This document shows, piece by piece, positions 1-64,000 of a DNA stretch of 64,000 bases; the stretch's first letter is position 1, and every line of letters begins with the position of its first letter. The DNA is from a phage. The translations under genes and the position numbers were made by a program. The stretch is taken from the sequence record PQ478073.1; one strand, given 5' to 3'. The notes beneath the pieces are model-generated. The model ran no database searches. It saw nothing but the letters and a program-made list of their open reading frames with translations, and was not told the origin of the DNA.

Positions 1-735
1 TCCCATGATGAGCGTCGCCTTTGTGAAATTTTGCATGGAACTCGTGATACCGAAAAGAAAACAATTTGGACAGATAATTACCTAAATCAAGGCGTTGCTC
101 TTGGTTATACTGGTGGTGAATTGGGTCCAGTGTATGGTAAGCAATGGCGTGAATGGGAAGATTATAAATTTAGTTCCAGTACTGAAGAAATTCAAGAATT
201 AAAAGATAAAGGATACAAAGTTATCGATTATACTGGTTCACATGGTGTTGTTATGAAACGTACAACTGACCAATTACAAGAACTAATCAAAGGTATAAAG
301 TCCGATCCATATGGTCGTCGCCACATTCTAAGTGCATGGAACGTTGGTGAGCTTGATGATATGACGTTGCCACCTTGTCATAGCTTTGTGCAATTTTGTG
401 TAGTACAAGGGAAACTAAGCTGCATTCTACATCAACGCTCCGCTGATCTATTTTTAGGAGTTCCATTTAATATCAGTAGTTACTCACTACTAACTCATAT
501 GATTGCACAAATTACTGGTTTAGATGTTGGTGAATTTATTTGGAATGGTGGTGATTGTCACATTTATAAAAACCACGTTGAACAAGTAAAAGAACAACTA
601 CAGCGAAAACCTCGTGAATTACCTGAATTGTGGCTTGATCCTACAATTACTAATATTGAAGATTTCACAATGGATTCTTTCAAATTAGTGAATTACAACC
701 CAATGCCAACAATTAAAGCACCGATGGCTGTATAA
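1..735 (+). CDS. td: thymidylate synthase (T4 Td-like), 5'-truncated by window edge
   Basis: Frame 1 is open from base 1 (track ORF 31 starts at an internal TTG). Motifs seen: [28 protein letters not shown] (catalytic Cys), [21 protein letters not shown]. Stop TAA 733-735. Confidence 0.93.
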
Positions 736-742
736 ACGAAAA

Positions 743-769
743 GGGAGAACTAATGTTCTCCCTTTTTTT
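743..769. terminator. intrinsic terminator, probably bidirectional, between td and the fibre gene
   Basis: GGGAGAAC-taat-GTTCTCCC hairpin 743-762 followed by T7 run 763-769; A-run upstream gives a weaker T-run on the minus strand. Confidence 0.7.
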
Positions 770-770
770 A

Positions 771-2735
771 TTATCTAATTGTTACCAATGTTCTTCCGTC
801 GAAACGTACATCAGGAGTTGAAGGTATACTAAACACTACGTTAGTGCCGTTAAACGTAACGCTATCGACCTCAACACGAGTATAGACACCAGGACTAACC
901 TGTTCCTGTATCTCTGCTGTGACGATGTTTGAGGCTGTTACAGTAAGGGTGTAGTAGTTACCACTTAATACCCAAGATGAAATGGTAAAAGCATCGGTTC
1001 TCACTGAACCTGAACCAATCGGAACCCATTGACCTTGAACTTTTTGCATTGAAGTACGCTCGGTATTTGAGTATGCAATCATACCATCAACGCCAACAGA
1101 GTTATCAATAGTTGCTAGTACTGGTAATTGGATACCATATCTATTAAAACGTGTTCTTATAGTTCCATTATCATAGATACTTACATCAGCATAATTACCC
1201 ATTGATAGTTTTAAATCAGAACTAACTAATTGGATTGTACTTTGATTAGTAGTACTTTCTAATGTAATTATACCATTAGCTAATAGATTTATATTTTTAA
1301 ATTTATTAGTTGTTCCATTGAAATTAGTGTTTGCTGTAAACGTACTAACTCCATTAACTGTAATTGTATCTGATGCAGCATCGCCTAATATGGTATTACC
1401 TTGAATGTTCAAATTACCACTAGCAGTGATATTACTAGCTGATGTATCACCAGTCAATGTGCTTGTACCATCAACCACAATATTACCATGAAACGCACTT
1501 TCACCATTTTTAAATTCAACTTGTACTTTATTCATTGAACTAAATGAAATAATATTACTACTAGCACTTAGTCCAACATTAGTATTGGTTGCATTATCAA
1601 ATCTTAGTACTGGGGTTGATGCTGGGGTTGAGGTTGTTTGGTATAATGTTAATGTTGAATTATTAATTCTAATACGTTCAGTTCCCGCAGTACTGAAACC
1701 AATTGCATCATCTGCTGGATGAAACATACCAGTATTAGCGTCTGACCATTTTGCAGGATCATTACCTGGGTTATTGGTTGGATCAAATGGATTGTTATTA
1801 AATGTCAATGCTGGTGCTGCTGCACTACCATACACCACACCAAAACGCCCTGAGCCGCTTGTTCCATCATTATACATGGAATCACCAGTTCTACGTAAAC
1901 ATTCAATCACAACGTTATCTATGGATGTTTGTACGGTTCCTGCGTTCGTTCTAAATTGACGATGGTTTGCAATCATTACTGTATTGTCATATAATACAGA
2001 AGCAGCAGAAATGCTTGTTCTTGACTGGCGTAGACGTATGTTTTTATCTTCAGTTATAATGATCCAATCACCATCTGATAGTGCGGTTTGGTTCATTGGA
2101 ACGCCTGAAGCAAATGGTTTGGTTAAGTCAGCATCTGTTGCTAAATTTTTAAGACCATCATGACCAGTACTAGGTATGGAAGCAGTAATAATTCTAGCAA
2201 ATGCATAAGTGACAAGTTTTGCACCTGAAACATTTGGATTTGAATCAACATAATAAAGGATTTCAATCCAGTTTCCCTGACCAGTTGGGTTGGTTGGTGT
2301 AAATGTAACCGGACTTGTTTGTGGGTTATTTGCTTCAAAGTGTGCTTGTGCTGCATCCATAATACCACGAACAACATAATAATCACCATTAAGTGATGCT
2401 GAAGGTGCAGGGAGCGGTGTTTGTGCCAAAGGTGGATCGATGTCGTCAGGGATTGGATTATATGTACCTACGAACTGCAAACCACTTGTTACCGAATCTG
2501 GTAATTGTGAAGTAAGGAGTTTGCCATTGGCATCTAAGTTTGCAAAACGACGATATGCCATTGTACCATCTTCAAAATCCAAAACACCTTCAAATGATTT
2601 CCATTCTTTATTGTACCTAATCATCCCTGAACGTATTACATCAGCGGTTTCTTTAGATGGTGCTTTCGGTAACTCTAAAAAAGATTTACTATCTATGATA
2701 ACACCACCATCACCTCTAATTCGATTTATACTCAT
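771..2735 (-). CDS. putative tail fibre / receptor-binding protein (654 aa)
   Basis: ATG at 2735 with GAGGA SD; Thr/Asn/Gly/Ser-rich beta-type composition typical of fibres; last gene of the minus-strand fibre cluster. Function is inferred from composition and context. Confidence 0.45.
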   Translation of the reverse strand: MSINRIRGDGGVIIDSKSFLELPKAPSKETADVIRSGMIRYNKEWKSFEGVLDFEDGTMAYRRFANLDANGKLLTSQLPDSVTSGLQFVGTYNPIPDDIDPPLAQTPLPAPSASLNGDYYVVRGIMDAAQAHFEANNPQTSPVTFTPTNPTGQGNWIEILYYVDSNPNVSGAKLVTYAFARIITASIPSTGHDGLKNLATDADLTKPFASGVPMNQTALSDGDWIIITEDKNIRLRQSRTSISAASVLYDNTVMIANHRQFRTNAGTVQTSIDNVVIECLRRTGDSMYNDGTSGSGRFGVVYGSAAAPALTFNNNPFDPTNNPGNDPAKWSDANTGMFHPADDAIGFSTAGTERIRINNSTLTLYQTTSTPASTPVLRFDNATNTNVGLSASSNIISFSSMNKVQVEFKNGESAFHGNIVVDGTSTLTGDTSASNITASGNLNIQGNTILGDAASDTITVNGVSTFTANTNFNGTTNKFKNINLLANGIITLESTTNQSTIQLVSSDLKLSMGNYADVSIYDNGTIRTRFNRYGIQLPVLATIDNSVGVDGMIAYSNTERTSMQKVQGQWVPIGSGSVRTDAFTISSWVLSGNYYTLTVTASNIVTAEIQEQVSPGVYTRVEVDSVTFNGTNVVFSIPSTPDVRFDGRTLVTIR

Positions 2736-2817
2736 TAAATATTTCCTCAGAATAGATTATATATGATGTATTTATTTTAGTTAAAAGAAAAGGCCAACCA
2801 TAGTTGACCTTATAATA

Positions 2818-3597
2818 TTAACGAGTACGTTCAGGAATTTCAATACCTTCATATACCCAAGTTGCAGCTTGTTGTGCTTTATAAATTGCATCAGGATCTA
2901 AATCATCAACTGCATCAATTGCAGCACACTGACGATCACATTCTGCAAACAACTGTTCTACCATAGCAAATGCTTCAGTATATAGTTGTGTCATTTCAGC
3001 AGCAGATAGTTTAACTATTGCATCATCGAGAAATATAGAGACAGTTTCAGCACCAGAAGTTACTTGAGTATAATAGTTAAGTAACATTTGACGACCAGCT
3101 AGATCAGTACTATAACGTTGTCCTTTAAACAAATAACCACGATTAATACGTTCACCACGTTCTGCTACAGTTCTGGATTTTAAATCATATTTCACATCAG
3201 TAATATTCATATCAACGTAATGGTATGTTTTCAGTACTGTTAGTGCTTTATACTCTGATGTAGCTTCTTCAATAAATTCAACAACTGGTTGATTATCATC
3301 TTTTAACTTAATAAACTCCAATGGTTGTTCAATAGCATTAACATTGCCAATATTTTTATACACTAACCACCAAAAACCTTCTTCTTTTCTAACAGCATCA
3401 TTAGGTTCCACTGGAGAACCATCTTTACTTGAAATACCATAAAGAGTTCTAATATCACTATAAAGATAACGATAGGTTTGTGGATCTTCTGGTGTAGCAC
3501 CTGGACGTTCTTTCAATCCTTTTACACCAATTGGGTTAGAAATAATGCTACCCAATTCATAATTTTCTTTTGAATTTCCTTTCACATATGTGAACAT
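2818..3597 (-). CDS. hypothetical protein within fibre module (259 aa)
   Basis: ATG at 3597 with GAGGT SD; ordinary composition; product unknown. Confidence 0.5.
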   Translation of the reverse strand: MFTYVKGNSKENYELGSIISNPIGVKGLKERPGATPEDPQTYRYLYSDIRTLYGISSKDGSPVEPNDAVRKEEGFWWLVYKNIGNVNAIEQPLEFIKLKDDNQPVVEFIEEATSEYKALTVLKTYHYVDMNITDVKYDLKSRTVAERGERINRGYLFKGQRYSTDLAGRQMLLNYYTQVTSGAETVSIFLDDAIVKLSAAEMTQLYTEAFAMVEQLFAECDRQCAAIDAVDDLDPDAIYKAQQAATWVYEGIEIPERTR

Positions 3598-3620
3598 ATA
3601 ACTACCTCACTTGTTATGAT

Positions 3621-3660
3621 GGTGTCACCCAAAAGAGTGACACCTTTATTATTATAATTA
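3621..3660 (-). promoter_or_regulatory. intercistronic hairpin between giant fibre gene and downstream ORF
   Basis: 8-bp inverted repeat GGTGTCAC / GTGACACC (3621-3628, 3637-3644) with 8-nt loop. On the minus strand it is not followed by a T-run, so it is probably not a terminator. Confidence 0.3.
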
Positions 3661-6600
3661 TTAAGCTGTACGTTGTGCAATAAACATATCTACAACTGGA
3701 CTTACACCATCATAAATGACTTGGTAAATGGTCACAGAGTTTGCAGTTTTGTTTAGAGTGCCATCAACAACCGCATAAGTACCATCAGTAGTAAAGTTTC
3801 TGTTACCAGTTGCATCTTGTTTCACATAAATGTATACTGAAGATGCTTTACCACCACCGATTAGACCAGTGATTGGTGCTAGAGTTGTATCTTGATCAAG
3901 GGTGATAAAGTATACGTTGCTAGTACCATCAGGAGTCCAAGTACCAGTTGGTGCAATAACAGAAGAAGTTACTTGATTAGGAATAACATCATATTTTTTA
4001 GTAGTTACAGTAGTAGTAGTTAAATCAGCATTAGTTGTTGTTAGTTGACCAGTAACTGTTACATTTTTGTCAAACACAGCATTTTCTTTGAAAGAAGATG
4101 TTGCATTAACAGTTAATGTATCAGCAGCAGCGTCACCTAGAACAACACTACCATTTGCAGTCATTAAACCAGTAACAGTTAAAGTACCACCTACGGTTGC
4201 TGCACCAGTTACAGATGCACTAGCAAGAGTAGCAGCACCAGAAGTAGTAATTGTAGTTACAGAAGTAGCAGCAAGGGTAGCAGTACCAGTTGCAGAAATA
4301 TCACCACCGACAGTTAGGTTACCAGAAGTAATACCAACAGTTCCTGTGATATTCGCACCACTTGACATAGTAACTGCACCACCGAATGAACCAGTAGTAG
4401 TTACTTCAAGAGTGTTACCTTTTAGTAAACCAGTTGCAGTAATGCTTGTTCCTGCGGTAATACTAGTACCAGCAGCAACACTGTTAGTTGCAGTTAAAGA
4501 TTTAACAGCCACATCAGAGTTAGCTTGGTTTAGCGTTGCGTTTAGAACACCAGTTACTGTAAAGTTACCATTGTTAACTACGTTACCATTGATGGTTAAG
4601 TTGTTGTTTTGTGAACCAACATCACCAATAGTTGCAGATTTAGAAATCAATTCTGCACCAGATGTGATATTACCTGCTGCACTAATAGTATCAGCAGCAA
4701 CAACAGCATATGGTTCGATAGTTTGACCACTAACATCGATATCAGCGTTGATACCACCGTCTACACGCAAGGAACCTGCGATGTAAGTGTTAGGGAAAAT
4801 CTGAACTGTTTCTGGTTGATCACCAATTTTTGTACCAATTACAACGTTCGCACCAGTTTTAACTGCACCAGATGTTGTTAGTGAACCTAAAGTTGCTTCA
4901 CCAACTACACCTAATGTACCACCTACGGTTGCGTTATTAGTAACTGCCAAAGCTGTTCCTTCACCGTTAAGGGTGATAGATGGAGCAGTCGCTGCACCAG
5001 TTACGCCTAATGTACCACCTACGGTTGCGTTGCCATCAGAATGTAGTGTAGTAGCTACAGAAAGACTGTTTGCAACTACATCAGTACTTGCAAGATCCAA
5101 TGCACCTGGTGTTAATGTACCAGTAATGTTAACATTATTACCAAAGGTTGCTGCACCAGTAACATCTAGAGTTGTACTAAATGTACCAGAAGTTGCAGAA
5201 ACAGCACCAGAATCTAGTGAACCTACAGTTGCTTTTCCAGTTACACCTAGTGTACCACCTACAGTTGCGTCGGTTGTTACACCTAATGTACCAGTACTAA
5301 CTTCTTGAGCGGTTGCTTTACCAGATGCAGTAATAGTTGAAGTAGATACTCCCCCAGTTAATGTGCTTGCACCAGTTACTGCTAAAGTTGTTGCTGCTGT
5401 TACGCTGTTCACGTTAAGGTCAGCACCAGCTAGGTTCAAACCACCTTCAGGAATAAATTCACCCTTCACTGTTAGTTTTTGTACTGTACTATCACCAGTG
5501 ACTGCCAGTGTAGATGCAGTTAAACCACCATTCATACTAGCTGCACCAGTTACACCGAGTGTAGTGGTTACAACAGCACTATTAAGAGTAGCAGTGTCGG
5601 AAATATTAGCACTTGGTGCAGCAATAGTCCCAGCATCAACTTGAATACCACCAGTAACAACTTGGATACCACCAGCATTAACAGTGAGTTTACCAGCAGT
5701 GTTTAAGGTATTTGATACAGTTGTAGCACCAGATAGTGTACTTGTACCAGTAACACTTAGATTACCAGAAATTATTGGGCTACCAGTTACATTACCAGTT
5801 GTTAGAATTAAATCAGTACCTACAGTTGTAGAACCAGTACTTTCTAATGTTACACCAACAATGTTAGAAGAACTTAGGTTAATTGAACCTGTTACAGTCA
5901 AGTCACCATTAACAGTTGCGTTACCTAGTGAATTTAATGATTTCACTGAAACATCAGTAGTGCTAAGGTCAATTACACCCGCAGTTAATGTACCAGATAC
6001 AGCCAAATCACCAGTGATTGCAGTGTTTTTAGTAATAGAAACACTTTCAGCAGCAGAAGTTAGAGAACCAACAGTCAAAGCACCGCCAACAGTGGCGTTA
6101 TTAGTAACGTTAAGTGCAGTACCAACACCAGATAGTGTTGCAGACGCACCATTAACAGCACCAGAGATATTTGCATTTGCAGCAGATACATCACCTGAAA
6201 CAACCGCAGTTGTTGCATTTACTGTAGTTGCAGTAATATCAGTACTTTGTACTTTTGGTAGTAGGTTAACACCTTCAGCACTACTAACAGTGATGATTCC
6301 AGCACTTGTTAGAGATTTTACTGATACATCAGCAGCAGATAGGTCTACAGTACCAGAAACAACAAGGTCACCACCAATATTTGCACCAGCAGTTGTTGTG
6401 ATTGATTTAGCATTAACATCAGTTGTTGTTAAATCAATAGCACCTGGTGTTACTGTACCAGAAACTGTTAGGTCACCAGTAATAGATGTATTATTAGCAA
6501 TAGATACACCCGCAGTATTACCAATGGTTGGAACTTCAATAGAAACTGCTGTAACTTTACCAGAAGATGTTACATCAGCAACAGAAGTTGCACCAGTTAC

Positions 6601-9186
6601 ATTCAAATTAGTAATATTCGCAGTAGTAGAACCTAGAGTTGCAATTGTCGCATCAGTACTTTGTAGTTTAGGTAGAACACTACTAATAGTTGATTCATTA
6701 CTAACGATTGCACCAGTACTGGTTAGAGATTTAACTGTTACATCAGCAGCAGTTAGGTCTACTGTACCGTTAACGGTTAAGTTTCCACCAATTGTTGCAC
6801 CAGCAGTTGTTGTGATTGATTTAGCGTTAACATCAGTTGATGCTAGGTCGATAGATCCAGGAATCACAGCACCACTAACAGTTAAGTCACCAGTGATAGA
6901 AGTATTATTACCAATTGTAACACCAGTTACATTGGAAATAGATGGAGTAACTAGAGATGCAGTTGTTGTTTCACCACTTACATTTAAAGTTGTTCCGACT
7001 ACAACATCAGCACTTGTACGAACAGATGCTAGATTAGATGGACCTGTTACCGCAAGTTCAGTTGCATTAACAGTATTAATTGTTGCAGTAGTACTATTAA
7101 GTACTGGTAAAACGTTGGCATTAACCAAATCATTACTTTTAACAATACCAGAAGTTGTTACAGATTTAACGTTAAGATCAGCGGCTGATAAATCAAATGA
7201 CCCTTGAACAACTAAATCACCACCAATTGTTGCACCAGCAGTTGTTGTAATAGAGTTTGCATTAATATCAGTAGTGCTTAGATCTAAAGAACCTACAGTC
7301 AAACTACCAGTAATATCAACGTTTTCAGTAAAGTTAGTATTTCCAGTAATAGTTGGAGCAGAAAGACTTGTAGCACTAATAGTTGTACCATTAATAGTTC
7401 CACCACTTAGTGTACCACTTGCAGTAATAGTTGGAGCACTTACTTCAGTGGAAGCAGTAATAGATGGTGCAGATACAGATGTTGTACCAGTAATAACACC
7501 AGCATTAATAGAACCAGCAGATAATGCACCAGATAGATTTGCAGTAGTACCTGCAATATCACCAGTAACGGTTAGTTTAGCACCTACGGTAGTATTTCCA
7601 GTACTTTCAAGAGTTGCACCTTTCACGTTTGCAGCAGCTACAACAGAGTTAGGAGTTAAGTTTTGACCACTAACATCAACAGTTAGGCCAGTAACAGTAC
7701 CAGTGAAATCAACATCATTAAGAATAGTTTTACCACCAACTTGTAGGAATGGTGTACCTGGGGCTTGTGTTTCATTACCAGTGATAGTTAGGTAATCTAG
7801 TTTGTTAAGACCGTTACCAGTAATACCATAGGTAGATAGTGAAGCATTACCAAAAGTTGCGGTTTTTAGAACATTCAATGTTGCAGGTGAAACAACTTCT
7901 GATTGAACTTCGTTAGGTAAAATAACAGTTGGGCGTTGGCCTGGTGCTGTATATCCAAATCCTAATTTAACTGCTGCATCTTGACTGTTTTGACCCAAGC
8001 TAATGGATTTGAAAGAAGCAGTACTATTAAAGCCAGTGATATTTGAACCTAAAGTTACTGCACCAGTTAGTGAAGATGTACCAGTAACATTCAATGAAAC
8101 TGCATTAATATCGTCAAGTTGGAATGTACCACCAAGTAGACCAGAAACGTTAATGTTATTAAAGTTTGCGGTTCCTGTACTTTCAATATTAGGAATAGTT
8201 GCTGTGCCAGTAACTTCAAAGTCAGCAACTTTGGTTTTACCCTTTTGAACTTCCAATAGTGGGGTGTCTGGGGATTGAGTATTGTTACCAGATACAGTTA
8301 GGTAATCTAGTTTGTTAAGACCATTACCTGTAATACCATAAGAAGAAAGAGAAGCGTTACCAAATGTTGCAGATGTCAAAACTGTTAAATTTGCAGGTGA
8401 CATTAATTCAGATTGAATTTCGTTTTGAAGAACTACAGTAGGACGTTTACCTGGAGCACTGTAAGGGAAGCTTAGTCTGAAGGTTTGAGATTCAGAGTTA
8501 GAACCAATACGAATATCTTTGAATGTAGCAGTACTGTTAATACCAGTTACGTTTGCACCAAAAGTTACTGCACCTTGTTGGTTAGATGCACCAGAAACGT
8601 TCAATGTTACTGCATTCAAATCTGATAGATTAAATTGTCCACCAAGTGTACCACTAATAGTTACATCGTTAAATGTAGCAGTACCAGTACTACTAATATT
8701 GGTTGTACTTACATTAGTAATTTCTGCGGTATTAGCAGTAATTTTATCAAATGCAGCAGTAGTACCAACATCAGCAGTAATATTACCTTTAAATGCTGTT
8801 GTTTCAGCAACTTCTAAGTTTTTAACTTTAGTTGCTTGTAGAGTGGTTGTACCAGCAGTTTGTGTAAAATCAGAACCAACTGATACAGTACCGTTAAAGG
8901 TAGCGTTTGAATTAATTGTTGCTGTATCAGACCCGACAACTGCACTACCGATTGTAGTATTACCCTCAACACCAAGACCACCAGAAAGTGTTGCTTTGCC
9001 ACCAACATCTAAAGTAGATGTAATGTTGGCAGTTGATGATTCAATGGCAGTAAAAGTTGCATTTGCAAAAGTTACAGTACCATTTACAGTTAGGTTATTA
9101 TTGAAAACAGCATTTCCTTTGACTAAAAGATCCTTACCAACCGTACCAGCACCAGTAATATCTAAGTCAGTTTTTATTGAGTACAT
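3661..9186 (-). CDS. giant repetitive fibre/adhesin-like structural protein (1841 aa)
   Basis: ATG 9186 with GGAGGG SD; extreme T/G/S/N/V/A composition and internal tandem duplications at protein and DNA level; lies in the fibre cluster. Confidence 0.6.
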   Translation of the reverse strand: MYSIKTDLDITGAGTVGKDLLVKGNAVFNNNLTVNGTVTFANATFTAIESSTANITSTLDVGGKATLSGGLGVEGNTTIGSAVVGSDTATINSNATFNGTVSVGSDFTQTAGTTTLQATKVKNLEVAETTAFKGNITADVGTTAAFDKITANTAEITNVSTTNISSTGTATFNDVTISGTLGGQFNLSDLNAVTLNVSGASNQQGAVTFGANVTGINSTATFKDIRIGSNSESQTFRLSFPYSAPGKRPTVVLQNEIQSELMSPANLTVLTSATFGNASLSSYGITGNGLNKLDYLTVSGNNTQSPDTPLLEVQKGKTKVADFEVTGTATIPNIESTGTANFNNINVSGLLGGTFQLDDINAVSLNVTGTSSLTGAVTLGSNITGFNSTASFKSISLGQNSQDAAVKLGFGYTAPGQRPTVILPNEVQSEVVSPATLNVLKTATFGNASLSTYGITGNGLNKLDYLTITGNETQAPGTPFLQVGGKTILNDVDFTGTVTGLTVDVSGQNLTPNSVVAAANVKGATLESTGNTTVGAKLTVTGDIAGTTANLSGALSAGSINAGVITGTTSVSAPSITASTEVSAPTITASGTLSGGTINGTTISATSLSAPTITGNTNFTENVDITGSLTVGSLDLSTTDINANSITTTAGATIGGDLVVQGSFDLSAADLNVKSVTTSGIVKSNDLVNANVLPVLNSTTATINTVNATELAVTGPSNLASVRTSADVVVGTTLNVSGETTTASLVTPSISNVTGVTIGNNTSITGDLTVSGAVIPGSIDLASTDVNAKSITTTAGATIGGNLTVNGTVDLTAADVTVKSLTSTGAIVSNESTISSVLPKLQSTDATIATLGSTTANITNLNVTGATSVADVTSSGKVTAVSIEVPTIGNTAGVSIANNTSITGDLTVSGTVTPGAIDLTTTDVNAKSITTTAGANIGGDLVVSGTVDLSAADVSVKSLTSAGIITVSSAEGVNLLPKVQSTDITATTVNATTAVVSGDVSAANANISGAVNGASATLSGVGTALNVTNNATVGGALTVGSLTSAAESVSITKNTAITGDLAVSGTLTAGVIDLSTTDVSVKSLNSLGNATVNGDLTVTGSINLSSSNIVGVTLESTGSTTVGTDLILTTGNVTGSPIISGNLSVTGTSTLSGATTVSNTLNTAGKLTVNAGGIQVVTGGIQVDAGTIAAPSANISDTATLNSAVVTTTLGVTGAASMNGGLTASTLAVTGDSTVQKLTVKGEFIPEGGLNLAGADLNVNSVTAATTLAVTGASTLTGGVSTSTITASGKATAQEVSTGTLGVTTDATVGGTLGVTGKATVGSLDSGAVSATSGTFSTTLDVTGAATFGNNVNITGTLTPGALDLASTDVVANSLSVATTLHSDGNATVGGTLGVTGAATAPSITLNGEGTALAVTNNATVGGTLGVVGEATLGSLTTSGAVKTGANVVIGTKIGDQPETVQIFPNTYIAGSLRVDGGINADIDVSGQTIEPYAVVAADTISAAGNITSGAELISKSATIGDVGSQNNNLTINGNVVNNGNFTVTGVLNATLNQANSDVAVKSLTATNSVAAGTSITAGTSITATGLLKGNTLEVTTTGSFGGAVTMSSGANITGTVGITSGNLTVGGDISATGTATLAATSVTTITTSGAATLASASVTGAATVGGTLTVTGLMTANGSVVLGDAAADTLTVNATSSFKENAVFDKNVTVTGQLTTTNADLTTTTVTTKKYDVIPNQVTSSVIAPTGTWTPDGTSNVYFITLDQDTTLAPITGLIGGGKASSVYIYVKQDATGNRNFTTDGTYAVVDGTLNKTANSVTIYQVIYDGVSPVVDMFIAQRTA
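5900..7300 (-). repeat. in-frame tandem repeats, period ~420 bp (~140 aa), 3-4 copies
   Basis: Protein repeats NNTSITGDLTVSG...IDL(A/T)(S/T)TDVNAKSITTTAGA(T/N)IGG(D/N)L; near-identical DNA blocks at ~6370-6510, ~6780-6925 and ~7215-7290. Boundaries approximate. Confidence 0.6.
7650..8710 (-). repeat. in-frame tandem duplication, period ~525 bp (~175 aa), 2 copies
   Basis: Protein repeats ...FPYSAPGKRPTVVLQNEIQSE...GNASLSSYGITGNGLNKLDYLT... vs ...GYTAPGQRPTVILPNEVQSE...GNASLSTYGITGNGLNKLDYLT...; DNA blocks e.g. 7786-7820 vs 8290-8325. Boundaries approximate. Confidence 0.6.
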
Positions 9187-9221
9187 TTATACCCTCCATT
9201 ATAACCTTGTTAATATGTATA

Positions 9222-9228
9222 TATTTAG
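9222..9228 (-). promoter_or_regulatory. candidate late promoter (CTAAATA) for giant fibre gene
   Basis: Minus-strand CTAAATA ~35 nt upstream of ATG 9186 and just downstream of a terminator; resembles the T4-type late -10 element TATAAATA. Confidence 0.35.
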
Positions 9229-9280
9229 TTTTATTATGCTGTTATCCAACAATTAATACATTATTTGACAAAAGCAAATA

Positions 9281-9319
9281 TAATAAAAAAACCAGACTTA
9301 TTTAGAACAAAGTCTGGTT
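9281..9319 (-). terminator. intrinsic terminator (minus strand) after RBP gene
   Basis: Perfect 10-bp stem AACCAGACTT / AAGTCTGGTT (9290-9299, 9310-9319) with minus-strand T-run (complement of 9281-9289), immediately after stop at 9326-9328. Confidence 0.7.
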
Positions 9320-9325
9320 AATTTT

Positions 9326-10222
9326 TTACTTACCGGAGATAACAATCTTACCACTGAAAGAAATATCAGAAGTGAAGATTACATCACCAGTACTACTAAT
9401 TTGTGTATCAGTCACTACCAACTCGAATGGAGATGACGCAACACTCCCAGGTGTTTTATTTGCATAAATTGAAATATACAAATTATCTGGGGTTTGATTG
9501 TGTTCGGATGCTGGAATAGTGATTGTGAAATCACCAGCACTAGAAACCCAATCTGCTTGGTTTACTAATTTACTATAAGGTACTGTCATTGTGGTTGCTC
9601 CTATAATGTTTACTTTAACACTTGCATAATCTGTGATTTGACCAATCACATCAATTGTTATATCCCCAATACCACTAACTGTTACTGTGGTTTGGAATAC
9701 TGATTCCAATGCAACATTACCTGGGTCACCTTGTAGTTGAATCATAATATCAGAACCTCTACCATGAACTGATTCTGGTAGTGTGTAAGTATAATGATCA
9801 GTAGTATCTGGTACTAATGTAAATGCAGAAACAGGAACTATTTCAGTAGTTACATATGAGCTATCAGTTCCAGGTGAGCTACCTTTAAATGGTTTCCAAA
9901 TACCAAGATCTTTAATATAAATTTGAAGAACATTAGTACTATCAACCAAAAAGTAAACGTCACCATCTAGACCAATAGAATCGGATGGTGCTGTTGTTCC
10001 ACGTAAGATACCAGAACTACCACCACCACTGTGTGCGTTTAAATATCCCAATGTAACCAAGTGTGTGTTTGCAGTTGGTTCACCTGCTGAAATTGGAAGA
10101 AGTTGTGTTCCTGAGTAGTTTTGAATTTGCACAACACTACCATTTGTGGTAATCTGTGCACCATTCTTCCCAAGAATGAAGGACTTCTTCATGGTTCCTT
10201 CTAAATTAGAAAAAACTGCCAT
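9326..10222 (-). CDS. receptor-binding protein with conserved N-terminal anchor (298 aa)
   Basis: N-terminus MAVFSNLEGTMKKSFILGKNG is near-identical to that of the adjacent tailspike, with a divergent C-terminus; AAGGAG SD. Confidence 0.55.
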   Translation of the reverse strand: MAVFSNLEGTMKKSFILGKNGAQITTNGSVVQIQNYSGTQLLPISAGEPTANTHLVTLGYLNAHSGGGSSGILRGTTAPSDSIGLDGDVYFLVDSTNVLQIYIKDLGIWKPFKGSSPGTDSSYVTTEIVPVSAFTLVPDTTDHYTYTLPESVHGRGSDIMIQLQGDPGNVALESVFQTTVTVSGIGDITIDVIGQITDYASVKVNIIGATTMTVPYSKLVNQADWVSSAGDFTITIPASEHNQTPDNLYISIYANKTPGSVASSPFELVVTDTQISSTGDVIFTSDISFSGKIVISGK

Positions 10223-10238
10223 TTTAATATAATCTCCT

Positions 10239-12380
10239 TTATGGTAGGGTTATGTAAGTTACGGGTTGGGCGGCTTTTAATGCTGCACCAGCGGCAGTTG
10301 CTGTTATGATAGGATCTGCAATATCAATTCTATATACGTTGTTTACAACATACACTGCACGAGTTATATACGTTCTCAAATCACCACCATTTTCACCAGC
10401 ACCAGATATAATAATCTCAGTACCAGCAGCTTTTGCATATTGGTTTTCACCCCATGACACACCCAATGCTTCTATATATGTTTGTCCTACTACGGTTTGT
10501 CTAATAGTGTCGTATTTTCCGAAAAAAGAACCACCAACGGTCACAATATATTTTCCACCAGATTGCTTATGTATAATAGTACCTTCTGGGAAATAACGAC
10601 CACCCGGAAAAGTGTCGTAGGGAATATAATATTGTTCAACTACTGGTATCAGTACTGGGCCACGGTGACCTGTACCATCGATTGCAGTTGTAACTTTAAA
10701 GTTATTAGATGATTGGTCTATTCTGTCTACATACATTTTAGAAAAACTATATTTTGAAACATTACAATCATCTTGAACAACACAGTTAGTCCAATTAGTA
10801 TAAGTATATTTAGAGCGAGTATAGATACCACCACCTTCGCCTTCTGTAGAGAGATGTTGACCAATTACATCTAATTCTTTAGTTCTAATATCACTAAATT
10901 TAGATGATGATGGCAAACCACGCCAAAGGATTTTAGAACAAGTGATATTGCTCAATTCTGTATTATTTAACCAATTATCAGAACCGGAAGTATAAACAAG
11001 TATAGAAGACTCAGGAATATAGAGATTAGAAATTTTAAAGTTTCTAGGTGGCCCAGCAAAACGACCAGAAGTTACACCCCAGTTTATTGAAACCATTCTA
11101 TTTGTGATAGAAGGATCATTAAGCAAATGACCAGTCAACCCATCAATAATGAATTCTTTAGAACCATAAGTTATAACACCAGCAGTGGTTAATCCAGTAC
11201 CGACAGAAACTAAAGATGATGGATAAACTTCATTATTAAGTATTTTAAAGTCCATGCCTAATTCAACGTGGATACATTGTCTAACATTATATAGTCTGTT
11301 ATTTTTAATAACAAAGTTTCTGACATATTGTGTATCTGGTGCATCTAAACCATAAGGACCAGAACCAGCAACACCAATACCAATACCCCAGTTTGAAAGT
11401 GGGATTGGAGCGTTAGAACCATCAACGTTTTCAATTATGTTCCCTTCAATAACAAAACCATCAGGATAGTGTGAGTTAATTACGTTTAGTTCAATTGCAT
11501 CACCATATATATCATGTATGTGGTTATATGAATATCTACCAACCTTCATTTTCTCACCAGTACCTTGTTGAAGAACACCATACTTACATTGGGTCATTTC
11601 ATTAAAGCAAAAATCTATTGTACCTGGTTGTGTCATGCCTTGCATTAAAAATGCAGCAGTACTTGTGATGTTTATAAATTTATTAAAATAAAACTTACCA
11701 TCGCCACCGAAGAATTTTAAATAACATCCAGTAAGTGTTGCAAATTGTATTTGGGAATTAATAACGGATACCATAGTACCACCGTTACCAGTAATAGTTC
11801 CCCCAAACCAAGTTACATCTTCCAGATATATTGCCGTTTTGATACGGTAATTACCACCAGCCTGAATTTGTATTTTATTTTCTTTAGCATACGCAGCACA
11901 TAAATTTACAGCAGCAGTGTCATCAGTTTCGCCATCACCTTTAGCACCAAATTCTTCTGGTGTTATATAAAACTGTGCCTGTTGAACTGTACCTCCAGTA
12001 ATAAGTCCGATGAAATCCCCACCATTTTTACTGGATAGAACTTTTTTATTAATGTATAATGATTTTACCCATGTACCATTGCTTTTTGCAAAAATATCAA
12101 CAATACCATCTTCATCAATTTGAAAATACGTATTATTGTTCTTTCCTATATCATCGGTAGGTGGTACAACACCAAATAATGCATTAGGGTTATCTTCAAG
12201 ATATTTTACGTTAACTGCTGAATTAGGATCAGATGAAGTTCCTACCTTCAGTGGTAGGAACTGTTCTCCTAGATAATCTTTTATAGAAACTGAATCATTG
12301 ATAAAATTTATTGAAGCACCTTTTTTCCCCAATATGAATTTGGGCTGCATAGTTCCTTCAAAATTAGAAAATACTGCCAT
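10239..12380 (-). CDS. tailspike, pectate-lyase-fold polysaccharide depolymerase candidate (713 aa)
   Basis: N-terminus MAVFSNFEGTMQPKFILGKKG; hallmark FGAKGDGETDDTAAVN motif of beta-helix pectate-lyase-type tailspikes; GGGAGG SD. Confidence 0.7.
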   Translation of the reverse strand: MAVFSNFEGTMQPKFILGKKGASINFINDSVSIKDYLGEQFLPLKVGTSSDPNSAVNVKYLEDNPNALFGVVPPTDDIGKNNNTYFQIDEDGIVDIFAKSNGTWVKSLYINKKVLSSKNGGDFIGLITGGTVQQAQFYITPEEFGAKGDGETDDTAAVNLCAAYAKENKIQIQAGGNYRIKTAIYLEDVTWFGGTITGNGGTMVSVINSQIQFATLTGCYLKFFGGDGKFYFNKFINITSTAAFLMQGMTQPGTIDFCFNEMTQCKYGVLQQGTGEKMKVGRYSYNHIHDIYGDAIELNVINSHYPDGFVIEGNIIENVDGSNAPIPLSNWGIGIGVAGSGPYGLDAPDTQYVRNFVIKNNRLYNVRQCIHVELGMDFKILNNEVYPSSLVSVGTGLTTAGVITYGSKEFIIDGLTGHLLNDPSITNRMVSINWGVTSGRFAGPPRNFKISNLYIPESSILVYTSGSDNWLNNTELSNITCSKILWRGLPSSSKFSDIRTKELDVIGQHLSTEGEGGGIYTRSKYTYTNWTNCVVQDDCNVSKYSFSKMYVDRIDQSSNNFKVTTAIDGTGHRGPVLIPVVEQYYIPYDTFPGGRYFPEGTIIHKQSGGKYIVTVGGSFFGKYDTIRQTVVGQTYIEALGVSWGENQYAKAAGTEIIISGAGENGGDLRTYITRAVYVVNNVYRIDIADPIITATAAGAALKAAQPVTYITLP

Positions 12381-12394
12381 TATGACATCCTCCC

Positions 12395-13510
12395 TTAAAT
12401 ATTATCTTGAATCGGTTGGATAGGAGCTTGCCATGAAAGAGTACAAATAATTTCCATTTTTCCATAAGGACTGTTGTTAACAGAATCGTTGAATACACAT
12501 GAAATAATTTCATCAACATCGGATGCTGCATGATTAGTTTCATTAACAATAAAACGCATCTGACGATTGATATCAAAGTAGGAAGTTGGTGCAATTACAG
12601 TCCCACCAATATCTTCTTGTGCTTCACCACCAAAACGTACAAACATATCAGTTACAGGAAGAGAATAAGGTTGTATAACGTTTACATCAATATTAGAAAC
12701 TACATATCCAGCAGGACACGTACCAATAACTAATAGTGCGTTAGTCCATGAGCTATCTATAGTATTTCTAATAGAAATTGTATCTTTACCTGGTGCACCT
12801 GGTTCGCCTTGTATACCTTGAATACCTTGCTGACCTTCTTTACCACGGAATAGAATACCATCACTCCACTCTTTTGAAGGAGGGGTAGTTGTAGTTACTT
12901 CATCAACATAATATAGTTTTCCATCAGTGTTGTTATAAAAACAATAATCAACTGGAAGATTTTCAATACTTGGAAATTGATCACCACTGCTATCAATATG
13001 GAAACGACCACGCGGACCTTGTTCACCACGGAAAGGGATACCATCACTCCAAGTGGCAGTTACACTTTGATAGAAATAAATCTTACCATCTTGAGTATTA
13101 TAAAATGTATAGTTATTAAAAAGACCAGTTGTTGGGAAAGTAGTTCCAGCACTATCAATGTGGAACGGCTTACCCGCTTCACCCGTATCACCTTTACCAA
13201 ACTCAACACTAATCCATGTACTTGTCGGATCTTGTGCATCATTTGATTTAAAGTATAGAGTACTGGTATTGTTAGCCAAGCTTAAGTAGCACCACCCAAG
13301 TGGTTCACCAACTTTAAATTGTTCGGAAGGAATTTCAAAACCAATCTCATTAGGATAAAAGTTTTTACCATTCTCGCCATTCTGTCCTACAACAAGACCT
13401 AAATCTTGAATTGTGTTATCTGCATAGGTTACAATTAAATGCCCAGCACCATTAATAACTAGACTTTTGATGCCGGAGTTATTACATGAACCATTAAATG
13501 AAATTGTCAT
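12395..13510 (-). CDS. collagen-repeat tail fibre protein (371 aa from ATG 13510)
   Basis: G-X-Y runs (GEQGPRG; GKEGQQGIQGIQGEPGAPGKD). The track start 13546 has no SD; ATG at 13510 has an AGGGA SD. Confidence 0.6.
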   Translation of the reverse strand: MTISFNGSCNNSGIKSLVINGAGHLIVTYADNTIQDLGLVVGQNGENGKNFYPNEIGFEIPSEQFKVGEPLGWCYLSLANNTSTLYFKSNDAQDPTSTWISVEFGKGDTGEAGKPFHIDSAGTTFPTTGLFNNYTFYNTQDGKIYFYQSVTATWSDGIPFRGEQGPRGRFHIDSSGDQFPSIENLPVDYCFYNNTDGKLYYVDEVTTTTPPSKEWSDGILFRGKEGQQGIQGIQGEPGAPGKDTISIRNTIDSSWTNALLVIGTCPAGYVVSNIDVNVIQPYSLPVTDMFVRFGGEAQEDIGGTVIAPTSYFDINRQMRFIVNETNHAASDVDEIISCVFNDSVNNSPYGKMEIICTLSWQAPIQPIQDNI

Positions 13511-13545
13511 AATATTTCCCTTGTATGAGTTAATGTCATATACCA

Positions 13546-13553
13546 ATATTTAT
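13546..13553 (-). promoter_or_regulatory. candidate late promoter (ATAAATAT) for the fibre operon
   Basis: Minus-strand ATAAATAT 36 nt upstream of ATG 13510, in a divergent intergenic region. Confidence 0.35.
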
Positions 13554-13581
13554 CAGTACAAAATACATTTCGTTATCATTA

Positions 13582-13588
13582 ATAAATA
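13582..13588 (+). promoter_or_regulatory. candidate late promoter (ATAAATA) for plus-strand island
   Basis: ATAAATA 33 nt upstream of ATG 13621. Confidence 0.3.
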
Positions 13589-13620
13589 AATGAAAGTTCA
13601 CTACTAAAAGGGCTTAAACA

Positions 13621-14118
13621 ATGGCATTAAGATCAAAAGACTTTCTCTTCAGAAGAAAAACAAAAGATGGTTCATGGCAAGATTTTCCTGAATCTGATAG
13701 CTGGTATCCAGCTAACTTGGATTATCACTGGAATGAACAAACGTTACCACTCGCAAGTGGTGGCTACTATGGCTGTACTACAGGTTTACATACTATTTCA
13801 TTTACACTACGTAATTTTATTGGTAGAATTTATGTATTAGCTACATTAGCTAGTAATCCTACTGATGATGATTGGTTTCCAATTAAATTCACTGAAAGTT
13901 GTAATTATTATCTTGAATTTACTGATATGGTTATTTTAAATCCAAATGGTGGGGATTTAATTAGACAACAAGGAACTACCGGAACATTTGCTGAAACAGT
14001 AACTGGTAATTTTACTTACCTTAAAGTTGGTATAGACCGTGATTATATTAGTAAGTATCCATCAGATGTCCAAAAAAGTTTAGCTGGGAAGTTAGAACAA
14101 ATTTTAATTAACTACTAA
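13621..14118 (+). CDS. hypothetical protein (165 aa)
   Basis: Track ORF tightly packed with the next two genes; product unknown. Confidence 0.5.
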   Translation: MALRSKDFLFRRKTKDGSWQDFPESDSWYPANLDYHWNEQTLPLASGGYYGCTTGLHTISFTLRNFIGRIYVLATLASNPTDDDWFPIKFTESCNYYLEFTDMVILNPNGGDLIRQQGTTGTFAETVTGNFTYLKVGIDRDYISKYPSDVQKSLAGKLEQILINY

Positions 14119-14127
14119 GGATTAGAA

Positions 14128-14736
14128 ATGAAATTAGAAACAGAACAACCAAAACTATTTGTTAAAGGTCATGTCCTAATTACTGACGTTACTGATCCAT
14201 CAAATCAAAAAATCGTTTTAGATAAATCTAACGCTATTCACCCTGAAAATATGAGTACTGCCATTGCTAATGCGTTAGCATATAATCAAGACAGTACTGG
14301 TATTCCTATTGGTTCTATTAGCGAGATGCGTTTTGGTAATGGTGGTACAGTAGTTTTAAGTACTGGTCGTGTTACTTATAAAAAACCACGTGTTACATCA
14401 TTCGGTGGTTTGTATTCACAAACATATTTGAAAAAAATCAACCCACGAATTACGGCAGGTATTGATTCACAATACAATAATATTACAACTGTACATATAC
14501 CAGGACAGTCCTATACTGATATTGTATGTATTTGTACTCTAGGGTTAGGTGAACCATCCGACCAAGGTGTAAGCTCAGGGACAAGCATGGATGGAACTTA
14601 TGTATTTGATGAATTGGGATTGTACACGGATGGCGATAGTGGTATTCCTTTAACCCATATCATTTTTCACCCAGTTGAGAAAAGTGCAAACCGTGTCTTA
14701 CAAATTAAATACACAGTTCGTGTACAATTACAATAA
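14128..14736 (+). CDS. hypothetical protein (202 aa)
   Basis: Track ORF; tight spacing in a 3-gene plus-strand unit; product unknown. Confidence 0.5.
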   Translation: MKLETEQPKLFVKGHVLITDVTDPSNQKIVLDKSNAIHPENMSTAIANALAYNQDSTGIPIGSISEMRFGNGGTVVLSTGRVTYKKPRVTSFGGLYSQTYLKKINPRITAGIDSQYNNITTVHIPGQSYTDIVCICTLGLGEPSDQGVSSGTSMDGTYVFDELGLYTDGDSGIPLTHIIFHPVEKSANRVLQIKYTVRVQLQ

Positions 14737-14748
14737 TGGGGACATATA

Positions 14749-15849
14749 ATGAGTGTTAATTATACAATTTATAGAAGTAATGGTAGTGTTTATGCTACCA
14801 TTCCAAATAATGTTATTTTAGGACCAAACCAACCCGGAAGTAACCCAGTTCCGTTAAATTTAGTTGGTAGAAATAAAGTAAGTTACGGTCAAGCATGGAA
14901 TGAAAACTTTTTACATTTAGTTGAAAATTTCAGTTCAGCATCTGCACCACGTGGCAACGTCAATGGTCAACTTTGGTATAGAAACACTGGTAGTACTGGT
15001 GAGTTATTGATATCATTAGTTGATAATGCTAGACAACCTGCTGATATGGTAAGTGAAGCTGAATGGGCGTCTATCCCTATGATTACTGTTTTTAACACAG
15101 TACCTGATGGTGAAAATAGTGTTATGGGTCGTATGGTATTAACTAGTAACGGTGATTCTCTTCGTGTGTTAATGAAAAACAAAGAATGGCGTGAAATTCA
15201 AACATCTAGACCAGAAAACAAAGAGTATTCATCATTATTAGATATTAACTATGATAATGGTAAAAAATATATAGAGTTCACACAAAGTAATAGTACTAAA
15301 CCGATTGCGTATTTTAACTTAGGTGGTACTTCACAAGTAGATACAAATAACTGGACAACATTAACTAATGGTACAGGTGTCTTTGAATTTGGTAGCAACT
15401 ATTTCTATGAATTAAAAATTATGATTAGAGAAGTAAATGATTCTTCTGGTGAGATAGTTTCTCTTCCATACAATTCCAAAACCTTTTTTATAAAAGGGCA
15501 ATTTTATGTAGATAATCAAGGAACTTTTGTTCCTGGTTCGGTGGGGGCAAGTCAAATGCCAGACCCACGTAGGATTACACAATTAGAATCCATTAAAGAT
15601 GTTATTACCAGTAGTCGCCCAAACTGGGACGTAAATATTGTTATTAATGGTGTAGATCCATCTATCCCAAATCCTAATGGAACATCTAAAGCTGATTATG
15701 AAAATTGGGTTATCAATTCTCTAAACTCAAATAAAAATTTAGGTTTTCGAGTTGATGGTAGTATTAGTAATCTAACTGCTGGTGAATCCGTTAAACTACA
15801 AGCATCCGTGTTGTTAAATATTACAGGTATTCCGATTATTGGAGTATAA
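14749..15849 (+). CDS. putative structural protein, fibre-like N-terminus (366 aa)
   Basis: N-terminal pattern PLNLVGRNKVSYGQAWNENFLHLVENF...GNVNGQLWY looks like tail-fibre N-terminal attachment domains; this is from memory and weak. Confidence 0.35.
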   Translation: MSVNYTIYRSNGSVYATIPNNVILGPNQPGSNPVPLNLVGRNKVSYGQAWNENFLHLVENFSSASAPRGNVNGQLWYRNTGSTGELLISLVDNARQPADMVSEAEWASIPMITVFNTVPDGENSVMGRMVLTSNGDSLRVLMKNKEWREIQTSRPENKEYSSLLDINYDNGKKYIEFTQSNSTKPIAYFNLGGTSQVDTNNWTTLTNGTGVFEFGSNYFYELKIMIREVNDSSGEIVSLPYNSKTFFIKGQFYVDNQGTFVPGSVGASQMPDPRRITQLESIKDVITSSRPNWDVNIVINGVDPSIPNPNGTSKADYENWVINSLNSNKNLGFRVDGSISNLTAGESVKLQASVLLNITGIPIIGV

Positions 15850-15878
15850 AAAAAAAAGGAGCCACACGGCTCCTTTTT
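15848..15878. terminator. bidirectional intrinsic terminator
   Basis: A10 run, GGAGCC-acac-GGCTCC hairpin (15858-15873), TTTTT run 15874-15878; sits between convergent genes. Confidence 0.8.
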
Positions 15879-15881
15879 GTT

Positions 15882-16346
15882 TTAATATCTATATGGTAAA
15901 CTGTTGACAAACTGTGTACCTTCACGTATACTTTCCCATAGTGAGTAAAAATCTTTCATTAAGTTTGTGTTAAGTAAAGTATTTTTAGCACCAGGGTGTA
16001 ATGGTTTAGGCCAAGAACCAATTCTAACCCAAGCATAACCAGAGCTTTCATGATTTAAAGTTGGTACAAATTCATTCTCAACTACAATAACAAATGAATA
16101 ATATTTAAATTTACCATTTTTTGTACAAAATACATCAAACGGTATAATATCAATAATGTTAGGTATTGAGTTGCCCAACTCTTCTTTAATTTCTCTCATC
16201 AGACCTTGTAGTGGTGTTTCGTTATGTTCAAGCTTTCCACCAACAAATGCCCAGTTGTTAGAATAGGTACTTCTTTCAGAACGCAAGTTTAACATCATAT
16301 GTCCAGTACTTTTTGATAAAAATATAGCACCAACCGCTTCATTCAT
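15882..16346 (-). CDS. NUDIX hydrolase (154 aa)
   Basis: Nudix box GGKLEHNETPLQGLMREIKEELG fits G-x5-E-x7-REUxEExGU; AAGGAGG SD. Confidence 0.85.
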   Translation of the reverse strand: MNEAVGAIFLSKSTGHMMLNLRSERSTYSNNWAFVGGKLEHNETPLQGLMREIKEELGNSIPNIIDIIPFDVFCTKNGKFKYYSFVIVVENEFVPTLNHESSGYAWVRIGSWPKPLHPGAKNTLLNTNLMKDFYSLWESIREGTQFVNSLPYRY

Positions 16347-16359
16347 AACAACACCTCCT

Positions 16360-17703
16360 TTATTTGTCAGTGAAAGTTATTTTCCAATATCCCTGACGAT
16401 ACACAGGCATGATACTTTTATGCCATTTAAATTTGTCATTATATCTATAATAACCATTGTCTTCTTTATTATAAATGTAATTTCGTACAGTAGATGGTTC
16501 AATTAATTGTGCACCGTCATTTGTAATTTTAAACAAATAATTTGATGGGATTTCGGTTTCTTTATAAATGATGTTATGTATACTGTTATTTACATAATAT
16601 TGTTCAGGTAATGCACTTGAAAGTACTGAATCTTTCTGCACAAACCCATGTATAGTGTAATCAACAGTATAATTGGTATTATCAAGCTGTACTATAATTT
16701 TGTTGGCATCTTCATTTTCACCATACGACGCTATATGACCTTTTAGTGGGTTGTCTTCTTCAATAGATTGTTGAAATTTAATCCCTACTTTTTTGTCATC
16801 AAAATTTGGTTCTAGATATTTAAGATATTTTTCCCATGAATATATTCCACCGTTGGGAGAAACCGCAGATAGCGATTGGCTAACCAAGGTAAGTTGGTAT
16901 GTATCAGGTAAATTATACTTGGAATTAGTAATTTCTTCAACTTTAATGCATAAATTCTTGGGTGTAAAAACATCTGTTATTATATCTGAATAATTTCCCA
17001 TTTCAAAATCAAATTCGTCACGAGCACCTTTAATATTTGTAGTAATCTGTTGGATTAATTTTGGTTTTTCAACAATAGCTGGTAAAGAAAACCATATTGT
17101 CGTTTCAAATGTTAAAACCATTATATCCAAATCTGGGTCAGTTCCTTGTGGAAAACCACGAGTAGAAAACTGACAATCTATTAGTTCAACATCACTAAGC
17201 GATGTCCAATCTAACGGGTTATCAGATAATTGAAGTTGTATACTAGGTGCAAACAAAGTTGAGATTTGTTCGAATAATTCCATTTTAGTTTGAGTTTGAG
17301 TTACCCAAATATTCAAATCAAACGTAAAAGTCCAAGGTACTGGGTTATGTCTTACAATTTTGTATTGTGTGTCAAGATCTTTTGTGTACTCATTAATAGC
17401 AGGGGACTTGTTAGACCCCATTACTATAGTTTCGTTGGCATTAGAACGAATATTTTTACGATCCAACTTTAGTTGATTAACACTTATGGTCATTATAGGT
17501 GCTGATGGGAGAACATTTTCACTATTCCCATTTATAATTGCTGCTGCCATTCTTGAAATATCGGCATAGCGACATGGAACCTTTTTGTATTTTGGGTTTC
17601 CATTAGCATCAATACCATTTTGTACTTGAAATTCACCAAAAACTCTGATAAGATGTTTCAGTACTCTGCGAAATTGACCGTCATAATAATAATCTATTTT
17701 CAT
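16360..17703 (-). CDS. hypothetical protein, possibly virion-associated (447 aa)
   Basis: Start codon overlaps the upstream stop (ATGA at 17700-17703), implying translational coupling; product unknown. Confidence 0.5.
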   Translation of the reverse strand: MKIDYYYDGQFRRVLKHLIRVFGEFQVQNGIDANGNPKYKKVPCRYADISRMAAAIINGNSENVLPSAPIMTISVNQLKLDRKNIRSNANETIVMGSNKSPAINEYTKDLDTQYKIVRHNPVPWTFTFDLNIWVTQTQTKMELFEQISTLFAPSIQLQLSDNPLDWTSLSDVELIDCQFSTRGFPQGTDPDLDIMVLTFETTIWFSLPAIVEKPKLIQQITTNIKGARDEFDFEMGNYSDIITDVFTPKNLCIKVEEITNSKYNLPDTYQLTLVSQSLSAVSPNGGIYSWEKYLKYLEPNFDDKKVGIKFQQSIEEDNPLKGHIASYGENEDANKIIVQLDNTNYTVDYTIHGFVQKDSVLSSALPEQYYVNNSIHNIIYKETEIPSNYLFKITNDGAQLIEPSTVRNYIYNKEDNGYYRYNDKFKWHKSIMPVYRQGYWKITFTDK

Positions 17704-19193
17704 TCTGTGTCCTTATGTATGCGATAAACAGTATTAGGTTTAACTGCGTCATGTAATGGAACTTTGTTATCACTATTTACAAACTGTGTAAGTGCTAAGT
17801 CTGCACCTTCCCACGGTTTTCTTCCACCATAATCAAAAATAACCCATGAATTCTTAGTTGCATTGAATTCCCATAACGTAACTGGAGTATAATCGGTGCG
17901 ATAGAAATAGTCACCATCTACTGCATCAGTTGGGAACATATTTCCTTCAGGGACTGTACCTCGTGCTGGTGGAATTTTAGGACGATAATCTTGTTGCGAA
18001 TCAATATTACCATATACACAATTGGACGTGAATGGTTCATTGACATAAGTTACCTTTGGTTCCCCCCACTTGTCATCATTATACTGATAAATGTGTGGTT
18101 CTTTATAAAAAATACAAAAATCTTCCACATCTTCTGGTGGAACATCACTGGTAGTATATTCTACATCACAATTTAACCATTTTTTAGCACTTTTATCATA
18201 TTGATACAACGTATAACCTGTCACATCTGCGTCATTTTCTTTAAAGAAGAAGTCACCATCCATTGGTTTTCTGGGAAAGATGGTTCCACGCTTGACTTCC
18301 ACAAAAATCCATGTATCATTAACAAACTCTTTGAGTACTGGGTATGTTTTTTTCAAAAAATACATTCCATCGGCAGGTTCTTCTGGAAAATCATAACCGT
18401 TAAGCATATATTTTGATAAATCTACTGTATCAGGTCGATCATCATACAAATGTTCATTTGTATAATGAATATAGGGTACTTCATCATCAGCTTGCATGAT
18501 GATACGGTTCATGATATCCATTTCATTGCCATAGTTACTGTTTTCCGACGAACCATCATCGGTATTTCCATTACCATTATTAGGGTCATCTGGATTATCA
18601 GGATAATTATTGTTACCGAGTAAATCGGAGTACTCAGGTGAGTCGGTTAGCGGTTTAACTCTAAGTTTATAAATGTGATGTTGCCACGTAACCGAGTATC
18701 CCTCAGATGTACGAAATGCATCTTGGACGACATAGAAGCGGTTTAGACCTGTATCTTTACCCAATACATCAAAATCACGTAAATTTGGTAGTTCTATCAC
18801 ATCCCCTGGCATGATTTTTCTACCTAAACGCTGCATCATTGTATTATAATGGATTGTGATGTCCATAGTGTTGAAATTAAAGAACAATCCTGGGATTTTC
18901 AAGTCTGGAGTTGCTTCTTGAACTTGATAGACACAACTAAGTGTGATAGCTTCAAGGTTGTAGTTTCTGTTTGGTGTGTCACCAAAAATTAAATCGCCAA
19001 TACTTGACACAACTGATCCTGAAGATGTATAATCACCTCCATAGGATAAGTCAGTGTTGTCAGCAACTTGTTTTGGACCGACATATGCATAAAGCCACAT
19101 GTCAACTCCACCAATGTTGTATTGTTCAGCAATGGCAGAATCAATGAACTTGTAATCATTGGTTCTACCTTTTTTCCACATTCTATATGTCAT
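17700..19193 (-). CDS. hypothetical protein (497 aa from ATG 19193)
   Basis: Track start 19205 is TTG; first ATG at 19193 has a GGAG SD. D/N/P-rich segment in the middle; product unknown. Confidence 0.5.
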   Translation of the reverse strand: MTYRMWKKGRTNDYKFIDSAIAEQYNIGGVDMWLYAYVGPKQVADNTDLSYGGDYTSSGSVVSSIGDLIFGDTPNRNYNLEAITLSCVYQVQEATPDLKIPGLFFNFNTMDITIHYNTMMQRLGRKIMPGDVIELPNLRDFDVLGKDTGLNRFYVVQDAFRTSEGYSVTWQHHIYKLRVKPLTDSPEYSDLLGNNNYPDNPDDPNNGNGNTDDGSSENSNYGNEMDIMNRIIMQADDEVPYIHYTNEHLYDDRPDTVDLSKYMLNGYDFPEEPADGMYFLKKTYPVLKEFVNDTWIFVEVKRGTIFPRKPMDGDFFFKENDADVTGYTLYQYDKSAKKWLNCDVEYTTSDVPPEDVEDFCIFYKEPHIYQYNDDKWGEPKVTYVNEPFTSNCVYGNIDSQQDYRPKIPPARGTVPEGNMFPTDAVDGDYFYRTDYTPVTLWEFNATKNSWVIFDYGGRKPWEGADLALTQFVNSDNKVPLHDAVKPNTVYRIHKDTE

Positions 19194-19235
19194 GATTGTC
19201 TCCAAAATAAATCGGGTATATCTTTATTTACCTTG

Positions 19236-19263
19236 TAGACAAACCGTAAGAATGTGATATAAT
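19236..19263 (+). promoter_or_regulatory. sigma70-type early promoter with extended -10, driving the ClpA-like gene
   Basis: -35 TAGACA (19236-19241), 16-nt spacer, TGaTATAAT (19255-19263); same GACA-N16-TGnTATAAT layout as at 42208 and 46909. Confidence 0.6.
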
Positions 19264-19303
19264 GTTTATTAATTAGAGTGACGTGAATCACATAGGAGAA
19301 TAC

Positions 19304-21592
19304 ATGAATCTTACTCAATTGTTCAAAAAAAGCGACGAACTGGCAACATCTCTAGGTCATACATTCTTGACTATTGACCACGTAAGTGCCACAGTACTGA
19401 CTATTGATAGCATCAAGAACGTATTTGAAGATATGAACATTGATGCAGACAAACTGCACAACCGCCTGATGAACTATCTTAAAAATACAACAGTTCCACA
19501 TGCACCAAAAAGTGTTAAAGATGAAGACGCGAATCGCACTTCACTTCTAGTGAATCGCGTTGTACATGAGCTTTCTAAAAAATCAGTTATTGAACAACTA
19601 AAAAGTGATGATTTTTCGATTGATGCATATTTTGTTCTATTCGAATGTCTGTCTTTCCCTAACACAGCACTAGAAGCTGCGTTGAAAGAAGAAGGTGTTA
19701 GCTGTACTGAAGCTGCACGTGCATTGCAAAAACACGTTGAGTCACTTGATAAGGGTATCAACTTACAAAGTATTAATGACGAACCGATTGGAGATAAAAA
19801 AGTGGCCCAACAGCAGCAATCATCTAAACAAAAAGGTTTGGAAGACTATACAACGAATCTAACAGCTCTTGCAAAAGAAGGCAAACTAGATCCTATGATT
19901 GGTCGCCAGAAAGAATTGTCTGCATTGATTGAGACTCTTGCTCGCAAAACCAAAAAGAATGCTATTCTTACTGGTGAAGCTGGTGTAGGTAAAACACAAA
20001 TCATCGACGGTCTTGCACAAGCTATTGCTGACGGCAACGTACCTGAACACCTGAAAGACGTTGAAATTCTTTCACTAAATGTTGGTGCATTGACTGCTGG
20101 TACTAAGTATCGTGGTGAGTTTGAAGAACGCATCGACAATTTGCTAAAAGAACTAAAGAAACGTGAAAATACTATTGTTTTCATTGATGAAATTCATATT
20201 ATGGTTGGGGCTGGTTCCGCAAGTAATGGTTCTATGGACATGAGCAATATGCTTAAGCCAGCACTTTCACGTGGTGAGATTCGTGTAATTGGTGCAACAA
20301 CATATGATGAATATCGTAAAAATATCGAGAAAGATAGTGCATTAACTCGTCGTTTTATGAAAATTGATGTAGTTGAGCCGTCAATTGATGAAACTCGTGC
20401 AATTGTTAATGGTTTGAAACCAACTTATGAAAAATTCCATAATGTTGAGTTCACAACTGATGCAATGGATGCTGTAATTTCTCTCAGTGATAAATTCCTG
20501 AAGAATAAGCACTTCCCAGATAAAGCAATTGATCTAATGGACGCTGCTGCTGCAAAAGTTCGTTCACGTGACAACAATAGTAAGCTTATTACTGCCAATT
20601 TGATTCAAGAAGTTGTTGCTGGTATTGCCAATTTGGATATCAACGTGGTTGCATGTACTGAAAGTGATCGTATGCGTAATCTACCAGATGCACTACGCTC
20701 ACGTGTATACGGTCAAGAGGAAGCTATTCAAAAATTAGTTGATAACGTGATGGTAGCTCGTGCAGGTCTGCGTGACAAATCTAGTGTTCAGGGTGCATTT
20801 ATGTTTGTTGGACCATCTGGTACTGGTAAAACAGAAATTACCAAAGCATTAGCAGATGCAACTGGTGCGGAACTGATTCGCTTTGATATGTCAGAATTTT
20901 CTCAAGAACATACTGTTTCTAAACTAATTGGTTCACCTCCAGGTTATGTTGGTCATGATTCTGGTAACGGTTTACTGTTGGATAAAATTGAGCAGTTCCC
21001 TAATGCAGTACTGTTACTTGATGAAATTGAAAAAGCAGATCGTAAAGTACTACTAACCTTCCTACAGGTTTTGGATGAAGGTCGCCTGACTGGTTCACAA
21101 GGTAAAACTGTATATTTTAATAACGTAACTGTTATTATGACTACAAACCTTGGTGCGGCAGATTCAACGAAGCGTAGCATTGGTATGAGCGGTAGTGATA
21201 CTGCACAAGACAAGGCTATTAAAGCATTCTTGCCACCAGAGTTCATTAACCGTATTGATAGTATCGTTACGTTTAAAGACCTAAGCAGTGAAGCTATTGA
21301 CAGCATCATTGATAAGTTCATGGGCAGTTTGAATGAACAAGTCAAAGACCGCAATGTTAAAGTTACGTTGACAAAAGCTGCACGTGAATGGCTTGCGAAA
21401 AATGGGGTAAAAGTTGGCATGGGTGCACGTCCAATGAAACGTACCATTGAACAAAACATTCGTGTACCACTAGCTAAAGAAATGTTGTGTGGTTCACTTG
21501 TGAATGGTGGTAACATTACATTTGATGTTATTGATGGTAAAATCGGTATTAAACCTAAACGTTCCAAAGCTGTAGATAAAGCACTGGCATAA
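19304..21592 (+). CDS. ClpA-like two-ring AAA+ unfoldase (762 aa from ATG 19304)
   Basis: Double Clp-N-like N-terminal region; D1 Walker [10 protein letters not shown]; D2 Walker [10 protein letters not shown] and Walker [10 protein letters not shown]; no long ClpB-type middle coiled coil; IGM tripeptide at 21179-21187 where ClpA carries its ClpP-docking IGL loop. Track start 19283 is GTG; ATG 19304 has an AGGAG SD. Confidence 0.85.
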
Positions 21593-21602
21593 AAAAAGAA
21601 AA

Positions 21603-21627
21603 GGAGAGCAACATGCTCTCCTTTTTT
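21603..21627. terminator. bidirectional intrinsic terminator
   Basis: GGAGAGC-aacat-GCTCTCC hairpin flanked by an A-run (21591-21602) and a T6 run (21622-21627); between convergent genes. Confidence 0.8.
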
Positions 21628-21628
21628 A

Positions 21629-24600
21629 TTATTTAACTAATAATATATTTTTAATATCATTACCACTAACTTGTAGACTATCAGTGTATACTGAAAGATC
21701 TATAGTGTAACTATTTTGTGTGTAACGTTTTAACATATCATAATTACCTAAATTAATTCCATTGAATGAATATGTAGTATTAAGTTTAAAATCATGTTCT
21801 GCACTATACATTACTCCACGGAGTAAATTATTTGCATTTCTAACTTCAACTTTTTCATATCCAATCGATATAATATCATTTATGTTCGCGGCAGAACCGG
21901 ATAAAACATTATTTCTAATACTATAAGGACTTATTGATTTAGGTTGAGAAACATAGGTTGTATTTTCTTCACTAATGGTTGTGATGTTAGTAACCGTACC
22001 ACCAACAACACCGATGTACATACCGTCAACCATTGGATAACCATAAACCCATATACCTTCATTATTTCTAAACGGTTGAATAACACTTGAATCATATTCA
22101 ATAACGTTGATTTCTAAACTATCAGTCATTTTAGTTCTTGCTAATTCACTAAGAACTCCCGCACCAGTAATTGGTAGGTTATAACCGTTGTCGATAGTAA
22201 TTCCATCAACATCAAATATTTCGTTAGAGATTATCCAAACGTCAACGTCATCTGGTGTTATTCCGTCATTGTACTTACCACCATTTAAAGTAGTATCGTA
22301 GAAAACATCATAATTAATTACATCAATTGTGTAATTTCTATTTTGTTCGTACAATTTGATACCATTCTTCACAAATTCTGGGTCAGCAAATGTTCTAACA
22401 CGAACAATGTTCAATGCAAGAGGCTGTACTGGCTCATTTTGTTGTGCAAGAGTGATATTATCATAACGGAGAACTGCACCAGTACTCTCATCAATCAATT
22501 CAATCGTTTCTTTACCTGTATTTCTTACAGTGAATAGGATCGGAGTTGTATTGTTTTTGATGTTAGATACACGCAAGATTGTTTCCCATGTGTGATTTTG
22601 ATATCTCACAAAATCTTCACCATCAGGAGTGAAAATCATCACCTTATCACCATCAGATAGGTCATTGTCAACTATTTCTGCTTCAGTTAAGCTATTAATA
22701 GATCTCACACGATAGAAATATTTTTCATCAAACTTCGATGTTGTTTTATTAATATCATTTTCAATCTTAGCATATGAAGGAATACTAACAATTGCTTCTG
22801 TATGTTTATATGGATTGATAATTGCCATACCTTCAGTTTGATATCTGCTGTTATCACGTAATTGTACAAGAGATACATTGTCAAACCCATATCCATCAAC
22901 TGTAAATCTAATTTGACCAACATCACGCCCAGAAGGGTTTATGTCAGATATATCCACAATATAAGGATCAACTTCATCATCTTTAACTTCCCATTTTATT
23001 GAAGAAGTTTGAGATTCTAATGCTAGGTTATCAAATGCATTCATATCATTGAAGTACTTAGCTTCAGTAATACTATCAAGTATATATTGATAATCTGAAT
23101 ACATTGGGTTATTTTGATCTAGTGGTAAATCATCTAGATTTATTTCAGCTAGTTCAATCATTTCACCATTTGTGATAAAATAATCTTCCATGAAATCATC
23201 AATACTTTGTTCATCAGGTATACTTTGATATACACCGTTAACATTTAAGTAAACATATTTTCGTGGAATCATTGTAATTGCATAGATATCAATTGGGGTT
23301 TTACTAAGAATCTCTTCAGCTTTTTCGTACTTATCAGTAGCGTCTTTGTCGAATAACCCTCTCATACCTGCTAATACGTGAATAGCATCAGTATAGAAAC
23401 GGGTATCACCACCGACTTCATCATAACGATAAACATATACACCATACTCAACTTCAAGTTTAACTTTTACTTCATAGTCTGATGCGTCAGGATTTTTATC
23501 TTTAATTAATGAAATATATTTTTGATACAGTTCACTGCTTATTTCAAAATATCCATAGTTATAATCATTACTAGAAGAAAAGCCTAATGGAAGTCTAGTA
23601 CTAGGATTGTCATTATAAGTAAGTCCACTAAATCCACAACCAACTTCATCGTGAATTTTCTCATCACTTATATCTTTATAAAGTTTCAAACGGTTTGCCA
23701 ATGTGTTATACTGAACATATTGTCTAAGGTCAGTAAACATATCGTTCTGCGTTGATTCTTTATAAACACGCTCCAATGTAGCAGTAAATTCATCAGTTGC
23801 TTCTAAATCTTCCGCATGGTCTTTATACCACTGGTTAACACCATATGCTGTTCCTAATGTTACATCCAATTCTGGATAGTAGATTTGCATTTGATAAGCA
23901 ATAAGAAGATCGAAAGTTTCTTCACTATATTCTGGGAAAGAATATATATAACGTTGTAATTCATAGTTACTAACAGCATCCTTTTCATTGGATTGATATT
24001 TGTTATTAACACTTACTAATTCATTTATGCTTGCTAAATCTGCATTTGGTTTACATTGAATGTTATCGTAATGCATAATAATATCAATTTCTTGGAATCT
24101 TCTATTTGGTGTAATGAAATCACTTGGTAGTGAACCTACCTGTTCCCATTTTTGGGTAATTTCATTAAATTGAGCGTACTCATAATCCCAAATATCTTTT
24201 TCAGTTTTGACCCAAGAACCGTCAACGAAAATATATCCATTAGGATCTAAATCATTACACAGACCTTTTATTAAATCATCATCAGATGTCTTTTGCTCTA
24301 TTTGTGAACGAATTTTAGTTCTATAAGGTTTAACTTCTTCAAAATATTCAACAATTTGATTAATCAAATTATCGTTTGAATAGTTTTGAACTAATGATTG
24401 TTCCAAACCAACAATATAGATATATGATGTTTTAAATACCCAATCCACAACACTTTGTTCAACATGTACATATTTGACCATATCAAAAACAATTTCGCTT
24501 TGATGTAAATCGAAAGAATTTTTGAGTAAAGCTAGTGCTTTACGAACGTTGATTTCACGATTGCTTAGTGAACCATTATCATTATGAACACTATAATCTG

Positions 24601-27600
24601 CGTAAAGCATATCATTGAGTTCAACTGTACTGTTTTCACGACCAATCGCTTTCCAATAAATTGAATCGCGTGATTGTGATTTAATATACAATGTCCAAAT
24701 GTTTTCACTATCGGTAACTCTGATAATATCTCCAACTTGGTAGTTTTTAGTATTAGCATCTTCTAAGCTTGACTCTTGTGTATAAGTCGTGTTACTATCA
24801 TACCCAACATCATACCAATCAGCATATGACCAGTACTGAGTCATGTCCAATGAAGTTCCTAGTGATTCAACATAATCAGATTGTTTAATCATTTTATGTT
24901 GTCCCTCACCTTTGTTCTCTAACGTTATAGTAACAACACTACCCGCGTTTGCTGGACTATTCATTAACTGAATATATCCATTTTCGTCGAAGTGAATAAA
25001 ATAAACAGCACTAGAAGTTAATGGATTTGGTAGATATCCACTAGTACTTAAAATAACAGCGTCATTTTCTTTAAATTTATCACTTTCAACTGCAATAACT
25101 AATTCATTATTGTAAGACAATACACGGAAAGAAACTTCATTCGGGTTAACTTCAGTGGTTTTAACATTAAACACATCTTCCATAACAACACTATTAGTGG
25201 TTATGTTTTGTGACCTATAATAATTATTAGCACTTTCTACAAAGTTTCTACGAGCTTCTATAACATTTTGGAACCAAGTTTTGTTTGAACCTAAACCGTT
25301 ATCAACATCTGGATATAATAAATTAATCACAGAACCTGATTCAGTTGTTTCTTGACCAATTAGTGAGTTCCACATTGAATCCCAAATTAGTGGGTTAAAG
25401 TTATAGCTGTCACCTTCTTTACATAGTTGATACTGGTCATGTTTAACAACTTCAGTACTATCCATGTAATAAGAAACAGTTAAAATACTGGTATCATCAT
25501 TCACTTTAAATTGCATATTACTAAGAATAAACGAGTTTTCATTGATTGGAGCGAACCAAGGAATGTTTAGCTGTGTTGGATCTTTAATAATACGAGCAAT
25601 GTCAGTACATGATTTTGTTCTGGTATGTAGTGGTGGTACATAAATTGTATCACGTACCCAGAAATAGTATTTTGTCACATAACTATCAGTTGAACTATCA
25701 TATTCCAAAAATGTACTATAATTATCTTCAAGTGCAGTTCCACTTGGTAGATACATAGTATTATTTTTGTTTTTCTTAGCAACATCTTTACAGTATTTGT
25801 CCCAGTTATATGGCTCAACTGGTGAACAAACCCACTCTAACACATCAATTGTACTATGTGGTAATAAACGACCCCAGTTGTAACGTTTGTATTCATTGGT
25901 TGCATCAATGTCAACATTACCGTCTGCGTCATAAATTGCACGAGTATAATCCAAATAAAATGCAGTGCTAGTGTTCCACCATACTTGACCAACTTTATCA
26001 GCACCCCAAGCCTGGATTAACTCTCCATTACTATTATACTGTGCAGGATCAACTGGTGAAGTATATGTTACGTTTTGCATAGCCGCACCTGGAATAACAC
26101 CATTAATTGGGTCATAAACGTTTAGATATAGCTCAGTAATGTTAGTACGTTCATCATATGTCGTTGGACGATCAAATAAAGTACTTTGTGGTGCTTTAAA
26201 ACTATATTTCTTGTCAATGTAAGCTTGACGTTCATCAGTACTGGCAAAACGTGATACATAACGATACAAACGTGGACGTGTATCTGGATCAGTAAATTCA
26301 ATATCAATAGAAGTGTCAAATGGAACTACCATAACTTTAGGATCAGAACCAGCAGTATAATATTGACTTTCTACTGTTAAAGTATCTGGCATAAAGTTAG
26401 TTTCATCAACAAAATAATAATAATCACCATCTTCAAGTGGTACATTATCAGTTAAAGTTACTTTACAAAATTGTTCAGCATACACATCGGTATTTTCAAT
26501 AGGTGTTATAGAAACCATTTGAACATTAGTATCAACCAATTCAAAAATGTTCCACAAACCATTACCGTCTTTAAACATCCACACAGATTCAGGATTTTCA
26601 CCTTTACCATTAGTATAAGTTATGCGGTCATTATATGCAGTACTGAAATCTTTTGTTGTGTACGATACTTCATCCAATGTTACTGGACCAATATCTGGAA
26701 GTTGGATATTTTCACTTCTTCCACTACGCATTGGGAATGAGAACTTACCATTTGGACGTGTAATCCAACGAGGATCTTTACCCTGCTCACCGAAGTATAC
26801 AATATGATTACCATTACCATTTGAAGTTGCATTTACATCAAAAGAAACCATTTGAGGTTGTTGTTTAAATTGGTCATTGATTAGTTTAAATTGAAGGTTT
26901 TTCTTACCATCAATATTACCATATGTACCAATTTTAAATGCCCATTCTTGTAATGCTTTATATTCATCAGTGTCATATGATTTAGAAACACGAAGGACAC
27001 GTTCTAAAACTTGGTTAGTACCTTTATCGTGAATGAATCCTTTATAGAAATCAACACGACTAACATCACTACTAATCATACGCTGTAGATAATCACGAGA
27101 TTGATAACCAATCAAATGGTTTGACAACTCTTGTAATTGTACATCACTTACTGGAGTTTCACTATCATAATAATGTTGGAAATCCGACACTAATTTTTCA
27201 AATGATGGTAGTGTTCCAGCTTCCAAGATAATAAATCCAGGAGCTTGTAGGCGACCAGTCCATGAACCAGTAATATATCCATACATTTTAATTAGTTCTT
27301 GAATAGAACCATATGTTGGCTGATAAATGTAATCACCAAAAATAGTTTTATCATCAAAAATAACAGCATGTTCATATGAACACAAACTTAAACGAATCAA
27401 TGCAATGCGTTTATTAGATTCTAAAGTTCTAACAGTGAAGATATTTCCAATACGAGAAGTTTCAATTTCATATTGGCGAATACCTTGGTTATTATCATCA
27501 AGTAATGACCATACACCACCATTATTTTGCGTAATAGATTGTACTGAACCAAAGTCTGCCCCAAATTTAGCGTTTGCAGCACTTGGGGTACAAGAAATAA

Positions 27601-30600
27601 ATTCACCAGTTACTAGAGAATTCTGACTCCAGATCACGAAATCTTTAGCAATAGTGTTCCAATCTTGTTGAGCACCACTATCATTTACATCTTCAAAAAT
27701 CCAACCATGTTCTTTAAGATATTCACCATATCCACAAATAAAAGTATAAACTTCTTGGTAACTATTGAAAACTTTACCATATTCAATTGAAGCTTCAGAC
27801 TTCCATTCATTATAATGAACAACATTACGGTTTTCCAATTTAAGAGTTACTTTTCTACCATTTTTTACGGGAAGTTTATATTTAAATTTAGCACCAACTA
27901 GATCATATCCATCAATCTGATATGCACTACCATTCCAAGTAATTTTGATCGCACTCATTTGCTCATCACGGATATTATTAGAACGAACAAGACCAATGGT
28001 TTGGTTTTCTTGTGAAATAAGACCGAAAGATTTAGCATTGAATGTTAGCTGATCTGCTTTAGTAAATCCTCCAATTTTATGACCAACATTTATATAAGAA
28101 GAACGAACTACATCCCCATACTTGGTGGTAATATTTTTATTTTGATACATCAAATGGTCACTTACAAACATTTGATAACCAATTGTTCTTGTGCTATTTT
28201 CACCATGAACTACTGTATTTTTATCAAAATTAATACGCTTACGTGTATCACCATAAAGGAATTGTGAACCATCAGTGAATACTTCTTTTAAGTTATCATT
28301 GCGGGTATCCCAGAAATAGTTAGCAAATTGTGCTGGTTTAGCTTTATACAAAAGCATCATTTGGTCATATGCAAACAATGTAGTGTTCATGTATGTAAAT
28401 TCCATGTCACCCATATCACCATATGTCCAAGGTTCTGCTCTATGATTTAAAGATCCAGACACTAAACCTAAAATTTCAGGTGCAATATATTCAACCACAC
28501 AAATATCAATACCAGAAGATGTTTTATTTCCAGTTTTTGTAATTTTGAATGGCTGTACACCAAATCTTTTATATTTGTCATATTGACCACGACGATCACC
28601 AAATAAAATAGTTCCAGTACTGCTATCGCCAATACTTCCGTCAATATCCCAAAGACCACTAGGAACTAAATCACCTTGCTCATTCATAACAAGTGCTTCA
28701 TATACATATACAACATCACTATCACGTTCACCAACTTGAACAGCCGTTGGTTCGTATTCTTGGTTCCACCAAGTTGGACGTTGTGTAAAGCCAAACATTT
28801 CCCACGGATGGGTAGCTGGGCGATATGTACCATATTGGTCAGTGTAAATGGCACGCCATGAACCACGTGCAGGAATTTCAGTACTTTGACCATTAACTAC
28901 ATAATAAGTGCCAGTATAGTTCCAAGTTCTCCAATTGTTAGGATCATAATCATGTGTACTATTACTGATACCATTAGTTGCGGTGAAGTTAATGTATCCA
29001 CGTAGTAATAATGTTTGTTTCTCTTCAGCACTATATTCAGTTTTAGTGAAATATGGTGTAGGGAAAAGGTCATCACTATTCAATACTGGTACGTAATCAA
29101 CATCTTTGAATTTATTATCAATACTATTAAAAATTCTATTTTCTAATTCATATACAACATCATCCATTTTATCAACACCATTGATAACACGGTATGCTTT
29201 GGAAATAATACCAGTATGACTGATGTTATAACAGCTTGGTTTACTACCAGCAGTGAGGAATGTCGCTTTTTCTGGTACATATGCTTGAAGAATACCTAAG
29301 AACTGTGGTGTTGGTGGTATAAATGCACGAATGAATCCAGAAGTACTTCCAACATTATCATAATAGAATGGGAATGAACTATCACGTCCCATATTAATAG
29401 TAGTTAAAATTGCATCAACAATGTTTGCAGCACTATTTTGTAAAAAGTCTGATGGATTTTCATCATACATACGAAGCATTTGTGTATTAAATTTATTAAT
29501 GAATCTAAAATATTCAGATTGCATAAACATAGTTGCTTCAAATAAATCAATATCTTCATTTGCAGTATGTGCCATCAATGGAAGCATAGATGCTTCATTT
29601 TGGATAATTTTAGTACCTACGCCATTATTAACCAATCCTTTAGCCAAACGTTCTTCATAGTCATTGAAATCATCAGAAGAACCACGTGTAATGTTCTTTT
29701 GAATAATATCCTGAAAATGTAAAGTGTAGTCACCTTGGTTAATGTATATAATATTAGAATTATATGGGTTATTTTGTAGGTTGATTGGAACTTCATAAGC
29801 ACCTAATTCTTTATCAGGTGTTACAGTACTGCTATAAGTTCTGATTTGAATAACAGAATCTTCATCCAATTCTACAGTACTATCTAGAGTGATGCTTTGT
29901 ACTTGACCTTTTGAAACATTTTTGGTATATTTGGACACATCAACACCATCAACCACAACTTCAATAATATCAGAATCATTATCTAAAACTTTTTGTGCCA
30001 ATTCGAATGTATGGTCATATTTTACAATCTGAACACCATCACCAGTAATTGGATGCCAATCTAGATAAGTTTCTCGGTCAGCTTTATAGTACTGATATGT
30101 TCTATCAACTTCAATAACATATGCATACATACCATCAACTGGTTCTTTAAAAACTTCCATATCATAAACAGTACTGAATACACGATACATATCAGTACGT
30201 TTGACTTGTGGAGTTTGTTTTACAAATTGTTTAGAGTACTCTTCTGAACGAACCCAATCGGTTTGAAGATTCATTTCATTATTTTCATCAATAATGTTAT
30301 AATAGTATAAACCATCAATTTCAACTTCTTTTCCAAGATGGTCATAGGTATAACGTTGGGATTGTAAAAAGTTTTCATAAATGTAATAATTATAATCACC
30401 AAGTTCAATGTTATATCCATATACACTATCAGTTGCATAGTTGTAATTTATTTTAAAACCAAACAACTCTGAACCTTTAAAGTTACTTGATGGATATGTA
30501 GTACTGTTGTCAAGTTTGATACCATTACGATCATAAAGTTGGAATTTAGGGAATACGTTAACACTAGTTTTTGATTGTGCACGAACCCACAAAGAACCAT

Positions 30601-31600
30601 TCCAGTACATAGAACTATTACCATACTCATTACCTTTAGTGATTAGAACAACATCACCATCTTGAGGTTCACCACTTGGGCGTGATTCGGTTTCTTCTTC
30701 TGGATCTAGTGCTAAACCATAAACACGAGTACCATCTTGCATTTTTTTCACATATACATTATAAATTCTATTGTTTTCACCATTGTTACCAATACTGGTG
30801 AATAGAATACGCATTCCATCTTGCGGAATAATACCATCAATACGTATACCACTATTAATATCTTTTTGAACGATATCTTCAGGTTTAATAATATCAGAGA
30901 ACAGATCAACAGTTCCACGGAATTTTGTACCGTAGTTAATTAGCTCAATATTTTTATTATATTCAATAATTGGTGCACGTGCACGAATAAAACGTGAATC
31001 TTGCATTAATTCTTCAGTTAATATTGAGCCATCTTCTAATGTTTCACCTAAAGTATACCAAAAGTTTTGTAGTGACCATGTATTACCATTAAGTGCTCCG
31101 CGTTCCATTACAATGTAATCAGGTGAAGTAATATTATAAGAGTTTTTAGTATCCCAAAGATATGAGCTAAAATTGTTCATTTTATTTGGGTTAATAGCTG
31201 GAGTCCATGCATAAAACTTACCGTTGAACAAACGGCTTTCATTATCGGTTAGTGCTCCATAATGATTCATGTATCCAACTAGATCATCATAAAATTGAAT
31301 TGAACGAATTGTCGAATCATCATTTTTTGAGACGTAAGCAGTGGACAACTGATAAAGTTGACGTGCTACAGTACTTTCATGTAAGAAGATATTACCAGCA
31401 GCGGCAGGAGAACCCATATCACCAATATAGCCGTCAACTAATTCGTTTTCAGCCGGATTAAACCATTGTTGAATAACATCATCACTGACTTTTTGAATAT
31501 CTTCTAAGCCTTGCATCCACTCAGGCAATCTTTTAATAAAAAGCTTCTTCTGTACTGCTTCAGCCATCTGTGTAGGTTGAAACTTAAAATTATTAGTCAT
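21629..31600 (-). CDS. giant baseplate-associated structural protein (3323 aa from ATG 31600; 3333 aa from ATG 31630)
   Basis: Single uninterrupted ORF of ~10 kb, last gene of the baseplate operon after the gp25-like and gp6-like genes (the gp7 position in T4/P2-type order). ATG 31600 has a GGAG SD; the track ATG at 31630 has none. Confidence 0.6.
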   Translation of the reverse strand: MTNNFKFQPTQMAEAVQKKLFIKRLPEWMQGLEDIQKVSDDVIQQWFNPAENELVDGYIGDMGSPAAAGNIFLHESTVARQLYQLSTAYVSKNDDSTIRSIQFYDDLVGYMNHYGALTDNESRLFNGKFYAWTPAINPNKMNNFSSYLWDTKNSYNITSPDYIVMERGALNGNTWSLQNFWYTLGETLEDGSILTEELMQDSRFIRARAPIIEYNKNIELINYGTKFRGTVDLFSDIIKPEDIVQKDINSGIRIDGIIPQDGMRILFTSIGNNGENNRIYNVYVKKMQDGTRVYGLALDPEEETESRPSGEPQDGDVVLITKGNEYGNSSMYWNGSLWVRAQSKTSVNVFPKFQLYDRNGIKLDNSTTYPSSNFKGSELFGFKINYNYATDSVYGYNIELGDYNYYIYENFLQSQRYTYDHLGKEVEIDGLYYYNIIDENNEMNLQTDWVRSEEYSKQFVKQTPQVKRTDMYRVFSTVYDMEVFKEPVDGMYAYVIEVDRTYQYYKADRETYLDWHPITGDGVQIVKYDHTFELAQKVLDNDSDIIEVVVDGVDVSKYTKNVSKGQVQSITLDSTVELDEDSVIQIRTYSSTVTPDKELGAYEVPINLQNNPYNSNIIYINQGDYTLHFQDIIQKNITRGSSDDFNDYEERLAKGLVNNGVGTKIIQNEASMLPLMAHTANEDIDLFEATMFMQSEYFRFINKFNTQMLRMYDENPSDFLQNSAANIVDAILTTINMGRDSSFPFYYDNVGSTSGFIRAFIPPTPQFLGILQAYVPEKATFLTAGSKPSCYNISHTGIISKAYRVINGVDKMDDVVYELENRIFNSIDNKFKDVDYVPVLNSDDLFPTPYFTKTEYSAEEKQTLLLRGYINFTATNGISNSTHDYDPNNWRTWNYTGTYYVVNGQSTEIPARGSWRAIYTDQYGTYRPATHPWEMFGFTQRPTWWNQEYEPTAVQVGERDSDVVYVYEALVMNEQGDLVPSGLWDIDGSIGDSSTGTILFGDRRGQYDKYKRFGVQPFKITKTGNKTSSGIDICVVEYIAPEILGLVSGSLNHRAEPWTYGDMGDMEFTYMNTTLFAYDQMMLLYKAKPAQFANYFWDTRNDNLKEVFTDGSQFLYGDTRKRINFDKNTVVHGENSTRTIGYQMFVSDHLMYQNKNITTKYGDVVRSSYINVGHKIGGFTKADQLTFNAKSFGLISQENQTIGLVRSNNIRDEQMSAIKITWNGSAYQIDGYDLVGAKFKYKLPVKNGRKVTLKLENRNVVHYNEWKSEASIEYGKVFNSYQEVYTFICGYGEYLKEHGWIFEDVNDSGAQQDWNTIAKDFVIWSQNSLVTGEFISCTPSAANAKFGADFGSVQSITQNNGGVWSLLDDNNQGIRQYEIETSRIGNIFTVRTLESNKRIALIRLSLCSYEHAVIFDDKTIFGDYIYQPTYGSIQELIKMYGYITGSWTGRLQAPGFIILEAGTLPSFEKLVSDFQHYYDSETPVSDVQLQELSNHLIGYQSRDYLQRMISSDVSRVDFYKGFIHDKGTNQVLERVLRVSKSYDTDEYKALQEWAFKIGTYGNIDGKKNLQFKLINDQFKQQPQMVSFDVNATSNGNGNHIVYFGEQGKDPRWITRPNGKFSFPMRSGRSENIQLPDIGPVTLDEVSYTTKDFSTAYNDRITYTNGKGENPESVWMFKDGNGLWNIFELVDTNVQMVSITPIENTDVYAEQFCKVTLTDNVPLEDGDYYYFVDETNFMPDTLTVESQYYTAGSDPKVMVVPFDTSIDIEFTDPDTRPRLYRYVSRFASTDERQAYIDKKYSFKAPQSTLFDRPTTYDERTNITELYLNVYDPINGVIPGAAMQNVTYTSPVDPAQYNSNGELIQAWGADKVGQVWWNTSTAFYLDYTRAIYDADGNVDIDATNEYKRYNWGRLLPHSTIDVLEWVCSPVEPYNWDKYCKDVAKKNKNNTMYLPSGTALEDNYSTFLEYDSSTDSYVTKYYFWVRDTIYVPPLHTRTKSCTDIARIIKDPTQLNIPWFAPINENSFILSNMQFKVNDDTSILTVSYYMDSTEVVKHDQYQLCKEGDSYNFNPLIWDSMWNSLIGQETTESGSVINLLYPDVDNGLGSNKTWFQNVIEARRNFVESANNYYRSQNITTNSVVMEDVFNVKTTEVNPNEVSFRVLSYNNELVIAVESDKFKENDAVILSTSGYLPNPLTSSAVYFIHFDENGYIQLMNSPANAGSVVTITLENKGEGQHKMIKQSDYVESLGTSLDMTQYWSYADWYDVGYDSNTTYTQESSLEDANTKNYQVGDIIRVTDSENIWTLYIKSQSRDSIYWKAIGRENSTVELNDMLYADYSVHNDNGSLSNREINVRKALALLKNSFDLHQSEIVFDMVKYVHVEQSVVDWVFKTSYIYIVGLEQSLVQNYSNDNLINQIVEYFEEVKPYRTKIRSQIEQKTSDDDLIKGLCNDLDPNGYIFVDGSWVKTEKDIWDYEYAQFNEITQKWEQVGSLPSDFITPNRRFQEIDIIMHYDNIQCKPNADLASINELVSVNNKYQSNEKDAVSNYELQRYIYSFPEYSEETFDLLIAYQMQIYYPELDVTLGTAYGVNQWYKDHAEDLEATDEFTATLERVYKESTQNDMFTDLRQYVQYNTLANRLKLYKDISDEKIHDEVGCGFSGLTYNDNPSTRLPLGFSSSNDYNYGYFEISSELYQKYISLIKDKNPDASDYEVKVKLEVEYGVYVYRYDEVGGDTRFYTDAIHVLAGMRGLFDKDATDKYEKAEEILSKTPIDIYAITMIPRKYVYLNVNGVYQSIPDEQSIDDFMEDYFITNGEMIELAEINLDDLPLDQNNPMYSDYQYILDSITEAKYFNDMNAFDNLALESQTSSIKWEVKDDEVDPYIVDISDINPSGRDVGQIRFTVDGYGFDNVSLVQLRDNSRYQTEGMAIINPYKHTEAIVSIPSYAKIENDINKTTSKFDEKYFYRVRSINSLTEAEIVDNDLSDGDKVMIFTPDGEDFVRYQNHTWETILRVSNIKNNTTPILFTVRNTGKETIELIDESTGAVLRYDNITLAQQNEPVQPLALNIVRVRTFADPEFVKNGIKLYEQNRNYTIDVINYDVFYDTTLNGGKYNDGITPDDVDVWIISNEIFDVDGITIDNGYNLPITGAGVLSELARTKMTDSLEINVIEYDSSVIQPFRNNEGIWVYGYPMVDGMYIGVVGGTVTNITTISEENTTYVSQPKSISPYSIRNNVLSGSAANINDIISIGYEKVEVRNANNLLRGVMYSAEHDFKLNTTYSFNGINLGNYDMLKRYTQNSYTIDLSVYTDSLQVSGNDIKNILLVK

Positions 31601-31636
31601 TTTTGGACTCCATATAATTCGTTCATTCATTTGATT

Positions 31637-31643
31637 TATTTAT
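31637..31643 (-). promoter_or_regulatory. candidate late promoter (ATAAATA) for giant gene
   Basis: Minus-strand ATAAATA ~37 nt upstream of ATG 31600, just downstream of a terminator. Confidence 0.35.
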
Positions 31644-31647
31644 GATA

Positions 31648-31672
31648 TAAAAAAGGCGTTCCGAAGAACGCC
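31648..31672 (-). terminator. intrinsic terminator (minus strand), UUCG tetraloop
   Basis: Plus-strand GGCGTTC-cgaa-GAACGCC (31655-31672); on the minus strand this is a UUCG-loop hairpin followed by a T6 run (complement of 31649-31654). Confidence 0.7.
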
Positions 31673-31679
31673 CGTTATA

Positions 31680-34600
31680 TTAAGAACCGATATTAATATT
31701 ACTTTTAGCTAGTGAGTTAACAATTTGAACATTTTCAACAGATGCAGTACTCAAGAATATTTGGTCTGAACGTGAAGGGATTTCAAATAGAGAACCAAAT
31801 TTTGAATTTGGATTTTGTGCAACTATAACAATAGTACTAATATGTCTACCTAACTGTGAGTGTATGTAAGTACACAAATCAGTATAATAGAAACTTTCAC
31901 CGAAATCCCAGTTATCAACATTGAAGTATTCATTAGTTAATGCTATGACATTTTGACGAATTTCATCATCACTCATTGTGCTGTTTGGTAATTTCACTAC
32001 TTTAAAATCAGCTTTGTAATCTTCAGCAGCACTGTTTCCAAATAAAGGTAAGTACTCAGCACTATGCCAAATGATACTATCACTAATGACTATTTTTTGT
32101 TCAACATCTTTGAACATATCTTTTAATTCAACCGATGTTGGTGGTTTAGGAATACTACCAACAGCATTATTTTTCAACCAAACGTCAACTTCAGTTTTAT
32201 ATGAATTGGTTAATACATACATATCAATTAAGTTTGTTCTACTAGGATCAATGCGATTGTCGTCAGGTGCATAGTGTTTCCAATGGAAGTCTATACTAGT
32301 ACGTGCATTAGTTTTAACAGTGTACTGTGAAGTAACATCTTTGTATCCATAATAATCTAGCTTCTGATTCTCGTCAGCATTAGTTCCCATGTTATTAATT
32401 GCACGATAAAAAGCCAATTCAGGACTAACAGTGCCAGTATCATCGGAATAAGTTAAATTACTAATTAGTTGTCCCAAACGATCATTGTTATTGCCAACTG
32501 TTTGTTCAATAAAATAATATTTACCATCATAGTTAAAACCAACTAAAAATCCAGAACCTTTACTATATAATCCACTCAATGTGGTTGAACGAATTGCGTT
32601 ATTTCTAACAAATTCAGTTCTTTTATATGCATTCGGCTCTGCCAAAGCTTGTTCCATTGTATAAGACCACGATGAATCAAGAAGTGTGAAGGTATCATTT
32701 GGTAACGACAGTACTGATATAGTGAAATCACTATTTTCCTGAAATACCAAAATACCACCATATTTTAATGCATCGGTTCCAGTCCAAGTAGGAACAATTT
32801 CTTTAAATTGGTTTGGTTCCAATGGTATACCATTACTATCTACTTTCCTAGATGTAACAATAACACGAGAACCATCTAGATAGCCATTCTCTTGTTGAAT
32901 TGTGTCATAAATTTGAAAATCTATATTACTTGTCAATCCTGAATTACTACTACTAGTAGTGTTAGATGATAAAATTTCAATCTTATCACTTTGAACTGTA
33001 CCAGTACTTATATCAGTAATTTTTTTAGATGATACAAAGTAAAATCTTACTTTTTCTCCACCCACAAAAATATATTCAATACCGTTAGCATCAAATTCCC
33101 AAGTTTCTGCTGTATATTTTACATTTATTATAATTAAAACTTCATTACCATTATACACAATAGTATCGTCATTAGTACTTGCTTCGATTGGAACCCATGA
33201 AGTTGTTTCTTTATCATGTACAATTACAAAATCGGTTTTTTTATCCAACATAGCAGAAATAGACTGAACTTCAACTGTGTTAAATCTAGTTCTATATGGT
33301 AATATGTACTCTATTGCTTGCATTCCACTAGGAACAGATGTGCTTAGTACATAAAAACCATTATCTAACACACTTACAACACTTGCCCATATCGTAGTAC
33401 CAGAATTAGAAAATTTAATAAGAGTACCTACCTGATACGAACCATACACTGTTCCAGACGAACCCAAAATTCTGCCATATGTATTGGTTGTGTAATTTGA
33501 ATTGTACACTGGAGTCCATGCTTGTTGTATTTCAATACCAATTGTATTGGATGGATACGCTTGATAACGTTGTATTACTGCATTTTCCCCAATCAATGGT
33601 TGAATATTGTCAATAACAATACTAGCATTTGTTTTTGTAGTTGGGAGCAATAACGATCTATTAAATTGCGTGTTTTCTTGATATAATGCACCATCATCAC
33701 TAAAAACGTCGGTATTCTGATACTTACCAGTAGGATCATTGATATCAATGAACCTTGATTGACCACTATAAATTCTATTAATAGCTTTAGATTTAAGTAC
33801 TGTATTTCCTAAACTAAGTGGTGCTATATTATAATCTTCACCATTGACAAAACGGTTTTGGGTATAGTACATTTGTGGTGCACGTGCTTTAATCTGCTCA
33901 ATAGTTTCAGCACTTTGTGCACGGTCGGACTCATATTGTAATGAAAAACGTATATCCAATGTACTAGATTCATAACTTGACTGTGTTTTTGTACGATATG
34001 TATATTTTACGCTTTTATTTTGAATTTCAGAAGTTTTAATGTTATATGTTTTACCATTACTAACACGATACCATACACGGAACGTCCCACGGGGAACAAC
34101 ACCACTTCTTGAGTCTGGGTACTTAATTGTTATTTGGTCTTTATCACGAGTAGTAACAGCAAAAATTGTTTTTAATTGACGATTAACAGTGTTATATGCA
34201 ATACTTTCCATTGATGGAACTTTTGTCCATTTGGTACGAACAATACCATCTTCATTTATTTCTTGAACCCATACATCAGTTTCGTTGATATTATCAACGT
34301 TAATATCTTGTATACGGTTCTCTTCACGGATAGCATATTGATAATCTTGATATGTTAATGTACCTTGTACGAAATATACAAAAAACCCAGTATTTGGTGA
34401 GCTAAATCCATTACCATCATTTTGATAAACAATATATTTTTGCTCTTGTGGTTCTGGATGTCGTTCTTCAACACCAACAGACGTAATGTCAGGATTCACT
34501 ACTTCAAATGTCATAGATTCACCATTGACAGTTGCAATAAATGGAATACTGGGTGCTGTCATTGGGATGGTGTTCATTCGATATAGTTGACGGGAGACAC

Positions 34601-35141
34601 CATTAACATCAATACGCTTGACTGGATTACCAAATTGGTTAGTACTGACAAATGAACTGTTCATTACTAGAATAAAGTTTTCATACCAGTTAGCATCCAT
34701 CGGGTCATTCCAACGAATAATTTTATCTTTTAATGATTCATTAAAACTATTACGAACATCTTGGTTTGTTTTAATTTCGGTTAATTTAGCAACTGCACGA
34801 CCTGGATATGAGCGGCGTGGTGAGTAAGAAATCATTTTAGCTAGTTTTAGTACTGATGCACGACGAGTTGCAGTATCTAAAAAGTTTTCACGTGTGTTCA
34901 AATCCATACGAAATGCCAAGTTCTGACCTAGCATAGAAATCGTATCTAAAATAAAAATAAACTGGTCGTTTTCGATCCAGTCATTGAATGAGTCTGGGTA
35001 AGTTGCACGTAGATAATCAATCATACTCTGACGGATAGTGTCGAAATCATAAGCTGTTAGATTGATTTTATAAAAACTTTCATATACTTGAGTCCAATCC
35101 TCACCAGCGTATAAATTTGATTGCCTTTTTTGTTGTGACAT
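31680..35141 (-). CDS. baseplate wedge protein, gp6 / Baseplate-J-like candidate (1153 aa)
   Basis: Sits immediately downstream of the gp25-like gene (the conserved gp25-gp6 / W-J order); AAGGA SD. The assignment is mainly positional. Confidence 0.45.
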   Translation of the reverse strand: MSQQKRQSNLYAGEDWTQVYESFYKINLTAYDFDTIRQSMIDYLRATYPDSFNDWIENDQFIFILDTISMLGQNLAFRMDLNTRENFLDTATRRASVLKLAKMISYSPRRSYPGRAVAKLTEIKTNQDVRNSFNESLKDKIIRWNDPMDANWYENFILVMNSSFVSTNQFGNPVKRIDVNGVSRQLYRMNTIPMTAPSIPFIATVNGESMTFEVVNPDITSVGVEERHPEPQEQKYIVYQNDGNGFSSPNTGFFVYFVQGTLTYQDYQYAIREENRIQDINVDNINETDVWVQEINEDGIVRTKWTKVPSMESIAYNTVNRQLKTIFAVTTRDKDQITIKYPDSRSGVVPRGTFRVWYRVSNGKTYNIKTSEIQNKSVKYTYRTKTQSSYESSTLDIRFSLQYESDRAQSAETIEQIKARAPQMYYTQNRFVNGEDYNIAPLSLGNTVLKSKAINRIYSGQSRFIDINDPTGKYQNTDVFSDDGALYQENTQFNRSLLLPTTKTNASIVIDNIQPLIGENAVIQRYQAYPSNTIGIEIQQAWTPVYNSNYTTNTYGRILGSSGTVYGSYQVGTLIKFSNSGTTIWASVVSVLDNGFYVLSTSVPSGMQAIEYILPYRTRFNTVEVQSISAMLDKKTDFVIVHDKETTSWVPIEASTNDDTIVYNGNEVLIIINVKYTAETWEFDANGIEYIFVGGEKVRFYFVSSKKITDISTGTVQSDKIEILSSNTTSSSNSGLTSNIDFQIYDTIQQENGYLDGSRVIVTSRKVDSNGIPLEPNQFKEIVPTWTGTDALKYGGILVFQENSDFTISVLSLPNDTFTLLDSSWSYTMEQALAEPNAYKRTEFVRNNAIRSTTLSGLYSKGSGFLVGFNYDGKYYFIEQTVGNNNDRLGQLISNLTYSDDTGTVSPELAFYRAINNMGTNADENQKLDYYGYKDVTSQYTVKTNARTSIDFHWKHYAPDDNRIDPSRTNLIDMYVLTNSYKTEVDVWLKNNAVGSIPKPPTSVELKDMFKDVEQKIVISDSIIWHSAEYLPLFGNSAAEDYKADFKVVKLPNSTMSDDEIRQNVIALTNEYFNVDNWDFGESFYYTDLCTYIHSQLGRHISTIVIVAQNPNSKFGSLFEIPSRSDQIFLSTASVENVQIVNSLAKSNINIGS

Positions 35142-35199
35142 AATTTATTCCTTTAAATCAGTAAAGTACTAGTTCAGTACTGGGAATTATATATAGAAA

Positions 35200-35206
35200 T
35201 ATTTAT
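35200..35206 (-). promoter_or_regulatory. candidate late promoter (ATAAATAT) for gp6-like gene
   Basis: Minus-strand ATAAATA(T) between the terminator and the SD of the 35141 start. Confidence 0.35.
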
Positions 35207-35214
35207 TCAAAAAG

Positions 35215-35238
35215 AAAAGCACTCCGAAGAGTGCTTTT
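35215..35238 (-). terminator. intrinsic terminator (minus strand), UUCG tetraloop
   Basis: Plus-strand AAAAGCACTC-cgaa-GAGTGCTTTT; on the minus strand the hairpin is followed by TTTTCTTTTT. Confidence 0.7.
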
Positions 35239-35242
35239 ATAA

Positions 35243-35638
35243 TTATAAAGACGAAACTGAATATGTTGCCATTCGGTTATTACTTCTAGCATCAAATACA
35301 ATAGTAAGTTCTTCTAATGCATCTAATACTACATACTCTAATACGATGTTCATTTGATAACCATATTCTATTCTTGAAATTTGCAATTTCTTGAGATTCA
35401 ATCTTGGATCTAAGCTAATTATTCTACGGGCATCTGCTTCTAAAAGGTTGATAGTATTATAACCTTCTAGTTCAAATAACAAATCCCATGCAATAAAACC
35501 ATAGTCCGCATCAAATGCTCTTTCGCCTTTTTTTGTGTTAAAATGATTCATTAAATCTTGACGAACCAGTTCACTATCATACAATGTTTCGGTTCTACCC
35601 ACAACAGGAGTATGAAATCCTTTAAAAACAACTGCCAT
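35243..35638 (-). CDS. 25: baseplate wedge protein, gp25 / GPW-like (131 aa)
   Basis: Size and pattern RTETLYDSELVRQDLMNHFNTKKGERAFDADYGFIAWDLLFE resemble T4 gp25 (...TRKGSRPFDPEFGCDLSDQLFE...); located between lysozyme and the gp6-like gene. Confidence 0.7.
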   Translation of the reverse strand: MAVVFKGFHTPVVGRTETLYDSELVRQDLMNHFNTKKGERAFDADYGFIAWDLLFELEGYNTINLLEADARRIISLDPRLNLKKLQISRIEYGYQMNIVLEYVVLDALEELTIVFDARSNNRMATYSVSSL

Positions 35639-35652
35639 TGATTATTCCTTTA

Positions 35653-36141
35653 TTATACGGATTCAACGATACGTGCCATCTTTTCCGCTCTTGAAGTGGT
35701 TTGTTTATACCAAGTACTATCACGCATTTCTTTACCAGCAGTTTTGTAATCACCCTTACCCAAAGCAGTGAGTGCTTTTTTGAATTTCAAAACTTTGGTT
35801 TTGCCCATTTGGAATACCATTAACCATAATACACGTTGTACTTGGACTGGTGCGGTCATACCAAATTGTTCATAAATTGATTTTGCATCATTGTACGCAG
35901 TTTGTGCATCTTTAAGAAGAAGTTGGTCAGCTTGTGATTCAGTTAGTCCATTTTTGAAGTTTTCACCTGGAAGAACTAGATGACCATAACCAATAGTATC
36001 AAGACCTAAGCTGTCTTTATATACCCAAAACTTATCATTTTTAAAATAACCAAGTTTTTTCTGGTATGCAATTGTACCTTCAAATTCTTTTACTTCTTTG
36101 AAAAATTGCTCATCTGTATTTTTAATTTCCCATTTACTCAT
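35653..36141 (-). CDS. e: T4-type lysozyme (GH24), endolysin candidate (162 aa)
   Basis: EFEG...YKDSLGLDTIGYGHL (Glu/Asp/Thr catalytic pattern of T4 lysozyme) and LWLMVFQMGKTKVLKF; paralogous to the C-terminal domain of the neighbouring gp5-like protein. Confidence 0.88.
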   Translation of the reverse strand: MSKWEIKNTDEQFFKEVKEFEGTIAYQKKLGYFKNDKFWVYKDSLGLDTIGYGHLVLPGENFKNGLTESQADQLLLKDAQTAYNDAKSIYEQFGMTAPVQVQRVLWLMVFQMGKTKVLKFKKALTALGKGDYKTAGKEMRDSTWYKQTTSRAEKMARIVESV

Positions 36142-36157
36142 AAAGATATCCTCGTTT

Positions 36158-36165
36158 TATTTATA
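36158..36165 (-). promoter_or_regulatory. candidate late promoter (TATAAATA) for lysozyme gene
   Basis: Exact minus-strand TATAAATA 17 nt upstream of ATG 36141. Confidence 0.4.
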
Positions 36166-36177
36166 GTGCTAAAATAT

Positions 36178-38841
36178 TTATTGACATGCCTCCAAACGAC
36201 GAGCCATTAACTCCGCACGGCGGGTGGTTTGGCGATACCAAGCAGAATTGCGGATTTGTGCCGCTGCTTGTTTATAATTACCTTTTGCCATTTCTGATAA
36301 CATAGTTTTAAATTTCAATACACCACCTTTACCCATCTGAAATACCATTTGGCATAGTACTTGTTGAGCAAGATAAGGAGTTTTCATGTTATATGAAGCA
36401 TAAATTGATTTGGCATCATAAATTGCTTTACTACTATCACGAACTAACATATCATTTGCTTGTTGTTCAGTTATTCCATCAGAGAAGTTTTCACCGCTAA
36501 CAATTAAGTGACCGTAACCAATAGTTGGATATCCACGACTATCTAAATAACGCCAGAACTTACCATTACGATAATACCCCTTTGCTTGTTGATATTGTAA
36601 TGTACCCTCATATTCTTTTAATTCAGAAATAAACTGAGCATCACCAGGAACAACTTTCCAATCTATGGCTGTTTTATCAACATTACCTATATTATAAGTT
36701 GGTTGCTCAACTGGCGTAGTTGAAACACCACTTCTTTGTGTTCTTCTTCGACGAGGAACATGTCGTGAACCACGTTGTGAATAACCTGTACCAATTGTTT
36801 TAATTTTTGTAGTAACTACTAATTCATCACTATCAACAGAAGGTTGCACTACTGCTTGAGGTGCAGATTGATTGGTTGCTTTTCCTGCAATTAATGTTTT
36901 ATTGGCTGCGTCAGAACCAGTACCAGTTTGAGATGCATAAAATAGACCCGGATCAACTGAACCGCTAAAACCAAGCACGTTAGCTGATGTAACACGTATT
37001 TCAAACTGTATAACACCATTTGCTTTACCAACAACTTGGCCTTTTTGAACAACATCTTTGTTTAATAAATCAGATTGAATATTATAAAATACAGATTTAT
37101 ATCCTGACTTATGTTGTATTAACAGTGCACCATTAGTAATTACTATTACACCACCATCGGGTGCAACTATGTCACCTTTACATTGTATTTCCCATCCAGA
37201 ACGATCTGACTTCCCACCACTTTGTGTTGGAACACCTTTCCCCCAATAACCATATTGGCGAATAGTACCACTACATGGCATGAACATATGTAAACCTTCA
37301 TATGTAATACTATATCCAGTCATCCCAGGGTCAGATGTCATTAAATCTTGAGATTGCACTTGTTCAGTTTCTGATGTATAGTTAACAAACTGAACAGCTT
37401 CAGTGTCTTGTGCTACGGGTAATTCTGGTGATACATCATTTGCTGGTTGTGGTTGTACTGGTGATTCACTAGAACCACTTCCACCACCTTGTCTTGGTGG
37501 TTCAACATAACTACCATGATTTTCAGCGTTAACCCATGCAGCAATATCATGAATGTGTTCATTAAGACCAGCAGATGGTGTTCTAAAGTTTGGTGCAGTA
37601 AATTCAGCAGTACCGCTATTACCACCACTATTAACTGTTAATGTTTGACCACCACCACTAATAATTGCTGATGATGATCCAATTAGGTTTGCAGATGTTG
37701 CGGCAGAAATAGAAGCATTTGAACCAGCCGTAATATCAGTACTGCTACCACTTTGCATACGTAATGATGCAGCAGTAACTAAACGAAGGTCTGCCCCAGA
37801 ATTAACAACAACTTGTCCACCAACTTTTGCATCAAGAGCACCAATTAGATCTAATTTAGTATTTGCACCAACTCGTGCATTGAAATCTTGTCCGGTTTCA
37901 ATATTATATGAACGTCCAGCAGTAATATTAATATCTTGACCAGCACGAATATTAATATTCTTATCACAGTGCATGTCAATATCACCTTCACCAGTGAATT
38001 TTATACGTGCAGTGCCATCACGGTTAATTAAAAGAACATCACCAGTAGCTTCTGATAAAAGAAGTTGTGCACCACTACGTGTTTTTATTACGACACCTTC
38101 ATTTTTACGAGAACCAACACGTGTATCGTTTACTGGGTTATTAAATTGTGTATCTTGATATCCATCTGGGTCTTGATCCCACGTTGGTGCTGTTAATTCC
38201 TCTTCAGTATATCCATCATCAATAATAAAACTATTACCACGTGGCGAAGACATACCATATACAGTACTGGTGGTTTGTCGAGTACTACTACGATTCGCCA
38301 ACCCAGCTTCTTCGTCATATAAAAGGTTTTGCTTTTTAAGACCTGCGATAATTGGAACGTTAGCATATTTGTCTTGCATATCGGTAGTGATAGTGTTACG
38401 ATCATAGTCAGTAACAGGAAGTGGCATATCAGTTCCACCATAATTACTTACTTCAGTTGCCATGCCTGGAACCATAGTATTCATACGCTGGTCATATACA
38501 CAACCAATCCAATATGCTTGGAATGTACGGGCTTGTGCAAAAATTACAACAACTGTACACCCTACGTCTGGTGGTACTGCCCAAAAACCGTATCCTTTTG
38601 GATATTGACCATATGCATCAGCACTTGGAATACCTGGTGTTTTACCAGCAAAAGGAGACATGTAAGATGCTTCTATCCATGATTCTTTTGAGTTTTTATC
38701 ACTTTGAGAACCTTGTATCCAAACTTTCAGTTTTCCTGATTTAGTTGGATCTCTGTTATCCATAACAGTTGCTAACTGCGGATAAGATGGGTCAAAACGA
38801 CCCAACTGCTGTTGTGCATACTTTTTACTTGTATCTGCCAT
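36178..38841 (-). CDS. 5: baseplate central spike, gp5-like, with C-terminal T4-type lysozyme domain (887 aa)
   Basis: N-terminal OB-like region (GKLKVWIQG...); VgrG/gp5-like beta-helical repeats (INIRAGQDINITAGRSYNIETGQDFNARVGANTKLDL...); M23/LytM-like segment lacking the usual His/Asp zinc ligands (~36994-37323); C-terminal GH24 lysozyme (TIGYGHL, QMVFQMGKGGV; ~36181-36663). Confidence 0.75.
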   Translation of the reverse strand: MADTSKKYAQQQLGRFDPSYPQLATVMDNRDPTKSGKLKVWIQGSQSDKNSKESWIEASYMSPFAGKTPGIPSADAYGQYPKGYGFWAVPPDVGCTVVVIFAQARTFQAYWIGCVYDQRMNTMVPGMATEVSNYGGTDMPLPVTDYDRNTITTDMQDKYANVPIIAGLKKQNLLYDEEAGLANRSSTRQTTSTVYGMSSPRGNSFIIDDGYTEEELTAPTWDQDPDGYQDTQFNNPVNDTRVGSRKNEGVVIKTRSGAQLLLSEATGDVLLINRDGTARIKFTGEGDIDMHCDKNINIRAGQDINITAGRSYNIETGQDFNARVGANTKLDLIGALDAKVGGQVVVNSGADLRLVTAASLRMQSGSSTDITAGSNASISAATSANLIGSSSAIISGGGQTLTVNSGGNSGTAEFTAPNFRTPSAGLNEHIHDIAAWVNAENHGSYVEPPRQGGGSGSSESPVQPQPANDVSPELPVAQDTEAVQFVNYTSETEQVQSQDLMTSDPGMTGYSITYEGLHMFMPCSGTIRQYGYWGKGVPTQSGGKSDRSGWEIQCKGDIVAPDGGVIVITNGALLIQHKSGYKSVFYNIQSDLLNKDVVQKGQVVGKANGVIQFEIRVTSANVLGFSGSVDPGLFYASQTGTGSDAANKTLIAGKATNQSAPQAVVQPSVDSDELVVTTKIKTIGTGYSQRGSRHVPRRRRTQRSGVSTTPVEQPTYNIGNVDKTAIDWKVVPGDAQFISELKEYEGTLQYQQAKGYYRNGKFWRYLDSRGYPTIGYGHLIVSGENFSDGITEQQANDMLVRDSSKAIYDAKSIYASYNMKTPYLAQQVLCQMVFQMGKGGVLKFKTMLSEMAKGNYKQAAAQIRNSAWYRQTTRRAELMARRLEACQ

Positions 38842-38854
38842 AATATTTTATTCC

Positions 38855-41104
38855 TTAATCAACTATACTATCGTGACGTTTAAGTGCACGAATTACAATT
38901 GCAGCTTGAATTTGTTGTGTAAAAGAACCACCTGCACCAAAATCATGAACAATTTTATTAACACGATAAATTGTTTGGTTAAATGTGGTTGGTGTATTAA
39001 TATCCAAAACACCAGTGTTATCATTTATTGATATTACTGGTTGTAATTTTAGTAATAGATACGCTTCAGATGTTATATAATTTGCTACATGATAATCATC
39101 TGGGTTAATTTCCATATCTTCACCATTAATTACTTGTTCTAGATATTGTAAGTAAGAGTAATCACTCCACCCTAACCAGTACGGGTCGCCTACTACACGC
39201 ATATCGAGTTTACACAAAAAAGGTCTATTGTAATAGTTGTCACGTATTTTACGTCTATCCATTTCATATGTGCTGCTGTTATCGTTTAACGAAGCGGATA
39301 AAGTTGTTTCATTGTTAGTTGCTTCGGTTGGCATTGTGAACACTTCACCATAACGGTGACCAACACCATCAGTACCGCCATCGTTTTCTTCATAAGTGGT
39401 TACATAATCTTCAATATATTGAGGTAAAACATTGACTTGATAGTTATTATAACGGTCTTGTTCTTCTGCGTTACCAACCTGCATTTGATTTTTTGCTAAA
39501 GTTTCAACTTCAGTTAACAATTGTTGTTGGGCTTGTGTTAACATCCCTCCTAAATCACGAGTTACACGTAAATCACTTGTTTTTGCCCATGCGTCTGGTA
39601 TACTATTGTATTGTACACCTTGAATATTGAGTTCTTGGGATGTATGTGTACCTGCATGGTTCGCTACATCTTGTATCGGACCAGGGTTACGTGTAGTGGC
39701 TACGAAAAATTGCTGATCAAATTTCAAATCCAAATCAAGTATCTCACTATTAAGCCCACTAAATTGATAATTATAAGTTTTCATGTTTATTTTTGGTTTT
39801 TGATCATTAGGATCTACGTATTTTTCTGCGTTCTCAAAAAAGTACTCAAATGTGAAATTTTCAGGTTGTAAATCCGATTCATGAACAATATCACCTATTT
39901 TAAATCTAACAATATAAAAAATTACTTTATAAACAGAAGTATTACGATAATTATCAAAACCAACGTATTGTTTAACTGGTATAATGTTTACAAATTGACG
40001 CACACTAGTACTATCATCGGCTTGTACAGTACATGTATCAATAACGTCATCAATAATTCGAGATATAGGAGTACTTGGGTTCCATGAAAAGTTTTTAGAA
40101 CCTTGTGCACCACTTTTAGTTGTTCCGGCCTCTGCCATTTGTTTAGAATCATAGTTTATAAACAAATCTTGCAAATCAGGTGCTACTTTAAATTCGAAAA
40201 ATTTACCTTCGGATAATTCACCAAATTTATATCTAAGATAACCATATTGTTGGTCAGCCATCTGATTTAATTTATCTTCTAAATCAAAGCAGAAGTCACC
40301 AAAGTTTTCAGCAGTACAATTGAATGGTTCTTTTAAGGTCCATTCAATGTTATCAACTAAAGCTGCTCTATTATGAACTAAGTTCATAGTATACATCATA
40401 GTACTACCACTTTGTGAAGCACTTGCAGTAACACTATTAATTTTAACTGACCAGCGTCTTGTTGTTTCTGGGATAATTTCAGGTATTCCATTTTTATTAA
40501 AGCCAATAAACTTTAATTCCAAGATCAATGGCAAGTCCATAAATTTATGATATCTAAGTTTGTTACTTAACGAAATTAATTCATCATATAGACTCATACT
40601 ATTATTTTCAGACATATTAAGTACTGCTGTATTAAAACAATAGTTTGTTGTCATTCCTGGTGTTGAAGGTCCAGCTTGTGTCATTTGTACACTAGTGATA
40701 TTATATTTGCCAGTAACACCACTTTCTGATATCACATGTCGTTGCACTTCTGCATCTGGGTAAAGCCAAAAGTTTTTAAAATCATCTTTATCTAAGGCAA
40801 ATAAACAAAAGTGCCAAGTTGGGTTATCATATTTCAATAATTTATTGTCATACGGTATTACAAACTGACTTAAATCGAGATCTTCATAAACTTGATCAAC
40901 ACTAGCACTTTGTTTTGGTAATGATACTACATTACTTACATTTGCTTTGTAATTATTTTTTGTAATAGTTTTTACATCATTTTGTAATGTATTTGCTGTA
41001 GCTTTCAAACTATCAAGTGCATTAGATGTGGTGGTTTTAGCCTTACCAGTAATACTTGTAATATCATTTTGAAAATTATCAACTGTACTTCGTAAATCTG
41101 CCAT
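38855..41104 (-). CDS. putative baseplate hub protein (749 aa)
   Basis: Immediately upstream of the gp5-like spike gene in the same operon; no motif recognised, assignment is positional. Confidence 0.4.
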   Translation of the reverse strand: MADLRSTVDNFQNDITSITGKAKTTTSNALDSLKATANTLQNDVKTITKNNYKANVSNVVSLPKQSASVDQVYEDLDLSQFVIPYDNKLLKYDNPTWHFCLFALDKDDFKNFWLYPDAEVQRHVISESGVTGKYNITSVQMTQAGPSTPGMTTNYCFNTAVLNMSENNSMSLYDELISLSNKLRYHKFMDLPLILELKFIGFNKNGIPEIIPETTRRWSVKINSVTASASQSGSTMMYTMNLVHNRAALVDNIEWTLKEPFNCTAENFGDFCFDLEDKLNQMADQQYGYLRYKFGELSEGKFFEFKVAPDLQDLFINYDSKQMAEAGTTKSGAQGSKNFSWNPSTPISRIIDDVIDTCTVQADDSTSVRQFVNIIPVKQYVGFDNYRNTSVYKVIFYIVRFKIGDIVHESDLQPENFTFEYFFENAEKYVDPNDQKPKINMKTYNYQFSGLNSEILDLDLKFDQQFFVATTRNPGPIQDVANHAGTHTSQELNIQGVQYNSIPDAWAKTSDLRVTRDLGGMLTQAQQQLLTEVETLAKNQMQVGNAEEQDRYNNYQVNVLPQYIEDYVTTYEENDGGTDGVGHRYGEVFTMPTEATNNETTLSASLNDNSSTYEMDRRKIRDNYYNRPFLCKLDMRVVGDPYWLGWSDYSYLQYLEQVINGEDMEINPDDYHVANYITSEAYLLLKLQPVISINDNTGVLDINTPTTFNQTIYRVNKIVHDFGAGGSFTQQIQAAIVIRALKRHDSIVD

Positions 41105-41115
41105 ACGTTACTCCA

Positions 41116-41430
41116 TTAGCCTATGTTTCGAGTACCATTAAGATAATTCTGTACTCTTTGATTTGCTGGTATTCTAATTGTTACTCCACTTTTAAAATTA
41201 TATATAGGATCTTCTCCTAGTATGTCTGGATTTAACAATGCGAAAATATAATATAAGCGTTCATTACCATACATTTCGTATGCTAAACGCCAAGGTTGAT
41301 ATTCATATTTCAATGGGATCTCATAAAAATCATCAGTATCAGCCGGAACAATATCACGTGGTAAATTATACCCAAGATACCATGTTTGTTTCACCTTAGC
41401 GTAAGGTGAGTATTGACTATAGTTGGACAT
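41116..41430 (-). CDS. LysM-like small baseplate protein (104 aa)
   Basis: C-terminal ...YYIFALLNPDILGEDPIYNFKSGVTIRIP resembles the LysM-type motif of tail protein X / gp53-class proteins. Start overlaps the upstream stop (TAATG). Confidence 0.5.
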   Translation of the reverse strand: MSNYSQYSPYAKVKQTWYLGYNLPRDIVPADTDDFYEIPLKYEYQPWRLAYEMYGNERLYYIFALLNPDILGEDPIYNFKSGVTIRIPANQRVQNYLNGTRNIG

Positions 41431-42161
41431 TAAATGAATCCTCCTTTACGTAATAGTTCACCACGTTTGAATGCATTGAGGTTGAACGTTTTAGTCATAT
41501 AATCCGATGTTGGTTGTTCTTCAAGTTGTAACATAACTGAGATTTTTTGTGGAACCCAAACTTCATCTTGTGGGTTCATATATCCAGTACTTCTAAGTTG
41601 TTCGAAGAATTTTCTACTATCCATGTCGGATAAATTAAAAGTACTATCGCTACTATTCAACGGAACTTGAATATAAGAAACATCATTTGGGTAAGTAAAA
41701 TTATAAGATTTTAAAATAACAGGAATATCATTATATGTATAACGACCATATCCACTTAGAAGTAAGATTGGTGGTGGTGCACCTGCAATTGCGAGTTCGG
41801 GGTTATTAGCCGAAGCAGCTTGTCTACCAAAATCCATCAACGAAACAGAACGTATAAAATGAACACATGCCAACGCATACATAGCTTCTGCTGCTGTATT
41901 CGCATAAAATTCACCCTGAATCGTGAAAACTGTATTAGTAGTGTTCTTATAGTTGTTATAGTTACTGTTAGTATGTATAGGGGACTGTGTTTCATACTGA
42001 ATTGACCTTTGTTCAGTAATTGTTGGTGTTACAGTCCAAACCAACCCATTAGTTGGACGCAGAAACGAAAGTAGAGTTGGTTCGGAGCTATCTCCAAAAT
42101 CACCATATACATAGTTAGCACCTGCGGCTTTAGGTCGTAATCGAATTCTACGATCAATCAT
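41430..42161 (-). CDS. hypothetical baseplate-operon protein (243 aa from ATG 42161)
   Basis: Track start 42251 is TTG inside the divergent promoter region; ATG 42161 has a GGAG SD. Product unknown. Confidence 0.45.
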   Translation of the reverse strand: MIDRRIRLRPKAAGANYVYGDFGDSSEPTLLSFLRPTNGLVWTVTPTITEQRSIQYETQSPIHTNSNYNNYKNTTNTVFTIQGEFYANTAAEAMYALACVHFIRSVSLMDFGRQAASANNPELAIAGAPPPILLLSGYGRYTYNDIPVILKSYNFTYPNDVSYIQVPLNSSDSTFNLSDMDSRKFFEQLRSTGYMNPQDEVWVPQKISVMLQLEEQPTSDYMTKTFNLNAFKRGELLRKGGFI

Positions 42162-42207
42162 CTTTTTGATTCTCCATAATAAGGGAACATTTGATGTATT
42201 TATACGT

Positions 42208-42235
42208 GGGACAAACTGCTTTTTGGTGCTATAAT
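42208..42235 (+). promoter_or_regulatory. sigma70-type promoter with extended -10, driving the gp55-like gene
   Basis: -35 GGGACA (42208-42213), 16-nt spacer, TGcTATAAT (42227-42235). Confidence 0.5.
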
Positions 42236-42292
42236 AACATTGATGGTACAAGGATTGTACCTATTGGATTTAAACATGGAGAGTAAAATACA

Positions 42293-43132
42293 ATGACAAA
42301 TAGACCAAAGCGTAAAAAGTATCTCAATAATGCTGATTTACTTCGTGAAATACAAAAAAGTAAAATTTCATATTGCTGGTTATTAGACAAATCATATAGT
42401 ATGTATGATTATATTGTTTTTCATGAGTCAGAAATTACTGCTGAGTTACTAGAAAAAGCTAAGGCAGCACGAATTAAACGACTGAACAATGAAATGCTTG
42501 ATAGTATTCGTGAAAAGGAAAATATGAGTGCTAAAAAAGCTAAAGAATATGCAGATGAACACAATTTAGTTATCACTGACGTTCCAATTGATGAAGTTGT
42601 TATTCGTGTTATTACAGATGAACATATTCCACCAGATACTAGAGTTAACTTTGAACCATTCAAGCATTATATTGTAGATAATGAAGGTATTCTCTATGAA
42701 GTTTGTCGTTCTCACTGGAAAGGCGACCTTGAAACTGGTGAATTCAGTACTGTTCATGGTAAAATTACAAATGAACTTGGGAAGATGTTCATTAAACTTG
42801 CAGAGGAAATCTCACACAAATCTAATTACAGAAACTATACATACTTAGATGAAATGATGGGTGATGCAAGAATACAATTAGTTAAAAACGCACTTCTCTT
42901 TAAAGAGAGCATTCTTTATAAAAAAGATAAACCAGCAGTTCAGCTAAATCCTTTCTCTTACTATACATCATTCGTAAACAATAGTTTTCGTTCTATATTG
43001 AATAGTGAGAAAAATGTTCGAAATATACGTGATGATTTACTTGAAATGCATGGCTTTACGCCATCACATACACGTCAAATTGAAATTGAATTGAACATGA
43101 TTGAAAGGAAAAATGAAGATGGCTCTGTTTGA
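42293..43132 (+). CDS. 55: late-transcription sigma factor, gp55-like (279 aa)
   Basis: N-terminus KRKKYLNNADLLREIQKSK matches T4 gp55 (KPKYNYVNNKELLQAI); lies directly upstream of gp47/gp46 as in T4; ~90 aa longer than T4 gp55. Confidence 0.65.
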   Translation: MTNRPKRKKYLNNADLLREIQKSKISYCWLLDKSYSMYDYIVFHESEITAELLEKAKAARIKRLNNEMLDSIREKENMSAKKAKEYADEHNLVITDVPIDEVVIRVITDEHIPPDTRVNFEPFKHYIVDNEGILYEVCRSHWKGDLETGEFSTVHGKITNELGKMFIKLAEEISHKSNYRNYTYLDEMMGDARIQLVKNALLFKESILYKKDKPAVQLNPFSYYTSFVNNSFRSILNSEKNVRNIRDDLLEMHGFTPSHTRQIEIELNMIERKNEDGSV

Positions 43133-44150
43133 TAAAGCAATTACATTCACTGATATTCATTTAGGTTTAAAGAATAACAGCAAGCAACACAATGAAGATT
43201 GTTTAAACTTCATTAAATTCATGATTGAGGTAGCTAAAAAAAATAATATCAAAGTTTGTGTTTTTATGGGAGATTATTTTCATAATAGAAGTAATATCAA
43301 TATCCAAACACTAAACTATGGTTTACAAATTCTTCAATTATTAAATGATAATTTTGAAAAAGTATATTTTTTAGTAGGCAACCATGATATGTATCATAAA
43401 AACAAACGTGATATAACAAGTATCAATATGGCTCAAGTTTATGAAAATATAGAATTCATTAATGAAATTACAACATTTGATGATTGTACTTTCATTCCAT
43501 TTATGATTGAAGATGAATATAAGTTGTTACCTCAACTAAAAAGTAAGTATGTTTTTGGTCACTTAGAGTTACCAGGTTACTTGCTTAACAAGATGGTAGA
43601 AATGCCTGATCATGGAAAAGAAACAGAAGGTTCTTTTGGTGGTTGTGAGTATGTTTTTAGTGGACATTTTCATAAAAGGCAGTCAAAAACAACTTCAAAA
43701 GGAACTCGTGTAGTTTATACTGGTAATTGTTTTCCACATAATTTTTCCGATACATGGGATGATGCAAGAGGTGTAATGATCCTTGAACATGGTAAAGAAC
43801 CTATTTTCAAATCATGGGAACATGCACCAAAATATAGAACATTTACACTTTCAGAATTGTTAACTGATCCTGGTTATTATCTTCAAGATAATACAATATC
43901 AAAAGTTCAAGTTGATATATCAATAACAACAGATGAGATTAGTTTTATTCGTGATACATTTACTAAACTTTACAACATTAGAGAGTTTAATGTTGTAACG
44001 AGCAAGCAAAGTATCGCAGAATTAATTGAAGATGGTGTTAGTTTTGAAAGTACTGAATCAGTTGATGAGATTGTGTTGCAGCAAATTATGGAAATTGACT
44101 CACCCATGTTTGATAAAAATCTTCTAATCCAAATTTACAGATCGTTATAA
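43119..44150 (+). CDS. 47: recombination/repair nuclease subunit, gp47 / Mre11-SbcD-like (343 aa from ATG 43119)
   Basis: Calcineurin-like phosphoesterase motifs: TDIHLG, GDYFH, LVGNHDMYH, SGHFH. Track start 43101 is TTG. Confidence 0.88.
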   Translation: MALFDKAITFTDIHLGLKNNSKQHNEDCLNFIKFMIEVAKKNNIKVCVFMGDYFHNRSNINIQTLNYGLQILQLLNDNFEKVYFLVGNHDMYHKNKRDITSINMAQVYENIEFINEITTFDDCTFIPFMIEDEYKLLPQLKSKYVFGHLELPGYLLNKMVEMPDHGKETEGSFGGCEYVFSGHFHKRQSKTTSKGTRVVYTGNCFPHNFSDTWDDARGVMILEHGKEPIFKSWEHAPKYRTFTLSELLTDPGYYLQDNTISKVQVDISITTDEISFIRDTFTKLYNIREFNVVTSKQSIAELIEDGVSFESTESVDEIVLQQIMEIDSPMFDKNLLIQIYRSL

Positions 44151-44158
44151 GGGACTAT

Positions 44159-46306
44159 ATGCTAAACATTACACGTATATCTATGAGGAACTTCTTTTCA
44201 TTTGGTAATGCACCACAATCAATTGAATTGAATGGTTCTGACATTTCATTAGTACTGGGTCAAAATAATGATGCAGTTATTGAAGGTGGTGACAGCACCG
44301 GACGTCGAAATGGTGTCGGGAAAAGTGCTATTATTCAAGGATTAGTTTTTGGATTATTTGGGAAAAGTATTGGTAATGATATTAAAATTCCTAACTTAGT
44401 CAATAAAACTAATGGTAAAAATTGTGAAGTAGTTGTAGAGTTTGAAAAAGATGGTGTACAATATCTGGTTGAACGTGGGAGAAGTCCCACGTATTTCAAT
44501 TTTGTTACTTTAGGGAAAGATAATAAAATTGAAGATGAATCAAGGGGAGAAAAGAAAGACACACAAGAAGATTTGAATGAAATTCTTGGTATATCTCAAT
44601 TATTATTTGAACATATTGTAGTACTGAATGCTAACGTTGAACCTTTCTTAGCTTTATCCACACAAAAACAACGTGATATGATAGAAGAACTTCTTGGAAT
44701 AACACAGTTGACGGAAAAAGCTGAAATGCTAAAGGAGATGTATAAGGATACTAAACGTTTAGCCGAACAAGAAAAGTTCAAAAATGAAACTGTAGCTGCA
44801 AGTAATGAACGTATTCAAAAAAGTATTGAGACACTACAAGAACAGGCAAACCAGTTTGAAATTGATAAAAATAATAGAGTATCTAAGTTAAATGAAGAGT
44901 TGAATATATATAAAACTTTAGACTTTAATGACCTCTATGAAGCTGCTGATATAAAAGAGAAAGCTCTTATTCATAACGCAAAGCGTGGGGAAATCGAACG
45001 CCGTGTACAAGAGTTGGCTTTAAAATTTGATGCATATGACCGTGAACTTGAAAGATCTAAAAGAGCATTAAATCTAAGCATTGATAAGCTAAAAACTATT
45101 GATATTAGTGCAGAATTGGAAAATCATAATGAGTTGGAGATATGGAAACAGTTAGAGGGTATTCTAAAAGAGAATAATAACCAAAAACGTTTCAAAGAAC
45201 AAAAACTAAACTCACTAAAAATAGCTTTAAAAGGATATGAATGTTCAATTAATGCTGAAATTGACAAATTATCAACAGTTGAAAACAGCAAATGTCCACT
45301 TTGTATGTCTGAATTAGAACATAACGAACATACTTCTTCAATTAAAGACAAAATCCAAAGTACTATTAATGATCTTCAAGCTAAAATTGATAGTTCTTCT
45401 TCTGAAATTGAAACATTACTTCAAGAAATTGATAGTATTGAGATTTTTGATATGCCACCTAAGCCTGTGACATATTATAATACACTTTCAGAAGCACAAA
45501 TGCATGAACATAAGCTTCAAGAATTGGTCAGAAAGAGTGAAGAAGAACAAATAAACATCTATGCAAATGAACTTATGTCATCATATGATGAACTTAACTC
45601 ATATGAACTAATGGAAGTTCCAGATACATTAAACAAATATGAAGTTAAAGAGTTAGAAATGACTGTAAATTCATTATCACAGCAATTAGATCGTGAATTG
45701 AAGACTACTAACACATTTATTAGCCAAATTAATACCCTGAAGACTGATTCTTTAGTACCAATCGATTATAGCGACTATAATAATCTTGATAAAATGTCAA
45801 ATCACCAAGATTTCTTGGTTAAATTACTTTTAAACAAGGATTCTTATGTCCGTAAACGTATTATTGAGCAAAATATCTCATATTTGAATACACGACTTCA
45901 GTACTATATCGATATGTGCGGTTCTGAGCATAATGTTGTGTTTTTGAATGATTTGAGTGTTGAAATTGAGAAGAGTGGACAGTACTTTGACTATAAACAG
46001 CTTAGTAGAGGTGAGCGTACAAGGGTAAACATCGCATTATCTTGTGCTTTCCGTGATACATATGAGTCATTATACCAAAGTATTAATATTCTTATCATTG
46101 ATGAGATGATTGACCAAGGTCTTGACTCAAGTGGTGTTCTACGTGTGTGGTCTATCTTCCAAGATATGGCTGCTGTACGTGGTAAGAACGTTTATGCTAT
46201 TTCCCACAGAGAAGAGTTACTATCTAAGACTGAAAAAATCCTCAAAGTTGTTAAAGAGGACGGTTTCAGTACTGTTGAATATGCAACCCTTGACGATGTT
46301 TTCTAA
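44159..46306 (+). CDS. 46: recombination/repair ATPase subunit, gp46 / Rad50-SbcC-like (715 aa)
   Basis: Walker A GRRNGVGKS; long central coiled coil with a CPLC zinc hook-like motif; signature LSRGERTRVNIAL and Walker B LIIDEMID. Confidence 0.88.
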   Translation: MLNITRISMRNFFSFGNAPQSIELNGSDISLVLGQNNDAVIEGGDSTGRRNGVGKSAIIQGLVFGLFGKSIGNDIKIPNLVNKTNGKNCEVVVEFEKDGVQYLVERGRSPTYFNFVTLGKDNKIEDESRGEKKDTQEDLNEILGISQLLFEHIVVLNANVEPFLALSTQKQRDMIEELLGITQLTEKAEMLKEMYKDTKRLAEQEKFKNETVAASNERIQKSIETLQEQANQFEIDKNNRVSKLNEELNIYKTLDFNDLYEAADIKEKALIHNAKRGEIERRVQELALKFDAYDRELERSKRALNLSIDKLKTIDISAELENHNELEIWKQLEGILKENNNQKRFKEQKLNSLKIALKGYECSINAEIDKLSTVENSKCPLCMSELEHNEHTSSIKDKIQSTINDLQAKIDSSSSEIETLLQEIDSIEIFDMPPKPVTYYNTLSEAQMHEHKLQELVRKSEEEQINIYANELMSSYDELNSYELMEVPDTLNKYEVKELEMTVNSLSQQLDRELKTTNTFISQINTLKTDSLVPIDYSDYNNLDKMSNHQDFLVKLLLNKDSYVRKRIIEQNISYLNTRLQYYIDMCGSEHNVVFLNDLSVEIEKSGQYFDYKQLSRGERTRVNIALSCAFRDTYESLYQSINILIIDEMIDQGLDSSGVLRVWSIFQDMAAVRGKNVYAISHREELLSKTEKILKVVKEDGFSTVEYATLDDVF

Positions 46307-46317
46307 TTAAAGATAAA

Positions 46318-46340
46318 GGGAGCCTTAGCTCCCTTTTTTT
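46318..46340. terminator. bidirectional intrinsic terminator
   Basis: GGGAGC-ctta-GCTCCC hairpin with T7 run (46334-46340) on plus and an A-rich run upstream; overlaps the stop of the convergent minus-strand gene. Confidence 0.75.
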
Positions 46341-46816
46341 ATATCAACCATATTTAATTTACCGTCCTTAATCAGCTTTCTAGCTTGCTTTACACGAGCA
46401 GTAGTGTTACTACCAGGGACAACTCCTAACCCTTCCAGAATCGCGTTTTGCTGTGTTGCTGGAAGCCTTTTAAACTTATTAACATCCACAGTTAGTGCAG
46501 TGTGATGTATAACTTGTTCATCGTCAGGAATGCTGTTATTACGCTCTAAGTAATCAGCAAGATTTCTGAGTACCTCATATAATGGTTTATCAGTTAAGTG
46601 CTTCATATATCGATTGAAGCTGTTTTGTACCTTTCCTTCCCAAGCATTGACTTCATTTTGAAGAACTTGTCTACAATGTTGGTTACCATAGTGGTAGTGA
46701 TCCAGTACTGGTTTAGTTATTGGTTCTTTAATTATAGGATCTATTCCATTTTGTTTCTTTAGCAATTCGTTTCGATAGTTTGCAGCATCCTTACTATCTT
46801 TTAATCTTTTTTTCAT
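46325..46816 (-). CDS. Endo VII-like (T4 gp49 family) protein lacking the Cys4 zinc cluster (163 aa)
   Basis: Aligns by eye to T4 Endo VII: QNG; LDHYHYGN vs LDHDHELNG; NAWEG vs NAAEG; FNR; L.NL..YL. The CxxC...CxxC zinc-site cysteines are absent. Confidence 0.5.
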   Translation of the reverse strand: MKKRLKDSKDAANYRNELLKKQNGIDPIIKEPITKPVLDHYHYGNQHCRQVLQNEVNAWEGKVQNSFNRYMKHLTDKPLYEVLRNLADYLERNNSIPDDEQVIHHTALTVDVNKFKRLPATQQNAILEGLGVVPGSNTTARVKQARKLIKDGKLNMVDIKKGS

Positions 46817-46846
46817 AATTCCTCACCAAACTATTTGTTATCAAAA

Positions 46847-46854
46847 TATTTATA
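46847..46854 (-). promoter_or_regulatory. candidate late promoter (TATAAATA) for Endo VII-like gene
   Basis: Exact minus-strand TATAAATA ~30 nt upstream of ATG 46816. Confidence 0.4.
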
Positions 46855-46908
46855 GATTAGTTATTTGCAATATTTTAAGTACTTAATGAATATTTTTATA
46901 AAAATAGT

Positions 46909-46936
46909 GAGACAACTTTAAAGTTTGTGCTATAAT
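46909..46936 (+). promoter_or_regulatory. orphan sigma70-type promoter with extended -10, facing an ORF-free region
   Basis: -35 GAGACA (46909-46914), 16-nt spacer, TGcTATAAT (46928-46936); no ORF of 60 aa or more downstream on the plus strand for ~700 bp. Confidence 0.5.
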
Positions 46937-46942
46937 GTTTGT

Positions 46943-47396
46943 TGTAGTAATGACAATCCTGTTGAATGCAGAAATGCATATAAATTAGAACCTGATCCTA
47001 TCGAAAATGTAGATGGCAGATGAGCAGTTCAACAGTGCGATGAGCAAAAGAAACCCGTTAGATGTGGGCATAGTTTGAACCCCTCACGGCAATGCGGCTC
47101 AATAAAGAACTCCGATAAGCATACAGAGAGTTCCTAGATAGACATATAAGGATCGCACCTTACCAGATTTGCTAAGGGAGTTTATTAAGTGATTTTAATA
47201 AACAGCCTGAAGTTTGATTGTATAGACTTTCAGGTGAGTGTCAGGATGATTAAGACTGACGACCGTTGCACATGACTGCGATAGAGAGAAACAGAGCAAC
47301 CCGCTTTCGTTCTTAATATATTTTTAAGAAATTCGCAATACAATAAATGCTGAAACCATCAGCGTCAAGAAATAGAGACTTCATTGTCTCTTTTTT
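46943..47396 (+). ncRNA. candidate ~450-nt structured non-coding RNA (unknown class)
   Basis: Bounded by the promoter at 46909-46936 and a hairpin+T-run at 47374-47396; only ORFs of 21 codons or fewer; locally higher GC than surroundings; several local stems (e.g. CCTGAA/TTCAGG 47206-47234, GTCAG/CTGAC 47240-47260). No tRNA T-loop/acceptor pattern found. Confidence 0.35.
47374..47396 (+). terminator. intrinsic terminator (plus strand) ending the candidate ncRNA
   Basis: AGAGAC-ttcatt-GTCTCT hairpin followed by TTTTTTATT. Confidence 0.5.
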
Positions 47397-47404
47397 ATTG
47401 TCTT

Positions 47405-47424
47405 CATTCCCCTGCGGGGGGATG
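47405..47424. other. GC-rich hairpin (CATTCCCC-tgcg-GGGGGATG) not followed by a T-run on either strand
   Basis: 8-bp stem with G6 run, conspicuous in an AT-rich genome; possible RNA processing/stability element or protein-binding site. Confidence 0.3.
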
Positions 47425-47490
47425 AAAATGTCCTCAACAAATCCCGTCAAGTATTAAATCTTTTAAAGTTCTTTATAATTAATTTAATTA

Positions 47491-47555
47491 AATGAATATG
47501 AGTTACGTAGTAACGAATATTCTTCAGCTAACGAATGAAATGAGTTAGATGAATC
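47491..47555. repeat. iteron-like direct repeats in AT-rich spacer
   Basis: AA(C/T)GAAT at 47491, 47512 and 47530 (spacings 21 and 18 bp) with a partial (A)TGAAT at 47549; TAACGAAT twice (47511-47518, 47529-47536); ATGAGTTA twice (47498-47505, 47540-47547). Confidence 0.35.
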
Positions 47556-47612
47556 CAATAATATTAAAATTAATCCTTTCATAATTCAATTCAAATAATT
47601 CTGTAGTTTAAA

Positions 47613-47641
47613 ACCAAAAAAAACCAGCAACAATGTGCTGG
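47613..47641 (-). terminator. intrinsic terminator (minus strand) after the 69-aa gene
   Basis: CCAGCA-caatgt-GCTGG hairpin (plus 47623-47640); on the minus strand it is followed by TTTTTTTTGG (complement of 47613-47622). Confidence 0.75.
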
Positions 47642-47652
47642 CTATATGAAAA

Positions 47653-47862
47653 TTAGTGCTTCTCGTTTTGTTTTTTAATTTTTTTATTAAAAGACTTAAC
47701 TAATAAGTCTCTATCTATTAATGGCATATTAAGGAGTGTTCCATAGTCAATGTTATCCATATATACAGAACATTCCATTAGTGCATTTTTGATTTCTGAC
47801 TTATTCAGTTCTATCTCCTTCAGTACTTCTTGTATTTCTTCAGGAGATGACTGGAGAAGCAT
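47653..47862 (-). CDS. hypothetical small protein (69 aa)
   Basis: Start overlaps the upstream stop (TAATG at 47860-47864), implying translational coupling; product unknown. Confidence 0.45.
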   Translation of the reverse strand: MLLQSSPEEIQEVLKEIELNKSEIKNALMECSVYMDNIDYGTLLNMPLIDRDLLVKSFNKKIKKQNEKH

Positions 47863-48698
47863 TACTCGAAAAAATGACTAGGATCATATTTTAGTCCATC
47901 AATTTCCCATTGATGATTACATCCATCACATTCTACTTCCATACTATGAGATACACCAATTTCAAGTACTTCATCCATTTTTTCACGAATTAGTTTAAGT
48001 ACTCCCTTCGATTGTTGTCCAAGCCATTCATTAATAAATTCTTTTTCAACTACTTCATCACCATCTGGTGTTATAATTTTTGCAATAACTCCACCAATCA
48101 TATCGAAGTTAAGTTGAGCCATGTTTTCAAATACTTCAGAAAATATTTTTACTTTTTCATCTTTATCAATATCAGCAGTTTCAAGAAACTTAGTCTTCTG
48201 CTGCTCACTGAACATGCGTTCAGCAAACGATGAATATTCTTTCCATGTCAGTGGTCTAAATTCTAAACGTAGTCCATTATCTAAATCAATTGATGGGATT
48301 TCTTCAAATGCTTGTGCAGTTTCAAGAAGATATGATAGATTACGTTCAAATCGACCTTCTTTTTCACATTCAGGACATACAACGTTAATATCATATGTTT
48401 CTTCTTTAGAAGCAACTTTAATAGCAATAAGAAGCATTTCAACGTCATTTACATACAACTCATCAGCGTCAATTACATTAGGAACACAGTTTTCAATAAC
48501 ACGGGATACTGCATCTCCGTTTAGTAACATATCGGGGGTATTAAGTGTCATTTCATCACGTGCACTACGTGCACAAACTCCACATTTGACACCTTTTGGG
48601 CCTAGAACTCCTTCTTTATAAGGAATAACGCCGTTTGTAACTAACTTAGTACTGATCTCTTCAATTTTAGTGTACTTAGCAAGTGGATTCATAGCCAT
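47862..48698 (-). CDS. hypothetical protein with paired CxxC motifs, putative zinc-binding (278 aa)
   Basis: CGVC...CPEC...CDGC motifs; GGAG SD; divergent from the head-module gene at 48829. Confidence 0.5.
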   Translation of the reverse strand: MAMNPLAKYTKIEEISTKLVTNGVIPYKEGVLGPKGVKCGVCARSARDEMTLNTPDMLLNGDAVSRVIENCVPNVIDADELYVNDVEMLLIAIKVASKEETYDINVVCPECEKEGRFERNLSYLLETAQAFEEIPSIDLDNGLRLEFRPLTWKEYSSFAERMFSEQQKTKFLETADIDKDEKVKIFSEVFENMAQLNFDMIGGVIAKIITPDGDEVVEKEFINEWLGQQSKGVLKLIREKMDEVLEIGVSHSMEVECDGCNHQWEIDGLKYDPSHFFE

Positions 48699-48789
48699 TT
48701 TATTAAATCTCCATGTAATAAATGTGTTTTAGTATTTATAAGACTAAAAAAGATTAAATTAAACTAATTTTTATATTCTCTATAGTTTC

Positions 48790-48796
48790 ATAAATA
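48790..48796 (+). promoter_or_regulatory. candidate late promoter (ATAAATA) for head-module first gene
   Basis: CATAAATAT ~33 nt upstream of ATG 48829; a TATAAT hexamer also present at 48801-48806. Confidence 0.3.
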
Positions 48797-48828
48797 TTTC
48801 TATAATACATCTATTAAAAGGGAATGTT

Positions 48829-51033
48829 ATGGCTGGAAATACAAGTGATTACCTACTCCAGCAGTTGGTTAATCAAACTAAAGATAACAACGATAGTTTG
48901 AGTGCTATACGTGAGTTATTGGCTGAAAATATAAAAAATGATAGAAAGAAATCCGGTTCTAAAAGTGGAAAACGTAATGGAAGTAATTCATCAAGTTCTG
49001 GAAACCGTGGCTCTCGAACAAATAACAAAGCTGATGATGGTAAAGAATTTGGAAAAATATTCAAATCATTATCATCTGAAGTATCGAATGTCGGCAAAAC
49101 TATGATGAGTACGTCTGCAAACGTTAGCAATGTTGTAAACTCACTAGGAATGAGTGCATCTTCATTTGCTGGTTCATTAGCAATGATCCCAGGTCCAGTT
49201 GGTGCAGCAGCATCTGCATTCAAATTGGTTGCTGACGCTGGTTTAGCAGTTTATAATGTGTTAAATGCACAGCTTGAAGTTTATAATAGAATAAACAGTG
49301 CTGGTGTCGCTCTATCTGAAGGTTACGGCTCCATATTAAAAGGTGCTGGTGCATCAATGATGAGTATTGATGCATTTGGTGAAGCATTACAAACTCATAG
49401 TGCCGTTGTTGCACAATTAGATGGTGCATATGGTGATGGTGTTTCTACATTTGGTAAATTATTGGGTACTGTGCAACAAGCACAAAATCAATTAGGTTTA
49501 TATGGTGTTTCTCAAAAAACATTAACTGATTTAACTGCACGTAATATTAAATTCCAAAAGCAATTTGGTGGAAGAGAAATGTTACGTAGTATGGATCAAG
49601 CAAAAAGTACTGAACAGTTTATCATGAGTATGACTAAGTTCAGTAAAAGTATGGGTGAGTCAGTTGATGCACTATTAAATAAAACACAAAACTTAGATAA
49701 ATCATTAGACACACGTTCAATGCAAATCGCATTACAAAACTATTCTGGATTATCTAGTAAAGCAGCAGTTGCAACATCAAAAGCATTTAACGAAGCTGCT
49801 GCCAGTATGGGTGATGCTGGTGCAGATTTTCTACGTTTAATTTCACATCGTTTAACTATTGGTGGAGTACCAGATGATTTATTGACTCCAGTACTGAACC
49901 AATTTGCTGATTTAGGTGAGAACTTGGTACGTAGTGGTGTTACTGATTCACAAGAAATTCGCCGTCAACAATTGGAATTTGTTAAAAAGAACAAAGAACT
50001 AATAAAGCAAGATTTATTAAATCAGATACAATTAGGAAACACTACGGCAGCAACCTTCAACCAACAACTACTTGATATGGAAGCTGCGATTAATGATCCT
50101 AAGAGTCAACCAGCAGATAAACTAACACAATTCACTGATAGATTCAATAGATGGATTAGTAAAGAATTTACTGAACCATTTAATAAAATGTATGCAGATA
50201 CACAAAATTCTATTGCGGATTACCTTACTGATATTGCAGACCGTACTGATGGTGCATGGGAATTTATCGGAGAGTTAGCACTTGATGGTTTTGGTTTGGT
50301 TCCTATTGCGAAAGATGCAGTTGCGTATTTGGATAGGATTGGTGGTGAGTTTGAGCAGTGGTTAGAAGGGTTAGGTACTGAAATTTTTGGTAGTGGATAT
50401 AATAAAGTTTCAGAAGCATTTGATAGCTTTATGAATAACCTAATGGATCTTCCTGGTAAACTTTGGGATTCTGTTAAAGGTTGGTTTGGTGGATCAGACG
50501 ACAAAGTAAAAGTAGAAAACAATTCTGTTACCGATGGTGCAGAAAAAGTTAATAATTATTTTGAAGAAAAAATGAATTCATTTGGTGATTATATTTCTAG
50601 TTCATTTGATGGTTTTTTAAAATGGAATTCAAGTAGAAACTTTAAACAACCAAAACCCCTTGATGAATCAGTTGCTGAAAAACTTATTAGTAGTGGTCTT
50701 GAAAATAAGCCAAGAGCAACTGCGAGAATCGAAAAATCTGAACATGTTGCACCATATGTTACCATAACTCCAAAAACTTTTGATAAATCAGCATGGGGTC
50801 CAAATGAACCACCAATTCAAGCTGAACCGGACGATTATGAGGCCATGAAAGCGATGATAAATAGTGGTAGTAGTATGGCAAATGCTAATAATAATGCCAC
50901 AATATCAGAAGACATGAAAGAGTTACTTAAAAAACTTGCTGATGTTAATGAGCAATCTCTATCTGCCGTGCAACAGACAAATAACTATCTAAGAACTATC
51001 TCTGAAAACACTCAAGGTGAGAGAAACAGTTAA
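48829..51033 (+). CDS. hypothetical virion-associated protein, Ala/Gly-rich helical (734 aa); possible tape-measure or internal protein
   Basis: Low-complexity basic/Ser N-terminus (GSKSGKRNGSNSSSSGNRGSR), long alpha-helix-type A/G/L/Q composition; directly upstream of the portal with the portal SD overlapping its stop. Confidence 0.35.
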   Translation: MAGNTSDYLLQQLVNQTKDNNDSLSAIRELLAENIKNDRKKSGSKSGKRNGSNSSSSGNRGSRTNNKADDGKEFGKIFKSLSSEVSNVGKTMMSTSANVSNVVNSLGMSASSFAGSLAMIPGPVGAAASAFKLVADAGLAVYNVLNAQLEVYNRINSAGVALSEGYGSILKGAGASMMSIDAFGEALQTHSAVVAQLDGAYGDGVSTFGKLLGTVQQAQNQLGLYGVSQKTLTDLTARNIKFQKQFGGREMLRSMDQAKSTEQFIMSMTKFSKSMGESVDALLNKTQNLDKSLDTRSMQIALQNYSGLSSKAAVATSKAFNEAAASMGDAGADFLRLISHRLTIGGVPDDLLTPVLNQFADLGENLVRSGVTDSQEIRRQQLEFVKKNKELIKQDLLNQIQLGNTTAATFNQQLLDMEAAINDPKSQPADKLTQFTDRFNRWISKEFTEPFNKMYADTQNSIADYLTDIADRTDGAWEFIGELALDGFGLVPIAKDAVAYLDRIGGEFEQWLEGLGTEIFGSGYNKVSEAFDSFMNNLMDLPGKLWDSVKGWFGGSDDKVKVENNSVTDGAEKVNNYFEEKMNSFGDYISSSFDGFLKWNSSRNFKQPKPLDESVAEKLISSGLENKPRATARIEKSEHVAPYVTITPKTFDKSAWGPNEPPIQAEPDDYEAMKAMINSGSSMANANNNATISEDMKELLKKLADVNEQSLSAVQQTNNYLRTISENTQGERNS

Positions 51034-51044
51034 GGACGAAAATA

Positions 51045-52784
51045 ATGAGTTGGAAACGACATATGACAGTGGGAAGGTCTAAACTATCGACCATCCCAAA
51101 TCAGTCCAGTAATAGCAATAAATCAACAGGAACGAAAACAAATTTCGCTTCCTATCTTCCTGTTGTATATAATGGATTGGCAAACCGTACTGAGCGTTAT
51201 AGTCAGTATGAGCAAATGGACCAAGATCCTGAAATTAGAACTGCATTGAATATAATTGCTGACTTTTGTACCCAAAGTACTGAAGATTTTGGTTTACCAT
51301 ATAAAATCAAATATAAAGATGACATTGGTGATACTGAAGTAACGACTATTGAAGATCGTTTAGATGCATGGACTGAACAAAATGATTTTAAAACACGAAT
51401 GTATGAAATTGTGCGTGGTCTTCTGAAATATGGTGATCAATTTTTCATTCGAGATCCAGAAACATTCGATTGGTATTGGGTAAGCCCCAAAAATGTTGAG
51501 CAAGTATTTGTTAACGAAGCCACTGGTAAAACACCAGTAATTTATTATATACGTGACGTATCATTAAATTTGAAAGATAAAGTTTTTAGTAACCTTCAAG
51601 TAGGATTTGATAAAACCGCTTATCCAGGAGCTATTCCGACAACAATGGGTGGCGGTGGTTCAGTAGCTGCGGGTGGTGCATCTGGTTTTACAAGTCAAGG
51701 AAATACTGCTGACCCATTCAGTACTAACGGTCAATTAGACGTTATTCCTGTTGGTGCAGAACACGTAATTCATCTAACGCTAAATACAGGACAAGATGGG
51801 GTATGGCCTTTTGGTACTAGTATACTTGAGGACGTATTTAAAGTCTATAAGCAAAAAGAACTTCTGGAAGATAGTATCATAATTTATCGTGTACAACGTG
51901 CACCTGAGCGTCGTGTATTTAAAATTGATGTTGGTGATATGCAAGCACACCAAGCGATGGCTTATGTTGAAAGATTTAAAAATGAAATCCACCAGCGTAG
52001 AATACCTTCAAACAAAGGTGGAAGTACTTCATTAATGGATGCAGCATATAATCCATTAAGCATTTTAGAAGACTACTTTTTCCCACAAACTTCTGAAGGT
52101 CGTGGTTCAGATGTTCAAACATTACCAGGCGGTGATAACTTAGGACAAATTGATGACTTACGTTATTTTAATAATAAATTGATTCGTGGTCTTCAAATAC
52201 CAGCTTCTTATCTACCACAAGGTCCAGATGATGGTGGTGTTTCATTATTTGGTGATGGTGCTACACAAGCTATGGCAAGTGAATTGCGATTCAATAATCA
52301 ATGTATGCGTTATCAACGTTTAGTTGCAAAACATTTTGATGCTGAATTCAAAAGATTTATGGTTAAAAATGGATATAACATTAGTACTTCATCTTTTGAA
52401 GTTATTATGAATCCACCTATTAACTTAGCTTCTTATCGTAAAGCTGAACTAGATGCTAAACTAATTAATACATATCTTCCTCTTAATGACTTGCCTTATA
52501 TGGCGAAACAAACAATTCTTGAAAAAATGGGCTTTTCTAAAGCTGATATTGTTAAGAATGAACAAATGTGGTTACAAGAGAATCCACAAGATGGTTCCCA
52601 ACCTTCTGGTGGTGAAGAAGATTCCGCTGGATTACAGTCTGTTGGTATTGATGCTCCAAATGATCCTGGAATGGATCTTGGTATTGATGGAGAAGGTAAT
52701 TTGGAAAGTGCTGATGCCGAATACCAAGAGCAACAGAGTGGAAGTGGTGGTTTCAACCCTAATAATTTAGGCAATTCTTTTTAA
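51045..52784 (+). CDS. 20: portal protein, gp20-like (579 aa)
   Basis: [21 protein letters not shown] vs T4 gp20 [41 protein letters not shown] vs [20 protein letters not shown]. Confidence 0.9.
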   Translation: [579 protein letters not shown]

Positions 52785-52857
52785 ACATAAATAACAGTGT
52801 ATAAGAATGAGGGTTTATTTTTACCCTCATTTATAATGCATATTTCAAGGAGATCAA

Positions 52858-53085
52858 ATGTTAAAGGACATCTTTGAATCTAGCAGTGATTCAATGTACG
52901 ACCCTGAAGATGATCAGAACGTATATAAAATTACTGATTCCAGAAAACCGAAACTAACATTACAAGTATTAAACAACTTAAGAAAGTACCGTGAATTTAA
53001 AGCACATGAAGAACAACGCCGCAAAAATGTGGTTGCAGTTGTTTATGCCGCTGCACCAACTGGTGACGGTTCTGGGTTAATGTAA
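52858..53085 (+). CDS. small prohead core protein candidate (75 aa)
   Basis: Position between portal and protease matches T4 gp67/gp68-type small core proteins; AAGGAG SD; no motif evidence. Confidence 0.4.
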   Translation: MLKDIFESSSDSMYDPEDDQNVYKITDSRKPKLTLQVLNNLRKYREFKAHEEQRRKNVVAVVYAAAPTGDGSGLM

Positions 53086-53137
53086 ATCAAAAATCGCACT
53101 TTTTAAAGCTTTTAAAAAAGGCGATTTTATTCAGTAC

Positions 53138-53153
53138 TAAATAATATCATACT
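53138..53153 (+). promoter_or_regulatory. candidate late promoter block (C)TAAATAATATCATACT
   Basis: 16-mer TAAATAATATCATACT identical to the block upstream of the major capsid gene (55902-55917); sits after an AU-rich hairpin (53091-53127) and 34 nt before ATG 53187. Confidence 0.45.
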
Positions 53154-53186
53154 TTATACGAATGTAATATATCTATGGAGGATATA

Positions 53187-54035
53187 ATGGCGAATTTAAA
53201 ACTACTACAAGAAGCAATTGCGGCGTTTGCAAATGGCGAACAAGATATTGCTGATAAAAAAATGCGTAAGTATTTCGTTGAGCAAGCTCAAGAAATTAAC
53301 AAACAACTAGAAGAAAGCATGGAAGATGAAGACGACGATGAAGATTGTGAAGTCGAAGTTAAAGTCAAAGATGAAGAAAAGCTTGACGAAGATTTTGATG
53401 TACAACCAGACGAAGGTCTAAATGCTGAAATCGAATACACCCTTGGTGAAGAAGATGAAAGTGCAGAAGAAGAAGTTGAATTCTCTGCTGATGCAGATGG
53501 TGACGGTGAAGACGATGTTGACGTTGAAGTGAAAGCTGATGCTGATGTTCCTTCCGAAGACCAATGGGAATCAATCCAAGATGCTTTCCGTGGCCTACAA
53601 CAAATGTTTGATGAAATCGGTGACGGTGAAGTTGATCTAGATTCTGAAGAAGAAGTAGAAGATAGCGAAGAAGAAGTTGGCGTTGACGGTGACGACGAAT
53701 TTGCTGATGTTGAATTCGGTGATGAAAAATTCGGTGAATCCTTCAAACTAGAAAAAGTTGCTCCAGTTGATAAGAAAGAAAAAGCTGGCACTCATTCCAA
53801 ATCTCCAGTAGCACCAGAAGCTAAATCTCCAGTAGCAGGAGCAGAGCCAGTTAAATTCGCTAAGAAAACTGACCAAGCACCATTACTAGACCTAGATGAT
53901 AAATCTGTTCTACCAAAAGATAGTCTAGATCTTGGTAAAAATGCTCGCGGTGAAATGAAAGATGTTAAAGCACCAAAAACTACTGCATCTAATTCTAAAT
54001 CACCACTAAGCAAAGCACAACCTAAACTAAAATAA
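53187..54035 (+). CDS. highly acidic prohead core/scaffold protein (282 aa from ATG 53187)
   Basis: Extreme D/E content (EDEDDDEDCEVEVKVKDEEKLDEDFD...); GGAGGATATAATG start context mirrors the capsid gene (GGAGATATATAATG). Track start is 53175. Confidence 0.6.
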   Translation: MANLKLLQEAIAAFANGEQDIADKKMRKYFVEQAQEINKQLEESMEDEDDDEDCEVEVKVKDEEKLDEDFDVQPDEGLNAEIEYTLGEEDESAEEEVEFSADADGDGEDDVDVEVKADADVPSEDQWESIQDAFRGLQQMFDEIGDGEVDLDSEEEVEDSEEEVGVDGDDEFADVEFGDEKFGESFKLEKVAPVDKKEKAGTHSKSPVAPEAKSPVAGAEPVKFAKKTDQAPLLDLDDKSVLPKDSLDLGKNARGEMKDVKAPKTTASNSKSPLSKAQPKLK

Positions 54036-54038
54036 ATA
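54032..54038 (+). promoter_or_regulatory. candidate late promoter (ATAAATATCTG) for protease gene
   Basis: ATAAATATCTG, shared 11-mer with the 54692 site, overlapping the upstream stop codon. Confidence 0.3.
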
Positions 54039-54055
54039 TCTGAAAGGAGATCATT

Positions 54056-54679
54056 ATGAGTAGTATGATTCGTGAATGGTCTTCATTCAATGATTCTAAA
54101 GTTGTTTTGGAACATCGTGATAATGGATTTGGTGGGCGTGACTGCTATCTTCGTGGTATTGCTATTCAAGCCGACCAACGAAATTTGAACGAGAGAATTT
54201 ACCCTTTATCTGAAATTACAAGGGCAGTAAATAACATGAACCAGCGTTTAGCTAAAGGTGAAAGCATTCTTGTTGAATGTGACCATCCAGAAACACTAAC
54301 TATTAACCTAGACCGAGTAGCAGCAATGATTACTAAGGTTTGGATGGAAGGTGCTAATGGTATGGCAGAAATCAAACTACTTGATACTGCACATGGTCAA
54401 AATATCCGTAAAATGCTAGAGGCTGGTGTAAAACTTGGTGTAAGTTCTCGCGGTTCCGGTAACGTTGATTATAATGGAATAGTTTCTGATTTTGAAATTA
54501 TCACTATTGATATTGTTGCTCAACCTAGTGCTCCAGAAGCATACCCAACAGCGGTATTTGAATCTCTGATGAGTAAGTACGGATCACCTTGTAATAGTTC
54601 TAAAAAAATCACTGAATCTAAAAAAGTAAATAATTTAGATTCTGAAATATACGATTTTTTCAAGAAATTAAAAGGTTAA
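54056..54679 (+). CDS. 21: prohead core protease, gp21-like (207 aa)
   Basis: LVECDHPE and VSSRGSG resemble T4 gp21 VELGHP and FSMRGLVS; position between core proteins and scaffold. Confidence 0.7.
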   Translation: MSSMIREWSSFNDSKVVLEHRDNGFGGRDCYLRGIAIQADQRNLNERIYPLSEITRAVNNMNQRLAKGESILVECDHPETLTINLDRVAAMITKVWMEGANGMAEIKLLDTAHGQNIRKMLEAGVKLGVSSRGSGNVDYNGIVSDFEIITIDIVAQPSAPEAYPTAVFESLMSKYGSPCNSSKKITESKKVNNLDSEIYDFFKKLKG

Positions 54680-54690
54680 CATTTTAAAAA

Positions 54691-54721
54691 TATAAATATC
54701 TGTATGTTGAAGTACAGATAT
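54691..54721 (+). promoter_or_regulatory. candidate late promoter TATAAATA overlapped by a 9-bp palindrome
   Basis: TATAAATA 54691-54698; perfect inverted repeat ATATCTGTA-N8-TACAGATAT (54696-54704, 54713-54721) spanning the -10 element and the expected start site. Confidence 0.4.
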
Positions 54722-54745
54722 TTCAGTACTTAAAGGAGAGAACGA

Positions 54746-55861
54746 ATGTCTAAATTAGAAAAGCTTCTAAAAGAATCATCTCTTTCTGATGAGGCAAAAC
54801 AGCTAATTCAGGAAGCATGGAATGAAGAAAAGAATACACTAGCCGCAGAGATGCGTGAAGAAATGAAAGGCCGTTATCAGCAAGATTTGGCTGAACTAAC
54901 CGAAGGTTTGAACACTATGGTTACTCAAGTCATTGCTGAAGAAATGGGTGCTGTATATGAAGAGAAAAAACGTCTCGTTGAAGATCGTGTAACTCTACGT
55001 AAAACACTAAGCAATTTCTCTGCGTTTTCAAACTCTGTTTTGGCTGAAGAAGTTAAACAAATGCGTAAAGAACGTAAGCATCTTCATGAATGCATGGGTA
55101 AATTCGTTAATTTTTCTAACGGTATCCTAGCAGAAGAGCTAAAAGAATTCCACACTGAAAAACGTCAACTAGTTGAAACTCGCGTTAAACTACTTGCTGA
55201 AGGTTCACGTCAAATTGCTGAAGCTCGTAATAACTTCATCAAACGTACATCTGAAAGTGCTGCTAAATATATTGCAGAAACCACTCAGAAGAATCTATAT
55301 GCGTTGAAACAAGATCTAGTGGAAGCAAAACAAAATATGTTTGGTCGTAAAATCTTTGAAGCATTTGCTCAAGAGTTTAATGTCAAACAATTTAATGAAA
55401 ACTCATTGCTACGTTCCCTAACTGAATCAATTAAATCTAAAGAAGATGAAATTGCTCAAGTTAAGCAAGAACTACATGAAACTGCTAATGCCGTTAAAGC
55501 TGCTAAAACCAAACTACGTATTATGGAAGATGCACAAGCACGTAATGCGATTATGTCTGAACTAGTAAAACCACTAACTGCACAGCAAAAACAAATTATG
55601 GAATCCCTTCTAGCTACTTCACCTACTGAAAAGCTTAAAGAAGATTTCAGCAAGTACCATAAGTCAGTACTTAACGGTACTAAAGTAAATGAATCTGCTA
55701 CCACTCGTCAAGCAGTTCAGTCTTCCGCTAAGAAAACTCTTGCAGAAGGTAAAGTAATCACTGGCAACCGTCAGGCTATTGTTGAAAGCGAAGAAATGAC
55801 CGCTGACGATATGGCATTCCTAAAAGAACTCGATGTTCTTTCAGGTATCAATAAAAAATAA
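54746..55861 (+). CDS. prohead scaffold protein, gp22-like (371 aa)
   Basis: A/E/K/L-rich heptad-like coiled-coil composition; immediately upstream of the major capsid gene. Confidence 0.6.
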   Translation: MSKLEKLLKESSLSDEAKQLIQEAWNEEKNTLAAEMREEMKGRYQQDLAELTEGLNTMVTQVIAEEMGAVYEEKKRLVEDRVTLRKTLSNFSAFSNSVLAEEVKQMRKERKHLHECMGKFVNFSNGILAEELKEFHTEKRQLVETRVKLLAEGSRQIAEARNNFIKRTSESAAKYIAETTQKNLYALKQDLVEAKQNMFGRKIFEAFAQEFNVKQFNENSLLRSLTESIKSKEDEIAQVKQELHETANAVKAAKTKLRIMEDAQARNAIMSELVKPLTAQQKQIMESLLATSPTEKLKEDFSKYHKSVLNGTKVNESATTRQAVQSSAKKTLAEGKVITGNRQAIVESEEMTADDMAFLKELDVLSGINKK

Positions 55862-55899
55862 ACATTTTAAAGCATTTTAATAATCAAATTTTTCAGTTC

Positions 55900-55917
55900 T
55901 ATAAATAATATCATACT
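55900..55917 (+). promoter_or_regulatory. late promoter TATAAATA plus conserved 16-mer, for major capsid gene
   Basis: Exact TATAAATA (55900-55907) 45 nt upstream of ATG 55953; the same TAAATAATATCATACT block occurs at 53138-53153. Confidence 0.55.
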
Positions 55918-55952
55918 GAAAAACGAATATAACATCTTTAAGGAGATATATA

Positions 55953-57128
55953 ATGTCACAACTACTAAATGAATCCAAATGGGTAGCAGTAAAAGAGAAA
56001 CTAGTTGAAGGTCTACAGGGTACTCGTAAGTCTGTAATGGAAACTGTTCTTGATAACCATCGTAAAGTTATGCTAACTGAATCCGCAACTTCTGGTGCAA
56101 CTACCGCTGGTAACATCGCTACTCTAAACAAAGTGATTCTACCAATTATGCGTCGTGTAATGCCAACCGTTATTGCTAACGAAATCATCGGTGTTCAACC
56201 AATGACTGGTCCAGTTGGTCAGATCCACACCCTACGTGTGCAATATGCTGATAACGCACCTGGTGTTATCGCTGGTGAAGAAATGCTTTCTCCATACAAA
56301 ATCGCTAAATCCTACTCTGGTGATCTAAATGCGGATAATAGCAACCCACAAGCTGCTCCTACTAGCCAACTAGAAGGTACTATGGGTCGTCGCGTTAACA
56401 TCCGTATTCTACGTGAAACTGTTGAAGCGAAATCTCGTCGTCTATCTGCACGTTGGACTGTTGAATCTGCACAAGATGCTCAATCCCAACATGGTGTTGA
56501 CGTTGAAGCAGAACTAATGGCTGCAATCGCTCAAGAAGTTACCGTAGAAATCGACCAAGAGCTACTAAGCCGTCTACGTGCACTACCTGGTGCTGCTGCT
56601 GTAACTTATGACCAATCTAAAGTTACTGGTGTTGCAACCTTCGTTGGTGATGAGCACGCTGCTCTAGCAACTCTAATTAACCGTCAAGCAAACGAAGTTG
56701 CTCGTCGTACTAAGCGTGGTGCTGCAAACTGGGCTGTTGTTTCCCCAACTGCACTAACCATTCTACAATCTGCTACTACTTCTAGCTTTGCACGTACCAC
56801 TGAAGGTACTTTCGAAGCACCAACTAACGTTAAGTTTGTAGGTACTCTAAACAGCACTATGCGTATTTTTGTTGATACTTATGCAAGTGATGCAGAAGAT
56901 ATTCTAATTGGTTATAAAGGTAATGCAGAAACTGATGCTGGTGTGTTCTATTGCCCATACATCCCACTAATGGCTTCCGGTACTGTAATGGACCCTAACA
57001 CTGGGGAATTGGTCACAACTTTCTTAACCAGGTATGGTTATGTTCAGTTGACCGATAGCACCAGTTCACTAGGTAACGCTGCGGACTACTACAGCAAAAT
57101 CGCTATCAAAAACGTTACTTTCATGTAA
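55953..57128 (+). CDS. 23: major capsid protein, gp23-like (391 aa)
   Basis: RRVMPTVIANEIIGVQPMTGPVGQIHTLRVQYA vs T4 gp23 RRAIPNLIAFDICGVQPMNSPTGQVFALRAVYG; VEAKSRRLSARWTVESAQD vs IEAKSRQLKAAYSIELAQD; YKGNAETDAGVFYCPYIPL vs YKGPNEMDAGIYYAPYVAL. About 130 aa shorter than T4 gp23. Confidence 0.92.
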   Translation: MSQLLNESKWVAVKEKLVEGLQGTRKSVMETVLDNHRKVMLTESATSGATTAGNIATLNKVILPIMRRVMPTVIANEIIGVQPMTGPVGQIHTLRVQYADNAPGVIAGEEMLSPYKIAKSYSGDLNADNSNPQAAPTSQLEGTMGRRVNIRILRETVEAKSRRLSARWTVESAQDAQSQHGVDVEAELMAAIAQEVTVEIDQELLSRLRALPGAAAVTYDQSKVTGVATFVGDEHAALATLINRQANEVARRTKRGAANWAVVSPTALTILQSATTSSFARTTEGTFEAPTNVKFVGTLNSTMRIFVDTYASDAEDILIGYKGNAETDAGVFYCPYIPLMASGTVMDPNTGELVTTFLTRYGYVQLTDSTSSLGNAADYYSKIAIKNVTFM

Positions 57129-57174
57129 TTGTAATAGATTTAAAAGATTTAATCAAAAAAAAATAAAAACAATA

Positions 57175-57204
57175 GGGACTCTTCGGAGTCCCTTTTCTTT
57201 TTAT
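57175..57204 (+). terminator. strong intrinsic terminator after capsid gene (UUCG tetraloop)
   Basis: GGGACTC-ttcg-GAGTCCC followed by TTTTCTTTTTATT. Confidence 0.85.
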
Positions 57205-57214
57205 TAAAAAACCC

Positions 57215-57243
57215 TTGACACAATGTTCTGGAATGTATATAAT
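57215..57243 (+). promoter_or_regulatory. consensus sigma70 promoter (TTGACA-17-TATAAT)
   Basis: -35 TTGACA 57215-57220, 17-nt spacer, -10 TATAAT 57238-57243; ATG 57276 lies ~26 nt downstream of the predicted start site. Confidence 0.7.
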
Positions 57244-57275
57244 ACGCACATACACGAAAATAAAGAGACAAAATT

Positions 57276-58373
57276 ATGCCAAACGTAAGTATCAACAAAG
57301 AAGAGTTTATCAGCAAAATGACTGCTAAGTATGGTGAATTTGATTTCAGTACTTTAGTATTCAAAGCAAGTAAGACAACAGTGAAATGTAACAAGTGTGG
57401 AAAAGAAAACACCAAACCTGCACTTCGTCACATTGCATGTACATGTGCATCATGTTATTCAAACATGTCACAACGTTCAAACAACGACACATTCATCAGT
57501 ACTATAGAAACTAAATTTGGAAAAGATAAATTCAAATTTGATAAACTAAATTACACTAATGCTATATCAAAAGTAACAATTTTCTGCACAGATGAAGATC
57601 ACAATGATTACTTTGAAATTACACCCAATAAATTTCTTTCTGGTAAAGGATGCCCCGTATGTAATAAAAATGAAGCATACAGTACTGAAGAGTTCAAAGA
57701 AAAAGTAAAAGATAATTATGGTGATTTATTGGATTTAACTAACACGGTGTATGTAAATCAAAAAACTAAAGTAACTGTGTATTGTAACGCAGGTAATCAT
57801 GAATGGACAGTTGATCCAAAAACTTTACTTGTTGGTAAGACTGGATGTGGTACATGCTCCGGTAAAGGCGGTCGAAGTACTGAACGTTTCATTGAACTTG
57901 TGTCGCCTATCCATAACCATAAGTATGATTATAGCTTGGTGGATTACAAGACTAGTGATGAACATGTGGATATTATTTGTCCTGAACATGGTGTCTTTAA
58001 ACAAATACCCAAATCTCATATGGCAGGAAGAGGATGTCCATCATGTGGTGAGTATGGTTATCAACCATCAAAGCCTGGATATTTCTATGTACAAAAACTA
58101 TCTAATAACTCAAAAGTCGTTTACAAATACGGAATTACCGGAGACATGAAGAGACGAATTCATGAACAAAGTCGCAATTCTGAGTTCGAGCATGAATTAC
58201 TGGTAGAACGTTACTTTGAGGATGGTAATAAACCATTATTATTGGAAAAGTTTATCAAGCAATACATTGAAAGTGGTGTTGTAAGTACTGAAGAGTTACC
58301 GTCAGGATTTACTGAAACATTTGATGCTAAGTATCTTGAAAGTGTTTTAGAAATTGTAAATACTTTTAAGTAA
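57276..58373 (+). CDS. tandem zinc-ribbon protein with C-terminal GIY-YIG-like (T5orf172-type) domain (365 aa)
   Basis: Four repeats of C/H...CxxC modules (CNKCGKEN...CTCASC; CTDEDH...CPVC; CNAGNH...CGTC; CPEHG...CPSC); C-terminus GYFYVQK...VYKYGITGDMKRRIHEQ... matches the GIY...YIG..R pattern (~58077-58373). Confidence 0.55.
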   Translation: MPNVSINKEEFISKMTAKYGEFDFSTLVFKASKTTVKCNKCGKENTKPALRHIACTCASCYSNMSQRSNNDTFISTIETKFGKDKFKFDKLNYTNAISKVTIFCTDEDHNDYFEITPNKFLSGKGCPVCNKNEAYSTEEFKEKVKDNYGDLLDLTNTVYVNQKTKVTVYCNAGNHEWTVDPKTLLVGKTGCGTCSGKGGRSTERFIELVSPIHNHKYDYSLVDYKTSDEHVDIICPEHGVFKQIPKSHMAGRGCPSCGEYGYQPSKPGYFYVQKLSNNSKVVYKYGITGDMKRRIHEQSRNSEFEHELLVERYFEDGNKPLLLEKFIKQYIESGVVSTEELPSGFTETFDAKYLESVLEIVNTFK

Positions 58374-58396
58374 ACAATCTAAAGGAGTTGACACGG

Positions 58397-58747
58397 ATGT
58401 TAACTGTATACAAATTTAACAAAGAAGAGTACTTAAAGAGTCAGTACTCAAATATAGAAATAAATGTTCCTTATGGTACGTTAGTTGGATATGATGAAGC
58501 CACTGAAACATTGTATTATAATGATGATAGATTGGATTATAGTTTAGATTCATTCATTGAAGATATACTTAATACACATACTGAAGATATGTTGTATGAA
58601 GAATACATAGACCATTATAGAGAACGTATGTCGGTGCTGCATTCTGATGCTCCTGTACTAAACATAGCACAAGAACCATCGGAATTTCAGCCACATAATC
58701 CTTTTCAACGTTTAATTGATATTGGTTTAAAATTCACTATTAGTTGA
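58397..58747 (+). CDS. hypothetical acidic protein (116 aa from ATG 58397)
   Basis: Track start 58388 is TTG; ATG 58397 lies 9 nt after an AAAGGAG SD; product unknown. Confidence 0.45.
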   Translation: MLTVYKFNKEEYLKSQYSNIEINVPYGTLVGYDEATETLYYNDDRLDYSLDSFIEDILNTHTEDMLYEEYIDHYRERMSVLHSDAPVLNIAQEPSEFQPHNPFQRLIDIGLKFTIS

Positions 58748-58750
58748 TAG

Positions 58751-58779
58751 ATAAATATCTCCATATTAATGATGGAGAT
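58751..58779 (+). promoter_or_regulatory. ATAAATATCT late-promoter-like motif followed by an 8-bp inverted repeat that includes the SD
   Basis: ATAAATA 58751-58757; ATCTCCAT-N7-ATGGAGAT (58757-58764, 58772-58779) with GGAG inside the 3' arm. Confidence 0.35.
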
Positions 58780-58786
58780 TGAATCT

Positions 58787-59095
58787 ATGTCACAGATATG
58801 TTATGTTATAATAAACTCTGCATGGCCTGACTATGTTAAGATTGGTTTCACTTCTAAATCTGAAATGACAGAGCGTTTGAGAACGTATCAGACAGCTACC
58901 CCGTTTCGTGATTTTGAAGTTTATCATGAAGTTCACTTTGAAGACGCACGTTTAGCTGAAAAAGAGATACATAAAAGGCTTAAACAAATGAATGCAACTA
59001 GACAACCAAACACAGAGTGGTTTAAAATGTCTAAAAAGATAGCAGCAAACATCATTGATTCTGTGTGGGATGATATGGATAACGACTTGCTATAG
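58787..59095 (+). CDS. stand-alone GIY-YIG-like (T5orf172-type) domain protein (102 aa from ATG 58787)
   Basis: ICYVIINSAWPDYVKIGFT...ERLRTY...EIHKRL...EWF matches the T5orf172/GIY-YIG-like pattern. Start choice (58769, 58772 or 58787) is uncertain. Confidence 0.55.
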   Translation: MSQICYVIINSAWPDYVKIGFTSKSEMTERLRTYQTATPFRDFEVYHEVHFEDARLAEKEIHKRLKQMNATRQPNTEWFKMSKKIAANIIDSVWDDMDNDLL

Positions 59096-59097
59096 GA

Positions 59098-59104
59098 ATA
59101 AATA
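59098..59104 (+). promoter_or_regulatory. candidate late promoter (AATAAATAT) for fibre gene
   Basis: ATAAATA ~32 nt upstream of ATG 59136. Confidence 0.3.
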
Positions 59105-59135
59105 TAGTATATATTAATCATAAAGGGATTTATAC

Positions 59136-60746
59136 ATGAGCATAAGTTTTAATAACCCATTGGATACAATGACCAGTACTGGTGCTAATGGATCTTTAGA
59201 ACTAATAGTGCTTGGTGGTACACCAACTAACCCAAGACCTATTCGTTTTAATTCGTCATCAGTTATTATACCAGTACAAACGTTACCTACTGGTGAACAA
59301 GGTGCAATGGTTTTTGATCGAAGCGAATTAGTTTTGAAGTATCATAACGGTACAAGTTGGATTGCAGTATATGATACTGATACTATTTTGGAACCAATTA
59401 GAATTTCATTAGATGAAGTAAACAGAAAATTAAATTTAAAAGTAGAAAGTGTAACATACAGTAGCAGTACTGTTCCTAGTGCAAGTATTAGTGGAACAAA
59501 CTTAAACATTGTATTCCCTACTGCTTCTAGTGGTGGTTCTGGACCAACTGGTCTTTACACTTCACTTAAACCTGGTGCTATTACACAATATTCATTGACT
59601 TCTGGTCAATCTGTTGCTAGTATACGTGAACAAATGTCAGGGCAATCGAATGGACAAAGTGGACGAAACGGTTCACAAGGTGCTCCGTGGAAAACGTCTG
59701 ACGGTTGGTGTTTTGCTGATGGTATGTGGTGGCAATGGGAGGGGGAAAATGGTACAATTACCAAACAAGTACCAAACCTTAACCAAAACGCGTATTTAAA
59801 AGGTATAACAACATCAGGTGTAACTAAAACTGATAGTGTTATTGGTAGTAGTGGTAACATTAGTGGAACTGTATTGAGTGTTGCCCAGTTACCATCACAC
59901 TCATTTAGTTTTAGTGGAACCACTGGTGCTGCTGGTCGTCATGGTCATAGTCAAGCACTAAAAGGTATGGACCGTAGTGGTCTAAATGCGTTAACTTCAA
60001 GTAATGATAACGGTATACCAACTGTAATCAATAACATTAACGAAGCACCAGACCACATTCACTCATTTAGTGGAAACACTAACACACTTGGTGGAAACCA
60101 ACCACACTATCATGGTATTAGCAACATTGATGTGGAACACTTTAACGTTGCATACCTATATAACATTGCTGAATCTAACGTCGCATTGAGTGAAAAAGTT
60201 GCAAACACTCGTTATGTACTAAAAACTGGTGATACAATGACTGGTTCATTGACTATTGCAAACAGTGCGTCAATTAAGTCAAATGATACATCATTAGTTC
60301 TATATTTCCGTAACGCAAGCGGTGGTGAGCGTGCGGCAGTGTATCATAACTCTTCAAATAATACATTGAGATTACGTTCCGGTGGAGCAGAAGTTACTGT
60401 AAACTCTTCTGGTACTTTAGCTGCTCCATCATTAACTGTTTCTAACAACTCAGCTACTGTTGGTGGTAAAAATATTGTTCGTTCAATTAACGGTACTGCT
60501 GCTGATGCTAGTGGCAACGTTACTTTGCAAATTAGTACTAATAACGTACAAAGTATTCGTTTGAGTGCACGTATTGAAACAAGTAAAATACCTGATTCTT
60601 CATGGACATATACACCAGAAGGTGCATTTATGGATGGCGTATGGATTTCTGTTAATGGTAGTTCAGGCACTCACTTAGAACGAATTAGTTATCGCTATGT
60701 TCAAATGCAAATAAATGGTAACTGGGAAACAGTACGTCAACAATAA
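59136..60746 (+). CDS. tail fibre protein with His-x-His metal-site-like motifs (536 aa)
   Basis: S/T/G/N-rich; HSFSFSGTTGAAGRHGHS and HIHSFSGNTNTLGGNQPHYHG resemble the HxH ion-binding repeats of T4 gp12/gp37 receptor-binding tips; followed by a Tfa-type chaperone gene. Confidence 0.6.
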   Translation: MSISFNNPLDTMTSTGANGSLELIVLGGTPTNPRPIRFNSSSVIIPVQTLPTGEQGAMVFDRSELVLKYHNGTSWIAVYDTDTILEPIRISLDEVNRKLNLKVESVTYSSSTVPSASISGTNLNIVFPTASSGGSGPTGLYTSLKPGAITQYSLTSGQSVASIREQMSGQSNGQSGRNGSQGAPWKTSDGWCFADGMWWQWEGENGTITKQVPNLNQNAYLKGITTSGVTKTDSVIGSSGNISGTVLSVAQLPSHSFSFSGTTGAAGRHGHSQALKGMDRSGLNALTSSNDNGIPTVINNINEAPDHIHSFSGNTNTLGGNQPHYHGISNIDVEHFNVAYLYNIAESNVALSEKVANTRYVLKTGDTMTGSLTIANSASIKSNDTSLVLYFRNASGGERAAVYHNSSNNTLRLRSGGAEVTVNSSGTLAAPSLTVSNNSATVGGKNIVRSINGTAADASGNVTLQISTNNVQSIRLSARIETSKIPDSSWTYTPEGAFMDGVWISVNGSSGTHLERISYRYVQMQINGNWETVRQQ

Positions 60747-60756
60747 GGAATGTGTA

Positions 60757-61272
60757 ATGCAACTAACAAATTTTAAGATGTATGAAAAAGAAGGTGGTAA
60801 TCCTAATTCTTTGTATATGATGTCCGATGAAGGTATGGATTGGTATGAATCTCGTGAATTGTTTGACATTAATAAAGCAAAATTTATGTATGATATTAAC
60901 GGTTTAATTGTTTCAGCATCATATAACATTTATGATCTAGTACCTTTAGGTTTTAGTGTTTCTGAAATTGAATATGATGGTGATATTAACAAACTTTATG
61001 GTATGGTTTACGATGGAAATACTATTCATGACTATATTGAAACTAAAGAAGAAAAAATTGAACGCCTAAAAAATGAATTATCTAATTTGAAATACATTGC
61101 AATTCAAGAACTTGGACACTTAAAAACTGCTATGGATCTTGAGTTAGCAACTGATGAAGAAGCTGTATTGTTTGTAAAATTGAAAGATTATGTAACGCAA
61201 TTGAATTCAATCAAACCAGCAGACATGATTAAGAAAACATTTTCATTTCCAGTTAAACCGGAAAAAAAATGA
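60757..61272 (+). CDS. tail fibre assembly chaperone, Tfa/gp38-like (171 aa from ATG 60757)
   Basis: LKTAMDLELATDEEAVLFVKLKDYVTQLNSIKPAD resembles the Tfa C-terminal motif (...DLGMATDEE...WKKYRVLLNRVD...APD). Track start 60715 lies inside the fibre gene; ATG 60757 follows an AAGGA SD. Confidence 0.6.
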   Translation: MQLTNFKMYEKEGGNPNSLYMMSDEGMDWYESRELFDINKAKFMYDINGLIVSASYNIYDLVPLGFSVSEIEYDGDINKLYGMVYDGNTIHDYIETKEEKIERLKNELSNLKYIAIQELGHLKTAMDLELATDEEAVLFVKLKDYVTQLNSIKPADMIKKTFSFPVKPEKK

Positions 61273-61301
61273 GACAACACGTAAAGACGTGATACAATTA
61301 A

Positions 61302-61337
61302 GTCATCTCACCGATTGTGGTGAGGTGACATTTTTTT
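61302..61337 (+). terminator. intrinsic terminator after Tfa gene
   Basis: 11-bp stem (61302-61312 / 61319-61329, one G-U pair), loop GATTGT, then T7 run 61331-61337. Confidence 0.75.
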
Positions 61338-61362
61338 GAAAACACACATGGAGAAATACAAA

Positions 61363-61665
61363 ATGGCTAAATCTAAAAAAGAAGTTAAAGTTGAAATTCG
61401 TGATCTAAACGATGAACAACGTAAACGTCTCGGTGACGCACTTAACAACATTGTTGTACAACTAACTTTCATTGATGATACCAAAGCATCCTTATCTGAT
61501 TTTGTTTCTAGTGTTTCTGATGAACTTGGTATCGATGCATCTGATATCAAACAAGCTGCACAACGTATGTACAAAGGTGATTACTTTGACAAACAAAATA
61601 AACTCGATAATATCGAAACTATTCTTAGTGTTACTAATAATCTTCCACAAGCAGATGATTACTAA
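61363..61665 (+). CDS. hypothetical small protein (100 aa from ATG 61363)
   Basis: Track start 61336 is TTG inside the terminator T-run; ATG 61363 follows a GGAG SD at 9 nt; product unknown. Confidence 0.45.
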   Translation: MAKSKKEVKVEIRDLNDEQRKRLGDALNNIVVQLTFIDDTKASLSDFVSSVSDELGIDASDIKQAAQRMYKGDYFDKQNKLDNIETILSVTNNLPQADDY

Positions 61666-61687
61666 TTAGTACTAAAATATATTAAAT

Positions 61688-61715
61688 AGCCTCCAATGAC
61701 GGAGGCTTTCTTTTT
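61688..61715 (+). terminator. intrinsic terminator upstream of DNA polymerase gene
   Basis: AGCCTCC-aatgac-GGAGGCT hairpin followed by TTCTTTTT. Confidence 0.7.
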
Positions 61716-61744
61716 AACTTAATAAACGTAAGGGAATACAAACG

Positions 61745-64000
61745 ATGTATATCGATGCTTATATGGAACGTAAACGTACTGGTGATATTCTTCATGTAGT
61801 TGAACGTAAGAATGGTAAACGTATTCTACGCGAATTAGATCCAGTATATGAATATTATGTTGAATCCCCACAAGGAACACATAAAACTGTTTATGGTACA
61901 ATGGCTAAACATTTTGAGTTTCAAACTCAAGCTCAAATGAATAAAAGTGTAGAGCAACACAAAAGTGAAGGTCTACGTATTTTTGAAAGTGATTGTAACA
62001 TTACATTTAAAACATTAGCTAAAGAATATATGGGAAAAGGTTCACCCGATTTGAACATCGTGTTCTTCGATATCGAGACTGATTTCCATAAGAAATTTGG
62101 TTATGCTCCACCATCAGACCCGTTTAACCGAGTAACCGCTATTTCTCTATATCAATCATGGACTGGAAAGGATTATGTACTTACTTTACCACCTGCTGAT
62201 ATGGAAATTTATGAAGCACAAGATATTGTTCGCCAACTAAATGAAGAAACAAACGATCCTAACAGTACTGTAATTTTATATACAGACGAAAAGGAAATGT
62301 TTATGGAATTCTTTAGTTTAATTGATGATTCTGATGTTATTTCAGGATGGAATAGTGAATTCTTTGATATTCCATATATGATCAATCGAACTAAAAAAAT
62401 CTTCAATGAAGCAACAACTGCTCGTTGGTGTTTATGGAATAAAAAACCAAATTCACGTGAAGCAGACAACTTTGGTAAAACTGTTCAAACATATGATCTG
62501 GTAGGTCGCGTCCATCTTGATTATTTGGCTTTGTATAAGAAACATGCTGGTCAAGTTGAACAATCTTATAAACTAGATTATATTGCTGAAAAAGTAACTA
62601 AAGAAAATAAAGTATCCTATGAAGGTTCATTGGATAAACTTTACAGAGAGGATTACATTACTTTCTTGCGTTATTCTAAACAGGATAGTATTCTTCTTAA
62701 AAAGATTGATGCTAAATGTGACTATATCAACCTACACAATCGACTTGCACACAAAGAATGTGTACTTATCAGTACAACAATGGGTTCAGTAGCACTAATC
62801 GACACTGCTATTATCAACTTAGCACATACTCGTGGTGAAGTTGTTTTCAACAAAGCACCGAAAGATGATCTTGAGTTTGATCCAGAAATGGAATATTATG
62901 GTGAAGATGGTGAAGAAGAAGATGAGAAAATTAGTGCAAAAGCAGCAGGTGCATGGGTACAAGATCCAGTACTAGGACTTGTAAGTGACCTTGGGTGTAC
63001 TGACTTTAACTCTCTTTACCCTACTGTTCTACGTACTTTGGGTATGAGTACTGAATGTATTCTTGGTCAATTACGTCAAGATTACACCGATGCGTATCTT
63101 GCAGCTAAAATCCAAGAACAGAAGAACAAATCTAAATCTAAATCATTTGAACCAGATTGGACTGCGGCATGGCATGGTTTATTTGCTGCTGTTGAATTTA
63201 CAATGGTTCATGAAAAGTCAGAAGAAACATTGATTGTTGATTTAGAAGATGGGAGTTCTTTTAAAGCAACGGGCAAAGAGCTATATGATATTATTTTTGC
63301 AGAAGATAGTACTATTGTACTTAGTGCAAACGGAACACTTTTTGATAAGTCTAAGTCTGGTGTAATTCCTGACATTCTAACTCAATGGTATTCTGAACGT
63401 AAAGCACAGCAAAAAATGGTCATTGACTACAAACATATGTATACTGATGGTTGGGAGTTTAATGGCTATGAAAAAGTTGAACCACTACTATCAAACTATA
63501 CCCCTGGTACAATGTTTAGAACTAATATTCATGATAATGATCCTGTATACTTACTTCGTAAAGAAATTGGTAAAGGACAGTGGGATGAAGTTGCTAAGTT
63601 GATTGTAGAAAACGGATTAGTACTAAAAGATGGTCGTATTTTCTGTCCTAAAGAAGAAAAAGATTACTTCAAACAACGTAGTGCTTTTTGGAAACAGAAC
63701 CAACAGATTCGTAAGATTCTTCTAAACAGTCTATATGGTGCACTATTGAACAAAGGTTCTCGTTTCTTTGACAAACGTTTAGGTCAATCTGTAACATTAA
63801 CTGGACGTTCTATGACCAAACATATGGCAAGTCGTATCAATGAAATTACTACTGGTGTATATAACCACCAAGGTGGTTCAGTAATTTATGGTGATACTGA
63901 CTCAGTTTACTTTAGTGTAACTCATTATCTGAAAGAACAAGGTATTCCATATAATCTATCTAAAGAAGAGATTGTTGATATGTATATTAAAATTGGTGAA
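61745..64000 (+). CDS. 43: B-family DNA polymerase, gp43-like, 3'-truncated by window edge (first 752 codons)
   Basis: Not in the ORF track because it has no stop within the window. Frame open from ATG 61745 to 64000. Exo I FFDIETD, Exo II ISGWNSEFFDIPYM, Exo III YSKQDSIL, motif A DFNSLYPT, KILLNSLYG, motif C VIYGDTDSVYF; each matches T4 gp43. Confidence 0.93.
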   Translation, partial: MYIDAYMERKRTGDILHVVERKNGKRILRELDPVYEYYVESPQGTHKTVYGTMAKHFEFQTQAQMNKSVEQHKSEGLRIFESDCNITFKTLAKEYMGKGSPDLNIVFFDIETDFHKKFGYAPPSDPFNRVTAISLYQSWTGKDYVLTLPPADMEIYEAQDIVRQLNEETNDPNSTVILYTDEKEMFMEFFSLIDDSDVISGWNSEFFDIPYMINRTKKIFNEATTARWCLWNKKPNSREADNFGKTVQTYDLVGRVHLDYLALYKKHAGQVEQSYKLDYIAEKVTKENKVSYEGSLDKLYREDYITFLRYSKQDSILLKKIDAKCDYINLHNRLAHKECVLISTTMGSVALIDTAIINLAHTRGEVVFNKAPKDDLEFDPEMEYYGEDGEEEDEKISAKAAGAWVQDPVLGLVSDLGCTDFNSLYPTVLRTLGMSTECILGQLRQDYTDAYLAAKIQEQKNKSKSKSFEPDWTAAWHGLFAAVEFTMVHEKSEETLIVDLEDGSSFKATGKELYDIIFAEDSTIVLSANGTLFDKSKSGVIPDILTQWYSERKAQQKMVIDYKHMYTDGWEFNGYEKVEPLLSNYTPGTMFRTNIHDNDPVYLLRKEIGKGQWDEVAKLIVENGLVLKDGRIFCPKEEKDYFKQRSAFWKQNQQIRKILLNSLYGALLNKGSRFFDKRLGQSVTLTGRSMTKHMASRINEITTGVYNHQGGSVIYGDTDSVYFSVTHYLKEQGIPYNLSKEEIVDMYIKIGE

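Follow-up and report, generated by a model that had tools for sequence, protein, structure and literature searches.

When an inverted repeat overlaps a phage late promoter, does it act as DNA, bound by a regulator, or as RNA, and if as RNA, in which transcript? Two loci raise this question in a 64,000-nucleotide stretch of phage DNA (record PQ478073.1, here called the window). At the first (site 1), the original prediction placed a perfect 9-bp palindrome across the late promoter of a scaffold gene and proposed either an operator for a dimeric regulator or a 5'-terminal RNA hairpin. At the second (site 2), it described a stem that would enclose the Shine-Dalgarno sequence of a small nuclease-like gene. 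The answer that we favor is that both palindromes would be the DNA image of plus-strand RNA hairpins, each with its 5' arm fused to a T4-type late promoter.

Late promoters of the phage

By sequence identity, the source of the window is an Asteriusvirus (121Q/PBECO4-like), a Rak2-like jumbo coliphage; the region shares 95.8-98.8% identity with jumbo phages of that genus, among them CRJP21, 121Q, and UB. The window encodes a gp55-type late sigma factor of 279 amino acids (42293-43132, plus strand), which matches PHROG 12791 (E = 3e-154; annotated "sigma factor for late transcription") and PHROG 234 (E = 8e-18; "late sigma transcription factor") and is the factor expected to read ATAAATA promoters. 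A gp55-like factor has been reported in CBB, and ATAAATA has already been put forward as a putative late promoter in both CBB and GAP32 (PMC5259590). This core occurs 18 times in the window, with 17 of the copies intergenic and directly upstream of a co-oriented gene, and the six exact copies of TATAAATA are all intergenic and just upstream of co-oriented genes. Since about 95% of the window is coding, we count this placement as support for their identity as late promoters. Many of the late boxes in the window are followed by T-rich or pyrimidine-rich bases. In T4, the late-promoter box spans -13 to -6 (PMC1524935), and its -13 position is variable (PMC2988020). The late start sites given below, A54704 and A58763, were extrapolated from the T4 spacing rule; a literature search found no transcription-start, transcript-mapping, or protein-timing data for Rak2-like coliphages. 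An Rfam 15 scan of the whole window at the gathering score returned no matches.

The hairpin at site 2

Site 2 consists of ATCTCCAT (58757-58764), seven nucleotides (58765-58771), and ATGGAGAT (58772-58779), which would form a plus-strand hairpin with the first repeat as its 5' (anti-Shine-Dalgarno) arm and the second as its 3' arm. As the original prediction held, this stem encloses the GGAG (58774-58777, within the 3' arm) of the small GIY-YIG-like gene downstream. The segment folds at -8.5 kcal/mol (z = -3.05), and in a fold prediction of 58735-58800 (-14.2 kcal/mol), the stem takes in GGAG, and an outer helix covers part of the AUG. An 8-bp inverted repeat is not rare by itself: the window holds 31, against 16.2 expected from 100 dinucleotide shuffles of the window with loops of 3-12 nt. 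Because such repeats are common by chance, the significance of site 2 rests on conservation and covariation in relatives.

We compared 15 distinct variants from Asteriusvirus, Mimasvirus, Eneladusvirus, Salmonella and Klebsiella phages, and metagenomic contigs, covering at least five genera. All of them fold with the Shine-Dalgarno sequence inside the stem, at -7.6 to -13.4 kcal/mol. The paired arms differ between lineages (CUCC/GGAG, CCCC/GGGG, UCCC/GGGA, CCUCC/GGAGG, and CUCCC/GGGGG), with a compensatory change between A-U and G-C at Shine-Dalgarno position 3, and the loop drifts in length and sequence while the anti-Shine-Dalgarno and Shine-Dalgarno sequences covary. Fold prediction and these compensatory changes across genera together indicate that the stem sequesters the GGAG of the downstream gene and is under selection. 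In read-through RNA, the predicted probability that the Shine-Dalgarno sequence is unpaired is 0-0.2 across the 15 variants; in the predicted late RNA it is 0.3-0.84 in 14 of the 15 and 0.12 in the other. The window's own predicted late RNA still has this sequence just 0.34 unpaired, which counts against a gate.

The downstream gene (58787-59095, plus strand) encodes 102 amino acids that match PF10544 (T5orf172; E = 3e-13; 50.5 bits against a cut-off of 20), PF13455 (MUG113; E = 8e-13; 49.2 bits against a cut-off of 22.3), and PHROG 15085. Profile matching assigns the gene to the T5orf172/GIY-YIG-like nuclease superfamily, and RefSeq names its 121Q orthologue "GIY-YIG nuclease family protein." The gene starts at ATG 58787 (MSQI...), as it does in all relatives; the mechanical open reading frame start at 58769 is wrong. 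Some database records start the gene inside the hairpin. Among the Rak2-like phages examined, all but RaK2 itself carry the gene at this same place.

The original prediction missed that site 2 also overlaps a late box and lies downstream of a consensus sigma-70 promoter. The box, GATAAATA (58750-58757, plus strand), ends on the base that opens the 5' arm, and a start at the predicted A58763 would leave 2 nt of that arm in the late RNA. All relatives have a box at this position, either (G/A)ATAAATA or, in one metagenomic contig, ACTAAATA, and the 5' partner of the Shine-Dalgarno sequence begins -1 to +2 nt after the box in 15 of 15 variants. The site 2 box starts with G rather than T, a feature that we list against a late-promoter gate. 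Farther upstream, a predicted intrinsic terminator after the major capsid gene (57174-57193, plus strand; an 8-bp stem with 5 G-C pairs, then TTTCTTTTT) closes the late head operon, and equivalents of it were found in the relatives examined. The sigma-70 promoter, TTGACA-17-TATAAT (57215-57243, plus strand), matched the consensus at 12 of 12 positions in a promoter scan. On sequence evidence, it would drive an HNH/T5orf172-like endonuclease gene (57276-58373) and a second gene (58388-58747) and read into the T5orf172 gene, and the stretch from it to 58787 showed no plus-strand terminator. Most relatives examined have a sigma-70-like or TGAAACG-type (non-late) promoter at the equivalent position; in CBB, one TGAAACG-type promoter has been placed upstream of CBB_258 (PMC5259590). 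With a late box and an upstream sigma-70 promoter, the site 2 stem can be read as a temporal gate of the T4 e/I-TevI type. In sequence and predicted fold, site 2 combines the features of that T4 class: a sequestered Shine-Dalgarno sequence, an embedded late promoter, an upstream promoter, and a gp55-type sigma factor.

The hairpins at site 1

Site 1 is ATATCTGTA (54696-54704), eight nucleotides, and TACAGATAT (54713-54721). The predicted 9-bp palindrome and its overlap with the late promoter TATAAATA are both present, and the perfect repeat in fact extends to 11 bp (AAATATCTGTA/TACAGATATTT, 54694-54723), or 12 bp with a closing U.G pair. The window holds five perfect inverted repeats of at least 11 bp, against 0.28 expected. 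For the 30-nt segment, the fold energy is -11.8 kcal/mol (z = -6.15), a stability that none of 200 shuffles reached. We call the corresponding plus-strand structure hairpin A (54694-54723; 5' arm 54694-54704, loop 54705-54712, 3' arm 54713-54723). The TATAAATA box at 54691-54698 (plus strand) is very likely a genuine late promoter serving the scaffold gene, and it is invariant in 12 relatives. Half of the 5' arm lies within this box, and the arm ends at A54704, the predicted late start. A scaffold late RNA that starts at A54704 cannot contain hairpin A, which needs RNA begun upstream. The proposal of a 5'-terminal hairpin is therefore not supported for hairpin A, and the late RNA is predicted to fold a different structure, hairpin B, described below.

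The nearest source of read-through RNA across site 1 is an ATAAATA box at 54032-54038 (plus strand), one of the 17 intergenic co-oriented boxes, upstream of a gp21-like prohead protease gene (54056-54679; Pfam Peptidase_S77 match). The gene downstream of site 1 (54746-55861) is annotated in 121Q as a gp22-like scaffolding protein. Its Shine-Dalgarno sequence GGAG (54735-54738) and ATG (54746), read from the sequence at 54735-54748 (plus strand), lie outside hairpin A. Hairpin A begins 15 nt past the protease stop codon and would be present just in RNA from upstream, and its -11.8 kcal/mol stem is followed by an AU-rich single-stranded tract. It could be a weak intrinsic terminator, an attenuator, or a site of RNase processing that splits a low-copy protease message from a high-copy scaffold message, with the promoter overlap incidental. 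We consider this unlikely. The terminator scan did not call hairpin A, which has 2 G-C pairs and 3 U that are themselves in the stem, whereas the phage's genuine terminators, such as that at 57174-57193, combine a GC-rich makeup with long U tracts. Moreover, the sequence past hairpin A in relatives (UAUCAG..., UAAG...) is not U-rich, and the extended lower helix that an RNase III site would require (a 22-nt imperfect extension) is not conserved in them.

Both palindromes are conserved in related phages: the stem at site 2 is present in 15 of 15 variants, and at site 1, 96% of hairpin A cells are paired in 12 distinct relatives, compared with at most 64% for slid controls. In these 12 relatives, one pair covaries between C-G and U-A, with U.G intermediates, although the covariation is confined to this one pair and the shuffle control gives no significance (68/500). 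There are 14 U.G wobble cells, all on the plus strand, and no A.C cells. This pattern indicates that hairpin A is conserved as plus-strand RNA. Its 5' arm is also under constraint from promoter function.

The same divergence bears on the proposed operator, at which a dimeric phage or host regulator bound across the -10 box and start would switch the scaffold late promoter. A perfect 11-bp palindrome that is centered on the promoter/start region and conserved in several genera would suit such a site, and T4 DsbA, which binds AT-rich sites overlapping late promoters, provides a precedent (PMC2988020). However, the half-sites diverge asymmetrically in relatives, through the 14 plus-strand U.G cells and the one C-G to U-A change, as expected of RNA pairing and not of protein contacts with symmetric half-sites, although this symmetry test is indirect. 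In addition, the half-site has 31 one-mismatch matches elsewhere in the window, against 32 expected, and no other exact copy; the palindrome is absent from all other late promoters in the window; and we identified no cognate regulator. An operator thus appears quite improbable, and the divergence fits plus-strand RNA pairing.

Overlapping the 3' arm of hairpin A is hairpin B (54710-54731, plus strand), in which AAGUAC (54710-54715) pairs with GUACUU (54726-54731), so that A and B are mutually exclusive. Hairpin B is 100% paired in the 12 relatives, and two of its pairs vary between A-U and G.U, but its GUACU copies the motif AGTACT, which is over-represented genome-wide, and its conservation may have another cause. 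Fold predictions for 13 variants give B a probability of 0.66-1.0 in the late RNA of 12 and of about 0 in the read-through RNA of 11. In these models, B is a predicted 5'-proximal stem-loop of the scaffold late mRNA. Both hairpins are dispensable, since the 3' arm of A and the whole of B are deleted in RaK2. Among 40 IMG/VR contigs with more distant relatives of the protease (48-64% identity), the majority lack an intergenic late box at this junction, where the protease and scaffold genes almost abut. One of these contigs retains an A/B-like pair built from different sequence.

We rejected site 1 as a Shine-Dalgarno gate, because hairpin A ends 11 nt before the GGAG. A gate in the form of a three-element switch of A, B, and an anti-Shine-Dalgarno sequence was also rejected, because Shine-Dalgarno accessibility shows no consistent dependence on A. 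The predicted accessibility of the scaffold Shine-Dalgarno sequence is 0.5-0.75 in most lineages, with no consistent change when the 5' arm of A is left out. Since accessibility is not consistently altered, no direct translational effect of A is supported. A long-range pairing in one minimum-free-energy fold at site 1 has an ensemble frequency of 0.016. A leaderless mini-ORF at the predicted +1 (ATG 54704 to TAA 54731-54733) was rejected as well; its ATG is missing in most relatives.

An effect on translation could instead pass through a protein, with hairpin A (or B) as the RNA operator of a translational repressor or autoregulator, as in T4 gene 43, but we hold this to be very improbable. 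The hairpin is about 40 nt upstream of the scaffold AUG, as the operator hairpin described for T4 gp43 is about 40 nt upstream of its start codon (PMC3014915), and its loop, AUCAA(G/A)A, is nearly invariant in Mimasvirus, Eneladusvirus, and the Salmonella and Klebsiella phages. However, the window's own clade has a different loop (UGUUGAAG), we identified no candidate binding protein, and, with A absent from the main scaffold late transcript, a repressor could act on read-through RNA alone.

Generality of the design

How widely might such hairpins be used? We surveyed the window together with 150 kb of 121Q, 214 kb in all, and this sequence contains 27 ATAAATA promoters with an identifiable leader. 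The probability of pairing between the Shine-Dalgarno sequence and the box or discriminator region reached at least 0.4 at 5 of the 27, against 2.35 expected by permutation, and at least 0.8 at 3, against 0.46. Since few of the surveyed promoters show such pairing, the modeled hairpin-gate design appears to be in use at a subset of late promoters alone. That site 2 itself is a chance 8-bp repeat, or a pyrimidine-rich discriminator (ATAAATA-TCT...) that happens to lie near a purine-rich Shine-Dalgarno sequence and has no regulatory role, is highly improbable: about 16 repeats of 8 bp are expected in the window, many late boxes precede T-rich or pyrimidine-rich bases, and 9% of the combinations made by permuting promoter and leader segments among genes still pair the Shine-Dalgarno sequence with the box or discriminator region, but the two arms change together across lineages in a stem found in every variant, and site 2 has a pairing probability of 1.0 in a survey where the highest class is in excess.

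Discussion

Our explanation joins a classical T4-type gate at site 2 with promoter-dependent A/B hairpins at site 1, and as a whole we think it fairly likely to be correct. It builds on the sequences, their conservation and covariation, the promoter-box statistics, and the predicted folds, from which we infer where late RNA starts, when expression occurs, how translation is affected, and all of the functions proposed for A and B. At both sites, the late start is predicted at the 3' end of the 5' arm; with such a start, RNA initiated upstream can form the hairpin, and RNA from the embedded promoter cannot. At site 2, RNA from the sigma-70 promoter at 57215 would read through two genes into the T5orf172 gene, and in this read-through RNA, the GGAG and part of the AUG region would be locked in the stem and left untranslated. 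After replication, late RNA from about A58763 would lack the anti-Shine-Dalgarno arm and could be translated. The nuclease-like T5orf172 protein would thus be made exclusively late.

At site 1, hairpin A would form just in RNA that reads through from the protease or portal late promoters, and scaffold late RNA from about A54704 would fold hairpin B near its 5' end. The A/B pair most likely gives the two transcript classes different ends. Hairpin A may bound the protease message on its 3' side, as a structural barrier or a processing boundary, and hairpin B may be a 5'-proximal stabilizing stem-loop for the abundant scaffold message.

It is tempting to go further and propose that in Rak2-like jumbo phages, hairpin arms embedded in promoters serve as a general sensor of where a transcript began, which would tune protease:scaffold stoichiometry and insulate structural genes. 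We regard this extension as doubtful. If it were true, RNA of the same gene would fold differently according to its promoter of origin, and through A or B, the two RNA classes would differ in stability, processing, or translation. Likewise, anti-Shine-Dalgarno arms would insulate several structural genes (at boxes 48790 and 35206) and the T5orf172 gene from read-through translation.

The joint explanation of a gate at site 2 and alternative hairpins at site 1 would extend the T4 device of a hairpin with an embedded late promoter to the Rak2-like jumbo phages, which are only distantly related to T4, with covariation at site 2 that is unusually clean across at least five genera. It makes late-start predictions at single-nucleotide resolution, A54704 and A58763, and predicts that a conserved nuclease-like T5orf172 protein is made late alone. 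The scaffold leader would offer a simple natural case of two mutually exclusive, promoter-dependent RNA folds. The site 2 design is already known from T4, and the finding is solid but fairly ordinary, leaving the concepts of phage regulation unchanged.

Several known systems help to place these hairpins. The ompA leader is an example of a 5'-terminal stem-loop that stabilizes an E. coli mRNA, and phage mRNAs have such stem-loops too. Hairpin B is likewise conserved and predicted near the 5' end of an abundant late mRNA, but, counted from a predicted start site, it would leave about 6 unpaired 5' nucleotides, which is more than usual for protective 5' stem-loops. In T4 gene e, the Shine-Dalgarno sequence is in a stem of the early read-through RNA, and late promoters lie within the 5'-strand DNA, so that late RNA is free of this strand and gets translated (PMC3014915). 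Site 2 shares the sequestered Shine-Dalgarno sequence and a TATAAATA-type late promoter in the 5'-strand DNA. In contrast to e, it belongs to the Rak2-like clade, has an ATAAATA core, precedes a T5orf172 nuclease-like gene instead of lysozyme, and is a predicted gate.

The combination of hairpin and late promoter is documented for T4 e, soc, 49, and I-TevI and for Aeh1 mobE, and by implication for T4 segB (PMC3014915). In soc and gene 49, the same design serves non-endonuclease late functions, for which the candidates here are at the structural-gene boxes 48790 and 35206; unlike T4 gene 49, the window's endonuclease VII (gp49) homologue (46325-46816) has a TATAAATA box and no gating hairpin. 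As with I-TevI, mobE, and segB, site 2 pairs a nuclease-family gene and its read-through RNA with a hairpin over the ribosome-binding site, beside a late promoter. In those systems, read-through transcribes the nuclease gene early or in the middle phase, but late RNA alone yields the protein (PMC3014915). I-TevI and SegB are GIY-YIG enzymes. A further similarity is that an HNH/T5orf172-like endonuclease gene lies just upstream of the gated T5orf172 gene here. Compared with homing endonucleases, the 102-amino-acid T5orf172 gene keeps one position in nearly all of the Rak2-like phages examined and shows no sign of mobility and no DNA-binding extension, and any nuclease or homing activity would be putative.

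Genomic setting and late promoters

The 5.4-kb stretch around the elements described here shares 95.8 to 98.8% identity with Asteriusvirus jumbo phages of Escherichia (CRJP21, UB, JP4, and 121Q), and farther homologues occur in phages of Salmonella, Klebsiella (RaK2), Cronobacter (GAP32), Pectobacterium (CBB), Yersinia, Serratia, Erwinia, and Xanthomonas. The local gene order starts with a gp20-like portal and continues with a 75-aa ORF, a structural protein, the gp21-like prohead protease (54056-54679), the gp22-like scaffold (54746-55861), the gp23-like major capsid protein (55953-57128), an HNH/T5orf172-like endonuclease (57276-58373), a 119-aa ORF, and a 102-aa T5orf172 protein (58787-59095), with the tail fibre next. 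The endonuclease gene, directly 3' of a consensus sigma-70 promoter, measures 918 to 1659 bp across Asteriusvirus and is absent from GAP32, CBB, and the Yersinia phages. This variation in length and presence among close relatives suggests a mobile homing-endonuclease cassette put in beside the conserved small T5orf172 gene.

A late sigma factor is encoded at 42293-43132 (PHROG "sigma factor for late transcription," E = 3e-154). The heptamer ATAAATA was put forward as the late promoter in CBB and GAP32 by Buttimer et al., who also noted a gp55-like factor (PMC5259590). This heptamer occurs 18 times in the window, 17 times intergenic and co-oriented, although the window is ∼95% coding. At six copies, TATAAATA falls short of the 11 expected after shuffling; all six are intergenic, directly 5' of a gene that has the same orientation and a good Shine-Dalgarno (SD) sequence. 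In T4, the late box spans -13 to -6 (PMC1524935), and -13 is its least conserved base (PMC1524935; PMC2988020). Applying this spacing rule, we infer starts at A54704 for the scaffold promoter and at A58763 for a box, GATAAATA (58750-58757), that the original prediction overlooked.

A 16-nt stretch, TAAATAATATCATACT, spanning the late box and initial transcribed region, is identical in the leaders of the structural gene at ∼53187 (53137-53154; box ACTAAATA) and the major capsid gene (55902-55917; box TATAAATA), which may represent a duplicated promoter-leader module. Twelve nucleotides after the late box at 52787-52793 comes a perfect, G+C-richer 9-bp hairpin, AATGAGGGT-N8-ACCCTCATT (52806-52831), which would occupy roughly +8 to +33 of the late RNA; it could represent a genuine 5'-proximal hairpin or, alternatively, mark where the portal message ends.

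A conserved hairpin over the T5orf172 Shine-Dalgarno sequence

The inverted repeat at 58757-58779 (site 2), which holds the SD sequence GGAG of the small T5orf172 (GIY-YIG-like) gene, was found where originally predicted. As an 8-bp repeat it is unremarkable alone, since ∼16 of its kind are expected by chance in 64 kb (31 observed), and the case therefore depends on comparative evidence. T5orf172 leaders from 16 annotated relatives and six IMG/VR contigs gave 15 distinct sequences. Each has an [A/G]ATAAATA box, save one contig with ACTAAATA, and in each the pyrimidine-rich arm that pairs with the SD begins -1 to +2 nt after the box. The stem is conserved in all 15. Its loops vary in length and sequence, and its arms covary: CUCC/GGAG, CUUC/GGAG (with G.U), CUUCC/GGAGG, CCUCC/GGAGG, CUCCC/GGGGG, CCCC/GGGG, and UCCCA/UGGGA. 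At SD position 3, four variants have a U-A pair and seven a C-G pair.

Predicted folding depends on where the RNA begins. Minimum free energies are -7.6 to -13.4 kcal/mol with the box in the RNA and 0 to -4.5 kcal/mol from the predicted +1. In read-through RNA, started at an upstream promoter, the mean SD unpaired probability is 0 to 0.2 across the 15 variants; in the predicted late RNA, started at the embedded late promoter, it is 0.3 to 0.84 in 14 variants and 0.12 in one. A strong terminator (57174-57193) closes the capsid gene, and 3' of it lies a perfect sigma-70 promoter, TTGACA-17-TATAAT (57215-57243), and a scan from this promoter to the T5orf172 gene found no terminator. Most relatives examined have, in the same place, a terminator and then a sigma-70-like promoter or a "TGAAACG" variant (cf. 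PMC5259590).

The proposal that the stem gates translation is supported by the comparison, and its mechanism can be made more specific. Because the arrangement matches the T4 e/soc/49/I-TevI class, we interpret site 2 as a temporal gate on translation, which would limit the nuclease-like protein to the late period.

Records conflict on the T5orf172 start codon (58769-58789): UE-S1 (locus L016, 11469-11795) takes an upstream ATG, equivalent to 58769, which lies within the hairpin loop and has no SD, whereas 121Q and the remaining records take the conserved MSQI start, equivalent to 58787.

Generality of the design

A survey of 214 kb, made up of the window and 150 kb of 121Q, gave 27 ATAAATA boxes with an identifiable leader; expectations were obtained by permuting promoters and leaders. 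The SD pairs with the box/discriminator region at a probability of at least 0.4 for five of the 27 boxes (2.35 expected) and at least 0.8 for three (0.46 expected), and site 2 stands out most clearly. Candidate further gates are the box at 48790, in front of a 734-aa structural gene, and that at 35206, in front of a 1153-aa gene. Both (48790-48831, plus strand; 35141-35206, minus strand) read ATAAATATTTCTATA..., and the discriminator is predicted to pair with the SD of the downstream structural gene (probabilities of 0.86 and 0.92, respectively). The leader of the 48829 gene has matching arm changes in relatives, namely UUCCUA/UAGGAA in A4, AUCUUU/AAGGGAU in JNE01, and AUUCU/AGGAAU in 7t3.

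Predicted alternative folds in the scaffold leader

The predicted 9-bp palindrome overlapping the scaffold late promoter (site 1) is present, but the true repeat is longer, AAATATCTGTA-N8-TACAGATATTT (54694-54723). Perfect repeats of at least 11 bp with loops of 3 to 12 nt number five, against 0.28 expected per window, and the others inspected resemble G+C-rich terminator stems. The site 1 segment folds at -11.8 kcal/mol (z = -6.15).

Across 12 distinct versions of the protease-scaffold spacer, the RNA stem of this repeat (hairpin A) has 96% of cells paired, compared with at most 64% for a slid partner. At one pair, four sequences have U-A in place of C-G and two others have the intermediate U.G; another four pairs vary solely as U-A/U.G or C-G/U.G. 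The covariation is modest, since a shuffle control was not significant (68/500), and promoter constraint also acts on the 5' arm. All 14 wobbles are U.G on the plus strand, with no A.C cells, and this strand asymmetry argues for a plus-strand RNA helix over a symmetric protein-binding site or cruciform. With the half-site also unrepeated elsewhere in the window, the suggested operator for a dimeric regulator is unsupported. An RNase III site is unlikely because the extended helix is not conserved. The suggested 5'-terminal RNA hairpin is ruled out for this palindrome: the 5' arm runs from within the box to the predicted +1, so the scaffold's own predicted late transcript cannot contain hairpin A, which would be confined to RNA from upstream late promoters (candidate ATAAATA boxes at 54032, 52787, and 48790). 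Roles as an SD mask or a terminator were rejected, as the SD is not hidden and terminator features are missing.

In the predicted late RNA, an alternative stem (hairpin B, 54710-54731) pairs AAGUAC (54710-54715) with GUACUU (54726-54731) and ends just 5' of the SD. It is paired in all 12 sequences, with two pairs varying A-U/G.U. Hairpin B overlaps hairpin A, and the two are mutually exclusive. In read-through RNA, B has a predicted probability of ∼0 for 11 of 13 variants; the value is 0.64 to 1.0 for 12 of 13 in late RNA or when the 5' arm of A is replaced. A contig with only 64% protease identity retains an A/B-like pair built from different sequence. However, part of the conservation of B may have another cause, because its GUACU copies AGTACT, which is over-represented genome-wide, and the element is dispensable, since RaK2 has lost the 3' arm of A and the whole of B by deletion. 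Site 1 is most aptly viewed as two conserved, alternative leader folds that are predicted to depend on the promoter. With low confidence, we suggest that the pair would give two transcript classes different ends, with A as a structural barrier on the 3' side of the protease cistron and B as a 5'-proximal stem-loop of the abundant scaffold message.

In distant environmental relatives (IMG/VR contigs, loci L023-L061), the protease/scaffold junction has no intergenic late promoter. Many of these loci carry a short CTCC...GGAG complement across the last protease codons and the scaffold SD (e.g., aagCTCCgataaaaataGGAGaatcacATG), which may form a different, small SD-masking stem.

Word biases

AGTACT has 119 sites in the window (e.g., 54725-54730 and 35165-35181) versus ∼21 expected, a 5- to 6-fold excess, and CAGTACTG is 27-fold over-represented; both excesses are common to all relatives. 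Ser-Thr dipeptides are not enriched (133 versus 127 expected), but 73 of the 133 use AGT-ACT codons, versus 22.8 expected from codon usage. AGTACT density is similar in intergenic and coding DNA, the major capsid gene has none, and 121Q encodes a tRNA-Ser(ACT). The excess suggests selection acting on the DNA or on codon pairs. No GCGC occurs in the 64-kb window, where base composition predicts 58.7, or in the homologous 13.8- to 15.6-kb locus of any of the 14 Rak2-like phages compared (at least five genera; 11 to 19 expected each), a pattern that resembles avoidance of a restriction-type site across the clade.

Comparison with T4 hairpin gates

To our knowledge, a late-promoter-embedded gating hairpin has not previously been described in this phage group, and the literature we searched gave no account of one. 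In the T4 class, an inhibitory helix covers the ribosome-binding site in upstream-initiated RNA, and translatable RNA comes from late promoters situated in the DNA for the 5' strand of that helix (Uzan and Miller, PMC3014915). Members are T4 e, soc, 49, and I-TevI, Aeh1 mobE, and, by implication, T4 segB (PMC3014915). An exact TATAAATA box stands 30 nt before the start codon of the endonuclease VII (T4 gp49) homologue here (46325-46854, minus strand), which, unlike T4 gene 49, lacks a gating hairpin. Its neighbours are the SbcCD-like (gp46/47) genes and the late sigma gene. The layout of site 2 matches those of the class members point for point and has every sequence-level feature of the class. 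The mechanism is already textbook for T4, and site 2, as read from its sequence, is a clean comparative example in jumbo phages. In contrast, sequestration of the ribosome-binding site, which defines the class, is absent at site 1, where the promoter-embedded arm is the only principle in common.

Follow-up and report, generated by a model that had tools for sequence, protein, structure and literature searches.

The DNA that follows the major capsid gene in an Asteriusvirus jumbo phage of E. coli (121Q/PBECO4-type) is probably a composite locus, made up of one mobile homing endonuclease gene (HEG) and two resident genes, the second of which, for a 102-aa nuclease, would be under a switch that permits its expression only late. 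The locus was analysed within a 64-kb window, the whole stretch of DNA taken from record PQ478073.1, and every feature named in the original prediction was found where it had been placed. The features of the locus, in order, are:

56890 to 57128, + strand: 3' end of the capsid gene (major, gp23-like), the left part of an apparently imported Turkey3-like tract
57174 to 57203, + strand: intrinsic terminator of the capsid gene, with its stem at 57174-57193 and then a T run
57215 to 57243, + strand: putative sigma-70-type promoter, TTGACA-17-TATAAT, on the inserted segment
57276 to 58373, + strand: predicted free-standing HEG, 365 aa, zinc modules plus a C-terminal T5orf172 domain
58355 to 58362, + strand: candidate embedded late promoter, TGTAAATA, within the 3'-terminal part of the HEG
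58397 to 58747, + strand: resident gene for an acidic protein, 116 aa, with the right border of the insertion at its start codon
58750 to 58757, + strand: T4-type late promoter motif, GATAAATA, upstream of the 102-aa gene
58757 to 58779, + strand: RNA hairpin of 8 bp with a 7-nt loop, the 3' arm of which holds the Shine-Dalgarno (SD) sequence GGAG of the 102-aa gene
58787 to 59095, + strand: resident stand-alone T5orf172 gene, 102 aa, GIY-YIG-like nuclease domain
59097 to 59104, + strand: late promoter motif, AATAAATA, which would serve the downstream tail-fibre gene; end of the locus

The tail-fibre gene itself (59136-60746) is identified by a match to phrog_13229. There are no paralogues of the 365-aa, 116-aa or 102-aa proteins elsewhere in the window, and none of the three proteins has a match in NCBIfam.

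The strong capsid terminator that was predicted to precede the 365-aa gene consists of AGGGACTCTTCGGAGTCCCT at 57174-57193, followed by TTTTCTTTTT, such that a GGGACTC/GAGTCCC stem with a UUCG loop runs into a T run. The terminator is kept in both occupied and empty alleles of the site and marks the left border of the insertion, given that sequence homology between the two kinds of allele stops right after the T run. The inserted segment, at about 57204-58396, lies between this terminator and the 116-aa gene. Within it, the textbook promoter that had been described ahead of the 365-aa gene is indeed perfect, with TTGACA at 57215-57220, a 17-nt spacer and TATAAT at 57238-57243. Its score of 12/12 is reached by only two sites on both strands of the 64-kb window. 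The hexamers are the same in Turkey3 and BF17 despite differing spacers, and the promoter was not found at the empty sites of PBECO4 and fEgEco12. Judged by its sequence, the element at 57215-57243 would act as a sigma-70-type promoter of the HEG. Because the HEG has its own host-type promoter, its product would be made early.

A comparison of synteny in relatives supports the suggestion that a homing-type element has moved into this junction, as far as the 365-aa gene is concerned, which is variably present, carries a promoter and belongs to a HEG family. At least six genomes of the Asteriusvirus type (PBECO4, SD-1/-6/-15, fEgEco12 and CMSTMSU) have nothing inserted at the site, and empty sites are seen in other genera too. 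Other relatives carry at least seven different occupants, each with the capsid terminator on one side and the 116-aa gene on the other. In UE-S1 the site is filled by an unrelated nuclease (DUF7487 plus a REase-like domain), and in GAP32 it holds a decayed HEG remnant (hhalign 98.2%, E 3e-14). The slurp01 allele has its C-terminal half in common with the HEG of the window, but not the N-terminal modules.

The HEG is part of a mosaic. A Turkey3-like tract of about 1.55 kb (about 56.89-58.42 kb) lies within a PBECO4-like backbone, and the HEG is 96-98% identical in nucleotides to the Turkey3 copy, whereas the flanking genes are only 81-85% identical. Relative to Turkey3, dS is 0.10 for the HEG and 0.94-1.8 for the flanks. 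Along the capsid gene, the window and PBECO4 have no mismatches in the first 920 nt or so and then about 11 per 100 nt; the comparison with Turkey3 gives the reverse pattern. The HEG travels together with the last 240 nt or so of the capsid gene. The differences in this 3' end are all synonymous, since the C-terminal 99 aa are identical. When relatives are ranked by identity over the last 134 nt of the capsid gene, 10 of the 12 carriers of the window-type HEG come out on top. SP27 and phAPEC6 carry the window-type HEG yet have a different capsid 3' haplotype, so the linkage between HEG type and haplotype is not absolute. These patterns point to horizontal spread of the HEG with co-conversion of flanking sequence, and they make the 3' end of the capsid gene a candidate region for the target of the endonuclease or for immunity polymorphisms.

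The original prediction had treated the 365-aa, 116-aa and 102-aa genes together as an inserted cassette, and as a description of a mobile element this holds for the 365-aa gene and fails for the other two, which are resident. The 116-aa and 102-aa genes are syntenic in every Asteriusvirus relative examined, also where the HEG site is empty, and they recur in Mimasvirus, Eneladusvirus, and unclassified jumbo phages of Salmonella and Erwinia. Both follow the phylogeny of the backbone and are under strong purifying selection. It is very improbable that all three genes were put into a late structural region as one mobile cassette. The three genes are adjacent and co-oriented, they share one strong upstream promoter, no terminator separates them, and nuclease-like domains occur in two of the three proteins, as such a cassette would have it. 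Against this stand the presence of the two downstream genes across several genera, even where the HEG site is empty, their 98.6-100% identity to PBECO4 next to a Turkey3-like HEG, and a dN/dS of 0.03 for the small nuclease. The description of the surroundings as a late structural region was also too simple, given that, in relatives whose site is empty, the promoter ahead of the 116-aa gene is a non-late one.

The 365-aa protein does contain the four zinc modules that had been predicted. The modules are about 64 aa each, are mutually alignable and span aa 6-262 or so. Their Cys and His ligands are conserved: C38/C41/C57/C60 and C104/H109/C126/C129 in modules 1 and 2, and C170/H175/C191/C194 and C235/H238/C254/C257 in modules 3 and 4. 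In a Pfam search, a DUF4379 treble clef is matched at 26.4 against a cut-off of 24.5, with the matches to CapR and DUF723 below cut-off; CapR scores 43 bits in the 7t3 allele. The predicted GIY-YIG-like region at the C-terminus (aa 266-365 or so) is below threshold in Pfam for the allele of the window, with T5orf172 at 16.9 against a cut-off of 20, and is accepted on combined evidence from phrog_681, allelic variants and an ICP1 HEG. The phrog_681 'endonuclease' family matches the protein at 1e-76. All eight occupants of the site with zinc modules have a C-terminal T5orf172/MUG113 match, mostly below cut-off, and the SHEFM2K allele has one of 26 bits, above the cut-off of 20. The 'tcgB putative homing endonuclease' of ICP1 is 31.6% identical over aa 212-364 (E 5e-9). 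A search of PDB sequences with a profile of the HEG found nothing.

Residues Y271, K284, G286, R293/R294, E324 and E347 are unchanged in 10 alleles of the protein. The dN/dS of about 0.10 across the full-length HEG indicates purifying selection. Taken together, the product fits the architecture of a T5orf172-type free-standing homing endonuclease with what appears to be an intact catalytic motif. An alternative is that the protein has been domesticated as a DNA-binding regulator that binds close to the capsid gene and modulates late expression, akin to CapR, the satellite-encoded protein that represses capsid expression in ICP1. The zinc modules are homologous to CapR, DUF723 and DUF4379, the gene adjoins the capsid gene, and I-TevI combines repressor and nuclease activities (PMC2988022). 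This is nonetheless quite unlikely, given that the nuclease motif residues are invariant across alleles and that selection acts over the full length of the protein. For a regulator of an essential gene, moreover, one would not expect a sporadic distribution, replacement in UE-S1, a remnant in GAP32 and a co-converted flank.

In the preferred explanation, in which the 365-aa gene is a HEG, the array of four zinc modules would read the DNA and the C-terminal GIY-YIG-like domain would cut it. During mixed infection, the protein would cut an allele that lacks the HEG, near the 3' end of the capsid gene or at the intergenic site. The break would be repaired from the genome that carries the HEG, and repair would copy in the HEG along with the last 240 nt or so of the capsid gene. 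The Turkey3-like tract in the window would represent one such homing event. The idea that the HEG targets the resident nuclease gene, or recombines with it, via homology was dropped, since a profile-profile comparison by hhalign of the HEG with the small T5orf172 family gives only a weak match (1.7% probability, E 0.029). The same result indicates that the two families are not close paralogues.

Putative HEGs of the T5orf172 family have been described in the vibriophage ICP1 by Barth, Dunham and Seed in 2023 (PMC10448857); even for ICP1, homing by such genes is still a prediction (PMC10448857). The HEG of the window resembles them in its combination of N-terminal CapR/DUF723/DUF4379 repeats with a C-terminal T5orf172 domain, in its variable presence among close isolates, in adjoining essential genes that include capsid genes, in the swapping of domains between alleles, here seen in slurp01, and in the position of the gene at a boundary of genetic exchange. 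It differs in that it belongs to a Rak2-like/Asteriusvirus jumbo coliphage, a group unmentioned in PMC10448857, in that each genome has one copy at the site, with one matching place in the closest relative, rather than a large paralogous expansion, and in that it has its own consensus sigma-70 promoter and a visible, mapped co-conversion tract.

The free-standing seg and mob HEGs of T4 offer a second comparison. They too are intergenic between conserved genes, as with T4 segD between genes 23 and 24 (Edgell, Gibb and Belfort 2010, PMC2988022), show asymmetric co-conversion of flanking markers, and would be expected to cleave in the neighboring conserved gene. A further likeness is a possible embedded promoter for the downstream gene. 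Unlike the seg (GIY-YIG) and mob (HNH) enzymes, the HEG of the window belongs to the T5orf172 subfamily rather than to canonical GIY-YIG, and it has an array of zinc modules in place of NUMOD or helix-turn-helix DNA-binding modules. Seven of the free-standing genes in T4 are promoter-less cassettes (PMC2988022), whereas the HEG here has its own promoter.

The embedded promoter concerns the first of the resident genes, the acidic 116-aa ORF that was predicted after the 365-aa gene and is present at 58397-58747. Its product has a pI of 4.36 and a predicted SH3-like small barrel plus helices. TGTAAATA, at 58355-58362, is 34 nt ahead of its ATG, and at empty sites TCTAAATA is found about 29 nt ahead of it. 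TGTAAATA may thus be a late promoter for the 116-aa gene embedded in the HEG, a weak suggestion by analogy to T4, where promoters embedded in endonuclease genes are known (PMC2988022). The 116-aa and 102-aa proteins were also considered as obligate partners; this was rejected, given that RaK2 has the 116-aa gene only and that PHA46 has a degraded 116-aa gene but an intact 102-aa gene. A role in the virion is unlikely for either product, because the homologues in CBB are absent from virion mass spectrometry. Both genes probably belong to the ancestral gene set of Rak2-like jumbo phages.

The 102-aa protein is the stand-alone GIY-YIG-like protein that was predicted, with Pfam matches above cut-off to both T5orf172 (PF10544, 50.5 bits, cut-off 20) and MUG113 (PF13455, 49.2 bits, cut-off 22.3), and it has the alpha/beta fold of the GIY-YIG group. 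Residues Y6 (the motif 1 Tyr), R30, E77 and N88 are invariant in 32 homologue sequences and, by analogy with I-TevI and Odn, are probably the catalytic residues. All 32 homologue clusters have a single domain and a length of 100-108 aa. The protein has a conserved acidic C-terminal tail (DDxENDLL). Of the relatives examined, only the RaK2 group lacks its gene at this position; ORF097 of RaK2, considered as a counterpart, sits there but is unrelated. Its nearest relatives are the C-terminal domains of larger phage proteins, some of them annotated as homing endonucleases. The 102-aa gene itself is not classed as a HEG, given its near-constant presence, the lack of a DNA-recognition domain and a dN/dS of about 0.03, which is equal to that of the capsid gene.

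The gene could in principle be a functionless, decaying remnant of an old HEG that has lost its DNA-binding part. The bare nuclease domain, the HEG-style regulation and the relationship to C-terminal domains of larger proteins fit with this. Decay is extremely doubtful, however, for a gene whose dN/dS matches that of the capsid gene, whose length is constant and catalytic residues are invariant in all 32 clusters, whose position is fixed across genera, and whose hairpin is upheld by compensatory changes. The nuclease would rather be one that has no DNA-binding domain but keeps its catalytic residues. By analogy, a late role in DNA processing or recombination is most likely, as proposed for the T5orf172 proteins of jumbo phages by Iyer et al. 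in 2021 (PMC7824862). The notion that it is the only junction resolvase is weakened by the presence of an endonuclease VII homologue in CBB (PMC5259590).

The 102-aa protein has conserved Tyr, Arg, Glu and Asn residues in common with minimal, stand-alone GIY-YIG nucleases such as the Slx1 catalytic domain and proteins of the UPF0213/YhbQ type, and with the conserved Uri/T5orf172 proteins that Iyer et al. noted in group 2.2 jumbo phages; a proposed role in recombination or junction processing is a further likeness (PMC7824862). It is only about 14-20% identical to them, and is distinguished by a T5orf172 signature that consists of KIG for YIG and an EWF motif. No Slx4-type partner for it was identified. 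In the G17 record, the accessions differ from QAY00453.1 and APU01437.1, which are cited by Iyer et al. 2021. The candidate defense proteins PDC-S57 (5.5e-17) and PD-Lambda-1 (5.9e-5) of PADLOC have a T5orf172-type domain in common with the 102-aa protein; they are longer bacterial proteins with extra domains, unlike the protein here, and this domain-level similarity is uninformative on its function.

A more specific proposal, offered tentatively and with low confidence, is that the 102-aa protein is a domesticated HEG nuclease domain, by now a permanent enzyme of Rak2-like jumbo phages that processes DNA late, which would have retained the ancestral HEG-style switch and be recruited via its DDxENDLL tail, next to a site that would still be a HEG hot spot. 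If it has been domesticated, possible roles are debranching or end processing before packaging, or the destruction of competing DNA, and at the adjoining hot spot further HEGs with this type of nuclease would keep landing.

The inverted repeat over the SD of the 102-aa gene is real, as predicted, and belongs to the resident nuclease gene rather than to the mobile element. It consists of ATCTCCAT (58757-58764) and ATGGAGAT (58772-58779), with the SD GGAG at 58774-58777 inside, and the hairpin has a predicted dG of -10.2 kcal/mol (z -2.4). Its 5' arm and the late-promoter motif overlap by one base, the last of the motif. This motif, GATAAATA, matches the consensus at 7/8 positions, with a G at position 1. 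ATAAATA occurs 18 times in the window, mostly in intergenic regions, in the correct orientation and 17-60 nt 5' of gene starts. The same late motif has been reported ahead of structural genes of CBB and GAP32 (PMC5259590); both phages also have a gene for a gp55-like sigma factor (PMC5259590).

In 12 sequence variants (the window and 11 others), NATAAATA or a close variant is found upstream of the 102-aa gene, the 5' arm of a hairpin abuts the late motif, and the SD lies in the 3' arm, although the sequences of the arms differ. The stems include TCTCC/GGAGA, CTTCC/GGAGG, CCCC/GGGG, TCCCA/TGGGA, CCTTCACT/AGTGGAGG and ACTTCATCT/AGATGAGGT. Because the stems differ in length and register, such that a MAFFT alignment is out of register, covariation was read from the individual folds of the variants. 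Nine variants that were folded against shuffled controls give z values of -2.3 to -4.4 for short stems of 5-12 bp. In folding predictions, RNAs that begin 6 nt past the late motif lose the hairpin. Of 12 late-promoter leaders compared within the window, that of the 102-aa gene forms the strongest structure. The late leader of the scaffold gene (54691-54725) also forms a strong hairpin, in which the SD is not involved. One divergent orthologue (L021) has neither the late motif nor the hairpin.

The inverted repeat appears to be regulatory, and by analogy with T4, translation of the 102-aa nuclease seems to be confined to the late transcript of its own gene. Longer transcripts, whether from the HEG promoter or from a native upstream promoter, would include both arms of the hairpin and yield no 102-aa protein. 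The late transcript, with its start within the 5' arm, would leave the SD free for translation. The same hairpin logic has been documented for T4 I-TevI, I-TevII, I-TevIII, segB, e and soc, and for Aeh1 mobE (PMC2988022). As with I-TevI and segB, a late promoter lies just 5' of an SD hairpin, and the nuclease is also encoded on longer, earlier transcripts. The difference is that the controlled gene here is conserved, non-mobile and domain-only, in a distant jumbo group, and that its start site and timing are predicted ones. It is unlikely that the inverted repeat is instead a chance palindrome, an element for mRNA stability or processing, or a general damper of translation that acts on any transcript that includes it. 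The shortness of the stems, the modest z values of single sequences, the strong scaffold-gene hairpin without SD, and the L021 orthologue without a hairpin would suit these options. A timing switch is better suited to 12 variants in which the 5' arm always abuts the late motif and the SD is always in the 3' arm, and to the same geometry being experimentally established in T4 (PMC2988022).

There is nothing conceptually new in the locus. The analysis extends the T5orf172 HEG family to Rak2-like/Asteriusvirus jumbo coliphages and flags a conserved resident nuclease. Nearly identical phages with the HEG (121Q, CRJP21) and without it (PBECO4) provide a natural test system, with a candidate target of about 300 nt. 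The 3' end of the capsid gene in these phages, which are therapeutic candidates, is a recombination boundary, and this bears on phylogenies that are based on the capsid gene. Finally, the layout of late promoter and SD hairpin suggests that T4-style post-transcriptional timing has been kept in a very distant T4-related lineage.

A 4.9-kb query around the locus matched 66 phage records, of which Escherichia phage vB_EcoM_CRJP21 was the best (98% identity); the other matches include 121Q and PBECO4 of the genus Asteriusvirus, jumbo myoviruses of ~350 kb. The local gene order is prohead protease, scaffold, gp23-like major capsid protein, three ORFs, tail fibre, tail-fibre assembly, a small ORF and DNA polymerase. 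The original prediction read the three ORFs as one mobile or regulatory cassette, and its terminator, promoter, ORFs and inverted repeat were each recovered in place:

55953-57128, gp23-like major capsid protein gene, directly upstream of the three ORFs
57174-57193, capsid-gene terminator: 7-8-bp G+C-rich stem, UUCG loop, T run after
57215-57243, promoter-like TTGACA-17-TATAAT, on the inserted segment
57276-58373, plus strand, 365-aa gene, a putative homing endonuclease gene (HEG)
58397-58747, plus strand, 116-aa gene
58750-58757, late-promoter motif GATAAATA, 30 nt before the ATG of the 102-aa gene
58757-58779, inverted repeat ATCTCCAT/ATGGAGAT, enclosing, as predicted, the Shine-Dalgarno (SD) sequence GGAG of the 102-aa gene
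58787-59095, plus strand, 102-aa small T5orf172 nuclease gene
59136-60746, tail-fibre gene, directly after the 102-aa gene

Only the first of the three genes varies among annotated relatives. It is present in 121Q (gp604, "endonuclease" in RefSeq), is represented by a 307-aa relative in slurp01, and has no counterpart in PBECO4 and fEgEco12, which carry no gene at the site. The gap from the last capsid codon to the ATG of the 116-aa gene was measured from tblastn coordinates in about 45 records. Empty alleles have gaps of 74-121 nt (PBECO4, three SD-series Salmonella phages, fEgEco12 and CMSTMSU) or 174-177 nt (CBB, Serratia BF, Yersinia fHe-Yen9 phages, Erwinia pEa phages and XbC2), and inserts fall into at least seven size classes (~1080, ~1165, ~1230, ~1265, ~1340, ~1770 and ~1966 nt). 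When occupied and empty alleles are aligned, the left border falls immediately behind the terminator T run (~57204) and the right border on the 116-aa start codon; the insert takes the place of ~46 nt of PBECO4 sequence. The synteny check proposed for the cassette therefore gives a divided answer, with a variable first gene but two fixed genes downstream.

Eight occupants share one architecture by Pfam scan, with zinc modules that differ in number and sequence and a C-terminal T5orf172/MUG113 match, which exceeds the Pfam cut-off in the SHEFM2K allele; the 7t3 allele has a CapR score of 43 bits. UE-S1 (locus L005, 2821-4479; also ph0011) instead encodes at this site an unrelated 552-aa protein of a different nuclease class, with DUF7487 and restriction-endonuclease-like MTES_1575 matches. 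Therefore, the site attracts more than one nuclease class. Cronobacter phage GAP32 has a 77-aa ORF at the site (GAP32_251; L007, 3175-3408), the decayed remnant of a HEG-family T5orf172 endonuclease of which the C-terminal ~54 aa are left (hhalign 98.2%, E 3e-14); this is consistent with a cycle of invasion, decay and loss. In Salmonella phage 7t3 (L011, 1697-2320; also SE_PL), the endonuclease gene is separated from the 116-aa homologue by an additional 207-aa ORF that has no Pfam match. The present analysis adds the insertion polymorphism and the hot spot for several nuclease classes.

The four zinc modules predicted for the 365-aa protein are borne out: four ~64-aa modules align with one another, with metal ligands as CxxC...CxxC in one and C...H...CxxC in three, and DUF4379 ("probable treble clef zinc finger") scores above the Pfam cut-off. 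The predicted GIY-YIG-like C-terminus stands in part. Its T5orf172/MUG113 matches, as well as those to CapR and DUF723, fall below Pfam cut-offs, but PHROGs assigns the protein to phrog_681 "endonuclease" (1e-76); residues 212-364 match ICP1 "tcgB putative homing endonuclease" (E 5e-9). Across ten aligned HEG alleles, Y271 (in GYFYV), K284-G286 (in YKYGIT), R293/R294, E324 and E347 (in TETF) are invariant, and the dN/dS of ~0.10 indicates that the protein is maintained. Barth, Dunham and Seed (2023, PMC10448857) defined the T5orf172 HEG family by a T5orf172 nuclease domain with repeated CapR/DUF723/DUF4379 zinc fingers. Its members vary in presence among isolates, swap domains between alleles, and occupy sites adjoining essential genes, capsid genes included; that paper describes homing by the family as experimentally unverified and makes no mention of 121Q, RaK2 or jumbo phages (PMC10448857). 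With its zinc modules, T5orf172 C-terminus, variable presence and capsid-gene neighbour, the 365-aa gene fits this family in both architecture and behaviour.

Segment-wise comparison shows that the HEG phylogeny conflicts with that of its flanks. The HEG is 98.3% (5' 600 nt) and 96.0% (3' 498 nt) identical to that of Turkey3, whereas the 116-aa, small nuclease and tail-fibre genes of Turkey3 are only 81-85% identical to those of the window; in the HEG-less PBECO4, the same three genes are 98.6-100% identical. The synonymous distance (dS) of the window from Turkey3 is 0.10 in the HEG, 0.24 in the capsid gene, 0.94 in the 116-aa gene and 1.8 in the small nuclease gene. Within the capsid gene, the window and PBECO4 agree at every position of the first ~920 nt and differ from there to the stop codon at about 11 per 100 nt; for Turkey3, mismatches drop from 5-11 per 100 nt over the first ~1000 nt to 1-2 per 100 nt. 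All of the capsid-gene differences are synonymous, given that the C-terminal 99 aa are identical. On the right, PBECO4-like sequence returns within ~50 nt of the 116-aa start. Therefore, a ~1.55-kb Turkey3-like tract (~56.89-58.42 kb), containing the capsid 3' end, terminator, promoter and HEG, lies in a PBECO4-like backbone. Judged by sequence, this is the pattern that homing with asymmetric co-conversion would produce, and we infer a cut site in the recipient equivalent of ~56.89-57.25 kb. Records from across the genus were also ranked by the identity of the capsid gene over its last 134 nt. The first eleven (93-100%), drawn from two different backbones, all carry the window HEG type; all eight carriers of the slurp01-type allele are on one other haplotype (91.0%); and empty-site phages are at 86-87%, with fEgEco12 exceptional at 91%. 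Two exceptional carriers of the window HEG type, SP27 and phAPEC6, are at 87%. The ranking agrees with horizontal movement. The mapped tract is a further addition of this work.

The promoter on the inserted segment is the textbook site that was predicted, matching at 12/12 positions. The window has one other 12/12 sigma-70-like site on either strand, at 19004-19033, within a virion structural gene of the minus strand. At 19236-19263, an 11/12 site whose -10 is TG-extended is intergenic, before a 769-aa ATP-dependent protease-like gene (phrog_4871); were it a promoter, this gene would be another non-late gene among structural genes. The closest relatives lack the HEG promoter at their empty sites. 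Both hexamers are perfect in Turkey3 and BF17, with diverged 17-nt spacers, the match is 11/12 in 121Q and slurp01, and the UE-S1 occupant is preceded by TTGACA-17-TATCAT. Empty sites of CBB, XbC2, pEa12 and Kaldavass, as well as GAP32 with its HEG remnant, have TGAAAC(G)-N17-TATAAT before the 116-aa homologue. This is the "divergent RpoD-like" promoter class of CBB, whose 18 examples include 11 upstream of CBB_258-329 (PMC5259590). In Hallingskeid (L014) and PHA46 (L009), which have no HEG, TTGA(T/C)G in the terminator loop is followed after 17 nt by TATAAT, and the same arrangement sits upstream of the HEGs of EJP2 (L013), Munch (L012) and 7t3; in all five post-capsid loci, TATAAT follows the T run. 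Given that the -35 is inside the loop, terminator and promoter overlap in these phages. The non-late promoters at empty sites suggest that the capsid terminator closes the late head-gene block and that a native non-late unit starts at the 116-aa gene. The late structural context originally proposed is therefore too simple for this junction in the wider group. In the PBECO4 lineage, the native promoter is degenerate, and the 121Q-type HEG supplies one with the insert. Judged by its sequence, the HEG is probably expressed early, a reading supported by CBB, in which RpoD-like promoters mark the presumed early region (PMC5259590).

The 3' end of the endonuclease gene contains TGTAAATA (58355-58362), 34 nt upstream of the 116-aa ATG; at empty sites, TCTAAATA is found about 29 nt upstream of this ATG. 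A one-mismatch motif in AT-rich DNA, TGTAAATA could possibly serve the 116-aa gene as a late promoter from within the mobile gene, similar to T4 segG/gene 32.

The 116-aa protein is acidic as predicted (pI 4.36) and has no Cys. With tblastn it was detected in 71 records, every one from a jumbo phage of the Rak2-like group (Asteriusvirus, Alcyoneusvirus, Mimasvirus, Eneladusvirus and unclassified relatives). A profile search gave 41 protein clusters with no Pfam domain, and the only structures resembled by its AF2 model (pLDDT 75) are generic SH3-like barrels. The 102-aa protein is confirmed as a stand-alone GIY-YIG-like protein by T5orf172 (50.5 bits) and MUG113 (49.2 bits) matches, both above Pfam cut-offs; its best Foldseek matches (UPF0213, Slx1 and UvrC) are not significant. 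Its 32 homologue clusters (100-108 aa, 63-93% identity) share invariant Y6, K18, G20, R30, E58, E60, E77, W78 and N88, and nearly all conserve an acidic-hydrophobic tail, DDxENDLL (59069-59092), that looks like a protein-interaction tail. The gene lies between the 116-aa and tail-fibre genes in Asteriusvirus, GAP32, CBB, XbC2 and Erwinia phages, and also in PHA46, 7t3, Munch and EJP2, and its dN/dS (~0.03) is the same as for the capsid gene. By these comparisons, the 116-aa and 102-aa genes are resident.

The gene content of RaK2 and PHA46 rules out that the two resident proteins are obligate partners. RaK2 has the 116-aa gene with an unrelated 244-aa ORF in the nuclease position, and in Salmonella phage PHA46 (3001-3419) the 116-aa homologue is apparently degraded into two short ORFs beside an intact small T5orf172 gene, promoter and hairpin. 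The CBB homologues of both proteins were undetected in virions, in which the flanking capsid and fibre proteins were detected. For conserved Uri/T5orf172 endonucleases of "group 2.2" jumbo phages, Iyer et al. (2021, PMC7824862) suggested a role in recombination or one like that of a Holliday-junction resolvase; CBB also encodes an endonuclease VII homologue (PMC5259590). T5orf172 proteins often stand alone: with the family profile, 2030 cluster representatives match at E <= 1e-3, and among the best 150 about one in three is <120 aa.

Expression of the small nuclease may be controlled by a late promoter and a hairpin. The late motif TATAAATA occurs six times in the window, under the chance expectation of 11, each time just upstream of a gene start and correctly oriented. 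Five are intergenic; the sixth is inside a longest-ORF call, yet ~30 nt before an SD and ATG. The 7-mer ATAAATA occurs 18 times, mostly intergenic and 17-60 nt upstream of starts. In CBB, the same motif is found at 35 sites before structural genes, along with a gp55-like sigma factor (PMC5259590). The final base of GATAAATA is the first base of the 5' arm of the hairpin. Thirteen annotated relatives (nine distinct sequences) preserve the motif-hairpin-SD geometry with differing stems: ATCTCCAT/ATGGAGAT, TCTTCAT/ATGGAGA (including a G.U pair), (U)ACCCC/GGGGU(G), UACUUCC/GGAGGUA, UACUUCCAUG/...UAUGGAGGUA, and UCCCA/UGGGA with an inner helix. Read off individual folds in register from the late motif, compensatory double changes occur at +1 (U-A to C-G), +2 (C-G to U-A) and +3 (U-A to C-G). 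All nine leaders fold with the SD in the 3' arm (dG -7.6 to -13.4 kcal/mol, z -2.3 to -4.4). Four further divergent orthologues were taken from metagenomic contigs, and three keep the layout on new stems: CCTTCACT/AGTGGAGG; ACTTCATCT/AGATGAGGT after TATAAATA; and AACTCATCC/GGAAGAGTT after CTAAATA, in a different gene neighbourhood. The layout is absent from the fourth (L021), in which the start codon overlaps the upstream gene. Among the metagenomic orthologues, that of L023 (SRR5240359 contig, 1501-1803; 67% identity) lies beside DUF1353 and S1-domain genes, and retains a promoter-like motif and SD hairpin despite the changed neighbourhood.

As a control, all twelve NATAAATA-to-ATG leaders of the window were folded, and that of the 102-aa gene folds most strongly per nucleotide (-0.255 kcal/mol/nt, z -3.7). 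The scaffold-gene leader (54691-54725; ATG 54746) has a 12-bp hairpin, ATATCTGTA...TACAGATAT (dG about -13 kcal/mol), directly after a TATAAATA late promoter, with the SD not included. In the leader at 48789-48831 (CATAAATA promoter, gene start 48829), promoter-adjacent sequence pairs with the SD region in a weaker fold (dG -6.4 kcal/mol, z -2.2), which may be a second case of such control.

No terminator is found on the plus strand at 57193-61302; therefore, transcripts from the HEG or native promoter should run through the 102-aa gene, which would explain the need for a translational block. RNAs that start 6 nt past the motif lose the structure (dG -1.2 to -5.4). T4 late transcription starts about 6 nt after the promoter motif, and by this analogy a late start ~6 nt past GATAAATA would free the SD. 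In T4, early and middle read-through transcripts sequester the ribosome-binding site and the late transcript starts within the structure, as established for I-TevI, I-TevII, I-TevIII, segB, e and soc, as well as Aeh1 mobE (PMC2988022); the layout before the 102-aa gene is similar. This putative conserved control of a resident small nuclease is also added here.

In short, the nature of the first gene was correctly guessed, but the mobile cassette is one mobile gene, variably present and Turkey3-like, with two syntenic residents. The HEG and small nuclease are already deposited in RefSeq 121Q ("endonuclease" and "GIY-YIG nuclease family protein"), and the mobile gene belongs to a described family. 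The additions made here hold little surprise for a specialist, but are useful and testable.

Follow-up and report, generated by a model that had tools for sequence, protein, structure and literature searches.

A conserved tail fibre gene with an exchanged tip-and-chaperone cassette in an Asteriusvirus jumbo coliphage

Introduction

Why do a tail fibre gene and a chaperone gene lie between the head genes and the DNA polymerase gene of a jumbo phage, and which part of this pair moves between phages? A preliminary description of the DNA studied here (the window, 64,000 nucleotides of sequence record PQ478073.1) had reported such a pair and suggested that it was acquired horizontally. The locus encodes a tail fibre and its assembly chaperone in an Asteriusvirus jumbo coliphage, a pair that has already been annotated. 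Very probably, the fibre is the baseplate fibre conserved in the clade of RaK2-like jumbo phages, and the chaperone is dedicated to its assembly. The features of the locus are listed in Table 1.

Table 1 Features of the fibre-chaperone locus (positions in the window)
Feature	Position	Strand	Basis or remark
Late-promoter-like motif AATAAATA, one mismatch to T4-type TATAAATA	59097..59104	+	32 nt 5' of fibre ATG
Tail fibre gene, 536 aa	59136..60746	+	ORF, PHROG 13229, GenBank orthologues
Conserved N-terminal region, aa 1-100, presumed baseplate attachment	59136..59435	+	Conservation
Internal Collar/Gp10_C-type module, aa ~185-345, holding the HxH motifs	59688..60170	+	hhalign
HxH codons	59940-59948, 60054-60062, 60105-60113	+	aa 269-271, 307-309, 324-326
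Conserved distal shaft, aa 346-440, and linker motif GKNIVRSINGTAADASGNVTL, aa ~443-463; left cassette edge	60171..60545	+	
Mu-gpS-type receptor-binding tip, aa 471-536, and stop codon	60546..60746	+	Foldseek, hhalign
Exchanged cassette, fibre from about aa 440 and whole chaperone gene	60450..61350	+	Sliding nucleotide and per-segment amino acid identity
Tail fibre assembly chaperone, 171 aa	60757..61272	+	Pfam, PHROG, JP4/121Q annotation
Intrinsic terminator, 12-bp stem (6 G-C pairs) then T run	61302..61336	+	Closes the fibre-chaperone unit

Identity and position of the gene pair

Escherichia phages JP4 and UB match the region 59000-61400 at 100% nucleotide identity over the 2.4 kb that was searched, and 121Q matches it at 98.8%. 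All three phages have the pair annotated as tail fibre and assembly protein (gp607 and gp608 in 121Q). The fibre described earlier as a 536-aa protein with HxH motifs is confirmed by its ORF, which encodes three of them. It matches PHROG 13229 ('tail fiber protein') over residues 1-536 (E=1.1e-273), and its orthologues include 121Q gp607, GAP32 gp254, CBB_260 and RaK2 gp098. A sequence search of the PDB with the fibre alone returned one chance match only (E=0.95), and a search with a profile of 58 fibre sequences returned none. Nothing of relevance came from scanning the fibre and three of its sub-ranges with Pfam and NCBIfam.

The location first proposed, between the head genes and the DNA polymerase and apart from the main fibre cluster, also holds. 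The major capsid gene ends at 57128 and is followed by three small genes (two nuclease-like, one unknown) before the fibre. Between the chaperone and the DNA polymerase gene lies one small gene; the polymerase gene starts at 61745 in the JP4 annotation and continues past the window end. A large fibre gene of 2129 aa and the baseplate genes are found at about 3.6-48.7 kb on the opposite strand, the large fibre gene being about 49 kb away from the pair. Asteriusvirus, Alcyoneusvirus (RaK2), Mimasvirus (GAP32, CBB), Eneladusvirus (fHe-Yen9-04, BF) and Salmonella phage 7t3 share one gene order: the capsid gene, small genes, the fibre, a chaperone in some cases, a small gene and the DNA polymerase. 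Identity over fibre aa 1-440 is 82-97% in close relatives (99% for the capsid protein) and 27-71% in other genera. On comparison of these genomes, the position of the fibre gene is ancestral to the phage group.

Architecture of the fibre

The first 100 residues are 96-97% identical in close relatives and 48-55% identical across genera, and they are modelled with a pLDDT of 67-89. Their role in attachment is presumed because of the fibre architecture and the baseplate location of RaK2 gp098.

The three HxH motifs account for 6 of the 11 histidines of the fibre and lie within 58 residues (aa 269-326). When the protein was shuffled 20,000 times, HxH occurred on average 0.21 times, and three or more motifs were reached with P=0.001. 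H324 and H326 are invariant among 121 homologues. The first motif of the series is degenerate in the window fibre (HSF, aa 255-257), and the glycine/serine pattern that flanks the motifs fits metal-binding modules. Within the 440 residues that are otherwise conserved, variation across genera is greatest in the loop at aa 272-305.

The nature of this region was seen in profile comparisons. With hhalign, the module matched P0150 (Collar 1.2e-24, Gp10_C 6.3e-8) over aa 200-326 with a probability of 97.7% (E=1.5e-12) and P0139 (Gp10_C 8.4e-20) with a probability of 97.2% (E=3.9e-11). The fibre-family profile aligned with residues 913-979 of T4 gp37 (E=1.6e-5) at a score of 46.7, whereas 100 shuffled gp37 tips scored 22.7 at most. 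T4 gp12, gp37 and gp10 carry Pfam Collar/Gp10_C domains. By profile comparison, the HxH region is a diverged module of the Collar/Gp10_C type and belongs to the domain class found in T4 gp12, gp10 and gp37. The family profile did not match T4 gp12 itself in hhalign (probability 0.2%). Pfam Collar (PF07484) and Gp10_C (PF21939) gave no match to the whole fibre at E<=0.1 or to aa 140-350 at E<=10, and none of the 58 homologues scanned matched either family at E<=0.01. Fold searches with the full-length fibre model returned no gp12 or gp37 match, and weak ones came only from a sub-model of aa 140-350.

The module is not C-terminal, as it occupies aa ~185-345 of 536 and about 190 more residues lie beyond it. 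The likeness to gp12/gp37 tips noted earlier is thus correct as to domain class, as the matches to gp37, P0150 and P0139 indicate, and wrong as to location, which is mid-protein. In most of the distant relatives, the module ends no more than about 10-45 residues before the C-terminus, but P0147 and P0140 carry internal copies. Two versions of the middle region exist, one with three HxH motifs and one with two, and each version is paired with all three main tip families. On the axis of a trimer, the motifs of the window fibre could build as many as three metal sites of six histidines each, like those in T4 gp37 and gp12.

The Collar-HxH module is C-terminal in T4 gp12 and gp37, and an internal copy may be hard to fit into a collinear trimer.

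In the distal shaft, aa 371-430 are modelled with a pLDDT of 88-90. The linker motif GKNIVRSINGTAADASGNVTL is also present in the Vequintavirinae fibres of 4MG, FENT2 and Hena1. Column identity is 0.67 at aa 441-460 and lower after that.

The fibre C-terminus resembles Mu gpS and shows no similarity to the gp12/gp37 tips. The best Foldseek match of the predicted structure was the Mu fibre-chaperone complex (5yvq_A, E=1.4e-5, probability 0.99), and hhalign aligned aa 472-536 with residues 441-500 of D108 gpS (E=1.2e-4, probability 55%). The tip signature (D/S)(V/I)RL... and R(P/Y)(I/V)Q..(I/L)NG.W is present, as it is in 4MG, FENT2 and Hena1, and linker motif and tip together share 37% identity over 118 aa with the C-terminus of the 4MG fibre (E=3e-18). 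Two receptor-binding-type modules in series on the 536-aa chain, an internal gp12/gp10/gp37-type Collar-HxH 'head' and a distal Mu-S-type tip, are a tentative reading of this architecture.

The chaperone gene and expression of the pair

The Tfa-type chaperone expected downstream of the fibre was recovered with three references. It scored 36.3 bits against Pfam Caudo_TAP (PF02413; cut-off 22.1, E=7.4e-9), the family of lambda Tfa, Mu gpU and P2 gpG, matched PHROG 136 (E=4.9e-37) and aligned over residues 15-147 with the solved Mu gpU (5yvq_B, E=3.5e-8). BLASTP against T4 gp38 gave no similarity. A chaperone gene directly 3' of the fibre is also found in D108, 4MG, FENT2 and Hena1.

The overlap of the two genes described earlier holds only for the longest ORF, which begins at ATG 60715 and shares 32 nt with the fibre. 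The family alignments start at residue 15 of this ORF. The GenBank annotations of JP4 and 121Q place the start at ATG 60757, 10 nt past the fibre stop, and a Shine-Dalgarno sequence (AAGGA, 60745-60749) that overlaps the fibre stop codon precedes this ATG. The chaperone most likely starts at 60757, and the genes would therefore be adjacent with no overlap.

A (T)ATAAATA motif is found at the site matching that of AATAAATA before the fibre gene in eight relatives, and the exact TATAAATA occurs there in RaK2 and fHe-Yen9-04. The annotation also includes a gene for a late sigma factor at 42292-43131. The motif may therefore be regarded as a putative late promoter. A scan for sigma-70 promoters found 23 sites compared with 29 expected from shuffled sequence. 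Since such sites are no commoner than in shuffled sequence, the perfect consensus site at 57215-57243 is the sole one given here. The fibre and chaperone genes would form a late bicistronic unit that runs from the promoter-like motif to the intrinsic terminator, and translation of the chaperone is probably coupled to that of the fibre. By analogy with Mu gpS-gpU (5YVQ), the chaperone would bind the tip and start trimerisation from the C-terminus.

Exchange of the tip and the chaperone

Sliding nucleotide identity between fEgEco12 and the window falls from 80-95% on either side to about 55-65% within 60450-61350. In WPEC5, the same stretch is replaced and the chaperone gene is absent. The 121 homologues include 86 with Mu-S-like, 22 with Gp53-like_C and 12 with Peptidase_S74 tips, and WPEC5 and RaK2 carry the Gp53-like_C tip at the same site. 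The Gp53-like_C tips of WPEC5 and RaK2 lack a Tfa-type gene after them, and so do the S74 tips of fHe-Yen9-04 and BF. A Mu-S-type tip and a Tfa-type chaperone are also adjacent in the Vequintavirinae 4MG, FENT2 and Hena1. Exchange of the pair as a unit had been proposed. Exchange is indeed seen, but on a sub-gene scale, from about aa 440 of the fibre to the end of the chaperone, and not for the whole fibre. Judging from these identity profiles, only the fibre tip and the chaperone are exchanged between relatives. Recombination would likely take place at the linker motif on the left and in the conserved region past the terminator on the right, and host range may evolve by replacement of this cassette.

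Comparison with known fibre systems

RaK2 gp098, which is identical in phiK64-1 (S2-8), is an orthologue with about 48% identity over aa 1-464. It shares the position between capsid and polymerase and the N-terminal, middle and distal-shaft regions, but is 595 aa long and has a Gp53-like_C tip, a middle region with two HxH motifs and no downstream chaperone gene. Gene products S and U of Mu and D108 (PDB 5YVQ, 8JU3) provide the best structural match, the tip motifs and a homologous chaperone directly downstream, whereas Mu gpS has neither HxH motifs nor a Collar module. In Mu, the tip is swapped by inversion of the G segment, which the window locus lacks. T4 gp12 is similar in length (527 aa, compared with 536 aa) and has the baseplate secondary-binding role proposed for the RaK2 orthologue, and the HxH spacing of the T4 gp37 needle aligns with that of the window fibre. 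The window chaperone, in contrast, is of the Mu-U/lambda-Tfa type and unrelated to T4 gp38. The short fibres of the Vequintavirinae (4MG gp044/gp043, FENT2, Hena1) share the linker motif, the Mu-S-type tip and a homologous chaperone of the same length, with 23% identity between the 4MG and window chaperones. Unlike the window fibre, they are 312-405 aa long, lack the Collar-HxH module and are encoded directly after the baseplate wedge genes.

Function in the virion

RaK2 gp098 is present in virions by mass spectrometry and is required for infection, and antiserum against it reduces plating efficiency (PMC10253068). Immunogold labelled the baseplate of contracted particles, and the protein was proposed to be a secondary receptor binder (PMC10253068). 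CBB_260 is a virion protein, detected with 11 peptides by mass spectrometry (PMC5259590). The available part of the phAPEC6 virion table lists nothing between gp215c and gp225c, where the fibre orthologue would be expected (PMC7247149), and the accessible portion of the JP4 mass-spectrometry supplement files contains no occurrence of the fibre or chaperone locus tags. By analogy with RaK2 gp098, the window fibre is most likely a secondary receptor protein for irreversible binding, like the T4 short fibre. The receptor role may not transfer, because the tip of RaK2 gp098 differs (Gp53-like_C).

Alternative interpretations

The placement of the pair had been taken as a sign of horizontal acquisition. 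Insertion of the whole fibre-chaperone module into its present site would fit its distance from the large fibre gene, its strand, which is opposite to that of the tail and baseplate genes, the nuclease-like genes directly upstream and the presence/absence polymorphism of one of them (57276-58373). The synteny check found the same site and neighbours in the four named genera and in Salmonella phage 7t3, which largely refutes this origin, and the identities of aa 1-440 within and across genera also speak against it. Furthermore, the GC content of the cassette (0.316) is within the spread of the window (0.348 +/- 0.029) and therefore no outlier. No close donor was found: the protein database returned close relatives only, and the phage collection outside the jumbo clade held nothing above about 42% identity for the tip or about 30% for the chaperone, the nearest matches being 35-42% and 23-30%, respectively. 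Acquisition of the whole module is barely credible, and an ancestral fibre with an exchanged tip is preferred. As for the HxH motifs, Tetart et al. reportedly described the 'His boxes' of T-even gp37 in 1998 as recombination linkers. The motifs might be inherited signatures that act mainly as conserved linkers and bind no metal in the window fibre, in line with the free combination of both middle regions with all three tip families and with the degenerate first motif. The invariance of H324 and H326 and the glycine/serine flanks favour metal binding, however, and linker and metal roles can coexist. A role as linkers without metal is very unlikely.

The place of the proteins in the particle can also be read differently. 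The fibre could be part of the visible tail fibres, or the distal part of a long fibre, and bind the primary receptor rather than act as a hidden secondary binder at the baseplate. Electron microscopy shows six short fibres below the baseplate in CBB (PMC5259590), phAPEC6 (PMC7247149) and fEgEco12. Those of CBB measure 28.6 nm, and a trimer of 536-aa chains could explain them. Asteriusvirus lacks the branched depolymerase fibres of RaK2, and roles may therefore differ, and Mu-S-type tips are primary lipopolysaccharide binders in Mu (PMC11915804). Nevertheless, the sole experimental localisation, that of RaK2 gp098, is at the baseplate, where the protein is accessible mainly after contraction, and the tail module encodes further fibre proteins that are much larger. 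Primary receptor binding by this fibre is unlikely, and a secondary role at the baseplate remains the preferred reading. As for the chaperone, it could stay bound to the tip and take part in host binding, as has been reported for Mu gp50; it shares homology with Mu gpU and varies together with the tip. The virion fibre of Mu is described as gp49 plus gp50, with the chaperone reported to stay on it (PMC11915804), and the same article cites a paper by North and Davidson (2021) whose title makes this claim. The orthologues of the window chaperone were, in contrast, undetected by mass spectrometry in virions: CBB_261 is absent from the CBB virion list (PMC5259590), and Gp220 of phAPEC6 was negative (PMC7247149). 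A tip-bound chaperone in the virion is distinctly unlikely here, and a chaperone that serves assembly is favoured.

Implications

The locus is a case of ordinary, well-understood fibre modularity and no new kind of system. The analysis adds the internal Collar/Gp10_C-type HxH module, the Mu-S-like true tip and a bounded exchange unit of tip and chaperone. If two receptor-binding-type modules do follow each other on the chain, the fibre would be folded back or kinked, as T4 gp12 is in the baseplate, or would have two sites for ligands. Its origin may lie in the addition of a second tip to an ancestral C-terminal one. The site would then be a natural three-way plug-in site at which the type of tip sets the folding strategy: a separate Tfa chaperone, none with Gp53-like_C, or the intramolecular chaperone of Peptidase_S74. 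For engineers who retarget Asteriusvirus or RaK2-like jumbo phages, the locus offers a cut site, and the natural variants provide three tip families tolerated on one scaffold.

Position of the fibre-chaperone pair

The locus is an annotated, ordinary fibre-chaperone pair. Over 59000-61400, it has 100% identity with Escherichia phages JP4 and UB and 98.8-99.9% with 121Q, PBECO4 and further jumbo coliphages of Asteriusvirus. The gene pair is already known, being annotated in 121Q as 'tail fiber protein' (gp607) and 'tail fiber assembly protein' (gp608) and likewise in JP4. The preliminary description had located it between the head genes and the DNA polymerase, and the gene order (see the table) proved this right. 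Tail and baseplate genes, including that of a 2129-aa fibre, occupy the minus strand at about 0.7-48.7 kb.

The same description took this placement as a sign of horizontal acquisition. A synteny comparison was made with RaK2 (Alcyoneusvirus), GAP32 and CBB (Mimasvirus), fHe-Yen9-04 and BF (Eneladusvirus), Salmonella phage 7t3, and the coliphages fEgEco12 and WPEC5. Fibre homologues at about 50% identity are found in all RaK2-like jumbo phages, and in every one examined the fibre gene lies between the capsid and polymerase genes with the same small neighbours. Residues 1-440 share 82-97% identity with those of fEgEco12 and WPEC5, two phages whose capsid protein is 99% identical, and 27-71% with those of other genera. 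GC content, checked for foreign origin, was unremarkable. The position of the fibre gene is ancestral to the group, and the acquisition argument from placement therefore fails.

Features of the locus and protein identity to phage fEgEco12
Feature	Position	Strand	Remark	Identity
Major capsid protein	55953-57128
Bidirectional terminator	57174-57193		after capsid gene
Perfect sigma-70 consensus promoter	57215-57243		TTGACA, 17 nt, TATAAT; upstream of endonuclease gene
Endonuclease	57276-58373
Unknown gene	58388-58747
Small T5orf172 protein	58769-59095
Fibre	59136-60746	+	536 aa
Fibre aa 1-100				96%
Fibre aa 101-250				87%
Fibre aa 251-345				91%
Fibre aa 346-440				82%
Fibre aa 441-470				63%
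Fibre tip, aa 471-536				58%
Chaperone	60757-61272			about 49%
Strong terminator	61302-61336		3' of chaperone gene
Small unknown protein	61363-61665
Downstream small protein				92%
DNA polymerase	from 61745		gene cut by window end

The fibre and the chaperone

A fibre followed by a Tfa-type chaperone, as previously described, is indeed present. PHROG 13229 ('tail fiber protein') matches the fibre end to end (E=1.1e-273), and the downstream product matches Pfam Caudo_TAP (36.3 bits, cut-off 22.1), PHROG 136 (E=4.9e-37) and the solved Mu chaperone gpU (5yvq_B, E=3.5e-8). On these similarities, the second protein is classed as a tail fibre assembly protein. The claimed overlap between the genes exists only for the longest form of the downstream ORF, which starts at 60715 and shares 32 nt with the fibre ORF. 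Because family alignments start at residue 15 of this form, GenBank records place the start at ATG 60757, and an AAGGA overlapping the fibre stop codon (60745-60749) precedes this ATG, the genes are most likely adjacent, 10 nt apart, and without overlap.

Exchange of the tip and the chaperone

Modular exchange of the fibre tip plus the chaperone is clear. Both flanks share 80-95% nucleotide identity with fEgEco12, as against about 55-65% over about 60450-61350, a stretch which comprises the fibre from about aa 440 and the entire chaperone gene and which is largely unalignable in WPEC5. Relatives carry other tips: Gp53-like_C (Pfam PF21882) in WPEC5 and RaK2, both devoid of the chaperone gene; Peptidase_S74, a self-cleaving intramolecular chaperone, in fHe-Yen9-04 (Pfam hit) and BF (by alignment); and yet another in 7t3, with a gene annotated as chaperone. 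The main three tip families among 121 homologues are window-like (86), Gp53-like_C (22) and Peptidase_S74 (12). The identity profiles and these tip swaps support the suggestion that fibre and chaperone travel together, but what travels is the tip with the chaperone rather than the entire gene pair. A tip and a chaperone of the window's types likewise lie side by side in the Vequintavirinae 4MG, FENT2 and Hena1, whose fibres have the same linker motif, GG(R/K)..VR.VNG..AD..GNVT, and a 37% identical tip. No recent donor is visible, with no tip outside the jumbo clade exceeding 42% identity and no chaperone exceeding 30%.

The chaperones of GAP32 (gp255, L004:7613-8026) and CBB (CBB_261, L005:7613-8026) have only 137 aa, and their genes share 8 nt with the fibre gene. 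GAP32 gp255 is 32% identical over 107 aa to the first two thirds of the window chaperone; since it covers the first 122 of 178 PHROG 136 positions, it is without the C-terminal third of that profile. Despite the Peptidase_S74 tip, the chaperone slot of Eneladusvirus holds a gene for 188 aa (fHe-Yen9-04 g254, L008:6635-7201; BF gp259, L017:5177-5743). Its product matched the C-terminal part of PHROG 26008, showed no Tfa similarity and is unrelated to the chaperone.

The actual fibre tip turned out to be Mu gpS-like. The best Foldseek match of the full-length fibre model (mean pLDDT 71.3; 88-90 for aa 371-430, 74-91 beyond) was the Mu fibre 5yvq_A (E=1.4e-5, probability 0.99), and hhalign aligned fibre aa 472-536 to the C-terminal 60 residues of D108 gpS (E=1.2e-4). 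Hence, Mu gpS-gpU rather than T4 gp37-gp38 is the nearest solved counterpart of the tip and chaperone. Unlike the window fibre, Mu gpS has no HxH motifs.

The internal HxH module

The HxH observation is real and non-random. Three motifs (aa 269-271, 307-309 and 324-326) use six of the eleven fibre histidines, at least three motifs arose in only 0.1% of shuffles of the fibre, and all 121 homologues retain H324 and H326. A Pfam search of the fibre gave no match for the HxH region, PDB sequence searches gave nothing meaningful, and hhalign of the fibre family profile found no match to T4 gp12. With T4 gp37, the profile aligned fibre aa 253-320 to residues 913-979 (E=1.6e-5), the needle part whose HxH motifs flank the terminal loop; the score was 46.7, whereas 100 shuffled gp37 tips averaged 14.7 and did not exceed 22.7. 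Fibre aa 140-350 served as the query for an exhaustive phmmer search of 1.84 billion representative proteins, which recovered the orthologues along with a number of short proteins, most of which have the module at their C-terminal end or close to it. Several of these short proteins carry Pfam Collar (1.2e-24, 2.1e-10) or Gp10_C (8.4e-20), domains found in T4 gp12 and gp37 and in gp10, respectively, and hhalign matched the family profile to two such proteins with probabilities of 97.7% and 97.2%. As the gp37 needle match and the Collar/Gp10_C link agree, the HxH stretch is, judged by sequence, a diverged member of the Collar-HxH tip class, and its motifs may bind metal. The proposed resemblance to T4 gp12/gp37 tips thus survives as class kinship, but the module lies mid-protein. 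This internal place of a module usually found at the end of a fibre is the sole mildly unusual point.

Two architectures of the HxH region (59880-60170, fibre aa ~250-345) occur among homologues, one with three motifs, as in the window, and one with two, P.HYHG.G first (RaK2, GAP32). The region is 27-32% identical across genera, its flanks 57-71%. Since both architectures combine with all three main families of tips, a second recombination-prone segment is suggested.

Expression and neighbouring genes

The motif AATAAATA is found 32 nt upstream of the fibre ATG, and the equivalent site in eight relatives carries the consensus of T4 late promoters, (T)ATAAATA. The window also has an annotated late sigma factor gene. 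Fibre and chaperone genes most likely form a late bicistronic unit. Exact TATAAATA sites number six in the window (minus strand: 36158, 42197, 46847, 48733; plus strand: 54691, 55900), fewer than the shuffle expectation of 11. All six are intergenic, just 5' of genes, five of them head, baseplate or virion structural genes and one for endonuclease VII; the pattern fits a T4-type late promoter avoided inside genes.

Upstream, the endonuclease gene encodes a 365-aa protein (PHROG 681, zinc-finger and T5orf172-like). It is missing from fEgEco12, and the shorter, partly related WPEC5 version is 100% identical over 57903-58052 (150 nt), with flanks at 91-94%. The endonuclease gene looks like a mobile homing-endonuclease insertion. 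Directly 5' of the fibre gene lies the gene for a 108-aa T5orf172/GIY-YIG-like protein. The same site holds a ~103-aa gene in GAP32, CBB, fHe-Yen9-04, BF, 7t3, fEgEco12 and WPEC5, annotated as T5orf172 or GIY-YIG in GAP32, CBB, BF and fEgEco12; such a conserved site is unexpected for a free-standing nuclease. Between the chaperone and polymerase genes, a 100-aa protein (61363-61665) conserved in all relatives shows a match to PHROG 12534 and a weak one (E=2e-7) to PHROG 639 'transcriptional regulator'; its gene has its own terminator (61688-61707).

Function of the fibre

The RaK2 orthologue gp098 was found in virions, immunogold labelled it at the baseplate, mainly of contracted particles, and antiserum to its C-terminal part lowered plating efficiency; the authors proposed that it serves as a secondary receptor-binding protein once the capsule depolymerase has acted (PMC10253068). 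CBB_260 was detected in virions (11 peptides, 24% coverage), and the chaperone CBB_261 is absent from the virion protein list (PMC5259590). In phAPEC6 (MK817115), mass spectrometry did not detect the chaperone Gp220, and in the excerpt of the virion table entries pass from gp215c to gp225c with none where the fibre is expected (PMC7247149). The fibre orthologue there, presumably Gp221, apparently went undetected according to that excerpt, in contrast to CBB and RaK2. Six short fibres were seen under the baseplate of CBB, phAPEC6 and fEgEco12. By analogy with these relatives, the window fibre would be a baseplate fibre for secondary or irreversible binding, which the chaperone would help to fold, probably without being retained in the particle.
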